This document shows positions 1-64,000 of a stretch of 64,000 nucleotides of DNA, in pieces. The DNA is taken from positions 256,001-320,000 of the forward strand of contig JAWOEX010000028.1 in NCBI GenBank assembly GCA_046482545.1. The letters run 5' to 3'. The notes beneath the pieces were generated by a model that saw only the letters and a list, made by a program, of their open reading frames with translations, ran no database searches and had not been told where the DNA came from. Each line of letters opens with the position of its first letter. Positions within the stretch are counted from its first letter, which is position 1. The stretch is from Candidatus Thorarchaeota archaeon (lineage in GTDB: Archaea; Asgardarchaeota; Thorarchaeia; Thorarchaeales; Thorarchaeaceae). A program made the translations under genes and the position numbers.

Positions 1-99
1 ATTACCGTCTTCTAGTTCTTCTGAGAAAGCCTCACCTATTTTCGTCCCTTCTGGTGTATACTTGCTCAGAGTGGCATAGAGCTTCACTTGCACTTCCAC
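1..99 (-). CDS. MoaD/ThiS-family ubiquitin-like protein, N-terminal part (truncated by window edge)
   Basis: Not in ORF track; GTG at 99 reads MEVQVKLYATLSKYTPEGTKIGEAFSEELEDGN, a typical MoaD/SAMP N-terminus; follows another MoaD-like gene and AOR. Confidence 0.75.
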   Translation of the reverse strand, partial: MEVQVKLYATLSKYTPEGTKIGEAFSEELEDGN

Positions 100-109
100 A
101 TTCTAAACC

Positions 110-418
110 TCAATAGTAGTCAACGTCAACATTGCTCTCAGTATATCCATGCCCCTTGAGATGTTGCCCGCCACAAAGAAGCCTCATATTAAAGGGAAAG
201 AGACCTATTCGTGCGTCAGCCGGGATTTTGTCAGATGACTTTGCCAAATTACCATTGATGAAACAGTCCCCAATGTCATCTTCTTCCAAGCCTAAACGGC
301 TTAGGAGATCTGCAAAAGTCTCTCCTTCTTTGTGCTCAAGCTCAAGCACAGTATTTTTGCTTGCACGAGAATCTTTTGCAAGACTTCTAAGCCGACCATA
401 GAGGTGCACACGTATCAT
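110..418 (-). CDS. MoaD/ThiS-like beta-grasp protein with C-terminal extension
   Basis: MIRVHLYGRLR...ETFADLLSRLGL...FINGN...DARIGLFP pattern; GG is internal (LLCGG) and followed by 18 more residues. Confidence 0.75.
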   Translation of the reverse strand: MIRVHLYGRLRSLAKDSRASKNTVLELEHKEGETFADLLSRLGLEEDDIGDCFINGNLAKSSDKIPADARIGLFPFNMRLLCGGQHLKGHGYTESNVDVDYY

Positions 419-463
419 TGTATTGTTATGGAATCGAGAATAAATAAGCCATCAGGTAGACAC

Positions 464-495
464 AAAAAAAGAAACAGAGGGGAAGAAAGTCCCCC
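464..495 (-). terminator. Putative terminator after aor
   Basis: GGGGA/TCCCC stem followed on the minus strand by TCTGTTTCTTTTTTT. Confidence 0.45.
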
Positions 496-506
496 GTTTA
501 ACTGAA

Positions 507-2294
507 CTACTTGTGAACTGCATCTAGCTCCTCGTCTGGCACGTCGAACTTCAAATGATGAGGCGGCAGCTCCTCTTCATAGAAGAATTCTGGCAGTCTG
601 TCATCCTCCTTAGTAAAGCCTGCCTTCTTGTTAAACTCGCGCTCAACTTTGAGCACATTCAAACCATATTCGGTTACATCGATTTCAGTACCAAGGAAAC
701 CATTAACCGTTTCGGTCATCCCTGCGAAGCCTTCATCATTGTCTAGAATGGCAAAAGCAATGAACAGGCAATATCCAGAGGAGTCAATATAGGCTGTCGT
801 CGCCTGGAAAGTGCGGGATAAATCCGCTTTCTCAATCTTACGAGGGTCAGTGACTTCACCTTTGATGCCTAGAATCTCAGCAGCAATCGTATAGCCAGCG
901 GTATGGTCGGCTCCCATGGGCGTAGTCGCATATGTCACACCGATGCCACGAATAGGGCGGGGATCATACGCAGGAACTGCTTGTCCCTTAACTACTGGAA
1001 TCCTATCCACACCAAGTGCCTCACCCGCTACCTTTGCACCCGAGCAAATCAGTGCACCTTTTCCTGAGTCGGGCTTGTAAGCTTTCTTCAGTAGTTCTAT
1101 GGCTGCTTCACCATCACCGAAATCAATCATGCCGGCTTCCATGAACATGGCAATAGTGTTGCCAGTCTCAATTGTATCAAGCCCCAAGTCATTACACAGT
1201 CTATTCAATTCAGCCACGTGCTCGAGGTTCTCGATCTCACAGTTGCTTCCAAGTGCCCAAGCGGTCTCGTATTCCAGTGGTGATACGTGAGCCTTTCCGG
1301 TATCTTCGTAAGGAACAACGTTGGAACATGCCATTATGCAGCCAGGATGACAAGGATGGGCATACTTCCCTTCTGCCTTGTCTCCGAATTTCTCGTCTGT
1401 TTCATCCACTAGCTCATGAACGGCTTCTCCGGAAATCTTTGCTGCACCATCCCATTGTCCTCTCCTGAAGTTTCGAACAGGTAGGCCACCAGCCTCATTC
1501 AAAATATTCTGCAGAATGTTTGTGCCATAGTTCTTGAGACCACCGTAAGGCTCGCCGTCTTTATCTTTCAGCCTGCCCGTTACAGGATGATCATTCAAAG
1601 CCTTCACAAGCTTCTTTTGACCCTTATCGAAGAGCTCCTCGTTTTCGGGTTCAGGGCTATCACAACCGGAATCATCACTGATTATCGCAACAATGTGTTT
1701 TGACCCAAGTACTGCTCCCAAGCCGCCTCGTCCAGCATATCTCCCTGGGTCAGAGTTCTCTATGTTGTTTCCGAAAATCCCAGAATTTAGATGCTGACGC
1801 TGACCTGCTATACCGCACCCAATGATACCCGGTACGGAATCATACTCATCCCCGATCTTGCTGATAAGCTCATAGAGACCTATGCCAGCGTAGTCGTTCG
1901 TTTTCTTGATTTCCACTTTGTCCTTCGAGATGTATATGCTGTACCAGTTGTCATCATTTTCGGGCGGTTTGCCTTCGATTATGATACCTCGTACTCCGAG
2001 CTTACCCAACCGTGTAGCAGTGAGTCCTCCCGCATTTGCCTCTTTGATACCACCAGTCAAGGGTGATTTGGCCCCGACACTTAATCGTCCAGATGATGGT
2101 GCGGAGGTACCAGCGAGAAGGCCTGGAGATATCACGAATTTGTTATACTCCCTCAGAGGGTGACAAGTTGGGTCAACCTCCTCCGCTACAACCGTAGAAG
2201 TAAAGGCCCGACCTGCAAGTGCCTCATATTTCTTGGGAACATCTTCCCATTTATGAGATAGTTTTGACATATTGATTCTAAGAATTCTACTCAT
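507..2294 (-). CDS. aor: Tungsten-containing aldehyde:ferredoxin oxidoreductase family protein
   Basis: AKSPLTGGIKEANAGG, AGRGGLGAVLGSK, CxxGCxxxC, EYET, CNDLGLDTI, AYDPR, GADH motifs. Confidence 0.93.
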   Translation of the reverse strand: MSRILRINMSKLSHKWEDVPKKYEALAGRAFTSTVVAEEVDPTCHPLREYNKFVISPGLLAGTSAPSSGRLSVGAKSPLTGGIKEANAGGLTATRLGKLGVRGIIIEGKPPENDDNWYSIYISKDKVEIKKTNDYAGIGLYELISKIGDEYDSVPGIIGCGIAGQRQHLNSGIFGNNIENSDPGRYAGRGGLGAVLGSKHIVAIISDDSGCDSPEPENEELFDKGQKKLVKALNDHPVTGRLKDKDGEPYGGLKNYGTNILQNILNEAGGLPVRNFRRGQWDGAAKISGEAVHELVDETDEKFGDKAEGKYAHPCHPGCIMACSNVVPYEDTGKAHVSPLEYETAWALGSNCEIENLEHVAELNRLCNDLGLDTIETGNTIAMFMEAGMIDFGDGEAAIELLKKAYKPDSGKGALICSGAKVAGEALGVDRIPVVKGQAVPAYDPRPIRGIGVTYATTPMGADHTAGYTIAAEILGIKGEVTDPRKIEKADLSRTFQATTAYIDSSGYCLFIAFAILDNDEGFAGMTETVNGFLGTEIDVTEYGLNVLKVEREFNKKAGFTKEDDRLPEFFYEEELPPHHLKFDVPDEELDAVHK

Positions 2295-2577
2295 CGTTTC
2301 TCAAACTCCTAACCTGTCTTAAGTATATGTTTTGGAGGCTTAAAAACGATATGTCATGTCATTTCATATCGATATGTTTTCTTGTGCATAACGTTTGCAT
2401 CTAAACGGGAATTGGTTAAGAAAATGATACACAATACAGTAAACAGGACATTGTAGTATATTTTATGGAACGGAATAATCCGACTAACGTTGTTCACCTA
2501 CTAATAAAACCGAAGGCATAAATATGAGACATCTTGTGAGCGGCACAAAGCTCAAGACAATTCAAATGGTGAATACC

Positions 2578-3777
2578 ATGGTAGATAGGCCAGAAAATCC
2601 GACCCTATGGATGAAACAAGAAGTAGACCGATTGAAAGAGGAAAATCTAGACTGGAAGCTGAGAGAGCTTCAAGGGCCCAGTGCGCCCAAAGCTAAAGTG
2701 GATGGTCGAAAAGTAATAATGCTCTGTAGCAATAATTACCTGAATCTCACAAATCACCCCAAGCTGGTAAAAGCTGCAAAGGACGCTGCTGAGAAATACG
2801 GTGCTGGTTCAGGTTCAGTGCGGGCAATTGCAGGAAACATGGATTTGCACATGGAGCTTGAAAAGCGTCTTGCAAATTTCAAGGGGGCCGAAGCTTCACT
2901 GACATACAGCGCTGGATTCACAACTAACGAAGGCCTAATCCCGCAGCTCATCGGAAAAGAAGATGCTGTTGTTTCTGATGAACTCAACCACGGAAGCATC
3001 ATCGACGGAATAAGGCTCACCAAGGCAACGCGTTTCATTTACAAGCATAAAGATATGGCCGACTTGGAGAGAGTCCTCAATGAAGTAGAGAAGGACAACC
3101 CTCGAAGAATCCTGATCATAACCGACGGCGTCTTTTCGATGGACGGTGATATAGCACCGCTAGATGAAATCGCTGAACTAGGTAAAGAACACAATGCGAT
3201 GATATATGTTGACGATGCTCATGGCGAAGCTGTGCTGGGCGAAGGGGGACGAGGGATTGTTTCACATTTCGGACTCACACATGATGAAGTGCACTTCGAA
3301 ATGGGTACATTCAGCAAAGCTTTCGGTGTGATGGGGGGTCACGTCTCAGGCAGTCAACACATGGTAGACTATGCTTACAATACGAGTCGTTCATGGTTGC
3401 TAAGCGCTTCACACACACCCGCAACCACTGCATCTTGCATTGCTGCAATCGATGTGTTGGAAACTGAAAAAGAGCACGTTGAAAGGTTATGGGATAACCG
3501 AGAGTACTTCGTTAAGGGTCTAGAAGAGATGGGTTTCGACACCGGAAACAGCGAGACCCCAATAGTCCCGGCTATGTGTGGTGCAAGCTCCAAAGCGGTG
3601 AAATTGAGCGATGGGCTCTACGATGAGGGTATTCTTGCTCTGCCAATTGTATATCCTATGGTTGCGAAGGACAAAGCGAGAATACGAAATATGATGAACT
3701 CTGGGTTGAGCAAAGAGCACCTGGATACAGCTCTTGCAGCTTATGAGAAAATCGGCAAGAAACTAGACATAATATAG
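2578..3777 (+). CDS. kbl: Glycine C-acetyltransferase / AONS-family PLP enzyme
   Basis: SNNYLNL, SDELNHGSIIDG, DGVFSMDGD, DDAHG, GTFSKAFG; start moved to ATG 2578 after a GGTGA RBS. Confidence 0.85.
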   Translation: MVDRPENPTLWMKQEVDRLKEENLDWKLRELQGPSAPKAKVDGRKVIMLCSNNYLNLTNHPKLVKAAKDAAEKYGAGSGSVRAIAGNMDLHMELEKRLANFKGAEASLTYSAGFTTNEGLIPQLIGKEDAVVSDELNHGSIIDGIRLTKATRFIYKHKDMADLERVLNEVEKDNPRRILIITDGVFSMDGDIAPLDEIAELGKEHNAMIYVDDAHGEAVLGEGGRGIVSHFGLTHDEVHFEMGTFSKAFGVMGGHVSGSQHMVDYAYNTSRSWLLSASHTPATTASCIAAIDVLETEKEHVERLWDNREYFVKGLEEMGFDTGNSETPIVPAMCGASSKAVKLSDGLYDEGILALPIVYPMVAKDKARIRNMMNSGLSKEHLDTALAAYEKIGKKLDII

Positions 3778-3791
3778 TAACCGCCGAGATT

Positions 3792-3831
3792 AGTGACCAA
3801 GAGATATCTTGGTCACTTCATTCTTTTTCTT
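3792..3831 (+). terminator. Hairpin plus T-tract terminator
   Basis: Perfect 11-bp stem AGTGACCAAGA-gata-TCTTGGTCACT followed by a T-rich tract just after the kbl stop. Confidence 0.65.
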
Positions 3832-3927
3832 AATACACACAACCTGAAATCAGAATAGATTCTGTACCGCTGTTGTTTATAACGAATAGCCTAACCCTTA
3901 TCACAGTAGTAGTGTATTGAATATAGT

Positions 3928-4167
3928 ATGGTCACTGTTGAGCGAGATCTAACCTTTGATGATATTCTAGCTGAAACCGCTAAGTCAGCAGCAAGAATTC
4001 GAATCTATGGACATAGGATGGCGATTCTCGCTGAAGGACTGATAGCGTACGTTGGAGACAATGTAGTAGGAATAAAACACCAGGATAAAGGAACAGCCAC
4101 AGAGTTTATCCGCAAGGATCGTATCATCAAAATTCAGATACTTGGTAAGCAAGAAGTCATTTGTTGA
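3928..4167 (+). CDS. Small protein, possible Sm/Hfq-like fold
   Basis: 79 aa; N-terminal helix then five predicted beta strands ending FIRKDRIIKIQIL. Confidence 0.5.
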   Translation: MVTVERDLTFDDILAETAKSAARIRIYGHRMAILAEGLIAYVGDNVVGIKHQDKGTATEFIRKDRIIKIQILGKQEVIC

Positions 4168-4552
4168 ATTTGCCTTTGATAGGTCGAACGCGGTTACATG
4201 AACACTCGCTCTTGAAGATCATTTTTTTTTTTCTTCTCAGAGAAGAGGTACATACAACCACCAGTTTAGTACTGATTACCAGCAAAATGTGTGTAGATCT
4301 CAATCGTGAGTGCTCTTTCGTATTCGAGCCTGAAACTATCGACATCGGTTTCGTTTTTCGATTGATAACCATAGTAAATTGTGACTAGGCCTATGGCTAA
4401 CGGATTCCAGACATTCGGTTTTTAATACATAAATATGGCAATTGTCTTGTCTGGTGTCTCCTAGAGCATGACTCGTCGTTCTCTTCACATACCTTCTTCC
4501 ATTGGTTGTCAACGACGAACTTGATGCCCAACCAGATTTCGAAGGTCCGATT

Positions 4553-5311
4553 CTATGATTCCCACAAATGGGAACAGACAGGACAGTCATTCCTATGCCT
4601 CACTTCTGTGGACATGTAGTCCATTCGTTCACCATCGAACAGTAACATTCTTCCTTCCAGTGTTTCCCCAAAACCAACGATGAGCTTCAGGGTCTCCATA
4701 ACCTGCAGCATCGCAAACAGACCAGATGTTGCTCCAACAACAGGGAACGTCGCCATTTCCTCTGGATCTTCAGACAGTATGCAGCGGAGACATGGCCCCT
4801 TTCCCGGGATTATGGTAGTGATTTGCCCGTAAAGCCCTTGAATGCCGGCGTGAACAAATGGGATTTCTTGATTGACGCATTCCTGATTGAGTAGGAACCG
4901 AATAGCCCAGTTGTCCATGGCATCAACCACCACAGTAGAGTCGTTGACAATGTCATTCACATTGTCTTCCGTAATTTCCGTTTTCAGTGCATCTACCTGG
5001 ACATGCGGATTCAGCTGGAGAAGCTTCTCGGCCACGGATTTCGCCTTGGGCTGGCCAATGTCTTGCTGCCAGGCCAGAATCTGCCGATTCAGATTGCTGA
5101 GCTCAAACTCATCTTTGTCAACTAGGACGATTTTCCCAACACCCGCTGCAGCCAAGTACAGAGCCACGGGGCATCCAAGGCCTCCCGTTCCGGCTATCAG
5201 AACTGTCGAACCGTTCAGCTTCTCCTGCCCTTTCCGTCCCCAATCATCAATTATGATTTGCCGATTGTATCTCGTTAGTTCAGACTCCGACAGCAACGAT
5301 TCGGATTCCAT
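4553..5311 (-). CDS. ThiF/MoeB/HesA (E1-like) adenylyltransferase
   Basis: RYNRQ, GTGGLG, SNLNRQ, CLRC and CPVC zinc motifs; likely start ATG 5311. Confidence 0.92.
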   Translation of the reverse strand: MESESLLSESELTRYNRQIIIDDWGRKGQEKLNGSTVLIAGTGGLGCPVALYLAAAGVGKIVLVDKDEFELSNLNRQILAWQQDIGQPKAKSVAEKLLQLNPHVQVDALKTEITEDNVNDIVNDSTVVVDAMDNWAIRFLLNQECVNQEIPFVHAGIQGLYGQITTIIPGKGPCLRCILSEDPEEMATFPVVGATSGLFAMLQVMETLKLIVGFGETLEGRMLLFDGERMDYMSTEVRHRNDCPVCSHLWES

Positions 5312-5433
5312 ATTCACAACACCCTTCTGTTCATCCATGTCTCTGAGGAATATAGGGCTTGTCCCAAGGACATCGCCACAGTCAAAACGTTGAAAACGGT
5401 TTGGATTATAATACCAGATGTCGAGGTGAACCA

Positions 5434-5724
5434 ATGAGCATCGTCATTAATTACTTCGGGATTCTTGCTTCGAAGATGTCAACAACCAATGATTCAGTCG
5501 AACTGTCCAGCGGAGTCAGAATCAGAGATGTCTTTTGTCATCTCATTGAGAAGCACAGGGAGGTCTTCAAGACATACATTTACAATCCCGAGGGAGAGAA
5601 GATGAATGGAGATGTCTTGGTAAATGTCAATGATGTCCCGATTCTCCAGAAGCAGGGAATAGATACCATTTTGAATGACGGGGATCAGATTGACATCCTC
5701 CCCATCTTTGCGGGTGGCGGCTAG
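5434..5724 (+). CDS. MoaD/ThiS (SAMP-like) ubiquitin-like protein
   Basis: MSIVINYFG...VLVNVND...LNDGDQIDILPIFAGGG; C-terminal glycines; divergent from the ThiF gene. Confidence 0.9.
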   Translation: MSIVINYFGILASKMSTTNDSVELSSGVRIRDVFCHLIEKHREVFKTYIYNPEGEKMNGDVLVNVNDVPILQKQGIDTILNDGDQIDILPIFAGGG

Positions 5725-5932
5725 AATTCTATCCCACTTTTTCGGCATTTGCCACACCATTGGAAGGCACTGTGTATGAGTACAACCACTCGGAAAAGTT
5801 GAACATATTGAGTGTAGGTCTGCGGACTTGATTCAGTCAAATGCCATGTTACTCAAAGCAATTTCAAGACGCATATTTAAGAAAGCTAAATAGAGGAGTA
5901 TGTACAGCACGACAACATATGAGGCATAGGCT

Positions 5933-6469
5933 ATGGTCAATTACTTGGAAGACATTCCCGCAGGTCCCGATCCACCCTCTGAAATCTATGCAATCATCGA
6001 GCTGACACGAGCCAGCAAGAACAAATTCGAGTATGATGTAGAATACAATCTGTTCAAACTCGATCGCGTTTTATATACATTCGCGCCATTTGACTACGGC
6101 TTCATACCCCGTACCCTTGACGCTGACGGAGATCCCTTAGATGTCATTCTTCTGATAAAACAACCTACCTTTACCTCCTGCATGGTCCACGCCAGACCAA
6201 TCGGCATGATGGAGATGCACGACATGGGCGAGATAGATGACAAAATAATAGCGGTGCCCATGAGTGAACCGTATTACCGCGATGTAAAAAGTATCATCGA
6301 TATCCCACGTAGCACTATCGATGAGCTACAGTATTTTTACCAAACCTACAAAATTCAGGAAGGCGGCCACACAGAAGTCAAGCGATTCCAAGAACTGAAT
6401 GATGCGTATAAGACGATTAACCGCTGTATAGATGCCTATCAAGAAAGAGAGGATAAATCCAAAGAATAG
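5933..6469 (+). CDS. ppa: Family I inorganic pyrophosphatase
   Basis: NKFEYD, DYGFIPRTL, DGDPLDV, DDKIIAV. Confidence 0.95.
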   Translation: MVNYLEDIPAGPDPPSEIYAIIELTRASKNKFEYDVEYNLFKLDRVLYTFAPFDYGFIPRTLDADGDPLDVILLIKQPTFTSCMVHARPIGMMEMHDMGEIDDKIIAVPMSEPYYRDVKSIIDIPRSTIDELQYFYQTYKIQEGGHTEVKRFQELNDAYKTINRCIDAYQEREDKSKE

Positions 6470-6539
6470 GATACTAATCTCAGACCAGAGTCATGGCATC
6501 CCGGCATCCAGGAATAATAGACTAAGAGGTGTCACCAAC

Positions 6540-7193
6540 GTGAGCAAAATAGTGCGATGCAAGGCGGTCATTTTTGATTTTGACGGTACTTTGGCGGACA
6601 GCATGCCTTTCCTTCAGAAAATTGGGGTCAAACTTATGCAGGAATACTTTGATTTGAGCAAGGCCGAGGCAACCAGAAGGTATCGCTCGACAACTGGTCT
6701 CCCATACGAGCAACAGATAGAAATGAATTTTCCTGACTCGCCTCAGAACAATCAGGCGATAGAGGAATTCGAAAGGAAGAAGATTCAGAACATCTTCGAA
6801 CAGGACCTTTTTCCGGATGCATCTGATACCGTTAAGACACTTCATAAGAAAAATTTTGATTTGTTTGTCTCTTCCTCAACATTTGAGAGTACCATTGTTG
6901 AGTATTTTCAAAGGAAATCACTTCTCAAGTACTTCAAAGAGATTATGGGATACCGACGAGGGTTCGAAAAGGGTGCGGATCATTTCATGCACGTAGAGTC
7001 TCAGTATGATATTTCTCTGGATGAAATCGTGTTCATTGGGGACTCTCTGAAGGATTACGAAAGGGCAGATGGAATGGTTAGATTCATCGCCAAAGAAGGC
7101 ATGTTCACCGCTAGTGATTTCTCGAAAATCGGGCATAGTGGCCCAGTGGTGACCCATCTCAAACAGCTTCCTCCACTGGTTGAACTGAGTTAA
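6540..7193 (+). CDS. HAD-superfamily phosphatase
   Basis: IFDFDGTLADS, SS, K, FIGDSLKD motifs; likely GTG start at 6540 after GAGGTG. Confidence 0.85.
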   Translation: MSKIVRCKAVIFDFDGTLADSMPFLQKIGVKLMQEYFDLSKAEATRRYRSTTGLPYEQQIEMNFPDSPQNNQAIEEFERKKIQNIFEQDLFPDASDTVKTLHKKNFDLFVSSSTFESTIVEYFQRKSLLKYFKEIMGYRRGFEKGADHFMHVESQYDISLDEIVFIGDSLKDYERADGMVRFIAKEGMFTASDFSKIGHSGPVVTHLKQLPPLVELS

Positions 7194-7254
7194 CCGGTCC
7201 ACTGTGTATCGTTTTTCAAACCGTGGATGTTTTGTCGAGCTTGTCTCACGTGAC

Positions 7255-8229
7255 CTAGTGAGTCAGGTGTTGCAAAAGTGAGATAGGTGAGTCTTCAAGT
7301 CCAACGCGATTCATGCGCTCAAGCACAAGTCTAACCTTGTCTCGCATATCTACTGGTACCGTAACCAAATTCTCCTCAGGACGTTCCTCAAGAATATGAA
7401 GAATCTTTTCTAGCGATGTTTTCTTCATGTCTTTACAGATTGCTTTCTCATTGGCTGCAACAATCACCTTATTGGGATAGTCGTCGCGAAGCTGTTCAAC
7501 CAATCCAACCTCGGTAGCAATTATGAAGGCTTTATCATCTGACTGAGAAACATATTCCGCCATCTTGCCAGTTGATCCCACAATATCTGCTATGTCCTGA
7601 ACGTCAGGTGGGCATTCAGGATGCACAAGGACAGTAGCTTCTGGATATTCCTCCCTGAGACGTTGAATGTCTTCCACATTGAATTCTTGGTGAACATAGC
7701 AGTGGCCCTCTGGAGCAATATCTATAATCTCTGTATGTGTTTGCGTTCGAGCGTATCTCGCCAGATTCACATCAGGACCAAAGAGTACTATTGGAGTCTG
7801 CAAGCTTTCAACAATATCTACCGCGTTGCTCGAAGTACAGATGACATCACATTCTGATTTTGTTTCGGCAGTGGTATTGACATATACAACCACGGGAGCA
7901 TCAGGATGTTGCTCTTTTGCCTCTCGAACTCGTTCAGCACCACAGAAACTTGCCAAAGGACATGTGGCATCCGGGTCGGGAATGTACACTGGGGTATCAT
8001 TCGCTAATACAGAAGCCATCTCAGCCATAAACCTAACACCAGCAAAAATTACCATGTCGTGACCGTTCACATCAGATGCGATTCTAGCTAGCTGCAGCGA
8101 ATCACCAACACGGTCTGCAATTTTCTGAACTTCCAATGGTTGATAATTGTGGGCGAGTATCAGTGCATTTCGCTGTTCTTTAAGGGTAAGAATTCGTTTC
8201 TTGATTGAGCTTCTCTGCTTATTCAACAC
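7255..8229 (-). CDS. nadA: Quinolinate synthase A
   Basis: ILAHNYQ, VGDSL, GVRFMAE, YVNT, CTSSNA, VHPEC and three cluster cysteines (CPLA, CYVH, CKDMK). Confidence 0.95.
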   Translation of the reverse strand: MLNKQRSSIKKRILTLKEQRNALILAHNYQPLEVQKIADRVGDSLQLARIASDVNGHDMVIFAGVRFMAEMASVLANDTPVYIPDPDATCPLASFCGAERVREAKEQHPDAPVVVYVNTTAETKSECDVICTSSNAVDIVESLQTPIVLFGPDVNLARYARTQTHTEIIDIAPEGHCYVHQEFNVEDIQRLREEYPEATVLVHPECPPDVQDIADIVGSTGKMAEYVSQSDDKAFIIATEVGLVEQLRDDYPNKVIVAANEKAICKDMKKTSLEKILHILEERPEENLVTVPVDMRDKVRLVLERMNRVGLEDSPISLLQHLTH

Positions 8230-8411
8230 AATGCACCCATCTAATGAGAAGCAAACAGTATTTTAATAGAATCTCAATAGGCAAGCTTTGGCGGCGCTCA
8301 GCCATTGCGGCAAGAATTGCCACTAACTGTGAAGGTAATCCCTATTGGCGGCTCAGTTTCATTTAAGTGTGGTACTACGTAGAATAGGGTACAAATCAAG
8401 GAGGTCATACT

Positions 8412-9470
8412 ACGCGAATTGGTATCGTCGCAGGGAATGAAGCAAATATGCTGAATGATGCAAAAAGAGTGTACGAAGTACTCAAGGAGCGTCAGACCGA
8501 TATTGTTGTTGATCAAGACACAGGAAAACACATTGACGTAGAAGGCACTCCCTTGACCGAAATCGATGCTGACATTCTCACAATTGTCGGCGGTGACCGT
8601 GTTCTTCTGAGTGCTCTGCTTGAGCTCCGCGACAGTGAAATTCCCGTGTTACCACTCTCTTCAGCACGCGAGCCGGGTTTTCTTTTTGAGGCTGAGGCTT
8701 CCAGCTTTGACAGCTTGGTTTCTGATCTATTGGATGAGAAATGGACATTAGAAAAGCGAGCCAGGATACAGGCCGATATAGCAAGTGAAAGTACTCCACC
8801 AATTCTCAATGAATTGGCCATATTCGCTAGAAGAAGCGCAACCCTAGTTAGATATTCCCTCTATATCGATGGAGAGCTCTTTCTGAAAGACAGTAGTGAT
8901 GGCATTATCATGTCCACTGCGACAGGTAGTACAGCCTATTCAATGAGTGTCGGAGGTCCTGTCGTTCTAAATCCGGCTTCGGTGATATCGGTTGTGCCAG
9001 TAAACAGCGTCAACCCTGCTCAGCGACCTGTAGTTGTCCCTGACGATCAGAAAATCGAAATAAGGGACCTTAGCAGTCGAGTGACGGTAGAAGCAGTTCT
9101 TGACGGGCAGAAAAGATGCACAATAGATAGTGGGCCCGTTCTGATCCATCGTGCTGAAAAGGATGCATTGTTTGTCAAATTCTCAGAGGAGCGAGTTGCA
9201 GCCTTGAGAGGCAAGCTCAAACAGAAGACAGATTCATTTGAAGATTTAGCACAGGATCTTCCGCCAAGCGCTAAACTGGTGCTTAAGACATTGGAATACG
9301 AAGGAGAACTCACTCAGAAAGAAATCATAGAAGAAACCCTCCTTCCACCAAGAACTGTAAGGTATGCCCTTGCAATTCTCATATCCGACCGCATTGTTGA
9401 AAAACATGTTAGCTTAAGAGACAGTAGACAAAGCCTGTACAGAGTAACAGACAGAGTTGGCCTGACCTAA
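8412..9470 (+). CDS. NAD kinase-family protein fused to a C-terminal winged-HTH
   Basis: GGD(R), LNE, DGIIMSTATGSTAYSMSVGGP; C-terminal LPPSAKLVLKTLEYEGELTQKEI...RTVRYAL...RDSRQSLY wHTH. First ATG is 8448 but homology (RIGIV) extends to 8412. Confidence 0.85.
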   Translation, partial: TRIGIVAGNEANMLNDAKRVYEVLKERQTDIVVDQDTGKHIDVEGTPLTEIDADILTIVGGDRVLLSALLELRDSEIPVLPLSSAREPGFLFEAEASSFDSLVSDLLDEKWTLEKRARIQADIASESTPPILNELAIFARRSATLVRYSLYIDGELFLKDSSDGIIMSTATGSTAYSMSVGGPVVLNPASVISVVPVNSVNPAQRPVVVPDDQKIEIRDLSSRVTVEAVLDGQKRCTIDSGPVLIHRAEKDALFVKFSEERVAALRGKLKQKTDSFEDLAQDLPPSAKLVLKTLEYEGELTQKEIIEETLLPPRTVRYALAILISDRIVEKHVSLRDSRQSLYRVTDRVGLT

Positions 9471-9495
9471 TCCTTCCTTCAGTGTAGGTATAATC

Positions 9496-11634
9496 ATGAA
9501 CAAGACGACTATCCCCAAACCGGAAAACGATGTACTAGCAGCCTACTTTAACAGTGCGAAGAAGATTGCAGATTTTATCGTGGAGGAAAAAGCAATTGAC
9601 GAAACGCAGGGACCCCTTGGCAGAAGTATCCTGCTCATAGCGACCGAGATACTTGATGCAAGGGGTGATGAATATGAAACACCTCCTCATGTAGCAGATG
9701 TACGGGAGAATCTTGAACGGGTATTCAGGGATGCTAGTGATGGCATAGGAGTAGAGGAATACATTGATTGCGCTACGCTGATGCTTTACAGGCTCATTTT
9801 CGGTAAATACACGCACGAAGACTTCAGGTATCTGTACCGTTGGTCTTTATCCGAAATCCGGCAGCAGAATGCGATAGAAGAATGGCTCCGGAGGGCGCTA
9901 GTGGTCCTTCTCCTATGCTCAAAAGAAGAGAAGGAAGATCGAAATATTCTCGATAGTGTGAGGGACTGGATAGAATACCTAGGCGCTCCACTCTGGCATG
10001 CGACCCAGTTTGAGACCGTCCTTGAAGATTTCGGGCTGGACTCGTCTATCCTACAAGAAAGAGAGATGCAATTTGTTGATACCCTTCGACGGCATTCACA
10101 GTACCTCAGAGAAGCAATAGAAGGGAAATCGTATCGTGAAGTGCGAGAAGCTACCAAGAGATGGCTTCCAGGTCGTCTATCTCAGAAGGTTTTTGACATA
10201 TACAAACAGACGGTTGTGCAGGCTGCTAGTGAAAGGATCTCTCGTGGTATGAAGATAAAGGAGGTAAGAAATGAGCTTGAAGGAATCATGCGAGAGCATG
10301 GTTTCCTGTCTGAGGGAGGAACACTTCTACCAGTGAAATTAGAGATTCTTGATTCGCCACCTACTCCAAGTGCAATAGATACTAAGACGCTTGAACTTAT
10401 TCCGCAAGAACTACAGATTGATTTGCTACCCACTATTGCGTATTCAGAGCCAACCGATAAGATAGAAATCTTGTTTCTAGGAGGGCCTCATATTGGTAGA
10501 AGTGGGATTCTCATCAAAACCAAAAATGGTGGGGTTCTGTTTGATTTCGGGCTCTCCGTAGCAAATCAGCGAATCCCCCAATGGGTTCCAGAGCTGGAAA
10601 TGATTGATAACGTTCTCATTACTCACGCTCACCTAGATCACGTCGGTGGACTGCCAATTCTATATGATCGCTATGATGGAAAGTGGTGCTCAGTAGGTCC
10701 AACTGCTGCAATATCTTTGTCCCTTCTGGAGGATGCTCTGAAAGTGGGCACCCCTACACCACCGCGGGGGAATGAACCATTGGAAAGAGTTTCACGATTT
10801 ACAAAGCGCAATATCGAGAAAGTCAGACAGAACTATATCCGACTTGAATCCGGCAAGAGCTATGAAGTTGGACCCGGTATCGTCGTGACCCCGATTGAAG
10901 CCTGCCATATCCATGGCAGTGTGGCGTATCTGATAGACATAGAAGGCAAGAAAATCCTATACACAGGAGACTTCAACCTTGACAAGAGCCTGCTCTTTCG
11001 GGGAGCAAACTTGCCCACAGATGCTGATGTAACCATTTTCGACGGCACATATTGGGGCAGAGAAGACTTCGATAGAGACAAGGTGAAGGAGCAAGTATCC
11101 GCTGCTACAAGGGAGTATGGACCTGTAATTATCCCGGCCTTTGCGGTTGGTCGAAGCCAAGAGATGCTGGTGCTATTGGAAGAACTGAAAATTACCGAAT
11201 CTCGTAATGTCATGGTTGCAGGACTTGCCGAATACATAACGAAGCTGTTGGGAGTTGAAGGAAATTGGCATGGAATGAAAAAGAACAAGTTGCATCTCGA
11301 CAAAGATGATATTCTTGTAGCTGGTAATGGGATGATGGCTGGGGGGTTGGCAAAAGCACATTTCAGAGAACATCGGAGAAATGAAGATGCTGCAGTGATT
11401 CTCTGCGGGTATTTGGCTCCCCGAACACCGGGCTGGAATCTCCTAAATGGTTTTGAACCCCACGACTGTCATGTAGAATATGCTAGATTAAGTGCACACA
11501 CTTCCGCTTCAAATCTTGAGGGTTATGTTAAAGATTGCTCGGGAAAGAAAATCATGGTGCATACACCGATAGAGAAATCTCCCCATGGAGTCCTTTGTCC
11601 AGGTTACAAGGAGCGAATAACACTAGACGTGTGA
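9496..11634 (+). CDS. beta-CASP metallo-beta-lactamase ribonuclease (CPSF-like) with a large N-terminal domain
   Basis: LFDFG, THAHLDH, HIHGS, YTGD, DGTY, IPAFAVGRSQE, LSAH, VH motifs. Confidence 0.85.
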   Translation: MNKTTIPKPENDVLAAYFNSAKKIADFIVEEKAIDETQGPLGRSILLIATEILDARGDEYETPPHVADVRENLERVFRDASDGIGVEEYIDCATLMLYRLIFGKYTHEDFRYLYRWSLSEIRQQNAIEEWLRRALVVLLLCSKEEKEDRNILDSVRDWIEYLGAPLWHATQFETVLEDFGLDSSILQEREMQFVDTLRRHSQYLREAIEGKSYREVREATKRWLPGRLSQKVFDIYKQTVVQAASERISRGMKIKEVRNELEGIMREHGFLSEGGTLLPVKLEILDSPPTPSAIDTKTLELIPQELQIDLLPTIAYSEPTDKIEILFLGGPHIGRSGILIKTKNGGVLFDFGLSVANQRIPQWVPELEMIDNVLITHAHLDHVGGLPILYDRYDGKWCSVGPTAAISLSLLEDALKVGTPTPPRGNEPLERVSRFTKRNIEKVRQNYIRLESGKSYEVGPGIVVTPIEACHIHGSVAYLIDIEGKKILYTGDFNLDKSLLFRGANLPTDADVTIFDGTYWGREDFDRDKVKEQVSAATREYGPVIIPAFAVGRSQEMLVLLEELKITESRNVMVAGLAEYITKLLGVEGNWHGMKKNKLHLDKDDILVAGNGMMAGGLAKAHFREHRRNEDAAVILCGYLAPRTPGWNLLNGFEPHDCHVEYARLSAHTSASNLEGYVKDCSGKKIMVHTPIEKSPHGVLCPGYKERITLDV

Positions 11635-11644
11635 AAAACATCCG

Positions 11645-13612
11645 CTAGGCAATAATTTCCAGTGTGCCACTTAAAACAAGCTTCTGAGCTACGAATTTGA
11701 GCGGGCTTAAATTGACGTTCAGTCCATCCACGATTTCATTTAGTGGTGTCTTACCATCACAGCGGCTGACAAATCTCTCTATGAATTCACGACCGTACGG
11801 CGAATCCTTTGGTGGCTCTCCCGCCTTTGCGAGAATAGTATCCTCGGATATCTCTACTTTGAAGTCAATCCAATCATACGCTGCCAGTATCTGTAGAGCT
11901 CCCATAACAATCTCTCTCGGAAGATCCAGACTCCGTACTATTCCGCCAACTGTTGAGACCCCATCGATAGCCTCAGTCACTTTAACGATTGCTCTGCCAA
12001 CTTCCCGGTTATCGAATGGTATCCGTTTTCCTGCTTCTCGTGATCTGGCGATGTAATCCAAGCTGAGAGGGCGGAGGGGTAATTCAGACAATACAGTGAA
12101 TACGGACTCTTCGAAATCTTTCAAATCGATGTTCTCCGCACCCCATGCTTCTTCGAACATCTCTTCTATATCCAGTAGCACAGAAGCCATCTTCTGCCGT
12201 TGGGACGCCTCTTCTTTCTCATTGGTGACAACGGTTGCTAATAGGAAATGGTCAGATTTCTCAATGAAAACATGGTTCCCCTCATGCTCAATAGTCTCCA
12301 GAGTATCAGTTCTTCCCGACTCTTCCGCAGATGGCTGAGTAATGGAGCCAAGAGAATCGAGGGCTGATATGAGAGAACTAATGCTGGTCGAGTCGATTTC
12401 CTCCTCAGTGTATCTCAGACTATAAACTGGCTTTAGAACTCCGTGGTCTTCATATATGAGAACCGTATGCAGAATTTCTGTTTTCTTGTCTTCTGCTTCT
12501 TGTTTCTTTTCTTCGGCTGCATGTTTAGGTGTTTGTTCAGCCTCAGAAGCAACAGTCTTCCGCTTAGTATCAGCAACTGTATTTCCTGAATTGCCAGCTG
12601 GTGTTACCTCGGCGTTAGGTTCTGTGTTCATGTAGGGCTCTGATATCCATTCAGATTCAGTATCCGGCGCTACATCAGTTCCTGGACGAGACTCAAATGG
12701 ATCATCGATTTCTTCTGACCCTTTCCGAACGGTTATCATTTCACTGATTGGTCTCTCTGGCAGATTCACTCCTACGGTTTTTGCTGACACCTTGAGCATA
12801 AAGCGGATGAATTCCTCCCGCCGAGTCTTATCTGTGGCTACCATGGGGAATGTGGGTGCTCCAACCAACCTCTTGATTTTATCAGCCCGCATCGATTCAG
12901 GAAGGTCTTGCTTATTCGCAATGATGAACAAAGGAACTGCAGGAGCTTCCTTCTTGATGCTACGTAAGAGGGTTTTCGTCTGCATCACGTTTCTGAAACT
13001 GCTGTCGCTGATAAGGAATATTACGTCGGTACCCTGGAAATAGAAGCTCCAGAGATCCTGAAAAACAGCCTGTCCAGCGAAATCCCAAATGGTCACCAAG
13101 AAGGTACCGAATTGGATGGTCTCTGATGAATCAACAGCAACGTTGATGGTAGGTACATAGCCTCCTGGTGCTGGCTCCTTTCCGAACAGTAGCCTAAGCA
13201 AAGTAGTCTTGCCGACACCACCCGACCCCACAAAGGACACTTTGAAGCGAGTGAAAATCAGTTCTCCCAGCAAATCATCTAGATTATCCCTGATGTAACT
13301 GATGCGATTACCTCTGAAAGCGGTTTCAAGTCGGGCTGCACCTTCCCGTACTTTGTGTTTGATAGTACGATCTTCATCTCTTCCATCCGTAGCAAACAGC
13401 AGAAGTCGGCCGCCTTCTATCGGAGAATGGAATACCTTGTGGTCGCCCGCATAGACAGGGGTATCTTTCGCCAGACCTTCAGTCTCTTCGAGGTCATCTA
13501 GACCTGCAAGGAATTCTGAGATATGGTCATCCGTGAAGTCTATCTTCCAGAAGCGGGTGTGTGCCAACACCTCTGCTGACTCCCGGTCGATGACAAGCAC
13601 ATTATGAATCAA
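11645..13612 (-). CDS. Multidomain protein: longin-like / Arf-like small GTPase / longin-like / tandem wHTH
   Basis: G1 GSGGVGKT, G2 YVPTI, G3 WDFAGQ, G4 NKQD; flanking segments show longin-type patterns and IDG/CDG-initiated wHTH repeats. Confidence 0.8.
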   Translation of the reverse strand: MIHNVLVIDRESAEVLAHTRFWKIDFTDDHISEFLAGLDDLEETEGLAKDTPVYAGDHKVFHSPIEGGRLLLFATDGRDEDRTIKHKVREGAARLETAFRGNRISYIRDNLDDLLGELIFTRFKVSFVGSGGVGKTTLLRLLFGKEPAPGGYVPTINVAVDSSETIQFGTFLVTIWDFAGQAVFQDLWSFYFQGTDVIFLISDSSFRNVMQTKTLLRSIKKEAPAVPLFIIANKQDLPESMRADKIKRLVGAPTFPMVATDKTRREEFIRFMLKVSAKTVGVNLPERPISEMITVRKGSEEIDDPFESRPGTDVAPDTESEWISEPYMNTEPNAEVTPAGNSGNTVADTKRKTVASEAEQTPKHAAEEKKQEAEDKKTEILHTVLIYEDHGVLKPVYSLRYTEEEIDSTSISSLISALDSLGSITQPSAEESGRTDTLETIEHEGNHVFIEKSDHFLLATVVTNEKEEASQRQKMASVLLDIEEMFEEAWGAENIDLKDFEESVFTVLSELPLRPLSLDYIARSREAGKRIPFDNREVGRAIVKVTEAIDGVSTVGGIVRSLDLPREIVMGALQILAAYDWIDFKVEISEDTILAKAGEPPKDSPYGREFIERFVSRCDGKTPLNEIVDGLNVNLSPLKFVAQKLVLSGTLEIIA

Positions 13613-13703
13613 ATATCCCAGCTCCCTATGGCATCAAAAATTTTCTTTCTTTGTGTTCAAATTGTTTATCTTCATTTATATCTATGAACGTTTTGGAGGC
13701 GCA

Positions 13704-15443
13704 TTATTCTCTGAAATCAACATAGCCTCGGGCATACATCTGCTTGAAGACATGCGTAACTATACTGATTTCAATCTTTGTAGTGTCAGCTATCGTCGAT
13801 AATGAACGCACCCCATCAATCATCTCTAATATTTCTCGCAGTTCATTGTACTGTTTCATAAAGTCATCATGAGGCTCGTGTAATAAGACTGGAATGTCTT
13901 CATCGTAAATTCTGAGCTCCGTATCAATGGCGCCCATTCTCCTGAGGAAATATAGCCCACCCAGTGTCATTTTGGACTCACTGCCCATGGTAATATCGCC
14001 CAAATCAGCTTCACTGTTGATGCTATCCCAGACAGCATGCAAGAAATCCTTCATCATCGGAAAACGAAAACGGTCCCAATCTGGTTCCTTAGATCTGATG
14101 GGGACTTCTCGCGATGGCCACGAATAGGGGGGGATAGTCGCAAGCAGCTTCAGTGTGAAAGGTGGATGGGCGTACAAATCTCCCGGATTTGGTAGTGGAG
14201 GGGGAGGGTTTTCAAGATATAACGCAGGGAGTTTTCTAAACCTAGACCTGATGTCCTCTAGGTCTTGATCCAGTCCAGTAATGAGCGTGAATAGTAGGTT
14301 CTCCTGTTCGACGATTGCGTATCCTTGCAGCCCCGTTCGAATTACAAAGGTCTCTGCTGAGTCCTGATCAAGACGAAATGTAGAAATCGCTGCTATGACG
14401 TTTGGAGCCCTTTGATGTTCTGTATTCTCTTCATAAAGGTAGGCATAGAGTGTCTCTGCCACATCTTTGTCGATAACCAAGAACTCTTGATGACCTTCCA
14501 TGTCCGAGTCAGGCACACTCGTCTCATCTGGTTTCGATTCTGGTTCTAGCGATTCTATTCTCCATCGCGCCATAGCCAATTCTGGATGCATATCAATGAA
14601 ACCAGCAATTGCCATTACGGAAAGAAGCAAAGCAAGAGGCTCCTCCGAGACTGAATCACAAAGCATGAGCTCATACTTTTCTTCAAACTCTCGGCAGGTT
14701 TGCAGTTCTTTGTCACTACCAGGAACAATCAATATCGGAACCGAAAGTTCTGAATAAATCTCCTCAGCAAGACGCTCTACTCTTTCTTCCTTTATATCAG
14801 ACGAAGAAAAAACAATTGAGACAACATCGATGCTGTTCAGTTCGGTTTGAGACAATCCACCAAGGGCATCAATAGGGTCTAGAATCTTGCATTGGACCCT
14901 ATACGGACCAATGTTAAAGGGCAGAGTGGAGATTGGCTCTTGGCATGGCTTCAGATCAATGATTTTGGAAAGTGCCGTTCCTGTTTTGTTCTGGAATGCA
15001 GGATTCTTACTGGAGAAAAAGACAAGTAGAATATCCTTCAAGAGAAATCTATCTGCCAACTGAGTAAGGATTTGCTGCGGTTCGAAACTTGTTTTCTCAT
15101 GATATCGTTTAGCGAGCTTTTTACCCAGACTCCTTATCCGCTCAAGCTCATCTTCATCTGCGGGTTCTTTTTTTGCAAGACAGACGAGTACCACGTTTTC
15201 CTTCAGTGGACTGACATAGGCTACACGAGAATCGATAGTAGTAACAAACGGAATATCAGGATTGTAGTCCTCATAGACTTCGTAGAACTGGCCTAGAATG
15301 TCATCTAGCGAATCCTTTTCGATCCTTTCTTCCACATAAGAAACCTCAGCCAGTACTTGCAGGTTTCTCAAGTCTAGAAGCTGAACGCTTTGTAACACCA
15401 CGGCTCTCCTAACTCCAGCTGGTAACACGGACAATTTAAGCAA
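13704..15443 (-). CDS. Paralogue of the adjacent protein with a degenerate GTPase-like domain
   Basis: Collinear similarity to 11645..13612 but no P-loop, G3 or G4 motif; true start probably GTG near 15398-15401 after AGGAG. Confidence 0.65.
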   Translation of the reverse strand: MLKLSVLPAGVRRAVVLQSVQLLDLRNLQVLAEVSYVEERIEKDSLDDILGQFYEVYEDYNPDIPFVTTIDSRVAYVSPLKENVVLVCLAKKEPADEDELERIRSLGKKLAKRYHEKTSFEPQQILTQLADRFLLKDILLVFFSSKNPAFQNKTGTALSKIIDLKPCQEPISTLPFNIGPYRVQCKILDPIDALGGLSQTELNSIDVVSIVFSSSDIKEERVERLAEEIYSELSVPILIVPGSDKELQTCREFEEKYELMLCDSVSEEPLALLLSVMAIAGFIDMHPELAMARWRIESLEPESKPDETSVPDSDMEGHQEFLVIDKDVAETLYAYLYEENTEHQRAPNVIAAISTFRLDQDSAETFVIRTGLQGYAIVEQENLLFTLITGLDQDLEDIRSRFRKLPALYLENPPPPLPNPGDLYAHPPFTLKLLATIPPYSWPSREVPIRSKEPDWDRFRFPMMKDFLHAVWDSINSEADLGDITMGSESKMTLGGLYFLRRMGAIDTELRIYDEDIPVLLHEPHDDFMKQYNELREILEMIDGVRSLSTIADTTKIEISIVTHVFKQMYARGYVDFRE

Positions 15444-15601
15444 TTTCTGTCTGTAGAGAGCGGATCTCCTTTCTACCTGGCATCTAAAAGTAACACTTGA
15501 AGAAAAATCTCATGCAAGGAAGTGCACGGATTATGTTCATCGAGGGTGTAAATGGGGACTCGGTTTTTTGTATTTGTATCTTAACAATTCATCTCAATCA
15601 C

Positions 15602-16258
15602 TTAGAAACTCCAACCTCTCTTTCTGTCTACTACGTTCCAAATACACTTTGCAAGCCCTTTCGACATATTCACCGGGTAGTCATCCTCATGCAGGAATTT
15701 TCCCCGTGGAGCAGATGCTTCGGATGTATCATTGCACGTATGAATATCGATACCAACTTCCTTGAGAGCCGCTTCGACCTGACCGAATTCCTCTCGTGAA
15801 CAGCGTGTTCCAAATCCAAGGGCATCCAGTACTCTGAATCCATAAGCTGTCAGCCAGAGGGTTTTGAGATTGATATCAGGACCAGCTGTGTAAACAACTA
15901 CGCGTTCCATTTCTTGTCGACGTAGGTCGAGAATGGCATCGGCATGGCGTATGATATCCGGTCTATCCAACATTCTGTCAAGGTCAAATCTGATAGTTGT
16001 GCCACCATTTGCAATCTGTTTTCTCCACCAATTTAGCACTAGCTCCTTGATTCGGTTTTGTGACTCTCCAGACTGTATTCTGTCGAAGATGATATCCGGA
16101 GGAATATCGATGAGACCTATACCACCAATTCCCAGTATCTTGGGCACATGTTGCATAAGGCGATAGTATCTCCATGCGGGCTCGTAGTACCTTATCTTGG
16201 CAACCCGCTTTCGTAGGCGGTGAAGACTATAGAATGTACTCGAAGACGCTATTCTCAT
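15602..16258 (-). CDS. Hypothetical protein
   Basis: 218-aa ORF co-oriented with neighbours; real start may be internal (MQHVPKILG); no recognised motif. Confidence 0.55.
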   Translation of the reverse strand: MRIASSSTFYSLHRLRKRVAKIRYYEPAWRYYRLMQHVPKILGIGGIGLIDIPPDIIFDRIQSGESQNRIKELVLNWWRKQIANGGTTIRFDLDRMLDRPDIIRHADAILDLRRQEMERVVVYTAGPDINLKTLWLTAYGFRVLDALGFGTRCSREEFGQVEAALKEVGIDIHTCNDTSEASAPRGKFLHEDDYPVNMSKGLAKCIWNVVDRKRGWSF

Positions 16259-16417
16259 CTAGTGGTCATTCTTCAGACCTGATAATAAATTCCGCTCATT
16301 ATTGTCATCTGTATCTTAGACACACTGCAACTATCATCTGTTATAGTCCGTGAAACATCGTAGGAAGAGATAGAAAATTCAACGAGTTGAAGCCTTTCAA
16401 AAACGGTTAGCAGGTTA

Positions 16418-16494
16418 TGGAGCCGGCGTTGGGATTTGCACCCAAGTAGAACAGCTTTGCAGGCTGTCGCGTATGACTACTCCGCCACGCCGGC
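16418..16494 (-). tRNA. tRNA-Cys (GCA), CCA encoded
   Basis: GCCGGCG/CGCCGGC acceptor stem, U73 discriminator plus CCA, anticodon arm ACAGC-CTGCAAA-GCTGT, T arm TTGGG-TGCAAAT-CCCAA. Confidence 0.93.
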
Positions 16495-16626
16495 GTATCT
16501 ATTGAACACAACCTCGAAGCGGACTGTTGATACTCCGATTTTAAGGATATCGGCAAAAATCACCGACATATGCCTTCCTCTTTCGGTCTGATAGATGGTT
16601 CTGATTTTGTGATTATTAGTGATACG

Positions 16627-18684
16627 CTAAGGCAATGGACTGAACTGCAACTCACTTCTTAATCTAATATCGCGGGATGATGGACCTACGATAATCTTGA
16701 AGGTTCCAGGTTCAATCACCCATCTTCCATTCTGAATGTCATAAAAAGCCAAATCTTGAGCTTCCACCGTAAGGTTAGCTATTTCTGTTTCACCAGCAGC
16801 CAAGCTAACTTTATCAAAACTAGCAAGTTCCTTTGGTGGTCGCTGAACGCCGGCATCCAAGTTAGAATAATAGAGCTGGACCACTTCGGCCCCGGCTCTC
16901 TGGCCAGTATTCTGTATTTCTACTTTGACATGAACCCTATCTTCTATGCTTGACAGGGTCTCCTTCTCGACGCCGAGATTTCTGTAAGCGAAATCAGTGT
17001 AAGAGAGACCAAATCCAAAGGGAAACAGCGGCTCAATTGCTTTCTCATCAAACCATCTATACCCTACGAATATACCCTCATCATAGTATACTCTTCGGTC
17101 GTTATCTCCCGGGTATGTTCGACGTGAACCAGTAGCATGGGCAGGAGAATCAACCAGCTGCTTTGGGAAGGTGATTGGGAGCTTGCCAGAGGGGTTGACA
17201 TCGCCGAACAGAACGTTGGTTATTGCTCTCCCGCTTTCCATGCCTCCGTACCAGGCTTCAACCACAGCAGGCACATTCCCCAGCCACTCACTCATCGCAA
17301 GCGGGCTGCCAGATATGATAACAACTATAGTATTTGGATTTATTTCCGCAGTTTCAATAATCAAGTCAATCTGTTCATAGGGCAGCTTAATTGATACCCG
17401 ATCACTTGATTCGGAATCTCCACCAGCACTGTGATCTAAACCTGCAAATATGATAGCAACGTCGGCTTCAGCCGGGTCAGATACAATATCGATACGCTCA
17501 TCACATTTCTCTTTCATGCCTTCAAGAGGCGTTATCTCCCAAGGCGGAACGACAGCTGATGACCCGCCGTACAGAAATCGCCCAAATTCTTTGTCAAGGT
17601 TCGGACCCAGAAGGGCTATGCTGTCGATTTCGTTGGTATCAAGCGGCAGGATGTTTTTCTTATTCTTTAGAAGAACGATGGATTCCTCTGCTATTCTTCG
17701 AACCAGATTCTGATGTTGTCGAGTATTTCTCATTCCACGGGGCAGTGTTTCCTTGCTGTCGAATAGACCAGCGAGAAACATGACTCTGATAAATCGGCGT
17801 ACGAGATCATCCAAGACAGCATCTGAAAACTTTCGCTTATTGTAGGCCTTCACAAGGGCTTTCATGCTGTATGCTCTTGGCAGAGGCATCTCAAGTGATA
17901 GTCCGGCATTGACGCAAGAGGCTGCAGATTCGACATTCTCGGTCGCAAACCAATCCGACATAACAAATCCTTTAAAGTTCCAGTCTTCCATCAGCGTTTT
18001 TCGGAGCAGTTTCTCATTCTCACAGCAGTATGTACCGTTAACTTTGTTGTAGGCTGCCATGACTGCCCACGGATCTGCTTCTTTCACGACTGCTTCAAAT
18101 GCTCGCAGATAAATCTCATGCAGAGTTCGTTCATCAACTTCTGAGCTGCCGGACTGTCTGAAGGTTTCCTGGTTGTTTGCCACATAGTGCTTTATGCATG
18201 TTCCAACGCGGAGACTCTGAACAGACGTCACGAACGGAATTGCAATTTCTTTGGTGAGATAAGGATCTTCACTGAAGTATTCAAAGGTTCGACCGTTCAA
18301 TGGCGTACGGTGGATATTGATGCCGGGCGCCAATATCATGTGTTTACCTATTGAACGGACTTCGCGACCAATGGCAAGTCCGAGTTCGCTAGATAACCCA
18401 CGATTCCATGTTGCTGCAAGGGCAATGGGTGCAGGAAATCGAGTACATTTCTTGAAATTGCCAGAGTGTCGGGCCACTCCCAGAGGTCCATCGGTCATTC
18501 CGAATTGCGGTACCCCCAGACGTTTGATAGGCGTGGTTGAATAGAAAGACAGTATCGGACGGCTGGAAAGAAGACGAAGCTTCTCGTCGACTGTAAGAAG
18601 AGAAAGCAGTTCTTCTGTTCTAGTGTTGATGCTTAATTCTTCGTTCAGGTACCGAAACTCTGATGATAGGGGGTCCGACTTCAT
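16627..18684 (-). CDS. Glycoside hydrolase family 3 beta-glucosidase
   Basis: DGPLG, APGINIHRTPLNGRTFEYFSEDP, KHYVAN, VMSDW nucleophile, Fn3-like C-terminus. Confidence 0.93.
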   Translation of the reverse strand: MKSDPLSSEFRYLNEELSINTRTEELLSLLTVDEKLRLLSSRPILSFYSTTPIKRLGVPQFGMTDGPLGVARHSGNFKKCTRFPAPIALAATWNRGLSSELGLAIGREVRSIGKHMILAPGINIHRTPLNGRTFEYFSEDPYLTKEIAIPFVTSVQSLRVGTCIKHYVANNQETFRQSGSSEVDERTLHEIYLRAFEAVVKEADPWAVMAAYNKVNGTYCCENEKLLRKTLMEDWNFKGFVMSDWFATENVESAASCVNAGLSLEMPLPRAYSMKALVKAYNKRKFSDAVLDDLVRRFIRVMFLAGLFDSKETLPRGMRNTRQHQNLVRRIAEESIVLLKNKKNILPLDTNEIDSIALLGPNLDKEFGRFLYGGSSAVVPPWEITPLEGMKEKCDERIDIVSDPAEADVAIIFAGLDHSAGGDSESSDRVSIKLPYEQIDLIIETAEINPNTIVVIISGSPLAMSEWLGNVPAVVEAWYGGMESGRAITNVLFGDVNPSGKLPITFPKQLVDSPAHATGSRRTYPGDNDRRVYYDEGIFVGYRWFDEKAIEPLFPFGFGLSYTDFAYRNLGVEKETLSSIEDRVHVKVEIQNTGQRAGAEVVQLYYSNLDAGVQRPPKELASFDKVSLAAGETEIANLTVEAQDLAFYDIQNGRWVIEPGTFKIIVGPSSRDIRLRSELQFSPLP

Positions 18685-18776
18685 GCGAGGAGCATAGCCA
18701 ACTATGCGATATAAGGCACATGGATAGGATTCGGGCTATGATTAGATTTTTCATTGGTATAGTATATCCAAGTTAT

Positions 18777-19076
18777 ATGACCCAAATGAGAACCAAAACA
18801 GTCCTTCGAGACAAAAAGATTCTCAGAATGGAAGCCGGCTCCACTAAGAGAATACGTGCAACCGCGCAGAAGAACGTAGGTAGACTTGTTGACATGGGAA
18901 AACTCCTGCGGATTATGGGTCTCGATAGAGAAAACAGACTCGATATGTTGGAAGGTCTCTGGGAAACAGAATATCATATCTGGCTCTGTTACGATGGCCA
19001 TCAGCACCTTGTGTACCTGAGCGAGAATGAAAGCCGGCCCGAGGACTTGACGATTGATGCGTATCCTTGGCAGTAG
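18777..19076 (+). CDS. Hypothetical protein (~100 aa)
   Basis: Globular-looking ORF in the gap between the GH3 and TPR genes; start uncertain. Confidence 0.5.
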   Translation: MTQMRTKTVLRDKKILRMEAGSTKRIRATAQKNVGRLVDMGKLLRIMGLDRENRLDMLEGLWETEYHIWLCYDGHQHLVYLSENESRPEDLTIDAYPWQ

Positions 19077-19092
19077 GAGAAAACTGGGTTTA

Positions 19093-19857
19093 TTACTTGG
19101 TTTCTTCTGTTCGTTTCTTAGCGCTGTCTACAACTGAAAGAATCTTCTGGCGAAAATCTTTCGGGAATTTCCATCCACGTCTTTCCATGGCTTCAAGCAA
19201 ATGCTCCAATTCAGCTGTGATACGCCGAATCTCATGGCGTAGCTCTTCAGTACGATTGTCACTTTCAAGAAATTCAGATGGCAGAGCCTCAAACATGGCT
19301 TCAACGTACTTCATTTGAGATAGCAGATTGTTGGCCAGTTCCTCCGAAGAGTCGATATCATAACCTGCTGCAGCAGCCTTGTGATCTAAATTGACTTCTT
19401 GAATCATCAAGACACGACGGATAGCGTCATAGGCGTGCCACTCCTGCGGGAAACGATTTGCATGACGCTCAGCGATGGCCATTCCCTCTTCATTCCGATT
19501 CTCCTCCATCAGGATTCGGCATAGGTCTTCAGCTACTCGATGGCTCTTGGGTCTTTCTCTTATCTGTTTCTTGTAGAGTTTGATAGCTTCTCTGACCTGA
19601 AGAGAACTGTCCAGAAGACGGCCAAGTGATACAACTGCTTTTTCGTGGTAGGGGTGATTTCCCAGGACCTCTCTGAGCAACCGTTCAGCCTCTTCGTCTC
19701 TGGCCTCACCCATGAGAGCCTCGGCCAGCCCGGTTTTGATATCGGCATTATCCCCGAATCGCTCTAACGCCTGTTGGAATACCTCTACTGCTTCTTCTGG
19801 GTCACCTTCTTCTATGAGCCGGTAACCTTTGTCAATGACCTCTTTTGGTGAATCCAT
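19093..19857 (-). CDS. Tetratricopeptide repeat protein
   Basis: Repeated TPR patterns (EEAVEVFQQAL, EEAERLLREVL, REAIKLYKKQI). Confidence 0.8.
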   Translation of the reverse strand: MDSPKEVIDKGYRLIEEGDPEEAVEVFQQALERFGDNADIKTGLAEALMGEARDEEAERLLREVLGNHPYHEKAVVSLGRLLDSSLQVREAIKLYKKQIRERPKSHRVAEDLCRILMEENRNEEGMAIAERHANRFPQEWHAYDAIRRVLMIQEVNLDHKAAAAGYDIDSSEELANNLLSQMKYVEAMFEALPSEFLESDNRTEELRHEIRRITAELEHLLEAMERRGWKFPKDFRQKILSVVDSAKKRTEETK

Positions 19858-19962
19858 GTGTAATCACGTCAAACCGAGTGTTGCTATCGTCAAGAGCTTT
19901 CTAAGCAATTATTGCAGAGTCCTTTATATGACCTGTGTACTCAATACGCTCGGTTAGATGCG

Positions 19963-21399
19963 ATGCTAAAAGTCTACAATACACTTTCCAGAGATAAGGA
20001 AGCATTCGAACCACTGGAAGATAACGAAGTACGCATGTATGTATGCGGTCCAACCGTGTATGATTACCCGCATATCGGAAATGCCAGATCATTTGTGGTC
20101 TTTGACACAATCCGTCGGTACTTGGATTTCAAGGGCTACAGAGTCTTCTATGTCACAAATTTTACGGACATCGACGACAAGATGATTAATCGTGCCAACG
20201 AAGAAGGCATCGCTGTTCCGGAGTTAGCCGAACGATTCATTACGGAGTACAGGAAAATAGAACGGGAACTCAACGTAAAGCCTGCAGATAGAAATCCTCG
20301 TGCAACTGAGCACATCCAAGACATGATTGAAATGGTCGAAAACATCCTAGAGAATGGTAAAGCATACGAAGTCGATGGTGATGTGTACTTCAATGTGAGC
20401 GAATTTGAAAACTACGGAACGCTCTCGAAGATATCCCCTGAAGAGCTGGACTCGGGCGCGAGGGTTGAAATAGATGCAAAGAAGAAGGATGCTAGAGACT
20501 TCGCCTTGTGGAAAGCCCAGAAACCCGGTGAACCGGCATGGGACAGCCCGTGGGGTAAAGGCAGACCCGGTTGGCACCTTGAATGTTCCGTTATGGGAAA
20601 ACACTTCTTAGGCGTACCATTTGATATCCATGGCGGAGGGCAGGATCTTATTTTCCCTCATCACGAGAACGAAATCGCACAGACAGCAGCAGCATACGAT
20701 GTGGGGCAACCCATCAAGTACTGGCTTCATAATGGCATGCTAACGATCGATGAGGAAAAGATGAGCAAATCAGAGGGCAACTTTTTCACCAGCCGCGAGG
20801 TACTTGATGCCTACGATGCTCAAGCTGTGCGACTGTTCTTGGTCTCAGGTCACTATCGCCACCCACTTGACTACAACCAAGAAGCTCTTGAGCAGGCTAC
20901 TACATCCATTGAGAGATTGAGAAATGTCGCAGAACGATTGCGGGGAAGAATGCAAATAATCCGACAAAAAGATTTCAAACCAAGTGAAGCAGATGCCACT
21001 CTGGAAGAATCTATAGATCAGGTGAGGGAAGGCTTCGAACGAGAGATGGATGATGATTTCAATACTCCTGGTGCCCTAGCAGAGATATTCTCTTTCGTGA
21101 AGGAGATAAATACCGTCATTGACGATGTGGGCAACCCTGCGACCCTCAGGGATGCACTGGGTGTATTGAAGGAACGACTCATGGTTCTTGGAATTGATTT
21201 GGAGAGGGGTAAGACTGAACTCTCAGTCACTGGACAATCTGAATTGGTTGGAAAACTAATCGACTTTGTCCTCAGCATTAGAGAGAAAGCACGAGAAGAA
21301 CAAGACTATGAGACCGCGGACAAGATAAGGGACGGACTGGCTGATTTAGGAATCGAAGTCAAAGACACCAAAGATGGACCTACGTGGAGGATGAATTAG
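19963..21399 (+). CDS. cysS: Cysteine-tRNA ligase
   Basis: MYVCGPTVYD, HIGN, GRPGWHLECS, HGGGQDLIFPHHENE, KMSKS. Confidence 0.97.
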   Translation: MLKVYNTLSRDKEAFEPLEDNEVRMYVCGPTVYDYPHIGNARSFVVFDTIRRYLDFKGYRVFYVTNFTDIDDKMINRANEEGIAVPELAERFITEYRKIERELNVKPADRNPRATEHIQDMIEMVENILENGKAYEVDGDVYFNVSEFENYGTLSKISPEELDSGARVEIDAKKKDARDFALWKAQKPGEPAWDSPWGKGRPGWHLECSVMGKHFLGVPFDIHGGGQDLIFPHHENEIAQTAAAYDVGQPIKYWLHNGMLTIDEEKMSKSEGNFFTSREVLDAYDAQAVRLFLVSGHYRHPLDYNQEALEQATTSIERLRNVAERLRGRMQIIRQKDFKPSEADATLEESIDQVREGFEREMDDDFNTPGALAEIFSFVKEINTVIDDVGNPATLRDALGVLKERLMVLGIDLERGKTELSVTGQSELVGKLIDFVLSIREKAREEQDYETADKIRDGLADLGIEVKDTKDGPTWRMN

Positions 21400-21470
21400 C
21401 CCCAAATTCTCCTGACTTCAAAGGCAAATCAAAGGAATGGTTTACCTCTGACGATAGAATCTACAGACTC

Positions 21471-22859
21471 TCAACAATCATCGTATCGGTTCTTGACATT
21501 AACCAAGAGACCTGGGTCATTGAGCACATACACTGTTGGTTCTGGATGCTCCTTCAGGAACGCGTCCATGATGTCTCTTAGAACATTTTGAGCGTCTTCG
21601 AAGCTTCTTGGATTCCGGCCATCCATCCGATAGACTTCGCTCAGGATCTCTGGGTCTAACTCGGTTACCAGTTTGATATTGCGCTCGGCCACATCTAGGA
21701 GTATTCGGAACAAATCAGGGGGTTTCTGGTTGCCTATCTTGAAGGTCTCTTCTGTGCAATAGGTTTTGATGACGTGTTTCAGGGCATCCTTCACAACCAT
21801 GTCTTTCGTTTGCTGCATTGCTTCTTCGTATCCCATACTTCCAATACCTTCTTCACATGGAGCCAGCAGCACAATCCAGCCATTGAGATCATGCCTAACA
21901 GCGTTCCAAGAAGCATGGATGCCTTTACCTGCTTGGTAGAGATTAAGTCCTAGTTCTCCCACCGAAGTGAACACGATGTCAGCAGGTTCTTCTACATCAA
22001 CCACTCTGAGCCGGCGGAGAGGTTCAGCTGCAGCCTCATGGCAGGCAATCAAATCACCAGCTTGCAGGTACACAATTTCATCATTGTGGACTATCGTGTC
22101 AATACAGAACATAGGAAGATCCTTACCCACCCGTTCGGCAATATCAATCATATCTTGAATGACAGGATTACCTTTGGTATTGCCCAGTCTACATCCATCA
22201 ACAAATCCTTTCTCAAGGTCGAACATGCGTGGATGGTTCACGCGTATGGTTTCTCGTCCAGCAACACCAGGGCAGAATAACTTGACAGTACCGGCCTGTC
22301 CGGCGAAGTAATGATATTCAGAATCACTGAGTGGGATTACAAGGCATGCATCTAAGACGCGTTCATCGATATAGATTGGAGTCCCTCTGGGGCTGTTTCC
22401 AACATGTTTGTTACCCGAATCACAATCGTGGATTAGTATGTTGTCTTTCCATTCATTGTACAATTCTGTATGGAGTATCTTCTTCTCGATGCTTTCTGGT
22501 GTTGGTTGCGTATGAGAACCACTAGCGATGATGATTTTGATATCCTTTTTCTGTACGTCATAGTCAAGCAACCTACTAGTTAGACGGCCAAGGAGTGCCC
22601 GGGTGTGAATGTTTGGGCGAGTATTGTCATCAACAATCATCATAATCGTTTCGCCATGGTCATAGACCTCATCCAAAAGGTCTTCCAGAGGCGGCGATTC
22701 TATTGGATTAGCTAGAACTTCATCCAGTTTCACAGTGAGGTCGTCAAAGGGGGGCTCGTATTCCTCCACGTCGAGCACACTGACGTTTTGAACTGATTTT
22801 GGGATAAAGCGGTCAACAACAGTAGAGCCATACTTGAGTGGAGTTTCGTAATATTTCAT
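21471..22859 (-). CDS. Lactate racemase (LarA)-family nickel-pincer enzyme
   Basis: IVDDNTRP, ASGSH, HYFAGQAGTVK, NLYQAGK, APCEEGIG; start ATG 22859. Confidence 0.8.
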   Translation of the reverse strand: MKYYETPLKYGSTVVDRFIPKSVQNVSVLDVEEYEPPFDDLTVKLDEVLANPIESPPLEDLLDEVYDHGETIMMIVDDNTRPNIHTRALLGRLTSRLLDYDVQKKDIKIIIASGSHTQPTPESIEKKILHTELYNEWKDNILIHDCDSGNKHVGNSPRGTPIYIDERVLDACLVIPLSDSEYHYFAGQAGTVKLFCPGVAGRETIRVNHPRMFDLEKGFVDGCRLGNTKGNPVIQDMIDIAERVGKDLPMFCIDTIVHNDEIVYLQAGDLIACHEAAAEPLRRLRVVDVEEPADIVFTSVGELGLNLYQAGKGIHASWNAVRHDLNGWIVLLAPCEEGIGSMGYEEAMQQTKDMVVKDALKHVIKTYCTEETFKIGNQKPPDLFRILLDVAERNIKLVTELDPEILSEVYRMDGRNPRSFEDAQNVLRDIMDAFLKEHPEPTVYVLNDPGLLVNVKNRYDDC

Positions 22860-23057
22860 GCTAGCCCACTGTCTTGAAAGAACGGTTTTCAATATGTAAT
22901 GATTTTGGTTGAGGACAACAGGTAATGATAGTATTTAGGTGTAAATGTCGTTAGTCAATTATAAATCTCTAATCGCCTGAGTTAGTGTATACAAGCCAAC
23001 TTACGTGATTCTCTCATCACTGCCTTCCGCCCGAACTTTGACAGTTCCATCTTGAAT

Positions 23058-23417
23058 CTACACAAACAAGCGTACGAAACCTTGGAAATGACTGTTCCAA
23101 CAAATGACAAGTACCACAAACACCAAACCAATGACAACAATGATTGGAACTAAAGTGTCCAAAGCGTAATACGGCCAAGCAATCATTCGGCAGACTTGTA
23201 TAGCCAAAAATAAGAAAACGAGTATAGCAAAACATAGAACAACATAGTGGCAGGCCGATCTCCAAACCCTTTCCAACACAATTTGCCTATCCCTCTGTTC
23301 CTTAATGTCGTATGGCCTTTCTGTTTCGTGATGTCTCCATTCACTGATGCGTTCATGAACTTCTTCCGTATCAGCGTCCTCGGGTAGCTTGATTGTGTCC
23401 TCTCCAACATACGACAC
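23058..23417 (-). CDS. Small two-TM membrane protein, possibly truncated
   Basis: Two hydrophobic helices; the frame continues plausibly past the TAG. Confidence 0.4.
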   Translation of the reverse strand: MSYVGEDTIKLPEDADTEEVHERISEWRHHETERPYDIKEQRDRQIVLERVWRSACHYVVLCFAILVFLFLAIQVCRMIAWPYYALDTLVPIIVVIGLVFVVLVICWNSHFQGFVRLFV

Positions 23418-23557
23418 TGTGCCAAACCTCTATACCTACAACAGCCCACGTATCAGTAAATCATCATAGATATGTTGGCTCTGCCATACTAATCGGATAT
23501 TGACAGCCGGATATGAATGCGAAGCACAAATGGATGATGAATCTTGGCCGACTTGAT

Positions 23558-23583
23558 AAAGCTTATAACTTAGATGCATCTAA
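23558..23583 (+). promoter_or_regulatory. TATA box plus palindromic operator upstream of the feo operon
   Basis: AAAGCTTATAA immediately followed by the perfect 14-bp palindrome TTAGATGCATCTAA (23570-23583). Confidence 0.6.
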
Positions 23584-23651
23584 CTTTTCTCGGTCGACAT
23601 AGGTCGGGAATTTTCAATCTCAGTTGTGCCAACATTAGGTGATTTGCAGCG

Positions 23652-24005
23652 ATGCCATTAGGACCAAGTAAACAGGGGGCAACTTCACAGCCGAGACTCC
23701 TAAATAGTATGCCCGCTGGAAGCCGCTGCGTTTTTGTGGACATCATCAGCAGAAATCCGAGAAGAAGACCTATGGCTAGAGGAAAGAGACGCGGAGTTTT
23801 TGGTCGAGGTCGCCGAGGGCATCGAAGTGGACGAAGAGCATTCAGGAAAATTCAGAATCGGATCGTGGACCTGGGATTGACCCGAGGTGTTACGATGAAA
23901 GTTTTGCAAGGAGGGTGTCAAGGGCCCGTCCTCATCGAGGTAAGAGGGACCCGACTTGCATTGGGACAAGAACTTGCTAGTAGAATTCTGGTCCAGGCGG
24001 TTTGA
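23652..24005 (+). CDS. feoA: Ferrous iron transport protein A with an Arg/Gly-rich insert
   Basis: RIVDLGLTRG...GPVLIEVRGTRLALGQELASRILV. Confidence 0.88.
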   Translation: MPLGPSKQGATSQPRLLNSMPAGSRCVFVDIISRNPRRRPMARGKRRGVFGRGRRGHRSGRRAFRKIQNRIVDLGLTRGVTMKVLQGGCQGPVLIEVRGTRLALGQELASRILVQAV

Positions 24006-24011
24006 TGAAGC

Positions 24012-24827
24012 ATGATACGAGTCGCTCTGATAGGCAACCCAAATGTCGGTAAGAGCGTTATCTTCAACAATCTGACAGGAAGCAAACAGCATACTGGAAA
24101 TTGGCCGGGAAAGACAGTCGAGCGAAAAGAGGGGTATTTCGAACACAAGGGACAGAAGTTCGAAGTAATCGACCTACCAGGCGTGTACAGTCTGAGCGCT
24201 CGGTCTGAAGACGAAAAAGTAGCTCGTCAATATCTCATCGATTACCGACCAGAAGTAGTGGTCGACATTGTAAACGCGGCTCAATTGGAGAGAAATCTCT
24301 ACCTAACGTTACTCCTTATAGAGCTGCAGCTCAATCTGGTTGTGGTTCTCAATATGGGAGATATCATTGAAGCTAGAGGAGACAGGATAGACGTTGAAGC
24401 ACTTTCTGATAGATTAGATGCTCCTGTTGTCGTAACCACTGCGACGAAAAAAACAGGAATGGAAAAGCTCAAAGATGCGATTCTGAAGGCTGTCCCCGAA
24501 GGTCTCCGTGAAGAACCAACTGCTCATCACGGAAACTCAGAGGAACACGTACCGGGTGATATCGACAGGAATGACCACCTGCACTATCATCCACGGTATC
24601 ATCATCACGGAGAGTACGAACGCCTTTCTCCACCACCTCTTAAGTATAGCACCGAAGTTGAACGGAAGCTCAAGAAGATAGTCATGCTGATAGAAGACAA
24701 ACAAGAACTGCGCGAGCGGTTCCCGCCGCGATGGCTGGCACTGAGGCTTTTCGAGCGCGATCAAGAGATTCTGGATATGATTGAAGATTCTGAACTGAGG
24801 AATAAGATTCTGGAGATAACGCCATGA
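24012..24827 (+). CDS. feoB: FeoB soluble GTPase/helical portion (split gene)
   Basis: GNPNVGKS, GNWPGKTVE, DLPGVYSL, ERNLYL. Confidence 0.92.
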   Translation: MIRVALIGNPNVGKSVIFNNLTGSKQHTGNWPGKTVERKEGYFEHKGQKFEVIDLPGVYSLSARSEDEKVARQYLIDYRPEVVVDIVNAAQLERNLYLTLLLIELQLNLVVVLNMGDIIEARGDRIDVEALSDRLDAPVVVTTATKKTGMEKLKDAILKAVPEGLREEPTAHHGNSEEHVPGDIDRNDHLHYHPRYHHHGEYERLSPPPLKYSTEVERKLKKIVMLIEDKQELRERFPPRWLALRLFERDQEILDMIEDSELRNKILEITP

Positions 24828-26143
24828 CGGAATCAACGGAACAGCAGGAAAGCAAAGACCCCAGATACGAGGAGGAAATCAATCCCCGGGTCATTCTTGC
24901 CGATGAGCGATATGAGCTAATCTCCGACATTCTAAATGAGGTATATCAGCCCGGAGAGCAGAAGTGGATGCTCAGCGACATGCTTGACGAGGTCTTTCTC
25001 CACAAGTACCTTGGGTTACCGATCTTCTTCCTCATAATGTGGGCCATGTTCGAGTTCACTTTCCAAGCCTCCGAAGTATTCATGGCCTTGATAGAAGTCG
25101 GCTTTGCGTACCTAGGAGGTTTCACTAGTCAGATACCGATCACTTGGGTCGCTTCGCTTGTGACTGATGGAATCATCGGTGGCGTAGGATTCATCCTGGT
25201 GTTTTTGCCCCCGATACTTTTCATGTATTTCGCAATAGCTCTTCTGGAGAACAGTGGCTACCTGGCACGAGCAGCATTCGTCATGGATAGACTGATGGTT
25301 AAAATGGGCCTTCATGGAAAATCATTCATACCATTGCTACTCGGCTTTGGCTGTACTGTTCCAGCAGTAATGGCAACACGAACAATCGAGGGCAAGTCGA
25401 ACAGACTTACAACCATTCTGATTAGTCCGCTTATGTCGTGTGCAGCAAGACTGCCTGTGTATGTATTGGTAGCCGGTGTCTTCTTCCCGATGATTTCTGG
25501 TACAATTGTCTTCTCGATGTACACGATTGGTATTGCTATGGCAGTAGTTATGGCGCTCATTTTCAAGAAGACACTTTTCCAAGGGAAGGCTTCACCGCTT
25601 CTGATGGAGCTACCTATGTATCAGATGCCCACATTACGAGACACCTCCATCCAAACCTGGGAACGAACAGTTTTGTTCCTCAAGAAAGCCGGCACCTATC
25701 TCCTCACAGGATCTGTAGTCCTCTGGTTTGCATCATCTTTTGGTCCGGCTGGATTTGGAATTCCAACAACTGAATCATACGTGAGTATTCTGGGGAAATT
25801 TGCCGAACCCATCTTCAGACCATTGGGTTTCACATGGGAAATCGTAGCAGCACTGATCTTTGGACTTCTGGCAAAAGAAGTCGTCGTGGGTTTCCTAGGA
25901 GTTATATTCGCAGTCCAGGGTGAAGGCGCAATTGCAGCCGCTCTACAAGCAGTGATGAGCCCTGTATCGGCATTTGCTTTCATGATTTTCGTACTCATCT
26001 ATACTCCCTGCATAGCTACTATCGGTGTCATCAAGAAAGAAACCGGATCTACAAAGTGGGCCGCCTTCTCGGTACTCTATCAATTTCTATTGGCCTATGC
26101 CTTGGCATTCATTACGGTGTTTATTGGAGGTTTATTCTTCTGA
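24824..26143 (+). CDS. feoB: FeoB membrane portion (split gene)
   Basis: LENSGYLARAAF, GFGCTVPA, MSCAARLP, MELPMY, AKEVVV, YTPCIAT; ATGA overlap with the upstream stop. Confidence 0.92.
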   Translation: MTESTEQQESKDPRYEEEINPRVILADERYELISDILNEVYQPGEQKWMLSDMLDEVFLHKYLGLPIFFLIMWAMFEFTFQASEVFMALIEVGFAYLGGFTSQIPITWVASLVTDGIIGGVGFILVFLPPILFMYFAIALLENSGYLARAAFVMDRLMVKMGLHGKSFIPLLLGFGCTVPAVMATRTIEGKSNRLTTILISPLMSCAARLPVYVLVAGVFFPMISGTIVFSMYTIGIAMAVVMALIFKKTLFQGKASPLLMELPMYQMPTLRDTSIQTWERTVLFLKKAGTYLLTGSVVLWFASSFGPAGFGIPTTESYVSILGKFAEPIFRPLGFTWEIVAALIFGLLAKEVVVGFLGVIFAVQGEGAIAAALQAVMSPVSAFAFMIFVLIYTPCIATIGVIKKETGSTKWAAFSVLYQFLLAYALAFITVFIGGLFF

Positions 26144-26589
26144 AAATTAACGAACAAAGACTTACCTTCATGGCGCTTTCTTCATTGTCAGGGGGGGTAT
26201 ACACAGCCGTCGGAGTACTCATACTACTCTCTACTGTGGGTATTGTGCCTTTTGCAGTTGGTTCTGGCGATATTCTAACGGGTCTGATGATACTGGTTGT
26301 GGGTGCCGTCTTCTTGGAAGGAGTGAAGAATCTGAGAGACACAGTATCTGAAGCTGCCCCCTTTCTCATAGTGGGAATATTGCTGTCCAGTATAGTTGCA
26401 GGGCTGCAGGTAGCCATTCTCCTCTCGAACGCACTTGGCTGGATTATCGGACTCGAAGAATGGACAGAATGGAACATCGCTAGTGACCTAACTCCTGCAA
26501 TTTGGCTCTTCCCAGTTGCGATTCCGTTGCTCGTTGCCATGCACCCGTTTTCAAAGCACGTAGTGAGGAAGCCAGAGGAAGTGACCTGA
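26140..26589 (+). CDS. Four-TM membrane protein in the feo operon
   Basis: Hydrophobic ORF between feoB and feoC; start is either CTG 26140 (after GGAGGT) or ATG 26170. Confidence 0.65.
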   Translation: MKINEQRLTFMALSSLSGGVYTAVGVLILLSTVGIVPFAVGSGDILTGLMILVVGAVFLEGVKNLRDTVSEAAPFLIVGILLSSIVAGLQVAILLSNALGWIIGLEEWTEWNIASDLTPAIWLFPVAIPLLVAMHPFSKHVVRKPEEVT

Positions 26590-26871
26590 GTGCTCAAACG
26601 GATACTACACATTATTCTTGAAGAGAAAATCGCTCACAAGAAAGAGATTGCCAAGGAACTAGGAGTGCAGATGTCCACTCTGGATGATATGTTGAATATA
26701 CTTTTGGAGAACGGATATCTCAGACTGGGAAAATGTGATTATGATTCTGAAGTGACTTGCCCATCATGCCCAATGGCCGACACCTGCCGAGAAAAAGCAA
26801 TGATTTCTAACGAATACTATGTCACGGATAGAGGAGCAGATTTTGTCCAACCGGCCGCCACGAAATCGTAA
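26590..26871 (+). CDS. feoC: FeoC-like winged-helix protein with a Cys cluster
   Basis: KEIAKELGV...LLENGYL wHTH followed by C...CPSCPMADTC. Confidence 0.75.
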   Translation: MLKRILHIILEEKIAHKKEIAKELGVQMSTLDDMLNILLENGYLRLGKCDYDSEVTCPSCPMADTCREKAMISNEYYVTDRGADFVQPAATKS

Positions 26872-26965
26872 ACTAGTATATTTATTGGGGTAACAGATAT
26901 CTTTCTCACAAGCTTATCTAATTCATAACACATAGTGGTTACCACACCCTGGGAGCCTATCTAAA

Positions 26966-27919
26966 ATGGGCCACAAGAAGAAGAACGGCAAGAAAAAGTC
27001 TGACAAAGATGAGGAGTTCACATGTCCGGAATGTGGAGGACATAAGCTCATAGAAGATCTAGAAAAGGGCGAGAAAATCTGTGCATCCTGTGGACTGGTA
27101 ATAAGCGAAAGGCACATGGATACTGGCCCAGAGTGGCGAGCGTTTACTTCAGAAGAACGGAAAACCCGTGCGAGAGCAGGGGCACCGGCTGATTATACAA
27201 AGCATGACAAAGGTCTCTCCACTATGATTGATTGGCGCGATCGTGATGCTCAGGGGAAAGGCTTCTCGGCGAAAAGACGTTCTGAAATCTACAGACTTCG
27301 AAGATGGCAAATTCGGACGAGAGTTCACAGCTCAGTAGAACGAAATCTAGCTCAAGCAATGAGCGAGCTCGATAGACTCGCATCCCAATTGAAGCTAAGC
27401 AAGGGTATAAAGGAACTGGCGGCTCTTCTATATAGGAAACTCATTGTGGAGAAGCTGATTCGTAGCAGGTCTATTGAGGCCATGGTAGCCGCAGCAGCCT
27501 ATGCTGCGTGTAGACTCAGAGAGGCTCCGCGATCGCTTGATGAAATTGCGAGAGAATCACGAATAAGCAGAAAGAAAATCGGACGCCATTATAGGCTCTT
27601 GGTTGAAAAACTGAACCTGCGAATGCCCATATCGGATCCTGTGAACTATGTGCCTCGATTGATAGCCGAATTGAATCTTCCAAGCACAGTTCACGAGAAG
27701 GTCATGGAAATCCTCGAGGCGGCAAAGAAGAAACACAGCCTTGTAACAGGAAAAGACCCGAGGGGGCTGGCTGCTGCAGCAATCTACATAGCTTCCATTA
27801 TTGTGGATCACAAGGCTACACAGCGAGAAATTGCTGCTGCCGCAGGAGTTACAGAGGTCACGGTCCGCAATAGATACAAAGAACTTGTAGAGAAGCTGAA
27901 TATCTCGCTGAACCCTTAG
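26966..27919 (+). CDS. tfb: Transcription initiation factor IIB
   Basis: CPECGG/CASCG zinc ribbon, GPEWRAF B-reader, two cyclin repeats, GVTEVTVRNRYKE. Confidence 0.96.
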   Translation: MGHKKKNGKKKSDKDEEFTCPECGGHKLIEDLEKGEKICASCGLVISERHMDTGPEWRAFTSEERKTRARAGAPADYTKHDKGLSTMIDWRDRDAQGKGFSAKRRSEIYRLRRWQIRTRVHSSVERNLAQAMSELDRLASQLKLSKGIKELAALLYRKLIVEKLIRSRSIEAMVAAAAYAACRLREAPRSLDEIARESRISRKKIGRHYRLLVEKLNLRMPISDPVNYVPRLIAELNLPSTVHEKVMEILEAAKKKHSLVTGKDPRGLAAAAIYIASIIVDHKATQREIAAAAGVTEVTVRNRYKELVEKLNISLNP

Positions 27920-27931
27920 CAGGAACCGGAA

Positions 27932-28531
27932 CTACTCGTCATTGAGTTCGTCCAAGGTTTCAAAGAAATTGCGCGTAAGGAAGGAACGGTACTCGAAACC
28001 ACCCCATCCACTTTCCACCATCAGCTGGTCAACTGAACCAAGCATTTCTTCTCGTGACATCAGGCGTACGTTATAGATTTCGTAGTCATCGATGATTTCC
28101 ATATTGCCATCAGTGGCCTCTGCCAAGAAGACCAGAGAACGCCAAGGGATTGTCTCATCGGGGCATTTCACTTCAAGCCGGACGTCCATGACAAATCTTG
28201 TGAGATCCACCTTGAGCCCGGTTTCTTCATGCATCTCTCTCTCTGCTGCCTCTTCCAAGTCCTCATCTGGATGAGCTCCACCGGAAGGGGCACGATAGAT
28301 ACCGGTTTGGGCGTATTGATGCTTCTGAATTACAACGTATTGGTCATCTTTCTGGATGAAACACGTGATGTCATGGTTGCGTCCTTTTGCGGCACTCCGT
28401 CGTACTAGCTCGCATTCGAAATCCAGAAAATCAGCAGAGAAGACGAATACCTGTGGATTACCGTATTTCGATATCATCTCCTTGACCTGATCATCGAACG
28501 TTCGGTTGGGTAGATGTTCCATATGCATCAT
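27932..28531 (-). CDS. NUDIX hydrolase
   Basis: GGAHPDEDLEEAAEREMHEETG Nudix box. Confidence 0.88.
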   Translation of the reverse strand: MMHMEHLPNRTFDDQVKEMISKYGNPQVFVFSADFLDFECELVRRSAAKGRNHDITCFIQKDDQYVVIQKHQYAQTGIYRAPSGGAHPDEDLEEAAEREMHEETGLKVDLTRFVMDVRLEVKCPDETIPWRSLVFLAEATDGNMEIIDDYEIYNVRLMSREEMLGSVDQLMVESGWGGFEYRSFLTRNFFETLDELNDE

Positions 28532-28716
28532 GTTAGAATTGATGGTACAAAGAGCTTAGGGTAAGGAAACAGAATTCATGAAGATGTTTAACCTCGTTTG
28601 CATCATTGTACTAGAGACCAGTCAGCGATAATCTTAAATTGGATTATTCGTATAATTATAGCACAGGAAAAGAAAAACTCTAGATGAGTCTCCAGATGCC
28701 TACTTTTCATCGAAAA

Positions 28717-28747
28717 ATTTATTAGTGCAGATTCTAGACTAATAAAT
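28717..28747. promoter_or_regulatory. 10-bp inverted repeat overlapping TATA-like boxes between NUDIX and the second tfb
   Basis: ATTTATTAGT-N11-ACTAATAAAT preceded by an A-rich BRE-like tract. Confidence 0.5.
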
Positions 28748-28877
28748 ATAACGGAAGTCTGAGGGTCTGCTTCAACCGTTCTATCACACTGGCGCCACTA
28801 CTAACTGGATTTCTACTGTGCTGGAGCTATTTGGAGATAGGATACCGGACGTACCGACAACGGAGAGATAATAGGAG

Positions 28878-29831
28878 ATGGCAGCTAACACAAAATCGGT
28901 AGAGAAGAAAAGAAAAGGGTCAGCTGAATTCACGTGCCCAGAGTGTGGTGGGCATGATGTAGTGCAGGACCTAGAGAAAGGGGAGAAGATTTGCGCGACA
29001 TGTGGCCTTGTAGTCAGCGATCACAGAATCGACAAGGGGCCGGACTGGCGAGCTTTCACTACAGAAGAAAGAAATGCCAGAGCAAGAGCAGGAGCTCCCA
29101 CTAACTACACTATCCACGATAAGGGACTCAGTACAATGATTGACTGGAGAGATCTTGACTCCTCTGGGAAGCGATTCTCAGCTAAAAAGCGCGCACAGAT
29201 TTACAGACTTAGAAAATGGCAGATTCGAACACGGGTACATAGCTCCGTTGACCGAAACCTTGCACAGGCTATGACCGAACTAGACCGGTTAACCTCACAG
29301 CTTGGCTTGAAGAAGAGCATCAAGGAGCTTGCGGCGCTCCTATATAGAAAACTCATCGTAAAACGGCTCGTGAGGAGCAGATCCATCGATGCCATGGTTG
29401 GAGCTGCAATCTATGCAGCGTGCAGGTTGAGAGAAGCTCCGCGGTCTCTTGAAGAAATCGCAGATCATTCACGTGTCAGCAAGAAGAAGATCGGCAAGCA
29501 CTATCGTCTATTGGTACGCAAGCTTAAACTCAAGATGCCGATTTCAACGCCCTCAAATTATGTTCCGCGTTTTATCACCGAGCTTGACTTGCCCGGACAT
29601 GTGCAGGAGAAGGTTCTTGAAATCCTTGACGCGGCACAGCAGAAAAAGCGGTTGATTACTGGTCGTGACCCACGAGGGCTTGCGGCTGCTGCGATCTATA
29701 TCGCTTCGATTGTCACCGACCATCGTGTGACACAACGCGATATCGCCTCTGCTGCTGGCGTGACTGAAGTGACTGTTCGGAATAGGTACAAAGAGCTCGT
29801 TGACGAACTGAACATCAGGATGACCCCGTAA
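28878..29831 (+). CDS. tfb: Transcription initiation factor IIB, second paralogue
   Basis: Same motifs and length (317 aa) as 26966..27919; GPDWRAF. Confidence 0.96.
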   Translation: MAANTKSVEKKRKGSAEFTCPECGGHDVVQDLEKGEKICATCGLVVSDHRIDKGPDWRAFTTEERNARARAGAPTNYTIHDKGLSTMIDWRDLDSSGKRFSAKKRAQIYRLRKWQIRTRVHSSVDRNLAQAMTELDRLTSQLGLKKSIKELAALLYRKLIVKRLVRSRSIDAMVGAAIYAACRLREAPRSLEEIADHSRVSKKKIGKHYRLLVRKLKLKMPISTPSNYVPRFITELDLPGHVQEKVLEILDAAQQKKRLITGRDPRGLAAAAIYIASIVTDHRVTQRDIASAAGVTEVTVRNRYKELVDELNIRMTP

Positions 29832-29840
29832 TAGTATAGC

Positions 29841-29887
29841 AATTGGTTGCAGCAGCATTGCGACCAATTCCCCTCTTTCTTATTTTT
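29841..29887 (+). terminator. Hairpin plus pyrimidine tract after the second tfb
   Basis: AATTGGTTGCA...TGCGACCAATT stem followed by CCCCTCTTTCTTATTTTT. Confidence 0.55.
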
Positions 29888-30129
29888 CGAGTAATCTCAG
29901 CATACCAATTATGTGATTTGATTCTATAGGTCTAATCTTGATGAAGAGTGTCCCGCATCGAGAGCTGATTTGTCCTCAGGCGATAGCTAGCTCCTTAGAC
30001 ACAAGCGAAATTCAAAACCGGACTAGTTGATGAGCTAAATATACGGATGAACGGCTAATTGAGTAATGTGCGTTAGAATCCCTAGAACAGTATCTTTGTT
30101 TTTCTTGAGAGTGGAATAACTCGGCAAGG

Positions 30130-30537
30130 TTACGGTTCGATTTTCTTGCAACAGTCATGATACGGGAGAAACTCTTTCAGAAGAACAACTCTATCAGTAT
30201 CGAGAATGACATCAGTTTCGAGATTCTCGCTGTTGATCTGATACATGAACTCTCGGCACCGGCCACATGGCGAAAGTATGTAGATATCGCCTTGCTCATC
30301 CTGATACACCGCCACGAATTTGTAGATTCGAGATTCGCCTGCCGTAATCATGGACCCGATGGTGTTATGTTTAGCACAGAATCCCATGCTGGAGCTGGTG
30401 TCAATGCAAACGCCGCGGTATATGGTCCCGGTCTCAGTAACGAGAGCGCTCCCCACATTTCCTATTGTGAATTCTCCACTCTGTCCAGGATTGATAACAG
30501 AAACTGCTTCTTCAATGAGCTCTGAGTTGGTTGCCAT
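30130..30537 (-). CDS. Cytidine deaminase-family protein with catalytic Glu replaced by Lys
   Basis: VGSALVT, CA(K)H, SPCGRCRE motifs. Confidence 0.75.
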   Translation of the reverse strand: MATNSELIEEAVSVINPGQSGEFTIGNVGSALVTETGTIYRGVCIDTSSSMGFCAKHNTIGSMITAGESRIYKFVAVYQDEQGDIYILSPCGRCREFMYQINSENLETDVILDTDRVVLLKEFLPYHDCCKKIEP

Positions 30538-30690
30538 GAGATGATTTCCCGTCTTCATCTATTTAACAGCGTCTGTTTGCAAAGTTCAGGCATAGGTCAC
30601 CAAATCCCAGTTGCATTAGGGACTGCATGGTTTCCATACCCTTTTACGTAATAACATCCAAGTGTATCCAATGTTGTCGAGGTCATAATC

Positions 30691-31218
30691 TTGAAGAGAA
30701 TACTGGGTTCGCTCGAGATCAGCGTAGTGAAGGGAGACATCAGTGAATCTGATGCTGATGCTATTGTGAATGCTGCAAACTCACGCTTATGGATGGGTGC
30801 AGGAGTTGCCGGGGCTATCAAGCGCCGCGGTGGAACGATAATAGAAGAGGAAGCCATGGTAAAGGGGCCAATAAACCCGGGAGAAGCAGTCATAACAAGT
30901 GGGGGCAAGCTCAAAGCGAAGAATGTCGTTCACTGTGCCGGAATGGCTCCAAATAGGAAAGCAACAACGGAATATGTTGCTGATTCGGTTAAAGCAGGTT
31001 TGGAACTTGCAGACACAAAGGGAGCACAGACGATAGCAATTCCAGCAATTGGAGCAGGGGTAGGCGGACTGGACTATGAGCAATCGGCTTCTGCAATACT
31101 AGAAGGAATTTCAGAATTCGCGAGTGAAGCCGAGTCACTCAAGAAGATTATCCTAGTAGCGTACAGTGACGATGCCAAGGAAGTTTTCGAACAGCAAATC
31201 GAACATTTGGAACAATGA
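30691..31218 (+). CDS. Macrodomain (ADP-ribose binding/hydrolase)
   Basis: GDI, DAIVNAAN, GAGVAGAI, VVH, IAIPAIGAGVGG. Confidence 0.9.
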   Translation: MKRILGSLEISVVKGDISESDADAIVNAANSRLWMGAGVAGAIKRRGGTIIEEEAMVKGPINPGEAVITSGGKLKAKNVVHCAGMAPNRKATTEYVADSVKAGLELADTKGAQTIAIPAIGAGVGGLDYEQSASAILEGISEFASEAESLKKIILVAYSDDAKEVFEQQIEHLEQ

Positions 31219-31454
31219 ACAATTGGAGTCATAGAGCATCGAGTCGATAGAGGTCACTATAGGCATATCACAACCTGAAGATGCCAAATTCCACTTGGCA
31301 GTCAATGTCACAAGAAACACGCAATTGAGCATTTAGATGAGCTGACTGAAGACACAGGTGAGCTTGAAGTGCTGCCCGATTAATCTGCAGTTGCTTTACT
31401 CAGCATGGAGCGACCCCCTCCCAGCCATTGCTGCAAAAGCAAAGGGCGTTGCTT

Positions 31455-32819
31455 CTACATTCTCAATCTACGCCTAGCGACGCTAGCAGATTTGACCAGC
31501 GGATCCCAAGTATCGCAGATTGCAGGAGCATAGCAGTTCTCAAAATCAAACAGCTCCACAGCATTGATTTCCTGCTGGATTCCGAGGGTAATCACATTGA
31601 GTCTCATTGCAGCGTCTTCTAATCCGACCAGCTGGCCGCCCACAAGCTTGCCTTCCGATTTGGTGTAGTAAGTCTTGACTTTGATATCCTTGCCACCAAC
31701 ATAGTAAGGAGGTTTGGTTTCACCTTTGATAGAACCCTTCTTGACTTTCACATCGAACTCATCAGCAAGATGTTCAGTCAGACCGGTACTCGCTATCTCC
31801 ATGCCGAAAAGTTTAGTCACCTTTGCACCGACAATACCCGGAAAGATTGCATCGCCACCCGCTGCATTGATGCCAGCCACCCGACCTTGTCGAACAGCAA
31901 CGGTCCCAAGCCCACCAACCATGGGATTACCAGTAATGAATTCCTTGTGTTCAACACAATCGCCGCAAGCGTAGACATCCTCGATACTAGTCATCATCGT
32001 TTCGTCTGCAACAATACCCCCGGTGGGGCCAATCTCAACATCAATTGTTTCCGCCAGATCAGTGGTTGCGCGCACTCCTGTAGCGACAACAACTATATCG
32101 GCATCGATTTCTGTCGTTTGTTCAGTTTCTCTATCCTGCACGAGTACCGTCTCAGGTTCATCAGCACCTGTAATCTCTTGGGCAGCTGTATTGCAAAGAA
32201 TCTTCAGTCCGTGTTCCTTGCATTGTTCTTCGACTATTTCTGCCATATCGGGGTCAACCATGGCGAGAAGGATGTTCGGAAGGAACTCTACCACAGTCAC
32301 ATCCAAGCCTCGTTCAAGGAAGGCTTCAGCAGTTTCCATGCCAACCAAGCCTCCGCCAATGACAACCACCTTCTCAGCTTTATCTGCTTCCTCGACTAAC
32401 TGCTTGGCATCATCCATCGTCCTAAGACCATAAACACGACTTTTGTCCAACCCTTTGATAGGCGGATCTGCATTCGCAGCTCCTGTAGCAAGGATTAATT
32501 TGCTGAACTCTAACGAGCCATGTCCATCCTCGCTCTCATACTCTAGAGTCTTGGTTTCAATATCGACAGATGTAACATCAGTTCCGAGTTTCACATCTAC
32601 TTTCAGAGCAGACCAATTGTCTTCTTTCATCAGGATGAGGTCTTCGAACTCTCTCACCTTGCCTGAAATGGTGTATGGAAGGCCACATCTAGAATACTGA
32701 GAGTAGGGCTCTCTGTTGAATATCGTAATTGGTACCTTGCGGTTCGCCTTTCGAGCTTGCATAGCTGCAGTAGCTCCAGCCGCACCACAACCGATTATTG
32801 CAATATGATCGTCCGTCAT
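31455..32819 (-). CDS. NADH oxidase / CoA-disulfide reductase-family flavoprotein
   Basis: GCGAAG, YSRCGLPY redox Cys, ATGA, GGGLVG, YACGD, YAP. Confidence 0.9.
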   Translation of the reverse strand: MTDDHIAIIGCGAAGATAAMQARKANRKVPITIFNREPYSQYSRCGLPYTISGKVREFEDLILMKEDNWSALKVDVKLGTDVTSVDIETKTLEYESEDGHGSLEFSKLILATGAANADPPIKGLDKSRVYGLRTMDDAKQLVEEADKAEKVVVIGGGLVGMETAEAFLERGLDVTVVEFLPNILLAMVDPDMAEIVEEQCKEHGLKILCNTAAQEITGADEPETVLVQDRETEQTTEIDADIVVVATGVRATTDLAETIDVEIGPTGGIVADETMMTSIEDVYACGDCVEHKEFITGNPMVGGLGTVAVRQGRVAGINAAGGDAIFPGIVGAKVTKLFGMEIASTGLTEHLADEFDVKVKKGSIKGETKPPYYVGGKDIKVKTYYTKSEGKLVGGQLVGLEDAAMRLNVITLGIQQEINAVELFDFENCYAPAICDTWDPLVKSASVARRRLRM

Positions 32820-33146
32820 ATCAGGAATTCTCCACTGCAGAATTGAATCTCTGCAGTACGCATTCAGCGAGCAAACTATAACTTCAATCTTTGGGACGGT
32901 GAACAGACAGATTTTCTGAACCCACTTACATAATCAGCTACCCAGGTCAGAGCGTCAGTAAATAGGTAAGTTTAGAACACGTGTTCCAAATTCCATTGGA
33001 GCATAAAGTAAACCAGAACTGGACGAACCAATCTAGTCAGAACGTAACACGGATTCAAGGGAATTAGTACTTGCATTTTTTGCAAGTTTGGCTAAGATAT
33101 GCACCATTCCGTAACTTTCGCATTTTATCACAGAATTGACAATGCT

Positions 33147-33272
33147 CTATCCCATGACATGTAACTCGTGAAGAGTTAATTCGAATTTCGCTCCTCCACG
33201 CTCTCTGCAACTTACTTCCAAGGTTCTCCTCTGCACGGGAATTCTATACACGGATAACCCAGAACCGTACAT
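33147..33272 (-). pseudogene. Possible remnant of a histidine kinase HATPase C-terminus
   Basis: 41-aa frame MYGSGLSVYRIPVQRRTLEVSCRERGGAKFELTLH resembles the G2 box and the terminal GGAxFxxxL strand. Confidence 0.3.
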
Positions 33273-33334
33273 ATATCGATGACGAACTATGCCTCAGGTT
33301 TCTGAAAGCGATAAGTCGTATGGAGGGCAATCAA

Positions 33335-34888
33335 TTACTTTTTCTCTGTCTCCAGCTCTTCCGGGGTCAATGAATCAGTCTCATCTGTACCTTCCTTTGG
33401 AGATTCGACTTCTGCACCCATATCAACCGATTTGTATTCAGTTTCCCCTTCCTTAGTCGCTGGTTTATCCTCTTCTTCATCCTCTGTATCTACCTCAGCT
33501 GCTGGTTCAGCTTCCTCCATACCTTCTTCTGTTCCAGTACTGGGGAGGAGAGCTTCAGCATCAGAACCCTTCTCTTGTAGTTCCTCTATCTGTGTCCTCC
33601 GTTTGACATAGAGAGCTATCACAACACCAACAGACAGTGCTGCACCGATAAGAGTAAGTGCCGTCTGCCAGTCACTCGCTGAAGATCCGAAAAGCTGTTG
33701 CCAAGTCAAGAAGAGAAAAGCAATTCCTGCCAGATTCATGACAAAACTTCGCAGTGGTGTTTCAATCTTCTCAATCTCTGTTACCTCCGTATCAACAAGT
33801 GCCGCAGCTACGACGCCGGCATTGTAATTATTCGAATCAGTCTTCTTCGCCAGTTTCCGCACGGATACAGATTTGTGCTTATCCAGAACTTTCAGAGACG
33901 GTTCAACCTTGTCCACCAATACATCTGCATATTTCATTCGTGCTTGGGCTTTTGACATGTTACATTTCTTGCAAGAATCTCTCTTTTCATCCCAGTCCTT
34001 CAAGCAATATGGACATTTCCGCATTGGCCAAGCATCTGGAGCCACTTCCCTGAGCCTTTGTTTCACGACGAACTCATTGACGGCGCTTCCAGTTCCATCT
34101 TGATATTCATCGTCATCTTTCTTTCGTATTTTGGATGTCATACCAGCAACCATAGCGAAGAGTGCAGGTAAAGCCCCCAGTACAGCCAGATTCGGGAGTG
34201 ACTTAATCTGAGACATCTTGTTATGAATACCCCGAAGCTTGGCCGCTGTCTTAATACCATCAATTATAGTACCGATACCGCTGCCTATTCCGTAAACAGC
34301 ACCAACCGTGGCTACTGATGCAGCAATTCCTGCAGCCGAAGTAATTACGTTGACGGGTTCTGCTGGGATGTTGAGATAGAATACTGCTCCAATTGAACGC
34401 ATCTCGGGTTCGCCCAGTACGTTGTAGGTAAAATTCAGTGATGCGCGGAAGAGGCCAGTCGCCAAGTCCACAGGCCCCACATCGATCATGGAGTCAAAAT
34501 CCATTTCAACTTCGACCGGGTCAATTGGTGCGTCGTGAGGCAACACGACCCAGCTGCCGTTGCTCGTAGGATTGCGTACTTCAACGGGGAAGAGAGCTAT
34601 GTCCATGTAATAGAACCAGATGGTTCCGCTCATATTCAACGACTTGTCACTAGTGACATTCACCTGCAGAAAAAGACGCATGGGTTCATCCAAGTTAACT
34701 TCGATTGGATTCTCCTCTGTTGCTTCTGTTATTGATGTGCCATCGAGCTTGAGAAGAATGTGCAGACGATCATCGCCAATGAACGAATCAGCAAAGTTTT
34801 GAGCTTGTGCTACGGGTGCTGAAAATGAAACAATAGCTAAGGCCAGTATTGTGGTTACAACTATTACCTGTAATGAAGGATGTCTCAT
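33335..34888 (-). CDS. Multi-pass membrane protein with extracellular domain, Zn ribbon and acidic tail
   Basis: Signal peptide, beta-rich domain with NxS/T sequons, TM segments, CPYC...CKKC, Glu-rich C-terminus. Confidence 0.7.
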   Translation of the reverse strand: MRHPSLQVIVVTTILALAIVSFSAPVAQAQNFADSFIGDDRLHILLKLDGTSITEATEENPIEVNLDEPMRLFLQVNVTSDKSLNMSGTIWFYYMDIALFPVEVRNPTSNGSWVVLPHDAPIDPVEVEMDFDSMIDVGPVDLATGLFRASLNFTYNVLGEPEMRSIGAVFYLNIPAEPVNVITSAAGIAASVATVGAVYGIGSGIGTIIDGIKTAAKLRGIHNKMSQIKSLPNLAVLGALPALFAMVAGMTSKIRKKDDDEYQDGTGSAVNEFVVKQRLREVAPDAWPMRKCPYCLKDWDEKRDSCKKCNMSKAQARMKYADVLVDKVEPSLKVLDKHKSVSVRKLAKKTDSNNYNAGVVAAALVDTEVTEIEKIETPLRSFVMNLAGIAFLFLTWQQLFGSSASDWQTALTLIGAALSVGVVIALYVKRRTQIEELQEKGSDAEALLPSTGTEEGMEEAEPAAEVDTEDEEEDKPATKEGETEYKSVDMGAEVESPKEGTDETDSLTPEELETEKK

Positions 34889-34987
34889 CTACAAATCCTC
34901 TCATCTATCAAAGGTCATCAGACAACCACCTAATCTGCACTGGTTGAAAAGCCTTTGCCCTCTTAACTCAATGAGTGCGAACAGTAG

Positions 34988-35368
34988 CTAGCTACGCACA
35001 ATATCTGCAGCCCTACATGCGATATCTCGATACCCATCCGCCTTGTTCATGATACCCTTGGCTCCTGCAGATAGAGCCTCAGAAATCATATCAGAGTCAA
35101 TATACGCTGTAAGAATGTATATGTCTTCAATCCCTTTTTCTACAAGCGCTTCAGTACACTCAATGCCATCCATGGGATGCATTTTCAAGTCCATAAGCAC
35201 AACATCAGGTGAAGACCCTTCTTCCAATAGTCTTTCAGTTACTTCAATAGCCTGACGACCATCAGTAGCAGAGATAAGCTGAAAGTCATCAAGATAGGTG
35301 CGTAGATATGTTTCCATGACTGATGACACGTCAGAATCATCATCTACTACTATGACGCGCTTTACCAT
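34988..35368 (-). CDS. Stand-alone response regulator receiver (CheY-like)
   Basis: VVDDD, PDVVLMDLKMHPMDG, LTA, AGA...K; start ATG 35368. Confidence 0.9.
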   Translation of the reverse strand: MVKRVIVVDDDSDVSSVMETYLRTYLDDFQLISATDGRQAIEVTERLLEEGSSPDVVLMDLKMHPMDGIECTEALVEKGIEDIYILTAYIDSDMISEALSAGAKGIMNKADGYRDIACRAADIVRS

Positions 35369-35467
35369 AACACATGTCTCCCGAACAGCAGGGCTAACCC
35401 TTAAGAAAGTAAGGGAATTCTCGCTTATGAATGTCACCACCCTTCATACACGAGATATGGCAGGAAT

Positions 35468-36748
35468 CTATTCTATCTTTGAAAGATGACATGAACAGCT
35501 AATGCAGGGATCATATGCCCGGATAAGTCGATTCAGCATGAATTCGATACCAGACTTATCCTGATTGCTAATTCCCGGATAGAGCTCACGCACGTCCTCC
35601 TCCAAATTAGTGTAGTTCATAGCAGTTGGAGTGATGATGTCCGCGTACGTCAATAGGCCGTCCGCATCGAACTCGTATGAATGTACCAAAGTCCCTCTAG
35701 GAGCCTCAGTAATATGAGTTCCACTACCAGCTCTCGGTTCTACCTCGGGTTCGAACCATTCCAAATCGCTTGCCAGAAGCCTGTCAATGGTGTTCTCTGC
35801 CATCTCGAACACTTGTGCAGTTTCGACCAATTGAGCCGCGTTGTTGAGGAATGTATTGTAGCTTGGCAACTCGATTCCTAGGGTGTCCAAAGCAGACTTG
35901 GCAAATGGTAGCAGATGATCTTCATTTATGTTCAATCTGGCAAGAGCACCAACAAGGAATCCATGTCCGTTATGAGTTCCAGCTTTTGCATAGCTGTATT
36001 GAGGGATACGCTCTTGGATATGCTTCTTGTAGTCCTCCACGGGTGCTCTCAGTCCATTCAGGGTTGCTAATTCGCCATCGACCAGAGCATATTCATCATC
36101 TCTTCGGAGAGCCAAGTAATCAGTTTCTCGCTCGAATTCTGGCTCATCCAGCGTAGCCCACAAGTCTATACATGCCTGCAAGTCTTGCCGCGCATCAAGG
36201 ATTTCTTCCTTCAGTTCCCTGAGACGTGCTTTCTTCGGATAACTACTGAAACCTCCAACCATCGGCGTAACCTGGTGAACTTCACGACCGCCTGTCAGAA
36301 TCTGGAGATCGTTGCCCAGCTTCTTCAGCTTGAGTGCAATCTTAACAACATCAGGATATTCACCAGCAGCTGAAATCACACTTTCATGACCAATGTAGTC
36401 AGGTAGCGCCAAGTAGAGTGCATGAAGGATGTGACTTTCAATATATTCTCCCCAAACCAGAAGCCGTCGAATATCTACAACGTCTTCGTTGACTTCTATG
36501 CCCATCGCTTTCTCTACAGCTTTGGTTGAAACTACCCTATGCGATGCACTACAAATAGCACATATTCTACAGGCCATCTCCGGCACTTCTCGGTAGTCTC
36601 GGCCTTTCAAGAACGCCTCGAAAAGCCTAGCTCCTTCGTCCACTGACATCTTCACATCAACGAGTTCTTTACCTTTGGTAGTCACATACAACGAACCGTG
36701 CCCTTCTACTCGGGCAATATGCTTGATATCAATACTCTCTGTTGTCAT
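35468..36748 (-). CDS. Group 3b [NiFe] hydrogenase large (alpha) subunit
   Basis: RVEGHG, RICAICSASH (L1), EAPRG, RAYDPCISCSCH (L2). Confidence 0.93.
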   Translation of the reverse strand: MTTESIDIKHIARVEGHGSLYVTTKGKELVDVKMSVDEGARLFEAFLKGRDYREVPEMACRICAICSASHRVVSTKAVEKAMGIEVNEDVVDIRRLLVWGEYIESHILHALYLALPDYIGHESVISAAGEYPDVVKIALKLKKLGNDLQILTGGREVHQVTPMVGGFSSYPKKARLRELKEEILDARQDLQACIDLWATLDEPEFERETDYLALRRDDEYALVDGELATLNGLRAPVEDYKKHIQERIPQYSYAKAGTHNGHGFLVGALARLNINEDHLLPFAKSALDTLGIELPSYNTFLNNAAQLVETAQVFEMAENTIDRLLASDLEWFEPEVEPRAGSGTHITEAPRGTLVHSYEFDADGLLTYADIITPTAMNYTNLEEDVRELYPGISNQDKSGIEFMLNRLIRAYDPCISCSCHLSKIE

Positions 36749-37521
36749 CACAAAGTCAACTCCTGAAATTCTGGCATGTCCGCAGTCGAGGGGCAATACT
36801 TTAGGAACTTCCTACGTATGTCGTCAGCAGTGGCCCCCATTTCTTTCAGAATCTTCACCTCTGCAGCCCAGTTCACCTGAGCGATAGGTCCTCTACAACC
36901 TTCACAAGCTGCACCGTGGGAGGGGCATAGAGAATCACATCCTGCTTGAGTAACAGGGCCCATGCAGAATTTACCTTCATCTAGAAGGCACGGATTTTCG
37001 TTAACCCTACACTCATAGCACACTGAGTAATTGGGTACCTGTGGTGTCTTCTGCATCGCCAGTGCCATCACTGCTCGGATGAATTCGGTTTTGTCCATTG
37101 GACAACCCGGTAGTTCTACGTCAACATCTACGTAGTCAGAAACCGGTTTGATTGGTATGACATCCAGATGTGATGTCTGATTACCGTAAACGGTTTCTTT
37201 CATCTCGTCAATATCTCGCAAGTTGCGAATTGCTGGAAGTCCACCATGAGTAGCACATGCACCGATGGCAACAAGGACATCAGAGTTCTCGCGTATTTTC
37301 TTAACCCGCTCAACTTCCGATTCCTTTGCAACTGACCCTTCGACAAAAGCGATATCCCAAGGGCCGTCAGAATTGTCTTGCTTAGCCATAACCCAGGTTG
37401 TAATGTCTACGAGACCGAGAATGTCTAAGAGATGATCTTCTATGTTCAAAATGTTTAGCTGACATCCAGCACACCCTGTGAGACCAAATATACCAACTTT
37501 CGGCTTGCCATTATTAGACAT
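36748..37521 (-). CDS. Group 3b hydrogenase small (delta) subunit
   Basis: TGCAGC, IGACA, LPGCP, VCYEC, CMGP, CEGCRG. Confidence 0.92.
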   Translation of the reverse strand: MSNNGKPKVGIFGLTGCAGCQLNILNIEDHLLDILGLVDITTWVMAKQDNSDGPWDIAFVEGSVAKESEVERVKKIRENSDVLVAIGACATHGGLPAIRNLRDIDEMKETVYGNQTSHLDVIPIKPVSDYVDVDVELPGCPMDKTEFIRAVMALAMQKTPQVPNYSVCYECRVNENPCLLDEGKFCMGPVTQAGCDSLCPSHGAACEGCRGPIAQVNWAAEVKILKEMGATADDIRRKFLKYCPSTADMPEFQELTL

Positions 37522-37533
37522 CTTGCACTCCTC

Positions 37534-38382
37534 CTAGATACTCTCCTGAAGTCGACACACTTCGAAATAGGTAAATACTGGGCCGTCTTTACACACCAAT
37601 TTGTGGCCAACCTGACAGTGAGCACACTTGCCAACACCGCACTTCATCCGCCGCTCCAGTGACATGTATATCTCATCTCTTCCGAAGTCTAAATTTAGCA
37701 GCTCTTTCACGACGAAGCGATACATTACTGGTGGCCCACATATCAGAGCCACAGTATCTTCTGAATCAACTTCGTACTTGTCAAAGAGCGTAGTTACCAC
37801 TCCAACATTGCCCGTCCATGTGTCATTACCTTCGTCAACCGTCTGAAGTACATCAACATCGGGTTCAGATGACCACTCATTCTCCACTTCATCAACGAAA
37901 ATCCGTTCTTCGGGGATACGAGCACCATAGAACAACGTCATATGTCCAAAGTCATCACGTTTGTCTATCACATAATTGATGACCGACCGAAGTGGTACAA
38001 GCCCAATTCCACCCGCAACGATGAGAATGTCCTTCCCTTTCATGTCTTCGAGAGGAAAACCATTTCCGTAAGGTCCGCGGATACCCACGACATCACCGAT
38101 TTCTAATCTGTGAATAGCCTTTGTTACATCGCCAGCTTTGCGAATACCCAGTTCGACTGTCCCAGGTCGGGTAGGTGCAGAACTGATTGAAAATGGAGCC
38201 TCGCCGATACCAAACATACTTAGCTGGATGAATTGACCGGGTTTGTAGCTGAAGTAGTTTCGGATATCTGGATTTTTGAACTCAAATTCAAAAAGGGTCT
38301 CCAATTCAGTCATATCTGTCCTGTTTTTCAGAACAGCAAGATTAGGTACGTATTCGTTTTCGTTCTTCACTTGTACTTGCAT
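37534..38382 (-). CDS. Group 3b hydrogenase gamma subunit (FAD/NAD(P), 2Fe-2S)
   Basis: GEAPFSISS, RGPYGNGF, AGGIGLVP, CGPP, RMKCGVGKCAHC, CKDGPVF. Confidence 0.92.
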   Translation of the reverse strand: MQVQVKNENEYVPNLAVLKNRTDMTELETLFEFEFKNPDIRNYFSYKPGQFIQLSMFGIGEAPFSISSAPTRPGTVELGIRKAGDVTKAIHRLEIGDVVGIRGPYGNGFPLEDMKGKDILIVAGGIGLVPLRSVINYVIDKRDDFGHMTLFYGARIPEERIFVDEVENEWSSEPDVDVLQTVDEGNDTWTGNVGVVTTLFDKYEVDSEDTVALICGPPVMYRFVVKELLNLDFGRDEIYMSLERRMKCGVGKCAHCQVGHKLVCKDGPVFTYFEVCRLQESI

Positions 38383-39447
38383 CTAGTTCCCTCCCTCGAT
38401 AGCAGGCACACTTGCCCAGTTCTTCTGTAATCTAGACAATACGTCTAAGAAGCTGATACCTGCTGGGCAGGCATCTATGCATCTTCCACAACCAGTACAT
38501 GCAATCATGCCCTGGTCGTGTACAGCTCCTCTCATCTTATGATAAAACCGGTACTTGAGTCGCGCTTCTGGCTCTTCCCGGAAATTATGATTGCCAGCAA
38601 CAAGAGCGAAGTCATAATACAGACACGTGTCCCATTTCCTCTTCCGAGTGCTTTCCTTGAGATCCAAACCCACCTCATCAGCCACATCGAAGCAGTAGCA
38701 TGTTGGGCATACTAACGCACAGGAGCCGCAGTTCATGCAGTCTTCCCCAATTTCCTCCCAGATTGGGTCATCCCATGCCACATCAAGTGTTTCTGTGAGG
38801 TTGTCAAGGTGAAATTCTACTGGCAGTGATTTGTGTTTCTTCTGGAGTGCTTTGCGGAATGCATCAACATCTTCTTTGGTTGCTTCTTGGAAAAGGTCAG
38901 GGGCAAGAGTGATGAGATGATCTCCCTTTGGAGACCCTACATTAACGTAGTATTTCTCACCATCTAGGGGAGTCAAAAAGAGATCATACCCTTCAAGGAC
39001 TATGTGAGTGTTTATAGACCTACAGAATCCATTTTCACATGGTTCTAGGCAATTTAGGCCGATTATTGTTGTTTTTTCTCTTCGTTTTTTGTAGTAAAGG
39101 TCTTCATACTCTCCACCATACACACGGTCAAGAAACAGTAGACCGTTTATGTCGCAAGCATGTAGCCCCACAATCAGTGACTGTTCGTTGGGTATGGTAT
39201 CCTCAAGCTTATCCTTAACTCTCTTTTCTTCAAAGTCGAAAGTCATCATATTTTCAACAGGTGGATTGAAAAACTTCTTAGCAGAAGTCATCGTTTGACC
39301 ATAGTCCAAATCCAGTGACTCAGGATCTGAAATCTTGTCGTAGACATGAATGCCTTTCTTGAATACGGGGCCATAAACATCATAATTGGCCAAGGCCCTA
39401 TCAATAAGCTGATTCAGGTCCTCCCTTTGCATGACATAGTTTTGCAT
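38383..39447 (-). CDS. Group 3b hydrogenase beta subunit (4Fe-4S)
   Basis: HACD, CMNCGSCALVCPTCYC, CTGCGRCIDACP. Confidence 0.92.
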   Translation of the reverse strand: MQNYVMQREDLNQLIDRALANYDVYGPVFKKGIHVYDKISDPESLDLDYGQTMTSAKKFFNPPVENMMTFDFEEKRVKDKLEDTIPNEQSLIVGLHACDINGLLFLDRVYGGEYEDLYYKKRREKTTIIGLNCLEPCENGFCRSINTHIVLEGYDLFLTPLDGEKYYVNVGSPKGDHLITLAPDLFQEATKEDVDAFRKALQKKHKSLPVEFHLDNLTETLDVAWDDPIWEEIGEDCMNCGSCALVCPTCYCFDVADEVGLDLKESTRKRKWDTCLYYDFALVAGNHNFREEPEARLKYRFYHKMRGAVHDQGMIACTGCGRCIDACPAGISFLDVLSRLQKNWASVPAIEGGN

Positions 39448-39488
39448 AATCACCATTCCAGCACTTTATGGTTACAAGATGCAATCTC

Positions 39489-39510
39489 TGTTCGAACATT
39501 ATATACTTTC
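39489..39510 (-). promoter_or_regulatory. Hydrogenase operon TATA box with adjacent palindrome
   Basis: Minus-strand AAAGTATATAA directly followed by the palindrome TGTTCGAACA (39489-39498). Confidence 0.45.
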
Positions 39511-39673
39511 AGGCACGAAAACCGCCGAAAAAGTTCGGAAAAGCGTCGAAATCCTAAGTTAACCGTCAAAAAAACTTTCCCAAAACAACACCCAACTTGG
39601 GATGTGCCGGTCTGAAAAGCCTTTTATCGTGGACAGACACTTCCGCCCTCAATATCTGAAGGATGTGTATTCT

Positions 39674-40762
39674 ATGACTTTTCAACGCATGCCACTAGAA
39701 CATTGGTTTGACAAATGGCAGTATGAGGTTGACTATGACATCGGCGAGAGCGGTATGAAATTCTTGAAGCTTGGAGAGCTGGACATGAACCTAGAGGATG
39801 TTGATCTCCGGTACGGGTATCATCTCGGATGCCCGGAATTGCGGGAACTAATAGCCGAGCAATACCAAGGCATCTCGATGGAAAATGTGGCAGTAACAAC
39901 CGGAGCTAGTGAAGCCAACTTCGCAATTATCTCGCATCTTGTAGGCAAAGAGGATAATGTGGTGGTTGAGCACCCCACCTATCCCTCGCTGTATCAGGTT
40001 CCTCGATCACTGGAACGTGATTTGAGTCTCTTTCACCTGAAACGAGAAAATGAATTCAAGCCAGATTTGGGCGAGCTTGAAAAACTTGTCAAGCCTGAAA
40101 CAACCCTTATTTCTCTAACACATCCGAACAATCCAACAGGTTCAATGATCAGCGAAAATGAAATCAAAAAGGCAATAGAAGTAGCCGAGAATGTTGATGC
40201 ATACCTTCTGATGGATGAAACCTATCGGGATCTTACTTTCAAAGAGGCACCACCACAAGCAGCCACGCTGAGTTCTAAAGCTATCAGCATAACGAGCATG
40301 TCCAAGGTATATGGTTTACCAGGAATTCGAATCGGCTGGGCGATTGCAGAGAAGCCAGTCATCCAAGCAATACGAGCAGTCCGCGAGCAAATCACCATAT
40401 GCAATTCTGCCCTTGGTGAAGCGATTGCAATTGAGGTGTTGAAGAGAAGATATGCCATAATCAACGATATGAAGGATATGCTTTCTGATAACTATACTAT
40501 CCTTAAGGAATGGATGGAAGGTCAAGACTGGCTTGAATGGATTGAACCGGAAGGTGGTATGGTGTGTGCGCCGTGGCTCGCGAATGGAAAATCAACTAAG
40601 AATCTATGTCGGTTGCTTGCTGAGAAGTACCGCACATTCACAGTACCGGGCTATGGCCTTGAGATGGATAACCATCTGAGAATTGGCTTTGGGGGCGAAA
40701 AGGAAGAGCTCATTGAAGGACTTGACCGCCTAGAAAGAGCACTGAAAAATCTCTATGAGTAG
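39674..40762 (+). CDS. Class I/II PLP-dependent aminotransferase
   Basis: TTGASEA, PNNPTG, DETY, SMSKVYGLPGIRIGW. Confidence 0.9.
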   Translation: MTFQRMPLEHWFDKWQYEVDYDIGESGMKFLKLGELDMNLEDVDLRYGYHLGCPELRELIAEQYQGISMENVAVTTGASEANFAIISHLVGKEDNVVVEHPTYPSLYQVPRSLERDLSLFHLKRENEFKPDLGELEKLVKPETTLISLTHPNNPTGSMISENEIKKAIEVAENVDAYLLMDETYRDLTFKEAPPQAATLSSKAISITSMSKVYGLPGIRIGWAIAEKPVIQAIRAVREQITICNSALGEAIAIEVLKRRYAIINDMKDMLSDNYTILKEWMEGQDWLEWIEPEGGMVCAPWLANGKSTKNLCRLLAEKYRTFTVPGYGLEMDNHLRIGFGGEKEELIEGLDRLERALKNLYE

Positions 40763-40859
40763 ACTAGAGAAAAATGACATTCATTCCTCTGCTTAGGGAA
40801 GCGGCTATATTTGTGGCGCTTATTATGCGGAGTACGGGATAAGCCTTGGATGGCATGAC

Positions 40860-41345
40860 TTGGAAGTCTCCAGTAGTCTACCGAATTGCAGCATGAAAGA
40901 CTTGACCTCAATAGATCAACTCCAACCCCATTCTCGTAATGTCAATGTTCTTTTCCGCGTGTTGAAAATTCTCCCCAAAAGGAAGATTATCTCTACTCGG
41001 ACTAGACGCTACCATCACCCTACCGAGATCATCATTGGGGATCCAACTGCTAAGATTCTGTTTGTTCTATGGGATCCTGTACAAGATTTGGGATGCGGAG
41101 GTGTCTTTCTTCTTCATGATGCAAGAATTCGTATGTACGATTGCTCAATGAGACTTCTTGAAACTATGAAGAGCACATTGAGGAAATGCCCAGAGATGAA
41201 TATCCGTGTTGACACTAATCGGGACATGAGCAAGCCATTTGCCTGGAAGCAGAGGAAAGAACAAGGAATAGAATCTATAGCTCGCTCATTTTCAGGTAAA
41301 GAATCTCCGGAAGACAAAGGGTACTGTTCGTGGAAAGAATTCTGA
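40860..41345 (+). CDS. OB-fold single-stranded nucleic-acid binding protein (SSB/RPA-like)
   Basis: IDQLQP..RNVNVLFRVL, IGDPTAKILFVLWD pattern; start may be 40893. Confidence 0.65.
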   Translation: MEVSSSLPNCSMKDLTSIDQLQPHSRNVNVLFRVLKILPKRKIISTRTRRYHHPTEIIIGDPTAKILFVLWDPVQDLGCGGVFLLHDARIRMYDCSMRLLETMKSTLRKCPEMNIRVDTNRDMSKPFAWKQRKEQGIESIARSFSGKESPEDKGYCSWKEF

Positions 41346-41382
41346 AGATAAGCGTCTCAATTAGAATGCCTTTTGAGGATGT

Positions 41383-42321
41383 ATGAATACGATAATCAGG
41401 GTGGAAATACTGAGAATCAAAATCAAGGGTAAACCTACTCTCTATCCAGAAGCCGCAATTAGAGGAAGATTGAGACTTAGTGGATTGGATCATAAGGCAA
41501 CCGAACAAGTGCTGACGCAGATTCTCAGAAAGCTTCCCGAAGAAAAGCATCTCACTGAACAGAGACTTTTCGAAATTCTTCGGGACAAGCTTGCAGGTGA
41601 AGCCAAGAAACGCTTCGATACAGTAACCAAGTACTACAGTATCAGACGGAATGAGCCTCAGGTACCACCCCTGTTCGTGGCTGTCGAGGGGGCATCTGCG
41701 ACAGGGAAATCAATGCTGGCATTAGAACTCGCTTCAATCTTGGTTACTACAAGGATTATTGGTACCGATACTATTCGGCTGTTGATGCGACAGCAGACTG
41801 ACGAAAAGAAACATCCTGAGTTGTTCTGTCATACATATCAAGCGCATGCGTACAAACGGGCAGGTCCAGACTCGCTCGATAGAATCGTACGGGGATATTT
41901 GGGTCAATGCAATTTGATGAAACCGGTAATCTTCGGGTTGACACAGCGAATCATCAAAGAAGGAGCCTCGGGTCTGATTGAGGGGGTTCATATCATACCT
42001 GGCCAGTTAGAAAAGCTGTCCGATAGTATCATCGAGGTTGTCATCAATCCTCAAATCAAAGTGCATAAGCAGATGTTCTTCAGCAAAGGCATTACAGAGA
42101 AGATTACCACCGTAGATACAGACACCAGCAAGCGCGAACGTGAATTCCACGCTACCAGAAAGATACAGGAATTCATGCTAGAACGAGCAAAGCAAAACGG
42201 TGTATCCATTATTGGCCTAAAGAATTTCGAAGACGCTACTGAAAACCTCATTGATCTTCTCTATGATAGAGTAGAGAACATAATCGGGAAATACGGTACA
42301 GCAGGACCTAGAACAGGATAG
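41383..42321 (+). CDS. 2-phosphoglycerate kinase-like P-loop kinase
   Basis: VEGASATGKS, IGTDTIR, IEGVHIIP, RKIQEFM. Confidence 0.75.
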   Translation: MNTIIRVEILRIKIKGKPTLYPEAAIRGRLRLSGLDHKATEQVLTQILRKLPEEKHLTEQRLFEILRDKLAGEAKKRFDTVTKYYSIRRNEPQVPPLFVAVEGASATGKSMLALELASILVTTRIIGTDTIRLLMRQQTDEKKHPELFCHTYQAHAYKRAGPDSLDRIVRGYLGQCNLMKPVIFGLTQRIIKEGASGLIEGVHIIPGQLEKLSDSIIEVVINPQIKVHKQMFFSKGITEKITTVDTDTSKREREFHATRKIQEFMLERAKQNGVSIIGLKNFEDATENLIDLLYDRVENIIGKYGTAGPRTG

Positions 42322-42366
42322 AGCGGCTCAGGTTGGAGCTCCCTGCTGGAGATTTCCCGAGCCGCT
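42322..42366. other. GC-rich stem-loop between convergent genes
   Basis: AGCGGCTC/GAGCCGCT outer stem, CTCC/GGAG inner stem. Confidence 0.45.
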
Positions 42367-42408
42367 TGCTTGCGTGGTTTTTGTACTTTGAATAGCGATT
42401 CGTGCTTT

Positions 42409-42621
42409 CTAGCACGAACTATGTGTTATCGCCATTTCTGGGCAATTTTCAACACAGGCACAGCACTCAATGCATTCATCTACAAGTGGTGCAGTTGCCT
42501 TTTCATCAACGAGCTCAAAGACTGCTGTGGGACATACGTCAACACAGACAGCTGCCCCCACGCACTTGTCATGATCGATTTCGATTTCTATACCAAGTTC
42601 TTCTGATTCATAGACCGGCAT
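42409..42621 (-). CDS. Dicluster ferredoxin
   Basis: CVGAAVCVDVCP and CIECCACVENCP; start ATG 42621. Confidence 0.9.
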   Translation of the reverse strand: MPVYESEELGIEIEIDHDKCVGAAVCVDVCPTAVFELVDEKATAPLVDECIECCACVENCPEMAITHSSC

Positions 42622-42758
42622 TTTTTTACACATCCGAGTCATTTTTTGAGTTTCAGGGTATCTTATAAGCATGGAGTATCCGGCTACTATTGCGAAGACG
42701 CCAAGAGAGTGAATGGATGACGCATTAACCAAGATGAGTTGCAAAGAGGTAACTACAC

Positions 42759-44150
42759 TTGAGCTGGAAGAAAGCATCAATTCATAAGCTTTTCAATCCC
42801 GAAAGCATCGCTGTGATTGGAGCCTCACCAAGGCCTGAAAGCCTAGGTGCTTTGACCTTCACAGCTTTGACCAAGTATAGCGGCAAGAAGTATCTCGTAA
42901 ACCCACGGTATCAGCAGATTGGTGATATGAGATGCTATAAGTCAGTTCTTGATGTGCCAGACGAAATTGACCTTGCCATTCTGGCACTTGGGGCGTCTCA
43001 TGTTCTAGATGTGGTGAGAGAATGTGCTGAGAAGCAAGCTCAATCAGCAATCATTTTTGCTGCTGGTTTCAAAGAACTGGGTGGAAGGGGCAAAAAACTA
43101 CAGACGGAACTCAAAAGGGTTGCCAATGATGGAGAGATAGCAGTCATAGGACCCAATTGCCTTGGTGCGGGCAATGTCCGCTTGGACCTCAACGCTACAT
43201 TCTTTCCACATCCGGCCCCACTCGAAAACGGTAGCGTGTCTGTCATAAGCCAGTCAGGAGGTGTTTCTGGTTTGATGCTGTACAGGGCATCCGAAGCAGG
43301 CGTGGGCATTTCCAAGTTTGCAAGTATTGGGAACAGAGTGAATGTCGATTTCAATGACCTTCTTAGATACTTCAGAACTGACCCCGAGACAAAAGTTGTC
43401 TGCCTGTTTGTTGAAGGTACTGGCGATGCCCGACTCATGTATGAAGAAATGCGGAAGACAACCAATGAGAAAGACGTAGTTGTTTACAAAGTTGGCAAAA
43501 CTCCTGCATCCAAGAAAGCTGCATTGAGTCACACGGGTAGCCTTGCTGGAAACGCTACGCTCTATTCCGCGGCTTTCAGACAGGCTCGCGCCGTTGAAGT
43601 TGACAGCATACAAGAGATGATGGATTCAGCAAAGGTTTTGTCTGTACAAATGGCCAGTGAAAGAGGAAAGAAAGTAGCAGTCATAACCCATAGCCTAGGT
43701 ATTGCACTGATAGCAGCACAGAAGCTTGAACAACATGGTATGCATCTTCCCGAACCTTCACCAGGAACAGTAACTGCAATCAGAAATCTTCTGGACATGA
43801 ATGTCGAGATTCCGGTGTCCAATCCGGTGGACTTGCTGGCTAAAGGATGGGCAGAGCCAGATGTGTTCGCAAAAGCATTCGATGTCGTTCTCAATGACAA
43901 TACCTATGATGCGATACTAACTGTATTCAGCCCCAACTTCCAAGAGGGAATTGGAGGGGGGATGCCCGCCCAAGCAGTAGTTGATGCAAAGAGGGGCAGC
44001 AACAAGCCTGTGGTCAGCGTCCTCAATGCTCCACGGAGTCATGTTCCACATGGAAAAAATGTACTCGAAGATGGCGGTATTCCCACCTTTGCAAGCCCTG
44101 AGAGGGCGGCAATTGCTCTATCAACACTCCTTGCAGGAAAGACCAGATAG
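42759..44150 (+). CDS. ADP-forming acyl-CoA synthetase alpha subunit
   Basis: PESIAVIGAS, GPNCLG, SQSGG, SIGN, SHTGSLAG phospho-His, NPVD. Confidence 0.88.
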   Translation: MSWKKASIHKLFNPESIAVIGASPRPESLGALTFTALTKYSGKKYLVNPRYQQIGDMRCYKSVLDVPDEIDLAILALGASHVLDVVRECAEKQAQSAIIFAAGFKELGGRGKKLQTELKRVANDGEIAVIGPNCLGAGNVRLDLNATFFPHPAPLENGSVSVISQSGGVSGLMLYRASEAGVGISKFASIGNRVNVDFNDLLRYFRTDPETKVVCLFVEGTGDARLMYEEMRKTTNEKDVVVYKVGKTPASKKAALSHTGSLAGNATLYSAAFRQARAVEVDSIQEMMDSAKVLSVQMASERGKKVAVITHSLGIALIAAQKLEQHGMHLPEPSPGTVTAIRNLLDMNVEIPVSNPVDLLAKGWAEPDVFAKAFDVVLNDNTYDAILTVFSPNFQEGIGGGMPAQAVVDAKRGSNKPVVSVLNAPRSHVPHGKNVLEDGGIPTFASPERAAIALSTLLAGKTR

Positions 44151-44182
44151 TGTGCGCATTGTATTCAAAACAAAAGAATATG

Positions 44183-44536
44183 TCACCACTCATTGGAGAA
44201 GAATACAAGCCAAGCTACAACGGCTTCGAGGACATCCGTGGGGGCTCTATCAAGCCTGAATATGGTCGATCCCGATGGAGTCATAATGGAAGAGCTGCTT
44301 AGCCGGAATTTTGTAGACCCAGAAGAAGTCATGACGGTTGAATCATCGTATCTGGCTAAGGTACTACCAGATGAATCGAGAATGCTTCCGCCTTGAATGC
44401 TTCCCAGAGTCCTCCCTGCATCATCAAGAACACAATCTGAGAGAAATTCGCATAGAATACGTCGTGAGGAATCACGGACCTCCTCATCTTCAATGTATGC
44501 AAGAGTTGAACCGCTGATGTTCCGAAGAATCATAGA
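44183..44536 (-). CDS. Beta-hairpin repeat protein (beta-flower/scramblase-like)
   Basis: ~16-aa repeats of the form I.D.SG.T.A; C-terminal hydrophobic helix. Confidence 0.55.
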   Translation of the reverse strand, partial: SMILRNISGSTLAYIEDEEVRDSSRRILCEFLSDCVLDDAGRTLGSIQGGSILDSSGSTLARYDDSTVMTSSGSTKFRLSSSSIMTPSGSTIFRLDRAPTDVLEAVVAWLVFFSNEW

Positions 44537-44658
44537 CCCATCACAAGGTTTCATCAGACGCATACAATTTTAGTGTATTCTTAGAAAAACCTTCATGACG
44601 CGACAATGGGAAGATACTAAATGGGGAAGGTCATGGTGAAGTTGAATGGGGATGACGA

Positions 44659-45327
44659 TTGTCGGACTCTGAAAATGAAGGAAAAAGGGATATTGACCTC
44701 ATATCTAATGATAGTGATACCACATTTTTTGAGAGTATTATGCATCAGCTAGAAATAACTGGGGGTACCCAAATTGCTAGGCGATACCTGGCTATGAACG
44801 CTTTTGACGGGATTTTACCCGTGGTTGGAATCATTATGGGCGGTTTCATATCGCTCGCAAATCAAAATTCTCAACTCGTTTTCGAGACAATTTTGCTGAG
44901 CTCAATAGGAACAGCCATAGCGATGTTCGTATCAGGTATAACGAGCTCGTACTTGACTGAGCAAGCTGAAAGGAAACGAGATGTGAAGGAACTCGAAAAA
45001 TCTATGCTCTCAGACATGGGTCATACTGTCTATGCAAAGGCCAGCAGGACAACAACTATCGTAGTCTCAATCATTAACGGTATATCGCCTACCTTTGCAG
45101 CTCTCGGAACTATCACACCTATGTTCATCGCGCTTACAGGCCTCCTAGACTATGTAGTTTCAATGTATGCCTCAATTGTCGCTGGACTGATTCTTCTTTA
45201 CGCGTTGGGCATGTTTTTGGGAAAAATATCCAAGGTGAATCTTTGGATTGCAGGTCTCAAGACTCTGGCTGCCGGATTCCTGACAGTAATCCTCATGATA
45301 ATAATCTCCATACTTACTTCCACTTGA
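44659..45327 (+). CDS. VIT1/CCC1-family metal transporter
   Basis: RRYLAMNAFDGIL, AMFVSG..SSYLTEQAER..ELEKSM, five TM segments. Confidence 0.85.
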   Translation: MSDSENEGKRDIDLISNDSDTTFFESIMHQLEITGGTQIARRYLAMNAFDGILPVVGIIMGGFISLANQNSQLVFETILLSSIGTAIAMFVSGITSSYLTEQAERKRDVKELEKSMLSDMGHTVYAKASRTTTIVVSIINGISPTFAALGTITPMFIALTGLLDYVVSMYASIVAGLILLYALGMFLGKISKVNLWIAGLKTLAAGFLTVILMIIISILTST

Positions 45328-45342
45328 AGTGCCTGCCATGTG

Positions 45343-45895
45343 ATGATATTGTGAGAAAAGAAGCCCCGCTGTTTCGGTTGTGACGATGGTAAGAGCAACT
45401 TCACTGAACGAATCGACGATGAGCTTGAGCTAACCAGTTGGATTGAAGTACCATGAAGACATGTCGCCCTTGAGGTATTTGAAGGTGTATTGCCTATACT
45501 GGAACTGAGTACGGCAAGCGTCATATCATTATATGTTGAGCCTGAATTTTTCGGCTTCGAGCCGATTCTTTTGGCGTCACTTGATACAAGTGTGATAACG
45601 TTCCTCGCAGGTTTCAGTACATTGTATCTCACCGAAGAGGCAAAATGAAAAATCATACTGGTGGAACTCGAATTTTTTAGATAAGGAGAACACAACCACA
45701 GCACCCTAATGAATAGGAAAGGACACTGGTCGTTTCCCCGCATTGATGGACTAACATCTTAATGCAATACCCATCTTCATAACCCCGCTTTTCTTCGTTT
45801 TCTCCCGCTGGTTGCAACCATTACACATTTTCTATCGCTCGTTCATTATGCGACTCATTCTGTTGATTATATACATCATCTCTACGGCGACTGAT
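45343..45895 (+). pseudogene. Decayed tandem VIT1/CCC1 paralogue
   Basis: Frame from 45418 aligns to the upstream gene (FEGVLP vs FDGILP, FEPILLAS vs FETILLSS, YLTEEA vs YLTEQA) with stops at 45454, 45646 and 45682 and a later frameshift (ITPLF vs ITPMF). Confidence 0.8.
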
Positions 45896-45961
45896 GCTCC
45901 GCAACACTGAACCCAAAACCTATTTCTTGCAAACCACGAACCCCAGAGGTGGAGACCTATC

Positions 45962-48559
45962 TTGAATAAACTCACTCCGATGCAAAGCCAATATTTAGAG
46001 CTCAAAAGGCAGCACCAAGACTGCCTTCTGTTATTCAGGCTAGGTGATTTCTATGAGCTCTTCAATGAAGATGCAGAGATAGCGTCCCAAATTTTGGATA
46101 TCGTCCTCACTTCTCGGGGCGAAGGGGTGGATAGCTGGCCGATGTGCGGTGTGCCCTATCATTCAGTAGAACAGTATATAGCAGAATTGCTTGAGGCTGG
46201 ACATACTGTTGCTTTGGCGGACCAAGTAGAAGATTCGTCAGAAGCAAAGGGGCTTGTTCGAAGAGAAGTCGTACGTGTAATCACTCCAGGCACTGTATTA
46301 GAGAGTTCCATGCTCGAAAGCAGCGCCAACAATTACTTAACAGCCATGGTTGTCCATGAAGAGATGGTGGGGCTTGCTGCTGTTGACATATCCACAGGCG
46401 AATTCATAGCAACCCAATTCAAAGCCCTCCCTGAAAGCGAGGTATTGATGAGTGAGCTTGCAAGATTAAATCCATCCGAGCTCCTCCTTCCCGAGTCTAT
46501 GGCCGGGAAAAAAGTGGTCAAAGAGTTGCGGGAAGGAGTGAAAAAGGTTGACTTTAGAAAGGATCTTGATTTTTCATCTAAGACAGCCGAAAGAACAGTC
46601 AAGGAGCAGTTTGGTGTGACCACACTGGATGGCTATGGTCTCGCCGACAAACCTGTTGCCTTGGGTGCAGTGGGTGCAGTTCTGGCCTATCTCTCTGAAG
46701 TGCACAGAGGACAGAAAGCCGCTTTGACAGGAATAAGAACCTATTCGATTAAGGATCATATGACGATTGATGCCATTACTCAGCGTAATCTGGAACTTGT
46801 AAAAAATGCAAGAGATGGTTCTACCCGCGGCACATTGCTTTCAGTTCTGTCTGAGACTAGTACGCCCATGGGTCGAAGAAAACTCAAACAGTGGATGCTT
46901 CAGCCTCTCATGGACACGGAGAAAATCAACAATCGACTTGACGCTGTTGAAGAAATGGCGAGGTCAGCCATCGCCAGAAAGAACATTTCGGACAAGCTTG
47001 ACAAAATCGGTGATTTTGAACGTCTCGTCAGTAGGATTGCCTTCGGTACAGCAAATGGACGGGACCTAGTTTCTCTCAGAGCCATTCTTGCCAGAATCCC
47101 TGACATTGAAGAAACCCTTCAGGGCTGTGATTGTTCGCTTTTTGAGTCAGCAGCTGATTCCATAGAATCGCTAGATGATTTGAGAACCACACTTGTACAA
47201 GCAATTGTTGATGACCCGCCAGCAACTGTGAAGGAAGGAGGGATAATCAAAGAGGGGTATGACGACCAGCTGGACTCCATGAAAGCTGAGATAGCAGCTG
47301 ACAAAGAATGGATCAGAGACCTACAGGGTAAAGAGAGAAAACGAACAGGCATAAAGTCGCTGAAAGTTGGCTATAACAAGGTCTTTGGCTACTACTTGGA
47401 AGTAACCAACGCCAATACTGACAAGGTTCCACCGGAGTATGAACGGAAGCAAACGTTAACCAATTCCGAGAGATACATTACGCCGGAGCTAAAGGAAAAA
47501 GAAGCAACTGTTCTCGCCGGGGAGGAGAAAATCAACCAGCTCGAGTACGAATTATATGAACAGCTGCGGTCAAACGTGAAGGAAAGGGTCAAGCCATTGC
47601 GAAGGAATTCTCAAGCTATCGCCTTGGCGGATGTAATTGTGTCCTTAGCAGAAGTAGCGGTGAAGAGAGGATACAACCGGCCAAAGGTAGTAGAAGATAA
47701 GATCATCCGTGTGGTAGAAGGACGGCATCCTGCAATGGAAGTGGCTCTGGGCAGAAATGAGTTCGTGCCAAACAGCCTGAGTATGGGAGAAGACGGTACC
47801 ACATTACTGATTCTAACTGGCCCAAACATGGGCGGCAAAAGCACCTATATGCGCCAAAACGCATTGATTGTTCTACTTGCTCAGATGGGGTCGTTTGTAC
47901 CTGCTAAGAAAGCAACCATCGGCTTGTGCGACCGTATTTTCACGCGTGTTGGTGCCTTTGATGATTTGACTGCCAGTCAATCAACCTTCATGGTTGAGAT
48001 GATTGAGACTGCCAATATCCTGAACAACGCTACTGAACGAAGTTTGGTCATACTTGACGAAGTTGGTAGAGGAACAAGTACCTATGATGGTATGGCTCTG
48101 GCATGGGCAGTAGCGGAAGAGATTGCCAAAATGAAGACACGGACCCTCTTCGCCACGCATTATCACCATTTAACAGAAATGGCCGAAGATTACCACGGGG
48201 TCAAAAACGTCCATACTCTGGCGAAAGAAGCAGGTGATGATATCGTATTTCTCTACAAAGTTGTCGCCGGTGCCACCGATGAAAGCTATGGTGTTCATGT
48301 GGCATCATTGGCCGGGGTACCAGACCCAGTAGTGACCAGAGCTGCGGAAATGCTAAGGAAATTCGAAAACGAGAAACCAGCGGCAGCCAATCTTGATACA
48401 AGTGAAGAAGCTGTTGTCCAGCAGATGAGTTTGGAACCGCTGACAGTGGAAGATCCTATTCTCGAAGAAATCAAGAATATGGACTTGGACAGAACAACAC
48501 CGATAGACTCTCTTCTTGCATTGAGAGAGTTCCAAGAACGGATTCGTGATAGGGAATAG
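45962..48559 (+). CDS. mutS: DNA mismatch repair protein MutS (MutS1)
   Basis: GDFYELF, PMCGVP, TGPNMGGKST, STFMVE, LDEVGRGT, ATHY, SYG. Confidence 0.97.
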   Translation: MNKLTPMQSQYLELKRQHQDCLLLFRLGDFYELFNEDAEIASQILDIVLTSRGEGVDSWPMCGVPYHSVEQYIAELLEAGHTVALADQVEDSSEAKGLVRREVVRVITPGTVLESSMLESSANNYLTAMVVHEEMVGLAAVDISTGEFIATQFKALPESEVLMSELARLNPSELLLPESMAGKKVVKELREGVKKVDFRKDLDFSSKTAERTVKEQFGVTTLDGYGLADKPVALGAVGAVLAYLSEVHRGQKAALTGIRTYSIKDHMTIDAITQRNLELVKNARDGSTRGTLLSVLSETSTPMGRRKLKQWMLQPLMDTEKINNRLDAVEEMARSAIARKNISDKLDKIGDFERLVSRIAFGTANGRDLVSLRAILARIPDIEETLQGCDCSLFESAADSIESLDDLRTTLVQAIVDDPPATVKEGGIIKEGYDDQLDSMKAEIAADKEWIRDLQGKERKRTGIKSLKVGYNKVFGYYLEVTNANTDKVPPEYERKQTLTNSERYITPELKEKEATVLAGEEKINQLEYELYEQLRSNVKERVKPLRRNSQAIALADVIVSLAEVAVKRGYNRPKVVEDKIIRVVEGRHPAMEVALGRNEFVPNSLSMGEDGTTLLILTGPNMGGKSTYMRQNALIVLLAQMGSFVPAKKATIGLCDRIFTRVGAFDDLTASQSTFMVEMIETANILNNATERSLVILDEVGRGTSTYDGMALAWAVAEEIAKMKTRTLFATHYHHLTEMAEDYHGVKNVHTLAKEAGDDIVFLYKVVAGATDESYGVHVASLAGVPDPVVTRAAEMLRKFENEKPAAANLDTSEEAVVQQMSLEPLTVEDPILEEIKNMDLDRTTPIDSLLALREFQERIRDRE

Positions 48560-48666
48560 TGCCACATAACTGAATTCCGCATGGACGATGAGCCAAGGCT
48601 TTAATCACCGCCGAATCATATATACGGGGGAATCCTGTAGTCTCACATAGAGAGGTTTGAAAAACA

Positions 48667-49329
48667 TTGGATGTTCTCATTTCTCCATCGATACTCTCAG
48701 CTGATTTCGCCCGGCTTCAAGAAGACATTCGAAAAGCCGAAGCAGGAAATCCAGACTATTTTCACCTTGATATTATGGACGGCCATTTCGTGCCGAATAT
48801 CTCGTACGGTCCGATTATGGCCGAGACAATGAAGAGAATAACAGACAAACCGCTCGACGCACATCTAATGATAACCAATCCTGACAAGTACATCCCCGAC
48901 TTTGTGGACGCGGGTGTCGAAATCATCTACCCGCAAATTGAAGCAACCTACGACATATTCAGGACTGTTCAGTTGATACGAGACCTTGGAGCCACGGCAG
49001 GAATCACTTTGAATCCTGGAACTCCAGTAGATCAGGTAATTCCTTTGCTTGAGTTGGTGGACTACATCATGATCATGAGCGTCTGCCCGGGCTTTGGAGG
49101 GCAAGAGTTCATTGAATTGTCGATACCCCGCATCACAAAACTCAGAGGTATTCTTGATGAATACAAACCGGAAATCAAGATAGCAGTTGATGGAGGAATT
49201 GGAGTCTCAAACATTGGTCGGCTTCACGAGGCGGGGGCAGAATTTTTCATCGCTGGTTCAGCCATATTCAAAGCGGGAGACATAGGACAGGCAGTTGAGG
49301 ATTTGAGGAACACAGCTAAGAATCATTGA
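48667..49329 (+). CDS. rpe: Ribulose-phosphate 3-epimerase
   Basis: [35 protein letters not shown]. Confidence 0.95.
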
Positions 49330-49438
49330 GTATGGTCATATCATACCAGGAACCAAAACGAATATCATCAAGCTTTGTGTTTGGAGAAGACAAGAAGATA
49401 TAACCGACAACCTGAAGCGTAATCAAGAGCTGATAAAG

Positions 49439-50083
49439 ATGAAATTCTTCATAGATACCGCTAACGTAGAAGCAATCAGGAAGGCCCATGAACGAGGCAT
49501 GGTTGATGGAGTCACAACGAACCCAACGCTCGTATCAAGGGAGGGTAGAGACTTCAGAGAACTCGTTGACGAAATAGCCTCTTTTGTAGACGGGCCAATA
49601 AGCTTGGAAGTCATCAGTGAAGATGCTGAAGGGATGATTGAAGAAGCACGTGACCTTAACACATGGATTGATAATGCTGCAATCAAGATACCCATGACGT
49701 GGGAAGGCTTGAAGGCCGTTAGAGTCCTCTCTAGGGAAGGAATTGCTACTAACGTGACATTGTGCTTCAGTCCAAATCAAGCACTTCTCGCTGCCAAGGC
49801 AGGTGCATCATTCGTTTCACCGTTTATAGGACGGTTGGACGATGTTGGCCACACAGGGATGCAGATTGTTGTCGATATCAAGGAAATCTATGATAATTTC
49901 GATTTTGATACCGAGATTATCGTAGCGAGTATTAGGCATCCACTTCATGTCTATGAATCTGCTGTCGTTGGCGCTGACATAGCCACTATCCCTCCAGCAG
50001 TCCTTGACAAAATGGTGAATCACCCGCTCACAGATGTCGGAATCGAACGCTTCCTTGATGACTGGAAGAGCATGAAGGAATAA
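49439..50083 (+). CDS. tal: Transaldolase (short/Fsa-like type)
   Basis: [36 protein letters not shown]. Confidence 0.93.
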
Positions 50084-50101
50084 TCCCAAGCTGTGGTTAA
50101 G

Positions 50102-51655
50102 ATGGAAATCAAAGCAGACCTTGTTGCCTTCAATGGCAATATCATTACTATGAACCCTGAACAACCGACTGCAACATCTGTGGCAGTCAAGAGTTACAAG
50201 GTTCTGGCTGTAGGAAGCGATGATATGGTCATGGATCTGAGTTCTACGGCTAACAGGGTCATAGACCTTGGGGGTAAGACTGTTATCCCGGGTTTCGTTG
50301 ATGCCCATTGCCATCTCACATCCAAAGGCATCCGGTCATCCTATGTCCATCTACAGGATACCACTTCACCCCAAGAGGTCATGAAGCGGTTGAAGGCGGA
50401 GATTCCCAATTACGACAAGGGTGAGTGGATAAGAGGCTACGGCTGGGATGAAAGCAATTGGGATGAAAAGCGTTATCTCACCAGAAAAGACTTGGATGAG
50501 GTCAGCAAAGAAAATCCCATAGCAATAGACCGTGTTGATTTACATCTTGCATCAGTGAATAGCATGGCCCTCGAAGAACTAGGAATCAACCTCAACCAAG
50601 AAGGTGTAGAGAAGAACAAGAAAGGCAAACCTACTGGTGTGCTTAAAGACATAGAAGGGCTTTATGATAATATCAGACCTAGCGATGATGATATCTACGA
50701 GGGGGTTATTGCCGGCAATAGACTAGCAAATGAAGTGGGTATAACTACTGCAATTGATAACGCTCCCGCAGGATACCTTCGAGAACTGCGTAGAGCAGAA
50801 AGAGCCAACAAACTCACTGCAAGAATGATTGTGAATCCTCCAGTAGCCCAGATAGATCATCTTACTGAGCTGGGTATAACATCAGGAATGGGAGGTGGCA
50901 TGGTTCGGATTGGTGGCGTCAAAATCTTCACCGACGGTTCGATTGGTGCCCGAACAGCAGCAGTTTCCGAGCCATATGCTGATGACAAAGGCAACACCGG
51001 TAAACTGTTCATGGAAAAAGAGGAATTCTCAAGCATCATCGAAAAAGCTATGGAGAACGATGTTCAGACAGTTACACATGCAATTGGTGATCGTGCTATC
51101 GAGATGGTGATTTCCGCCTTTGAAAATTCAAGTTATCCTGACAGAATACGGAATCAACGCCATAGGATTGAACATGTCGAGATGATAAGCCTAGAACAGA
51201 TCCGACGTGCCGCTAGTCTGGGACTGATACTTTCAATGCAACCCAACTTCGTCGGCAGGTGGCAGCAGAAGGCGGGGTTGTATATGGATAGACTAGGTGA
51301 AGATAGGGTTGCTACCATGAATATGTTCAAGGCAGCTATAGACAATAGTGCGCGGGTATGCTTTGGGTCAGACGGAATGCCCCTAGGTCCAATATACGGA
51401 ATATGGTCTGCAATATCCCACTACAACCCCAAAGTAAGGCTTGATGTTGAGGAGGCCCTTCGGTGCTATACCATGGAAGGGGCATATTCATCATTTGCCG
51501 AGAACATTGTTGGCAGCCTGAAAGAAGGAAAAAGAGCCGATTTTGTGATCCTCTCTGACAATATTCTTGAAGTACCGCCCGAAGACGTGCGTGATATTGA
51601 AGTGGAAATGACCATCGTCGGCGGCAATGTGGAATATACTGCAACGCAAACTTGA
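50102..51655 (+). CDS. Amidohydrolase (YtcJ-like)
   Basis: PGFVDAHCH, KIFTDGSIGARTA, HAIGD, RIEH, GSD. Confidence 0.88.
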   Translation: MEIKADLVAFNGNIITMNPEQPTATSVAVKSYKVLAVGSDDMVMDLSSTANRVIDLGGKTVIPGFVDAHCHLTSKGIRSSYVHLQDTTSPQEVMKRLKAEIPNYDKGEWIRGYGWDESNWDEKRYLTRKDLDEVSKENPIAIDRVDLHLASVNSMALEELGINLNQEGVEKNKKGKPTGVLKDIEGLYDNIRPSDDDIYEGVIAGNRLANEVGITTAIDNAPAGYLRELRRAERANKLTARMIVNPPVAQIDHLTELGITSGMGGGMVRIGGVKIFTDGSIGARTAAVSEPYADDKGNTGKLFMEKEEFSSIIEKAMENDVQTVTHAIGDRAIEMVISAFENSSYPDRIRNQRHRIEHVEMISLEQIRRAASLGLILSMQPNFVGRWQQKAGLYMDRLGEDRVATMNMFKAAIDNSARVCFGSDGMPLGPIYGIWSAISHYNPKVRLDVEEALRCYTMEGAYSSFAENIVGSLKEGKRADFVILSDNILEVPPEDVRDIEVEMTIVGGNVEYTATQT

Positions 51656-51669
51656 AGGAAGGAATTGAA

Positions 51670-53478
51670 ATGGGGGAAGTCCAGGTCCTAAGCTCGGACA
51701 CGGTATCTCTCATTTCTGCAGGCGAGGTTATCGAGAGTCCTGCTTCAGTGGTAAAGGAGCTTATCGAAAATTCCCTTGACGCACAAGCTGACAGGATAAC
51801 AGTACAAATAGATAGCGGCGGAATCAATCGCATCAGTGTTTCTGACAATGGCGTAGGTATTCTTAGAGATGATTTGCACTGCTGTCTTGAACGATATTCT
51901 ACCAGTAAAATTCGAGATAAAGAAGACTTGCAGTCGATATCCACATACGGATTTCGTGGAGAGGCACTCTCAAGTATCGTTGCTGTTGCGGATGTGAGAA
52001 TCAAGACAAGACGTGCTGGAGAAGACCTCGCCTATGAGATTGCAGCTAGTGATAATGACATCTCACAAGTACGAACAACAAGTAGACCTACAGGGACAAC
52101 GGTAACTGTTACCGATATTTTTCAAAGAGTGCCGGCGAGAAGAAAACACCTTGACGGAATCCGTGCTGAAAGTCGTAAGGTAACTGATGTAGTAAGGCAA
52201 CATGCCATCATAAGAAATGACGTGGGATTCAAACTAGTCAGAGACAATAGCGTCGTTATGGATTGTCCGAAGGGTCAAAGCACAATAGATCGGGTATTGT
52301 GTGTTCTTGGATCAGAAATAGCAGCTGCAAGCACCACGATTGATTATACAGAGAATGGCATCGAAGTTACTGGCTTTGTAGCCCATCCCCTGCACTCAAG
52401 AGGAAATAGGGGCAGGGAATACATATCCGTAAGACGTAGACCAATATATAGCCAGAAGCTTGCCACTGCTATCGAAGCAGCCTATGGAACCCAGCTCATG
52501 AAAGGCCAATATCCCATTTGCTGCATAAATATAGAATTGGACCCACAGCAAGTTGACGAGAATGTTCATCCAAACAAACGGGAAGTGAAGATTTGGAACG
52601 TAGCAGAAGTTCTCAAGACCGTTCGACTGGCTGTCGAGATTGCTCTCGACAAAAGAGAAACGGCTACTGTTCCAACAGCACAGGACAGGATAAAGATTCC
52701 ACAATCAGGCCAAACAGAGATTGAATCCTCTGTTGAAACTGCCGAAGGAAGCAGCAGACAGGAGGAGCTTGCCCAGGGAGCGCCGCTACTTGAACAGGTA
52801 TCGCTTCAGCCTCTTGGCGATTCCACGATGGAACCTGAAGAAGTGGTATCCGGCCTGTTCAGAGTACTCGGTCAAATCCACAAACTCTACATCCTTCTTG
52901 AGGTTGAAGAGGGGCTGCTCATTGTTGATCAACATGCTGCTCATGAACGAATTCTATACGAACAATTACGAGAAGAAGTAGATATGGGACCTAGTTCGGT
53001 CCAAGAACTCCTTGAGCCTATCGTCCTGAATATGAACAAGGAAGATATCGAGGAAATAATGAAACGAAAAGACGCCCTTCAGACCTTGGGTTATTCCTTA
53101 GAACGCTTCGGGGATAGAGAGATTCTTGTTTCTACGATTCCCGACGTGCTTGGTAATAGGGGATCAAAGGATGAACTGGTTTCCCTGATTGATAGAATCC
53201 TTGATATCAACGAGAAATACGGAACAGAGAAATTCGAAGACGCATTGCTCAAGGTGACGACGTGTCACTCAGCAATTCGTGCGGGAGAATACCTCAGTAA
53301 GAAGGAATCCAAGGAATTGGTGCTAAATCTTCTCCACACAAAGAACAGATTCAATTGCTGTCACGGAAGGCCTTCTATGATGCTTCTTTCAAAGGATACG
53401 CTTGACAAGGCAATTGGGAGAAAAGGCCCTAAAGCAATTTTGCGATACATGGCACGACATCGAGTAGAGCCTGAATAG
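51670..53478 (+). CDS. mutL: DNA mismatch repair endonuclease MutL
   Basis: AGEVIE, KELIENSLDA, GFRGEAL, DQHAAHERILYE, CHGRP. Confidence 0.96.
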   Translation: MGEVQVLSSDTVSLISAGEVIESPASVVKELIENSLDAQADRITVQIDSGGINRISVSDNGVGILRDDLHCCLERYSTSKIRDKEDLQSISTYGFRGEALSSIVAVADVRIKTRRAGEDLAYEIAASDNDISQVRTTSRPTGTTVTVTDIFQRVPARRKHLDGIRAESRKVTDVVRQHAIIRNDVGFKLVRDNSVVMDCPKGQSTIDRVLCVLGSEIAAASTTIDYTENGIEVTGFVAHPLHSRGNRGREYISVRRRPIYSQKLATAIEAAYGTQLMKGQYPICCINIELDPQQVDENVHPNKREVKIWNVAEVLKTVRLAVEIALDKRETATVPTAQDRIKIPQSGQTEIESSVETAEGSSRQEELAQGAPLLEQVSLQPLGDSTMEPEEVVSGLFRVLGQIHKLYILLEVEEGLLIVDQHAAHERILYEQLREEVDMGPSSVQELLEPIVLNMNKEDIEEIMKRKDALQTLGYSLERFGDREILVSTIPDVLGNRGSKDELVSLIDRILDINEKYGTEKFEDALLKVTTCHSAIRAGEYLSKKESKELVLNLLHTKNRFNCCHGRPSMMLLSKDTLDKAIGRKGPKAILRYMARHRVEPE

Positions 53479-53615
53479 AATCAGTCCTTTATCAAGATTC
53501 CCAAAAAAAAGCGAAGATTTTTACTAGATAAAGTAGTATATTTTTACCAGAATACTCGTGGCTGAACTACAAGTTTCTTGTGTGACATGTATCAGGCCAG
53601 CGGGGACGGAATAAT

Positions 53616-54023
53616 ATGGCTGGCACGACCTGGTGGATAGCTAAAGAGTATCTTAAGAGGTTGGAAATCAACTTTGAGGAACACGGGAAAAAGACATTCA
53701 GCCTGTTTCCAACTACTCGCACGAAAACAGAAGAAATAGAGGTCTTTCCCGGCAAACAGTGGATAACGTTGACAACTAGATTGGCTGACCTTTCATCTCT
53801 TCAAGAGAGCAATCGACTTGAGTTCTATGAGCGCATTCTGAAAGCAAATGCCAAACTAGCAGAAGTCAATTTTGGGGTCGATAAGAGGGGTTATCTCATA
53901 ATACGCAATGTTATACCCGTTACAGGCATAAGTTTCGATTCATTCAACTCCATTTACAAGGCGCATTTGGTGGGAGCAGAATTTTTCAAAGAAAAGCTTC
54001 TGCCGGAGATTGAAACACAGTAG
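53616..54023 (+). CDS. YbjN / type III secretion chaperone-like fold protein
   Basis: 135 aa; FYERILKAN...FGVDKRG pattern. Confidence 0.5.
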   Translation: MAGTTWWIAKEYLKRLEINFEEHGKKTFSLFPTTRTKTEEIEVFPGKQWITLTTRLADLSSLQESNRLEFYERILKANAKLAEVNFGVDKRGYLIIRNVIPVTGISFDSFNSIYKAHLVGAEFFKEKLLPEIETQ

Positions 54024-54026
54024 ATT

Positions 54027-54055
54027 AAAAAAAGAGAAGAGGGGGAAACCCCCCT
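54027..54055 (-). terminator. Terminator of the surface-protein gene
   Basis: AGGGGG/CCCCCT stem followed on the minus strand by TCTTCTCTTTTTTT. Confidence 0.6.
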
Positions 54056-54064
54056 ACGTTTATT

Positions 54065-57000
54065 CTATCCCTGTCGGCGCTTGATAAGCACAACGATTAC
54101 TATTACCGCAAGTGCACCTCCAGCAATCAAGACCAAGACATCAGGTCCGAGTCCGCCACCAGGTCCAGTAGGTTGAGAAGTCGTGGTTGTAGTCGTTACT
54201 AATCCTTGTCCAACGATATACGATAGGACAGCAGATGTTGCTTCTCCTGCAGAGGTGTAGACGACAATCTGGAAAAAGACCTCTGTGTCTTCGGGATAGC
54301 CCTGAATGTCACCCACATAATGATTGGTAGCGTCGCACCACATGCCGGAAACTGAGCTCAAATCATCTGAGCTCGTGCCATAATGGATTTCGACATTATC
54401 TATCTGCTCCTCACTGTAGATGTCCACACCAACCGATACAGGTTCATTTGGTTGTGGTACTTGAGGATCTATCGTCAAAGATCCAAATTGGACACCACCC
54501 GGCTGAGCAGACGTTCCAGAATTGGATACATAGCTGACGAAAACAGGGTCTTGGTAGACACTGTATCCCTGCCACTCAGGGAATCCGATGGTCACATAGT
54601 ACATGTTCGAGCTGAATGTCCAAGCCGTGGCTGAACGACCCGAGCTCGATTCGTATGCCGATCGGAATGTTCCAAGCGGAGTGGTATGACTGACTACGTC
54701 ATACGGAGCACTTGTGTTCTTGCTCCAATCATAGGTGACCCCGCCCATAATCATTTCCGCAAAGCGGGCACCCGAAGTCTCAAACTCGAAGGTTTCAGAG
54801 CTCACTGTCTGCTCGTTGTCGGACAGGGTTCCGTTTGCCTTGAATGCGAAATCGGACATCGATACTTCGGCGAAGTAGTTCAAACCAAGAGACTTGTTCT
54901 CTAGATTGTCCCGACCGCCTATCATGTCGACTGACCAGTCACCAACAGTATTGTCAACTTTGAGATCTGCCCAGTTGTTGGTAGCATCGGCTGTCTCGTT
55001 GACGTGACCTTGGAAGTGAACCAAGAAGGACAGTTCATCGACGGTCACCTTGGTTGGTCTCTCATCGAAGGTTCTATAATCTGAACCCTCCTGGACACCG
55101 TCGTACCAGCCCCAGTACCCTTCCATCGTGCAAGGATAGACCGTTCCGTTGATGTCCTCGAAGGTCACACCCCATGTCACCTCATCGGTAAGGTTCACAC
55201 GAATGTCACCAGAGTCATCAGTGTTGCCGAATCTCTCACCAGGCTTCACAAAGGATACGTTGGCAACGGACTTGGGCATCAAATAGTGGCTCAATTCACC
55301 ACTCCCTGGATTTGTAAGGTCGACATCCATCTCACTGTTGTTGTTCATGTCCTCCCATATTAGGAGACCACTGTATTCGTAGTGCATGCCGATATTGAGG
55401 TAATGCTCCACATCGTCCTCGACTGTCGAGACTCCGTAGTCTTGACCAACTCCAAAGGATAGCCAAGTCCATGTTTGTTCGTTTGACGTAATCCAATCAT
55501 AGCCCTTCTCTTCGGCTTCAGCAACGATATCAGTCCAGGTAACGTTCTTTGCCATCCAAGCAATGTCCCAGTATCCAGGCTCGGGCTTACCTTCTTCGGT
55601 TCGAACTGTGCTGTTAATCTCGCTCCACTCAGTCTGATTGACGAGTTCCATTGTTTGAGCATCATACCAATAGAAGGTTTGGTTCCACTCGTAACTCCAA
55701 GTGAAGGTATCCAAACCCATCCACGATTGTAGATGCATCTCGTCACCGTATAGGGTGCCATTGGGATCCCAGTCAACACCAACCCACATCTTCTCCCACT
55801 CATGAGTCCATGAGTCAGTGGAAGAATACGCCTCTCGGATGTAGTATTGGTCATCGGTGGTGTCAAGATTTCCGTCGAGGTCAAGAGCGCCATTCTCCGG
55901 ATTTGTGGTCCATTTCTTGACTCCCCACATACCCCACTCAGGAGTGCCCAGGACAATGTCGTAGACATTCCTATACACAGCGCTTTGGATTGGCTGAGGA
56001 CCGTACACTAAGTCGTAACCCCAGCGTTCCCGCATCCTGTATATGTTCTCCTTGGAGGCATAAGCAGTCACATTCGAACCCTCATACGAGAAGCTGTAAA
56101 TCTCGTGTGACTCCTGAATATCCACAAATAGGTCTCCACTGTATGTAGCATTGTGGACATACCAAGTATCTTTCCAATAACCTTCCCACTCCCACAGGTA
56201 CGTCTCAGCCATGAAATCAAAATAGTTCATGCCTGTGGTCTCATTGTAATAGACCATAACACTGTGAGTATCAAGTACTGGTAGATCCTGATAGCCAGTC
56301 ATGTTGATCATTGTACCATTCAATGCTTCATAGTAGTGGAAACTCTCATTATCACTGTCAAACCATAAAGGCCACTCATTCAGAGAGTAGAACACGTCTC
56401 CAGAGTACTCGTACTCGTAGAGGCGAAGCAGCTGAGTAGAATTGACTATCCAAGTAGTCCCATTTGTGAGGGTGATGTAGTCATAGGCCCCATCAGGACC
56501 ACTGCCCTCACTAGGCCAAGAGTCACCATATTCGGTCGTATAATTGACCAAACCGATTTGAGTAAACAAAAGGCTATCATCGTAAGTACCCATTGGAGCA
56601 CTCCACCCAGCGCTAGTCGGATTCCAGATGTGAGTGCCGTTCGCTGTAGTATGCAGTGGAAGTGGATCCAGCAGAATCAATGAGTATGTCTCTCCACCTA
56701 TGTCTGTGAAATAGTCGTAAGACAAATTGTAAACAGGATACCAGGTTCCATTGACGGAGACTGATTTGGTTGTAGGTACCAATCCACCTTCGTTCTGCTT
56801 GTTGTTCAAATCGGAATGCCAATCTGCATTAGCACCAGGATAAGGCATCTCGTGTTTGACACCATTGATTTCGGTGAACCAGAACTTGTGTGTTTCCCAA
56901 GTGAAAAGCTTGACAGTTGAACTGTCATATTCGGCTTCAAAGTAGTGCTTGGGCCATGACACTCGATACCAGTGTCCGTCTATAGTTGTATAGTACCACC

Positions 57001-59383
57001 CGTCAGTTTCGTTATATTGTAGGTTATACAAGTTGCCATCAATGTCAGTCATGTAGTAAGAACTTGTTCTGCTATCCCATCTCCAATCCTCAGCCAGCTC
57101 GAGCGTATTGCTTTCGCCGTATCGAACGATCCACCCTTCATTTTGCCAGCCAAAATCAACATTGTCGTAGTACTCGATGTTGACGTTGCTGCTGTAATCT
57201 GCATAATCATCCCAACTCGTTCCTTGGTGTAGTACTCCGTCAAGGTCTAACCAGCTGTAGTAGGACTCGCCCCCGTAGTTCCAATGATGATGGTATTTCA
57301 TTGCAGTAAGGAAGGATTCACCAGTGCCAAGTGTGACATTGTAGATATGGACTGTTTCTTCAAAGGTCACATAGACCATAGTTCCGTTGACAAGCTCGTA
57401 TGTATAGACATCGGTGTCTGTTTCAGGGTCGTAGTGGTCATACATGAGCATGTTCTCATACGTCTCTCCGTTCCATGAATCATAGGTCTCGTGGACCTCG
57501 ATTGGTAGATTCTCACCGTCAATCTCGATGTATGGTGAGCTTCTCCCAAGCAGGATTTCATCACCAGTTTGAGCACACAGAACATCATTCTTGAAAGCTA
57601 GTTGAGGCTGAGCTGTTTCCATGAATACCTCCTTACCTTCGTGTTCAAACGAGTAAATCCACTCACGATCCCAGCTCTTGACTTCGTGTTGACCATAATC
57701 ACTGGAGTAATCCTCGTACCATGTATCATTCATGAATGCGAAGTTCCACCAGTAATTGGTTTCAGGAACAACTTCAGACATGTTCACCAACCATGAGACA
57801 TAGAGATCGCCCCCATTTGTCCATGTGGAGAAGTTCGAAGTCGTGCAGAAAGTTGAGTTCACCTTTGTGTACGCACTTCGGCGGTTAATCCACTCTTCTT
57901 GCCACTGTTCGGTCTTTTGGTTATAGAACCACGAGGCCCAGTGCCATCCCTCAACTTCTTTCCACTGCCATTCAGTGTAGTTACCATACACCCAGTCCCA
58001 TGTGTCGGTTGTCGTGTTGTAGACATAGTGCCATCCTGTGACATTCACCTTGACATAATCGTGGTAACTGCCGTATGTGTAATTCTGCTTCTCAGTGAAA
58101 TTGAAAGCGCTAAATGTCGGAGTACCATTAATATCATAGTCGACGGTATAAATCAGCTGTGACCAGCGCGACTCGTTTTCAGTCCAGTAGCCATCGCTTG
58201 TCTCTAGACTGAATTGTGCACCATCAATGTCATCTGCAATGGCGCCACCTCCCTGAAGTCGGCCCTTAACCATGAAATCTTCACTCTTCTCTACCGCAAA
58301 CATCCAGCTGTCAGGTGATTGACCGTCGGCGGTGAGAATCTTAGCAAGTGTCACTGGGCTCTCAATGGTAATCTCCTTGGCCATCTGATATTCCTGATCG
58401 GTTTGACGAGCAGTCTCACCATAGGTATCAGCCCAATAACGATTGTTTTCAGGTCCCATAACCAAGTCTTTGAATCGGAAACCTGAGTATTGGTCCGTCT
58501 TAGGCATCTCTTCAGTGAAGTGACCAACGAAATCCACACTAAATGCAGTATCGGTTTCCCGTGTGGTGCAAAGCGGCTCATTCAGTTCGTAGAAATTCGG
58601 TAGATCTTCTGGGAGAGGTTCATAGACGGTTATCTCTCGGTTCCATTCATCCTCAACGAGGTGATCGTATGGATAACCCCAGTAGGTGTAACCATAATAT
58701 CTATCCCAAGTACCACCAGCAGTTACGTTGTAAACATAGAACAGCTGTCTATCTACCCATCGAGTCTCATTGACGACTTCCTTAGTCCAAGTTCCAGTAT
58801 CTTCGTCCCATGTCTCGTTAAGCCAGTATATGTCTACTTCGTCTGAAGTGCCAAGATCAACCCACTTCCTTTGCTGGTGCTCACCATACACTTCATCCAT
58901 GTAGGTGACTTCTAGGCTCTCATTCCAGATATATGTGTCTAATGAGTCATCATATGTCCAGCCACCATAGTCTGTAATGTCTTCTGTGTGCCAGCCAGTA
59001 GTATTTACCCATGTCTCAATACCATCAGGCATATTGAATCCAAGTTGAACATAGCTGGGAGTATCGCCTGTGATATTGTATCGCATAATGAAGTCTGTTC
59101 CTCGACTCACAGAATATAGTGAATCGCCCTCCAAATCGACTTTCTCGAGGGTATAGGAACCACCTTTAGACCAGCTCCAAGCTTCCGAAGGCGACATGCC
59201 AACAGAAACTCCTTGGAATTCGTAGCCCGAAGCATATCCATAAGAACTGATACTATTGTAATCAGTATCCATGACGTCCATGTGCAATTCATAAAGACCC
59301 AAAGGTGCATCAGTAGTGAACTTCACAGCGAAATTCACGTAAAAGGCGCTTGAGTCACTGTGATTCGAACAATCATCAACAAC
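54065..59383 (-). pseudogene. Giant cell-surface glycoprotein, 3' part (interrupted by IS)
   Basis: Trp/Tyr/Asp-rich, many NxS/T sequons, DLDGNLD-type Ca-loop motifs, Thr-rich linker, C-terminal TM plus KRR. Confidence 0.85.
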
Positions 59384-60369
59384 GGCTCTGTAAAATAATT
59401 CATCGTGCAGCACACTCCAGGAAATTCACCTGTTGGATGTTGTGGAGGAGGACTTTGATCAACAGCTCTCGTCGCCGCTCTTTGTACCCCCTCGAGCTCA
59501 GACTTCCACCGAATCGTACCTTCAGCATGCTGAACACTGTTTCTGCAAGGCTTCGCTGGCCGTACTCATGTGTCCGTTTCCACTCATCCGGGTTCGCTTT
59601 ATACTCCCGCAGCAACCGCCCGTATCCTCTGTGACCCCGGGATCGAGCTCGTAGGTTCTGTTTGGGTTCGATAGCCGGGTAGGCACCCAGCTCGGTTACG
59701 AACTGAGCGTTCTTTCTGGAGATGTAGGCCTTGTCACCGTAGACCGTTGCAAGATGGCTAGCTGGCACCCGTCGCAACAGGGAAACCAGGTGCTTGGCAT
59801 CTCCTCCGGGTCGAACTCGAACCCGGGCGGCATGAACCAGTAAGCTATCAGTGTCCACGGCCGCGTGAAGGGCATGGAACCGTCGTCTCCGCGTCGTGTT
59901 GAACCGCACAGACGACCACTCACCACCAGTCCCATGGGAGAAGCCAGTGGCGTCCACGGCGACCCGTCTGGGTGGAGGGCGCCTCCTGGCAACAATCTCG
60001 TACAGCCGGTGAAGGCGCCGGGTATCCAGTCGTTTGAGAGCTCCGTTGAGGAGGGTGTGGCTGGGTGGACGTTGAAGACCCAGTCGATTGAGGAGCTCTG
60101 GCTGGAGGGCAAGCCAGGCTACGAAATCACGGTACCCCAGGCCTGCATCGAATTTGAGGCCGAGGAGAACAAACAGCACCGGGAGCGGGAACTCCACCGG
60201 TCGGCCACAGTGAGACCGGACATCCGGGATGGTATTGCAAAGGCTCATAAGCTCTTGAAGGAGATAGTGAAAACGGCGAGCTTTGGCCGCGTTGTATGAC
60301 CTATCGTAAGCCATAAATCATACGCCGTGGGCGACTCGCCTCTTAATCCTTGTATTATTTTACAGAGCC
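59384..60369 (-). mobile_element. Complete IS5-family (IS903-like) insertion sequence, 986 bp
   Basis: Terminal IRs GGCTCTGTAAAATAAT(T/A)CA (18/19 match); 9-bp direct repeat ATCAACAAC at 59375-59383 and 60370-60378. Confidence 0.95.
59400..60314 (-). CDS. IS5-family DDE transposase
   Basis: AVDATG, LHAAVD, YGDKAY, YGQRSLAETVFSMLK (Y-R-E-K signature). Confidence 0.93.
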   Translation of the reverse strand: MAYDRSYNAAKARRFHYLLQELMSLCNTIPDVRSHCGRPVEFPLPVLFVLLGLKFDAGLGYRDFVAWLALQPELLNRLGLQRPPSHTLLNGALKRLDTRRLHRLYEIVARRRPPPRRVAVDATGFSHGTGGEWSSVRFNTTRRRRFHALHAAVDTDSLLVHAARVRVRPGGDAKHLVSLLRRVPASHLATVYGDKAYISRKNAQFVTELGAYPAIEPKQNLRARSRGHRGYGRLLREYKANPDEWKRTHEYGQRSLAETVFSMLKVRFGGSLSSRGYKERRRELLIKVLLHNIQQVNFLECAAR

Positions 60370-60948
60370 ATCAACAACCAAATCAATAAATGAAGGCAGC
60401 ATTTCACCTTCTTCTTCACTTTCATTCCACTGGCTGCTATATGCAGACCAAACGTCTCCCCAGCCTTCAGACCGAAAAGTCATACCAAAGTCCGCTGAGA
60501 AGTTCCAATCTGGGGTCATATACCAACCATTGATTCTTACTTCGCTGAGGCTCGCATCTTCTGTGAAGATGCTCTTGGGAATAGTTGTTTGAAAAGTGAG
60601 AATCTCCCCTATCTCAGCATAGCTGTCATCAGCAACTTCGCTTCCGTTCTCGTGAAAAATTTTGAACTCCGGACTTGGTCCGAAAAGCCAGTTCTGATGC
60701 TCCCAGGTCCATTCGTCGCTTGTGCTATTCTTGTCTGAATCCCAGTGGACGTAAGTACCATTCTGTGGCTCTTCCGAATAAGTCTCATTTTCGCCAGGAT
60801 CCTCCTGAGAAAATGTGTACATTATCGGAGTATCTTGCTGACCAGATGAAATTCTAGCCATGTTAGAACCGGCATAAGCAAATGATACCATGAACAAGAG
60901 AATAGCGATTGTAGAAAATAGTATGTGTTGTCTATCTGTGTGTCGCAT
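60370..60948 (-). pseudogene. Giant cell-surface glycoprotein, 5' part with signal peptide
   Basis: Signal peptide; rejoins the 3' part in frame (DLVVD|DCSNHS) after removing the IS and one target copy. Confidence 0.88.
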
Positions 60949-61213
60949 GTTAATCTAAATCCCCTACGCTTTCCCAGCAGCATTCAATCTTTCTGAGCTT
61001 GCATACGTTCAAGCATAAGGTAGCAAAAGCATAGATTGATGCATGGGGAGCGCGGCATTAATCATACTATGAAGGGCTTCTTTACGATGAGATATAAAAT
61101 AAGCTTGCATGAATTGAAACAAACTAATTCCACGTAAGGGAACCGAGTTCTTGCCAACTCTGGGGCACCAAACACATCCTAAGTTTCGGGCACCAATCTA
61201 TTTGCTAATAGAT

Positions 61214-63871
61214 TCAGGCCGCTCTAGCCATTAGCTGTATGATGGGAGTGACATAGGCTTCAATGACAGATGCTAACAACAAGAAGAAGATAATCAAAGC
61301 ATAGCTGCGCCACGTCCGCATATCGGCCAGCAATTCACGAGTTTTCGAAGGAAACTCAGCCCAATTCTCCTGCATAATGAGAGGAGACAGGTTCCTAGCA
61401 ATGCGAATAGAAATGGCTGCAGAGAGTAAGAAAGCAGGAATCTCTATTATGGCATGAGGAAGGGTACCAGCTAGAAATACAATCAAACCACCATCTGGAG
61501 CATTGAGATAAATCGCGCTCAGACCACCTAAGATAAGTGCTGTTGAGAGTACCTCGGAAATGGCCAAGGACATCAAGCTAAATCGAATATAGTTCAAAAG
61601 TGGGTCACCAGAATCCTTGGTGACGAGTGAATATCCAGCGGTCAGTATCAGTGGGAGAACAATGAGGGCGATAAGGACAAATTGATCATCGTAGATAAAA
61701 TACTCCATCGCAATCAACGTGGCAGCAACCGGTACCCACCATATCTTACCTTTAACTCCATAGACTCCTTTGATGAAGAAAACAACCAAGTATATCGCCA
61801 GAAGAACACTATAGATTATAGCAGCTCTCAAACCAAGTTGCGCTGCAAAACCCCATGGCCAAGCGTTGGGTTGGAAGAATCCTAGGGTCATATCTCTAAA
61901 AGTCCATAGATAGGCTGCAATCGCTCCGGCAAAGATGCCAACTATACTGACGATTCCAATCTTTCGTTCATTCGATTCTTTCTCAAGAGCTAGAAGCCAT
62001 AGAATGGCCGACCAGAAGACTGGCCCGAGTAATAGCATGAGCAAAGTCCGAATCACGTTGTGTTCAGCTATAATTGGAAATATGCTGCCACCGCTGCGTA
62101 ATACAAATGCTTCTAGAACAGCCTCCAATCCGTCAGGAGCCCCAATCTCGTTGAACAACGTGATAATGTACCCCTCGAGCAATCCGGGATCTAGTACTAC
62201 CCCAGCCAAATACACACCAAACAACGAAGCACATACACCACCCAAGAACATGAGCACAGTATCTATCACATCTTTCTGATGAACGCTCAAAAGGGGACCG
62301 GTTTCTTCACCTTGTGAAATTCGCCACTTCTCACGAAAATCGAAGAAGTACAGGATAAAAAGCACAGTGACAATATAAATTGGAACAAATACAATGAACT
62401 GAAATGCTACTCTCAGTAAGTAGTCGGCTCGTATGGGGGGAGTAACTATTGGACGTAATCGATAGAAGATATATGGCCCAAGCGCTGTGGGGGTTGGTTT
62501 TACCGTTAATAGGAAATCCATCCCCGGTAGCAAGAACCATACAGCAACTGCAACAGTTAAAGCAGAAAAGAAAGCAAAGCCTTCCTTACCGCATTGAGTC
62601 CGTCGCAATACATAGTGTCCTAGAACACCAAGAAGAATCATACTTGCAAACGGAATCAGCAACATCATTAGGGCCCAAATCGTGGGCGCGATGAGTATTC
62701 CGTTGTTACGTGCGTTATTGAGCAGAGTAACCACTACTCTGTCGACCATACTGGGAAGGAGAGCGAACTCACCCATCTGAGTGAAGGAGAAATGGAGACA
62801 AACCATCATGACAGCCCCCACAAACGCCCCCGTCACCAAGACCCCACTGGCAAGAGCAGATAGAAAATTCGTAGCTGCATCGCTCCAGTCAAACGACTCT
62901 GCCTTTTCGCGAAATTTTCTTATTGAATCGAAAATGCGTTTGTAGAGAAAAACGGAAAAATCTTCTACTAAGGGGAATATTAGAATGACAAACAGAATGG
63001 GTGGAAAGGCGAAAGCTAATCCCATGCCATAATAACCAATTAGAGTACCGAGCGTACCGGTCTGGATTCCATGAACAATATGAATTCCAATACTAAATAG
63101 TGACCATAAGAGGTTAAGCCTGAAGAACCACCCGAGCACACCTTGCATCATCTCATCGCCTAGGTCTCTTTCACCAAGCTTCAAACCGGCTCCTTTGGCA
63201 ATGCGATTAGAGCCAGGGTATCCAAATCTGTAAATCCACGTTAGGAAGATGAGTACTCCTTGGACATAGGGGCCAATTGCTGTACTCATGTATATAGGGA
63301 TGGATGGTAGAATTGTAACAAGTCCAATGATGAGATAGTCTTTCCATGATTCGCTCCAAGCTTTTTCCTGTACTTTCGGGTCCAGAGGCTGAGGCTCAAC
63401 ATTTTCAAAACGAATGTGGTCAAGCCTGTCGCCAAGCCCAGAGTATTCATCTGTCTCTGGTTCGTTTCCTGTTAGTCTTTTGATAAGATTACTAAACTTG
63501 CGCTTCATGGGATCCTGTAGTGTAAGCTTGACTATCAACACGAGCTGCCCAAAAAGCACAGCTACAAATGATACCATGATCCATGTGAGATAATCCTGCA
63601 GCGCGTAAGTAAACTGAAAAACAAAGTCAGTGATTATCACCCAATATAGGTCCCCAGAACTCACAGTGGGATCAAAGAAGGATGGAAGTCCAGAATTAGG
63701 AGCAAACCATATATTGAGAAGGAAGAAGGTAGCTACCTTTACCGCCATCATTATGATAAATGCTTCAATTAGTCTGTTTCGTCTTTCTCTGAAAAAAATC
63801 AGATAGAAGAGGGCAACTACAAGCGCGGGAATGAATTCAACTAGAATAGTCAAAGGGGTGATACTTACCAT
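61214..63871 (-). CDS. Large polytopic membrane protein with a C-terminal SpoIIM/DUF95-like domain
   Basis: Many hydrophobic helices; LPHAIIEIPA...LLASVIEAYVTP. Confidence 0.75.
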   Translation of the reverse strand: MVSITPLTILVEFIPALVVALFYLIFFRERRNRLIEAFIIMMAVKVATFFLLNIWFAPNSGLPSFFDPTVSSGDLYWVIITDFVFQFTYALQDYLTWIMVSFVAVLFGQLVLIVKLTLQDPMKRKFSNLIKRLTGNEPETDEYSGLGDRLDHIRFENVEPQPLDPKVQEKAWSESWKDYLIIGLVTILPSIPIYMSTAIGPYVQGVLIFLTWIYRFGYPGSNRIAKGAGLKLGERDLGDEMMQGVLGWFFRLNLLWSLFSIGIHIVHGIQTGTLGTLIGYYGMGLAFAFPPILFVILIFPLVEDFSVFLYKRIFDSIRKFREKAESFDWSDAATNFLSALASGVLVTGAFVGAVMMVCLHFSFTQMGEFALLPSMVDRVVVTLLNNARNNGILIAPTIWALMMLLIPFASMILLGVLGHYVLRRTQCGKEGFAFFSALTVAVAVWFLLPGMDFLLTVKPTPTALGPYIFYRLRPIVTPPIRADYLLRVAFQFIVFVPIYIVTVLFILYFFDFREKWRISQGEETGPLLSVHQKDVIDTVLMFLGGVCASLFGVYLAGVVLDPGLLEGYIITLFNEIGAPDGLEAVLEAFVLRSGGSIFPIIAEHNVIRTLLMLLLGPVFWSAILWLLALEKESNERKIGIVSIVGIFAGAIAAYLWTFRDMTLGFFQPNAWPWGFAAQLGLRAAIIYSVLLAIYLVVFFIKGVYGVKGKIWWVPVAATLIAMEYFIYDDQFVLIALIVLPLILTAGYSLVTKDSGDPLLNYIRFSLMSLAISEVLSTALILGGLSAIYLNAPDGGLIVFLAGTLPHAIIEIPAFLLSAAISIRIARNLSPLIMQENWAEFPSKTRELLADMRTWRSYALIIFFLLLASVIEAYVTPIIQLMARAA

Positions 63872-64000
63872 TGGCAGATAACTCCATTCACTACTAGGAC
63901 ACTATTTTAAGAGCATCTTAGTGATAAAGGTTAGTTGGACAGACTCAGAAATATGGAGATCTGGGATATTTCATCAAGTCGGATTATAGCTATACCAAAA

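Follow-up and report, generated by a model that had tools for sequence, protein, structure and literature searches.

A small GTPase and its predicted pseudo-GTPase sister, both with longin and winged-helix tails, are encoded side by side in one family of Thorarchaeota

What might a small GTPase have to do with a sister protein that is encoded next to it, repeats its domains, and has kept none of its nucleotide-binding motifs? The question is raised by a window of 64,000 nucleotides of a Candidatus Thorarchaeota archaeon (assembly GCA_046482545.1, contig JAWOEX010000028.1, positions 256,001 to 320,000 of the forward strand), in which an initial annotation had described two adjacent, co-oriented genes; both open reading frames, their motifs, and their common orientation were verified at the positions listed in Table 1. 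The length of the product of gene B, given as 579 residues, had to be revised. Its start is the GTG at 15398, corrected from 15443, as a ribosome-binding site lying 7 nt 5′ of this codon, the 564-residue protein present in the database, and the alignment of the B family, which begins at the same position, all agree.

Table 1. Positions of the genes and of the domains that they encode, in window coordinates.
Feature	Position	Strand	Details
Gene B, 564 aa: longin, pseudo-GTPase, longin/roadblock, two winged helices	13704..15398	-	model mean pLDDT 81
B first longin domain (aa 1-118)	15045..15398	-	VIA Z 11-11.6 to AP sigma and sedlin
B putative pseudo-GTPase domain (aa 119-285)	14544..15044	-	no P-loop, G2 or G3; PGSD / LCDSVS / DMHPELA patch; usually acidic
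B second longin/roadblock-like domain (aa 298-424)	14127..14507	-	VIA Z 11.5 to Ego3/Gse1, 11.3 to Ragulator chains
B tandem winged helices (aa 425-564), NPRL2-like	13707..14126	-	best PDB sequence match NPRL2 171-235, E 0.064
Intergenic gap between B and A, 91 nt	13613..13703	-	motif at 13682-13692
Gene A, 655 aa: longin, intact small GTPase, acidic linker, longin, two winged helices	11645..13612	-	
A first longin domain (aa 1-118)	13259..13612	-	VIA Z 13.3, rmsd 2.2 to delta-COP longin
A GTPase domain (aa 119-296)	12725..13258	-	G1 GSGGVGKT, G2 T155, G3 WDFAGQ with Q181, G4 NKQD; basic
A variable acidic linker (aa 297-377), predicted disordered	12482..12724	-	pLDDT under 50
A second longin domain (aa 378-515), strongly acidic	12068..12481	-	VIA Z 10.6-11 to TRAPP and AP2 sigma
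A tandem winged helices (aa 516-655)	11648..12067	-	
Convergent beta-CASP metallo-beta-lactamase gene, context only	9496..11634	+	Pfam; 40/40 long loci

The complete set of G1–G4 motifs reported for A, together with the catalytic Gln, is retained in all 118 homologues, and the G domain is conserved at 93% mean identity across the family, with a dN/dS of 0.017. By its sequence motifs A classes as a small GTPase of the Ras superfamily and, with these motifs intact and near-invariant, it is probably a working GTP/GDP switch. Its description as Arf-like is correct as far as the Pfam Arf score is concerned (E 7.6e-18; Arf, Roc, and Ras are all above the cut-off, and Gtr1_RagA is below it for the A of the window), but does not extend to membership in the Arf family. 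The Arf signature is wDvGGqxxxRxxW; its GG and R are missing in A, where AG and Gln are found, and only the Trp is kept. The N-terminal amphipathic helix, defined as a feature of Arf/ArfR (10.1101/2024.02.28.582541), is also absent before the G domain of A, the N terminus being occupied by a longin. Longins are present in some Asgard proteins of the Arf clade (PMC11914678). From its longin fusion, we can guess that A might be an ArfL.

The corresponding domain of B presents a different picture. Neither GxxxxGK[ST] nor WDxxGQ is found in any of the 104 B homologues, and [NT]KxD occurs anywhere in the domain in just one of them, which agrees with the proposal that every nucleotide-binding motif was lost. 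G4 and G5 are replaced by a new conserved patch (PGSD, LCDSVS, and DMHPELA), the conservation of which has broken down in some of the B proteins encoded next to A. Asp229, present in 101/104 homologues, is located at the position of the G4 Asp or one residue earlier, with the Asn and Lys of G4 gone. The G-domain fold postulated for this region is nevertheless supported by both the model and the structure searches: the model has the six-strand order of a G domain, residues 116–274 find only GTPase families among their structural matches in the Atlas (TM 0.58–0.63), and Z is about 10 against small GTPases in the PDB. The B profile also matches intact longin-GTPases over residues 1–223 (E 5e-10), and the profile of the pseudo-GTPase domain found nothing meaningful among PDB sequences and, among 1.84 billion proteins, only members of the B family and one probable repeat artefact. 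With a GTPase fold in the model and the G motifs lost, B can tentatively be placed among the class I pseudoGTPases, and its G domain most probably no longer binds nucleotide. The G domain of A is basic (median +4), whereas that of B, as well as both C-terminal platforms, are acidic.

Family profiles of A and B align with a probability of 98.6–99.0 (E 8e-16 to 3e-18) over 551–554 columns at 16% identity, in accord with the collinearity noted earlier; the link is nearly undetectable, and uninformative, in single-sequence BLASTP (best E 0.019). Taken by domain, the profile probability is 90% for the first longins, 79–91% for the winged helices, 26–35% for the G domains (E 4e-4), and 1–5% for the second longins, which have hardly any sequence match. 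To judge from these alignments, A and B are homologous end to end, with the same domain order. The longin and winged-helix flanks seen in both proteins are supported by structure and profile matches, with two qualifications. The second longin-like segment is a longin in A and longin-compatible in B, but in B it scores equally well against roadblock structures and longins; Rag chains are among the Foldseek matches of both models, and the domain, devoid of the roadblock N-terminal helix, reads as a longin. The acidic linker assigned to both proteins comprises about 80 residues in the A of the window (40–83 across the family, with a dN/dS of 0.33), but merely about 12 in B.

In both proteins the C-terminal half begins with a longin and ends in two winged helices, and it is for these halves that the likeness to NPRL2/NPRL3, eukaryotic proteins of nutrient signalling, found support, in structural collinearity and a weak sequence match to NPRL2. 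Residues 299–564 of B align to residues 3–326 of the GATOR1 chain 9v0j_B (Z 10.5, rmsd 12.9, 189 residues). The layout of NPRL2/NPRL3 proper, with three winged helices and an N-terminal longin (cf. PMC3521125), is absent, as there are two winged helices and the module is internal, and none of 48 members of either family matched Pfam NPR2, NPR3, or DENN at E 0.1.

Gene B is restricted to one family of Thorarchaeota, where full-length or contig-cut copies are found in 55 of the 58 genomes; the pair is not spread across Asgard genomes. Linkage of the two genes is conserved, as predicted: in 69 of the 74 informative loci B stands directly before A, no more than 250 nt away, and in four others it shares the strand of A at a greater distance. 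B was never found without A in any genome, and two genomes (G012 and G053) lack both. In three genomes A has no B beside it, namely G015, with B on another contig, G045, which is 88% complete and in which B was not found, and G025 of the sister family; in view of these three genomes, and of insertions in other lineages, the pairing cannot be called obligate. Two candidates for remnants of B in G025 were rejected, a 184-residue ORF after A having no similarity to B, and a 275-residue protein, considered as the C-terminal half of B, mapping instead to the locus that the free-standing family occupies. In five loci B is followed by an insertion, either of opposite-strand genes or of an integrase-like ORF, which makes co-transcription dispensable. 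A wider block comprising NadA, NAD kinase, and the beta-CASP nuclease is also conserved around the pair, so the adjacency of A and B may partly be inherited gene order.

We propose, at about even chances, that B, free of nucleotide, acts as a scaffold for A and pairs with it through the second longin domains; gene context and analogy make such a heterodimer plausible. The second longins of both proteins have helix-1 faces composed of small residues, and this face is the dimer surface in roadblock domains (PMC10933270). Helix 1 is near-invariant in the second longin of A (SLISALD), and the second longin is the most constrained domain of B (dN/dS 0.057). Tandem paralogous pairs built from the longin–winged-helix module are present at two further loci of Thorarchaeota, and the sister family has one copy of it, a pattern that would be expected for a transition from homodimer to heterodimer. 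Weighing against the pairing are the A genes with no B beside them, the insertions, the conservation of the wider block, the poor sequence match of the second longins, and the decay of the patch in some B proteins. Complex prediction with whole A, GTP, and Mg against residues 296–564 of B gave 0.01 and 0.03 relative to a mark of 0.32, which is evidence neither way. The two proteins would pair side by side, like NPRL2/NPRL3 and the C-terminal domains of Rag, yielding an asymmetric dimer with one switch, connected by the 80-residue flexible linker to an acidic platform made of the longin pair and the winged helices. The G domain of B would serve as a fixed protein-binding surface, and B would tune, position, or stabilise A without supplying a catalytic arginine. 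We can tentatively go further, to a rather doubtful extension in which the heterodimer would be a self-contained archaeal counterpart of Rag plus GATOR1, with an NPRL2/3-like platform that regulates, in cis, the GTPase tethered to it, and with the second G domain frozen as an allosteric pseudo-GTPase.

It is conceivable, though somewhat unlikely, that B is instead an independent adaptor or assembly chaperone for other longin proteins, either the free-standing longin–winged-helix pair or a 611-residue longin-GTPase paralogue, and stands beside A by descent. The tails of A and B group with free-standing proteins of 275–300 residues, and the halves of B are no nearer to A than to these paralogues or to the 611-residue one, scoring equally well against all of them. 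Trees of the C-terminal half came from rapid searches, and the stem of B in them is very long; in the best of these trees B falls outside the A clade, but a clade of A and B is not rejected (p-AU 0.29), and the long branch of B may mislead the tree; the proposed origin of B by tandem duplication of A is neither favoured nor rejected. When distances are correlated between the domains of A and those of B, the values are uniformly 0.66–0.83 and reflect shared descent. The conserved patch of B lies on helix 4 and the β6–α5 loop, the elements used on longins by the pseudo-GTPase AAGAB (PMC12490416), whose binding to AP sigma longins provides a precedent for an adaptor, and the insertions between the genes are tolerated. 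On the other hand, B adjoins A with an identical domain order and never occurs without it.

A catalytic role, in which B would regulate A as a GATOR1-type arginine-finger GAP or as a longin-type GEF, is unlikely. GAP longins (NPRL2, FLCN, and SMCR8) combine a GP motif with a conserved arginine finger, a combination not found in the pair. Although the tail is NPRL2/3-like, GP occurs only in the β1–β2 loop of the first longin of B (20/104, with Gly in 90/104) and is absent from the second longins, although it is these that resemble NPRL2. The β4–β5 loops have no invariant Arg in either family: Arg365 in the second longin of B is present in 80/104 homologues, with Gln in the genome of the window, the first longin of B has K/R, and the second longin of A has Lys452. 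The GAP role suggested initially is thus unsupported. As for the GEF arm, longin pairs are GEFs in Mon1–Ccz1 and Fuzzy–Inturned, both found among the Foldseek matches, and GEF activity carries no sequence signature whose absence could count against it.

That the winged helices bind DNA, making the pair a GTP-gated transcription regulator, is very unlikely. Some members have weak Pfam matches to HTH_47, Rrf2, MarR, and TrmB, but none of these reaches the cut-off; with median net charges between +1 and -4, the winged helices range from neutral to acidic, and NPRL2 is the nearest solved match. The motif in the intergenic gap recurs 5′ of both A and B in relatives, but its pattern was built from the same sequences on which it was scored and is circular, and no enrichment before genes was found genome-wide; a sigma-70 promoter scan is inapplicable to archaea. 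It is highly improbable that the middle domain of B is a DENN core or a receiver-type α/β domain rather than a GTPase derivative. A DENN module is made up of a longin, a five-stranded core, and a helical dDENN, the core coming after the longin and showing a minimal P-loop-like topology devoid of motifs (PMC3521125), and two receiver domains tie with GTPases (Z 9.4–9.6) in a wide structure search, but the homology to intact longin-GTPases spans the domain, including the β2–β3 hairpin, the strand order is that of a G domain, and 133–160 residues are aligned for GTPases versus about 120 for receivers; no DENN core is among the top structural matches listed for this domain, an absence that excludes nothing. 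Finally, despite its long branch and low identity, B can hardly be a decaying duplicate devoid of function, with a dN/dS of 0.06–0.14 in every domain (12 independent pairs), 0.126 in the middle domain pointing to purifying selection there, and copies in nearly all genomes of the family.

Asgard genomes encode dozens of GTPases and longins, and matching GTPases to regulators from gene layout has been called difficult in them (PMC10933270). This locus physically joins a GTPase to a candidate platform and to a partner, so that two soluble proteins would suffice to test directly if archaeal GTPases were regulated by NPRL2-like longin pairs. B itself appears to be a family-wide archaeal pseudo-GTPase under selection; a literature search found no paper describing such a protein, nor one on the A–B pair. 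If the comparison with Rag plus GATOR1 were true, the pair would provide prokaryotes with their first defined GTPase regulator that is built on a longin pair and whose substrate is known.

The building blocks of the pair have already been published. NPRL2–NPRL3 (Npr2–Npr3), the core of GATOR1/SEACIT, consists of two paralogues, each with a longin and tandem winged helices, as in the tails of A and B. Rag/Gtr and Asgard Rag-like proteins (PMC10933270; LokiRagO, PDB 8yl2) have, like A and B, a G domain followed by a roadblock or longin in two paralogues; MK-D1 is reported to encode a Rag-like pair in one operon, with a predicted roadblock-mediated dimer, as well as longin–G–roadblock fusions (PMC10933270). 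Both Rag subunits bind nucleotide, whereas B lacks the pocket to judge from its sequence, and A and B have in addition an N-terminal longin and the winged-helix tail. An Asgard "NPRL2-like" family with a longin and an NPRL2-type C-terminal domain is described for most Thor genomes by Liu et al. (bioRxiv 10.1101/2020.10.19.343400), whose text names no fusion to a GTPase or pseudo-GTPase such as that in A and B. The class I pseudoGTPases AAGAB/Irc6 (PMC12490416) resemble B in having a GTPase fold without G motifs, in acting with longins, and in a conserved surface away from the switch regions; unlike B, they are eukaryotic, separate from their longin client, and have no active twin, and their resemblance to B is one of fold. 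DO-GTPase/GAP1 systems (PMC7159879) are likewise co-encoded pairs of paralogous prokaryotic GTPases proposed to dimerise, although they belong to a different GTPase family and are accompanied by GAP1 and variable effectors, none of which is present here. Confined as it is to one family of Thorarchaeota, the A–B pair is a parallel experiment within the same protein toolkit and not a eukaryotic ancestor.

Genes A and B, which encode a 655-aa protein with an intact GTPase domain and its pseudo-GTPase neighbour, respectively, share the same succession of a longin, a G domain, a second longin or roadblock domain, and two winged helices. The product of B, initially annotated as 579 aa long, is 564 aa, with 15 residues removed, since a ribosome-binding site, the database protein, and the family alignment all place its start at the GTG at 15398; residues of B are numbered accordingly. 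Homologues bearing names come nearly all from Thorarchaeota. BLASTP finds hardly any link between A and B; their family profiles align over ~550 columns (probability 98.6–99.0, 16% identity), and the collinearity first seen by eye is real.

Genes and upstream motif at the A/B locus (window coordinates)
Feature	Position	Strand	Remarks
NAD kinase with C-terminal MarR-like winged helix	8448-9470		adjoins NadA; conserved in block
beta-CASP nuclease	9496-11634		3' end 10 nt from 3' end of A
Gene A	11645-13612	minus	91 nt from B
Motif like AAGGTTCAT / AAGGTTGAT	13682-13692		
Gene B	13704-15398	minus	co-oriented with A
218-aa ORF	15602-16258		upstream of B; two paralogues elsewhere in same genome

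In the model of B (pLDDT 81), a six-stranded alpha/beta domain lies between a longin and a second domain of longin type, with two winged helices after them; the model of A has the same domain order, with the addition of a disordered linker. Structure comparisons match the first domain of A to the longins of delta-COP (Z 13.3) and Vamp7 (Z 12.0) and its second domain to AP2 sigma and TRAPP longins, while the first domain of B resembles AP sigma and sedlin (Z 11–11.6) and its third the Ego3 and Ragulator roadblocks (Z 11.3–11.5). The longin and winged-helix flanks of the initial annotation are present in both proteins as modelled. Its assignment of a G-domain fold to the center of B also holds, as this domain matches small GTPases (Z about 10), with receiver domains placed near them in one match list, and an Atlas structure search with residues 116–285 returned, besides B's own cluster, GTPase families only. 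The profile of B matches intact longin-GTPases across residues 1–223. Residues 299–564 align in order with GATOR1 chain 9v0j_B (Z 10.5, rmsd 12.9), probably NPRL3 as judged from its length, and the top match by sequence in the PDB is NPRL2, at a marginal E of 0.064.

Motifs G1, G3, and G4 are kept in 118/118 homologues of A, whereas none of the 104 homologues of B has a P-loop or G3, in agreement with the first reading of one complete and one defunct nucleotide-binding site. The P-loop position of B is typically acidic, and a patch conserved in B extends from strand 5 through helix 5, with an Asp at the position of the G4 Asp or adjoining it. Estimates of dN/dS from 12 close, mutually independent pairs are 0.017 for the G domain of A and 0.33 for its acidic linker, and 0.126 and 0.057 for the G domain and second longin of B; judged from the values for B, this protein is a maintained pseudo-GTPase and not a decaying copy. 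The most diverged B (L167:5523-7169), separated from A, has lost the patch and kept the second longin. A is Arf-like in its Pfam score, but both the N-terminal amphipathic helix characteristic of Arfs and GG/R, the signature of that family, are missing; candidate clades for it are ArfR, ArfL, and Rag.

At a completeness of 85% or more, B is found in 55 of the 58 genomes of the window's family and, at full length, in none of the 210 others of the phylum; A occurs in 56 of the 58, as well as in the sister family's only genome. Neither gene was found in the relatives G012 and G053. Of 74 informative loci, which are kin rather than independent draws, 69 have B ahead of A across a gap of at most 250 nt, and four have other genes inserted between the two. 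At one locus, the sole such case among the 74, a tyrosine-integrase-like ORF lies directly 3' of B (L049:4250-4813), which suggests insertion of a mobile element in the gap. The pair is real and conserved. A stands without adjoining B in two relatives, G015 and G045, and in the sister-family genome, G025, and the dependence looks one-way, with B always accompanied by A and A at times alone. In G045, where B was not found, genes of a double-receiver regulator and a histidine kinase, identified from their sequences, directly follow A on the same strand (L195:885-3018; one case). In G025, a 184-aa alpha/beta-looking ORF lies directly 3' of A (L029:6672-7226); it matches neither A nor B, nor any Pfam family above the cut-off.

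The downstream beta-CASP nuclease, whose N-terminal 320 residues lack a Pfam match, is convergent and constant in 40/40 long loci. Genes upstream of the pair are variable, and the 218-aa ORF is absent from 40 long related loci. The upstream motif recurs before both A and B in loci L030–L119, mostly 74–92 nt before A (29/49) and 54–82 nt before B in 24/46 (3.7 in shuffles), its pattern having been derived from these same related sequences; genome-wide it is not enriched. Both genes may share the motif as promoter or operator, in which case they would be transcribed separately yet co-regulated.

Both halves of these proteins are also known free-standing. The N-terminal counterpart, a longin-GTPase with an acidic tail, is present in all 41 class genomes searched; in the window's genome it is a 611-aa paralogue (contig C26:99508-101337, L129), which is 41% identical to the N-terminal half of A and continues with ~300 very acidic residues. 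The C-terminal counterpart, a longin with two winged helices (275–300 aa), usually forms a tandem pair of paralogues 40% identical, with one copy in the sister family and at the window genome's own locus. A roadblock gene lies near such loci (C5:8510-9361, L128, in the window's genome; L137–L166), and a third tandem pair of longin-winged-helix proteins in that genome is found at C9:85245-87624 (L127). The halves of B are equally close to the free-standing proteins and to A. In trees of the C-terminal half, B falls outside the A clade on a stem of >2 substitutions per site, and the AU test does not reject a clade of A and B (p-AU 0.29). A tandem duplication would most simply account for two genes that are adjacent and identical in domain order.

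Longin and roadblock domains act in pairs, and the dimers of NPRL2/NPRL3 and of Rag subunits form through them. By analogy, we give an even chance to an A–B dimer, proposed initially as obligate, in which the two proteins would pair via their longin-winged-helix C-terminal halves; the strong constraint on the second longin of B, the small residues in helix 1 of both second longins, and the recurrence of the module as paralogue pairs all point to it. The main rival is that B would serve as an AAGAB-like adaptor toward another longin protein (PMC12490416). B is unlikely to be a GATOR1-type GAP for A, one of the roles first offered for it: GAP longins are marked by a GP motif (PMC12290439), which is present in 20/104 first longins of B and in neither second longin, and a beta4–beta5 arginine is invariant nowhere. 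GEF activity, another of those roles, leaves no signature in the sequence. DNA binding by the winged helices is likewise improbable, since they are neutral or acidic.

Several related systems have been described. Liu et al. (bioRxiv 10.1101/2020.10.19.343400) report longins with NPRL2-type tails in most Thor genomes, Tran et al. (PMC10933270) describe in MK-D1 a Rag-like pair in one operon as well as fusions of longin, GTPase, and roadblock domains, and DO-GTPase systems comprise paralogous GTPase pairs (PMC7159879). A literature search, with many subscription papers outside its coverage, turned up neither a report of an Asgard pseudo-GTPase nor one of the four-domain pair, which is apparently unpublished so far. 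By architecture, A/B can be likened to a hybrid of Rag and GATOR1, although it is a member of neither family; it is a new variation on the known longin-GTPase systems, confined to a single family of Thorarchaeota.
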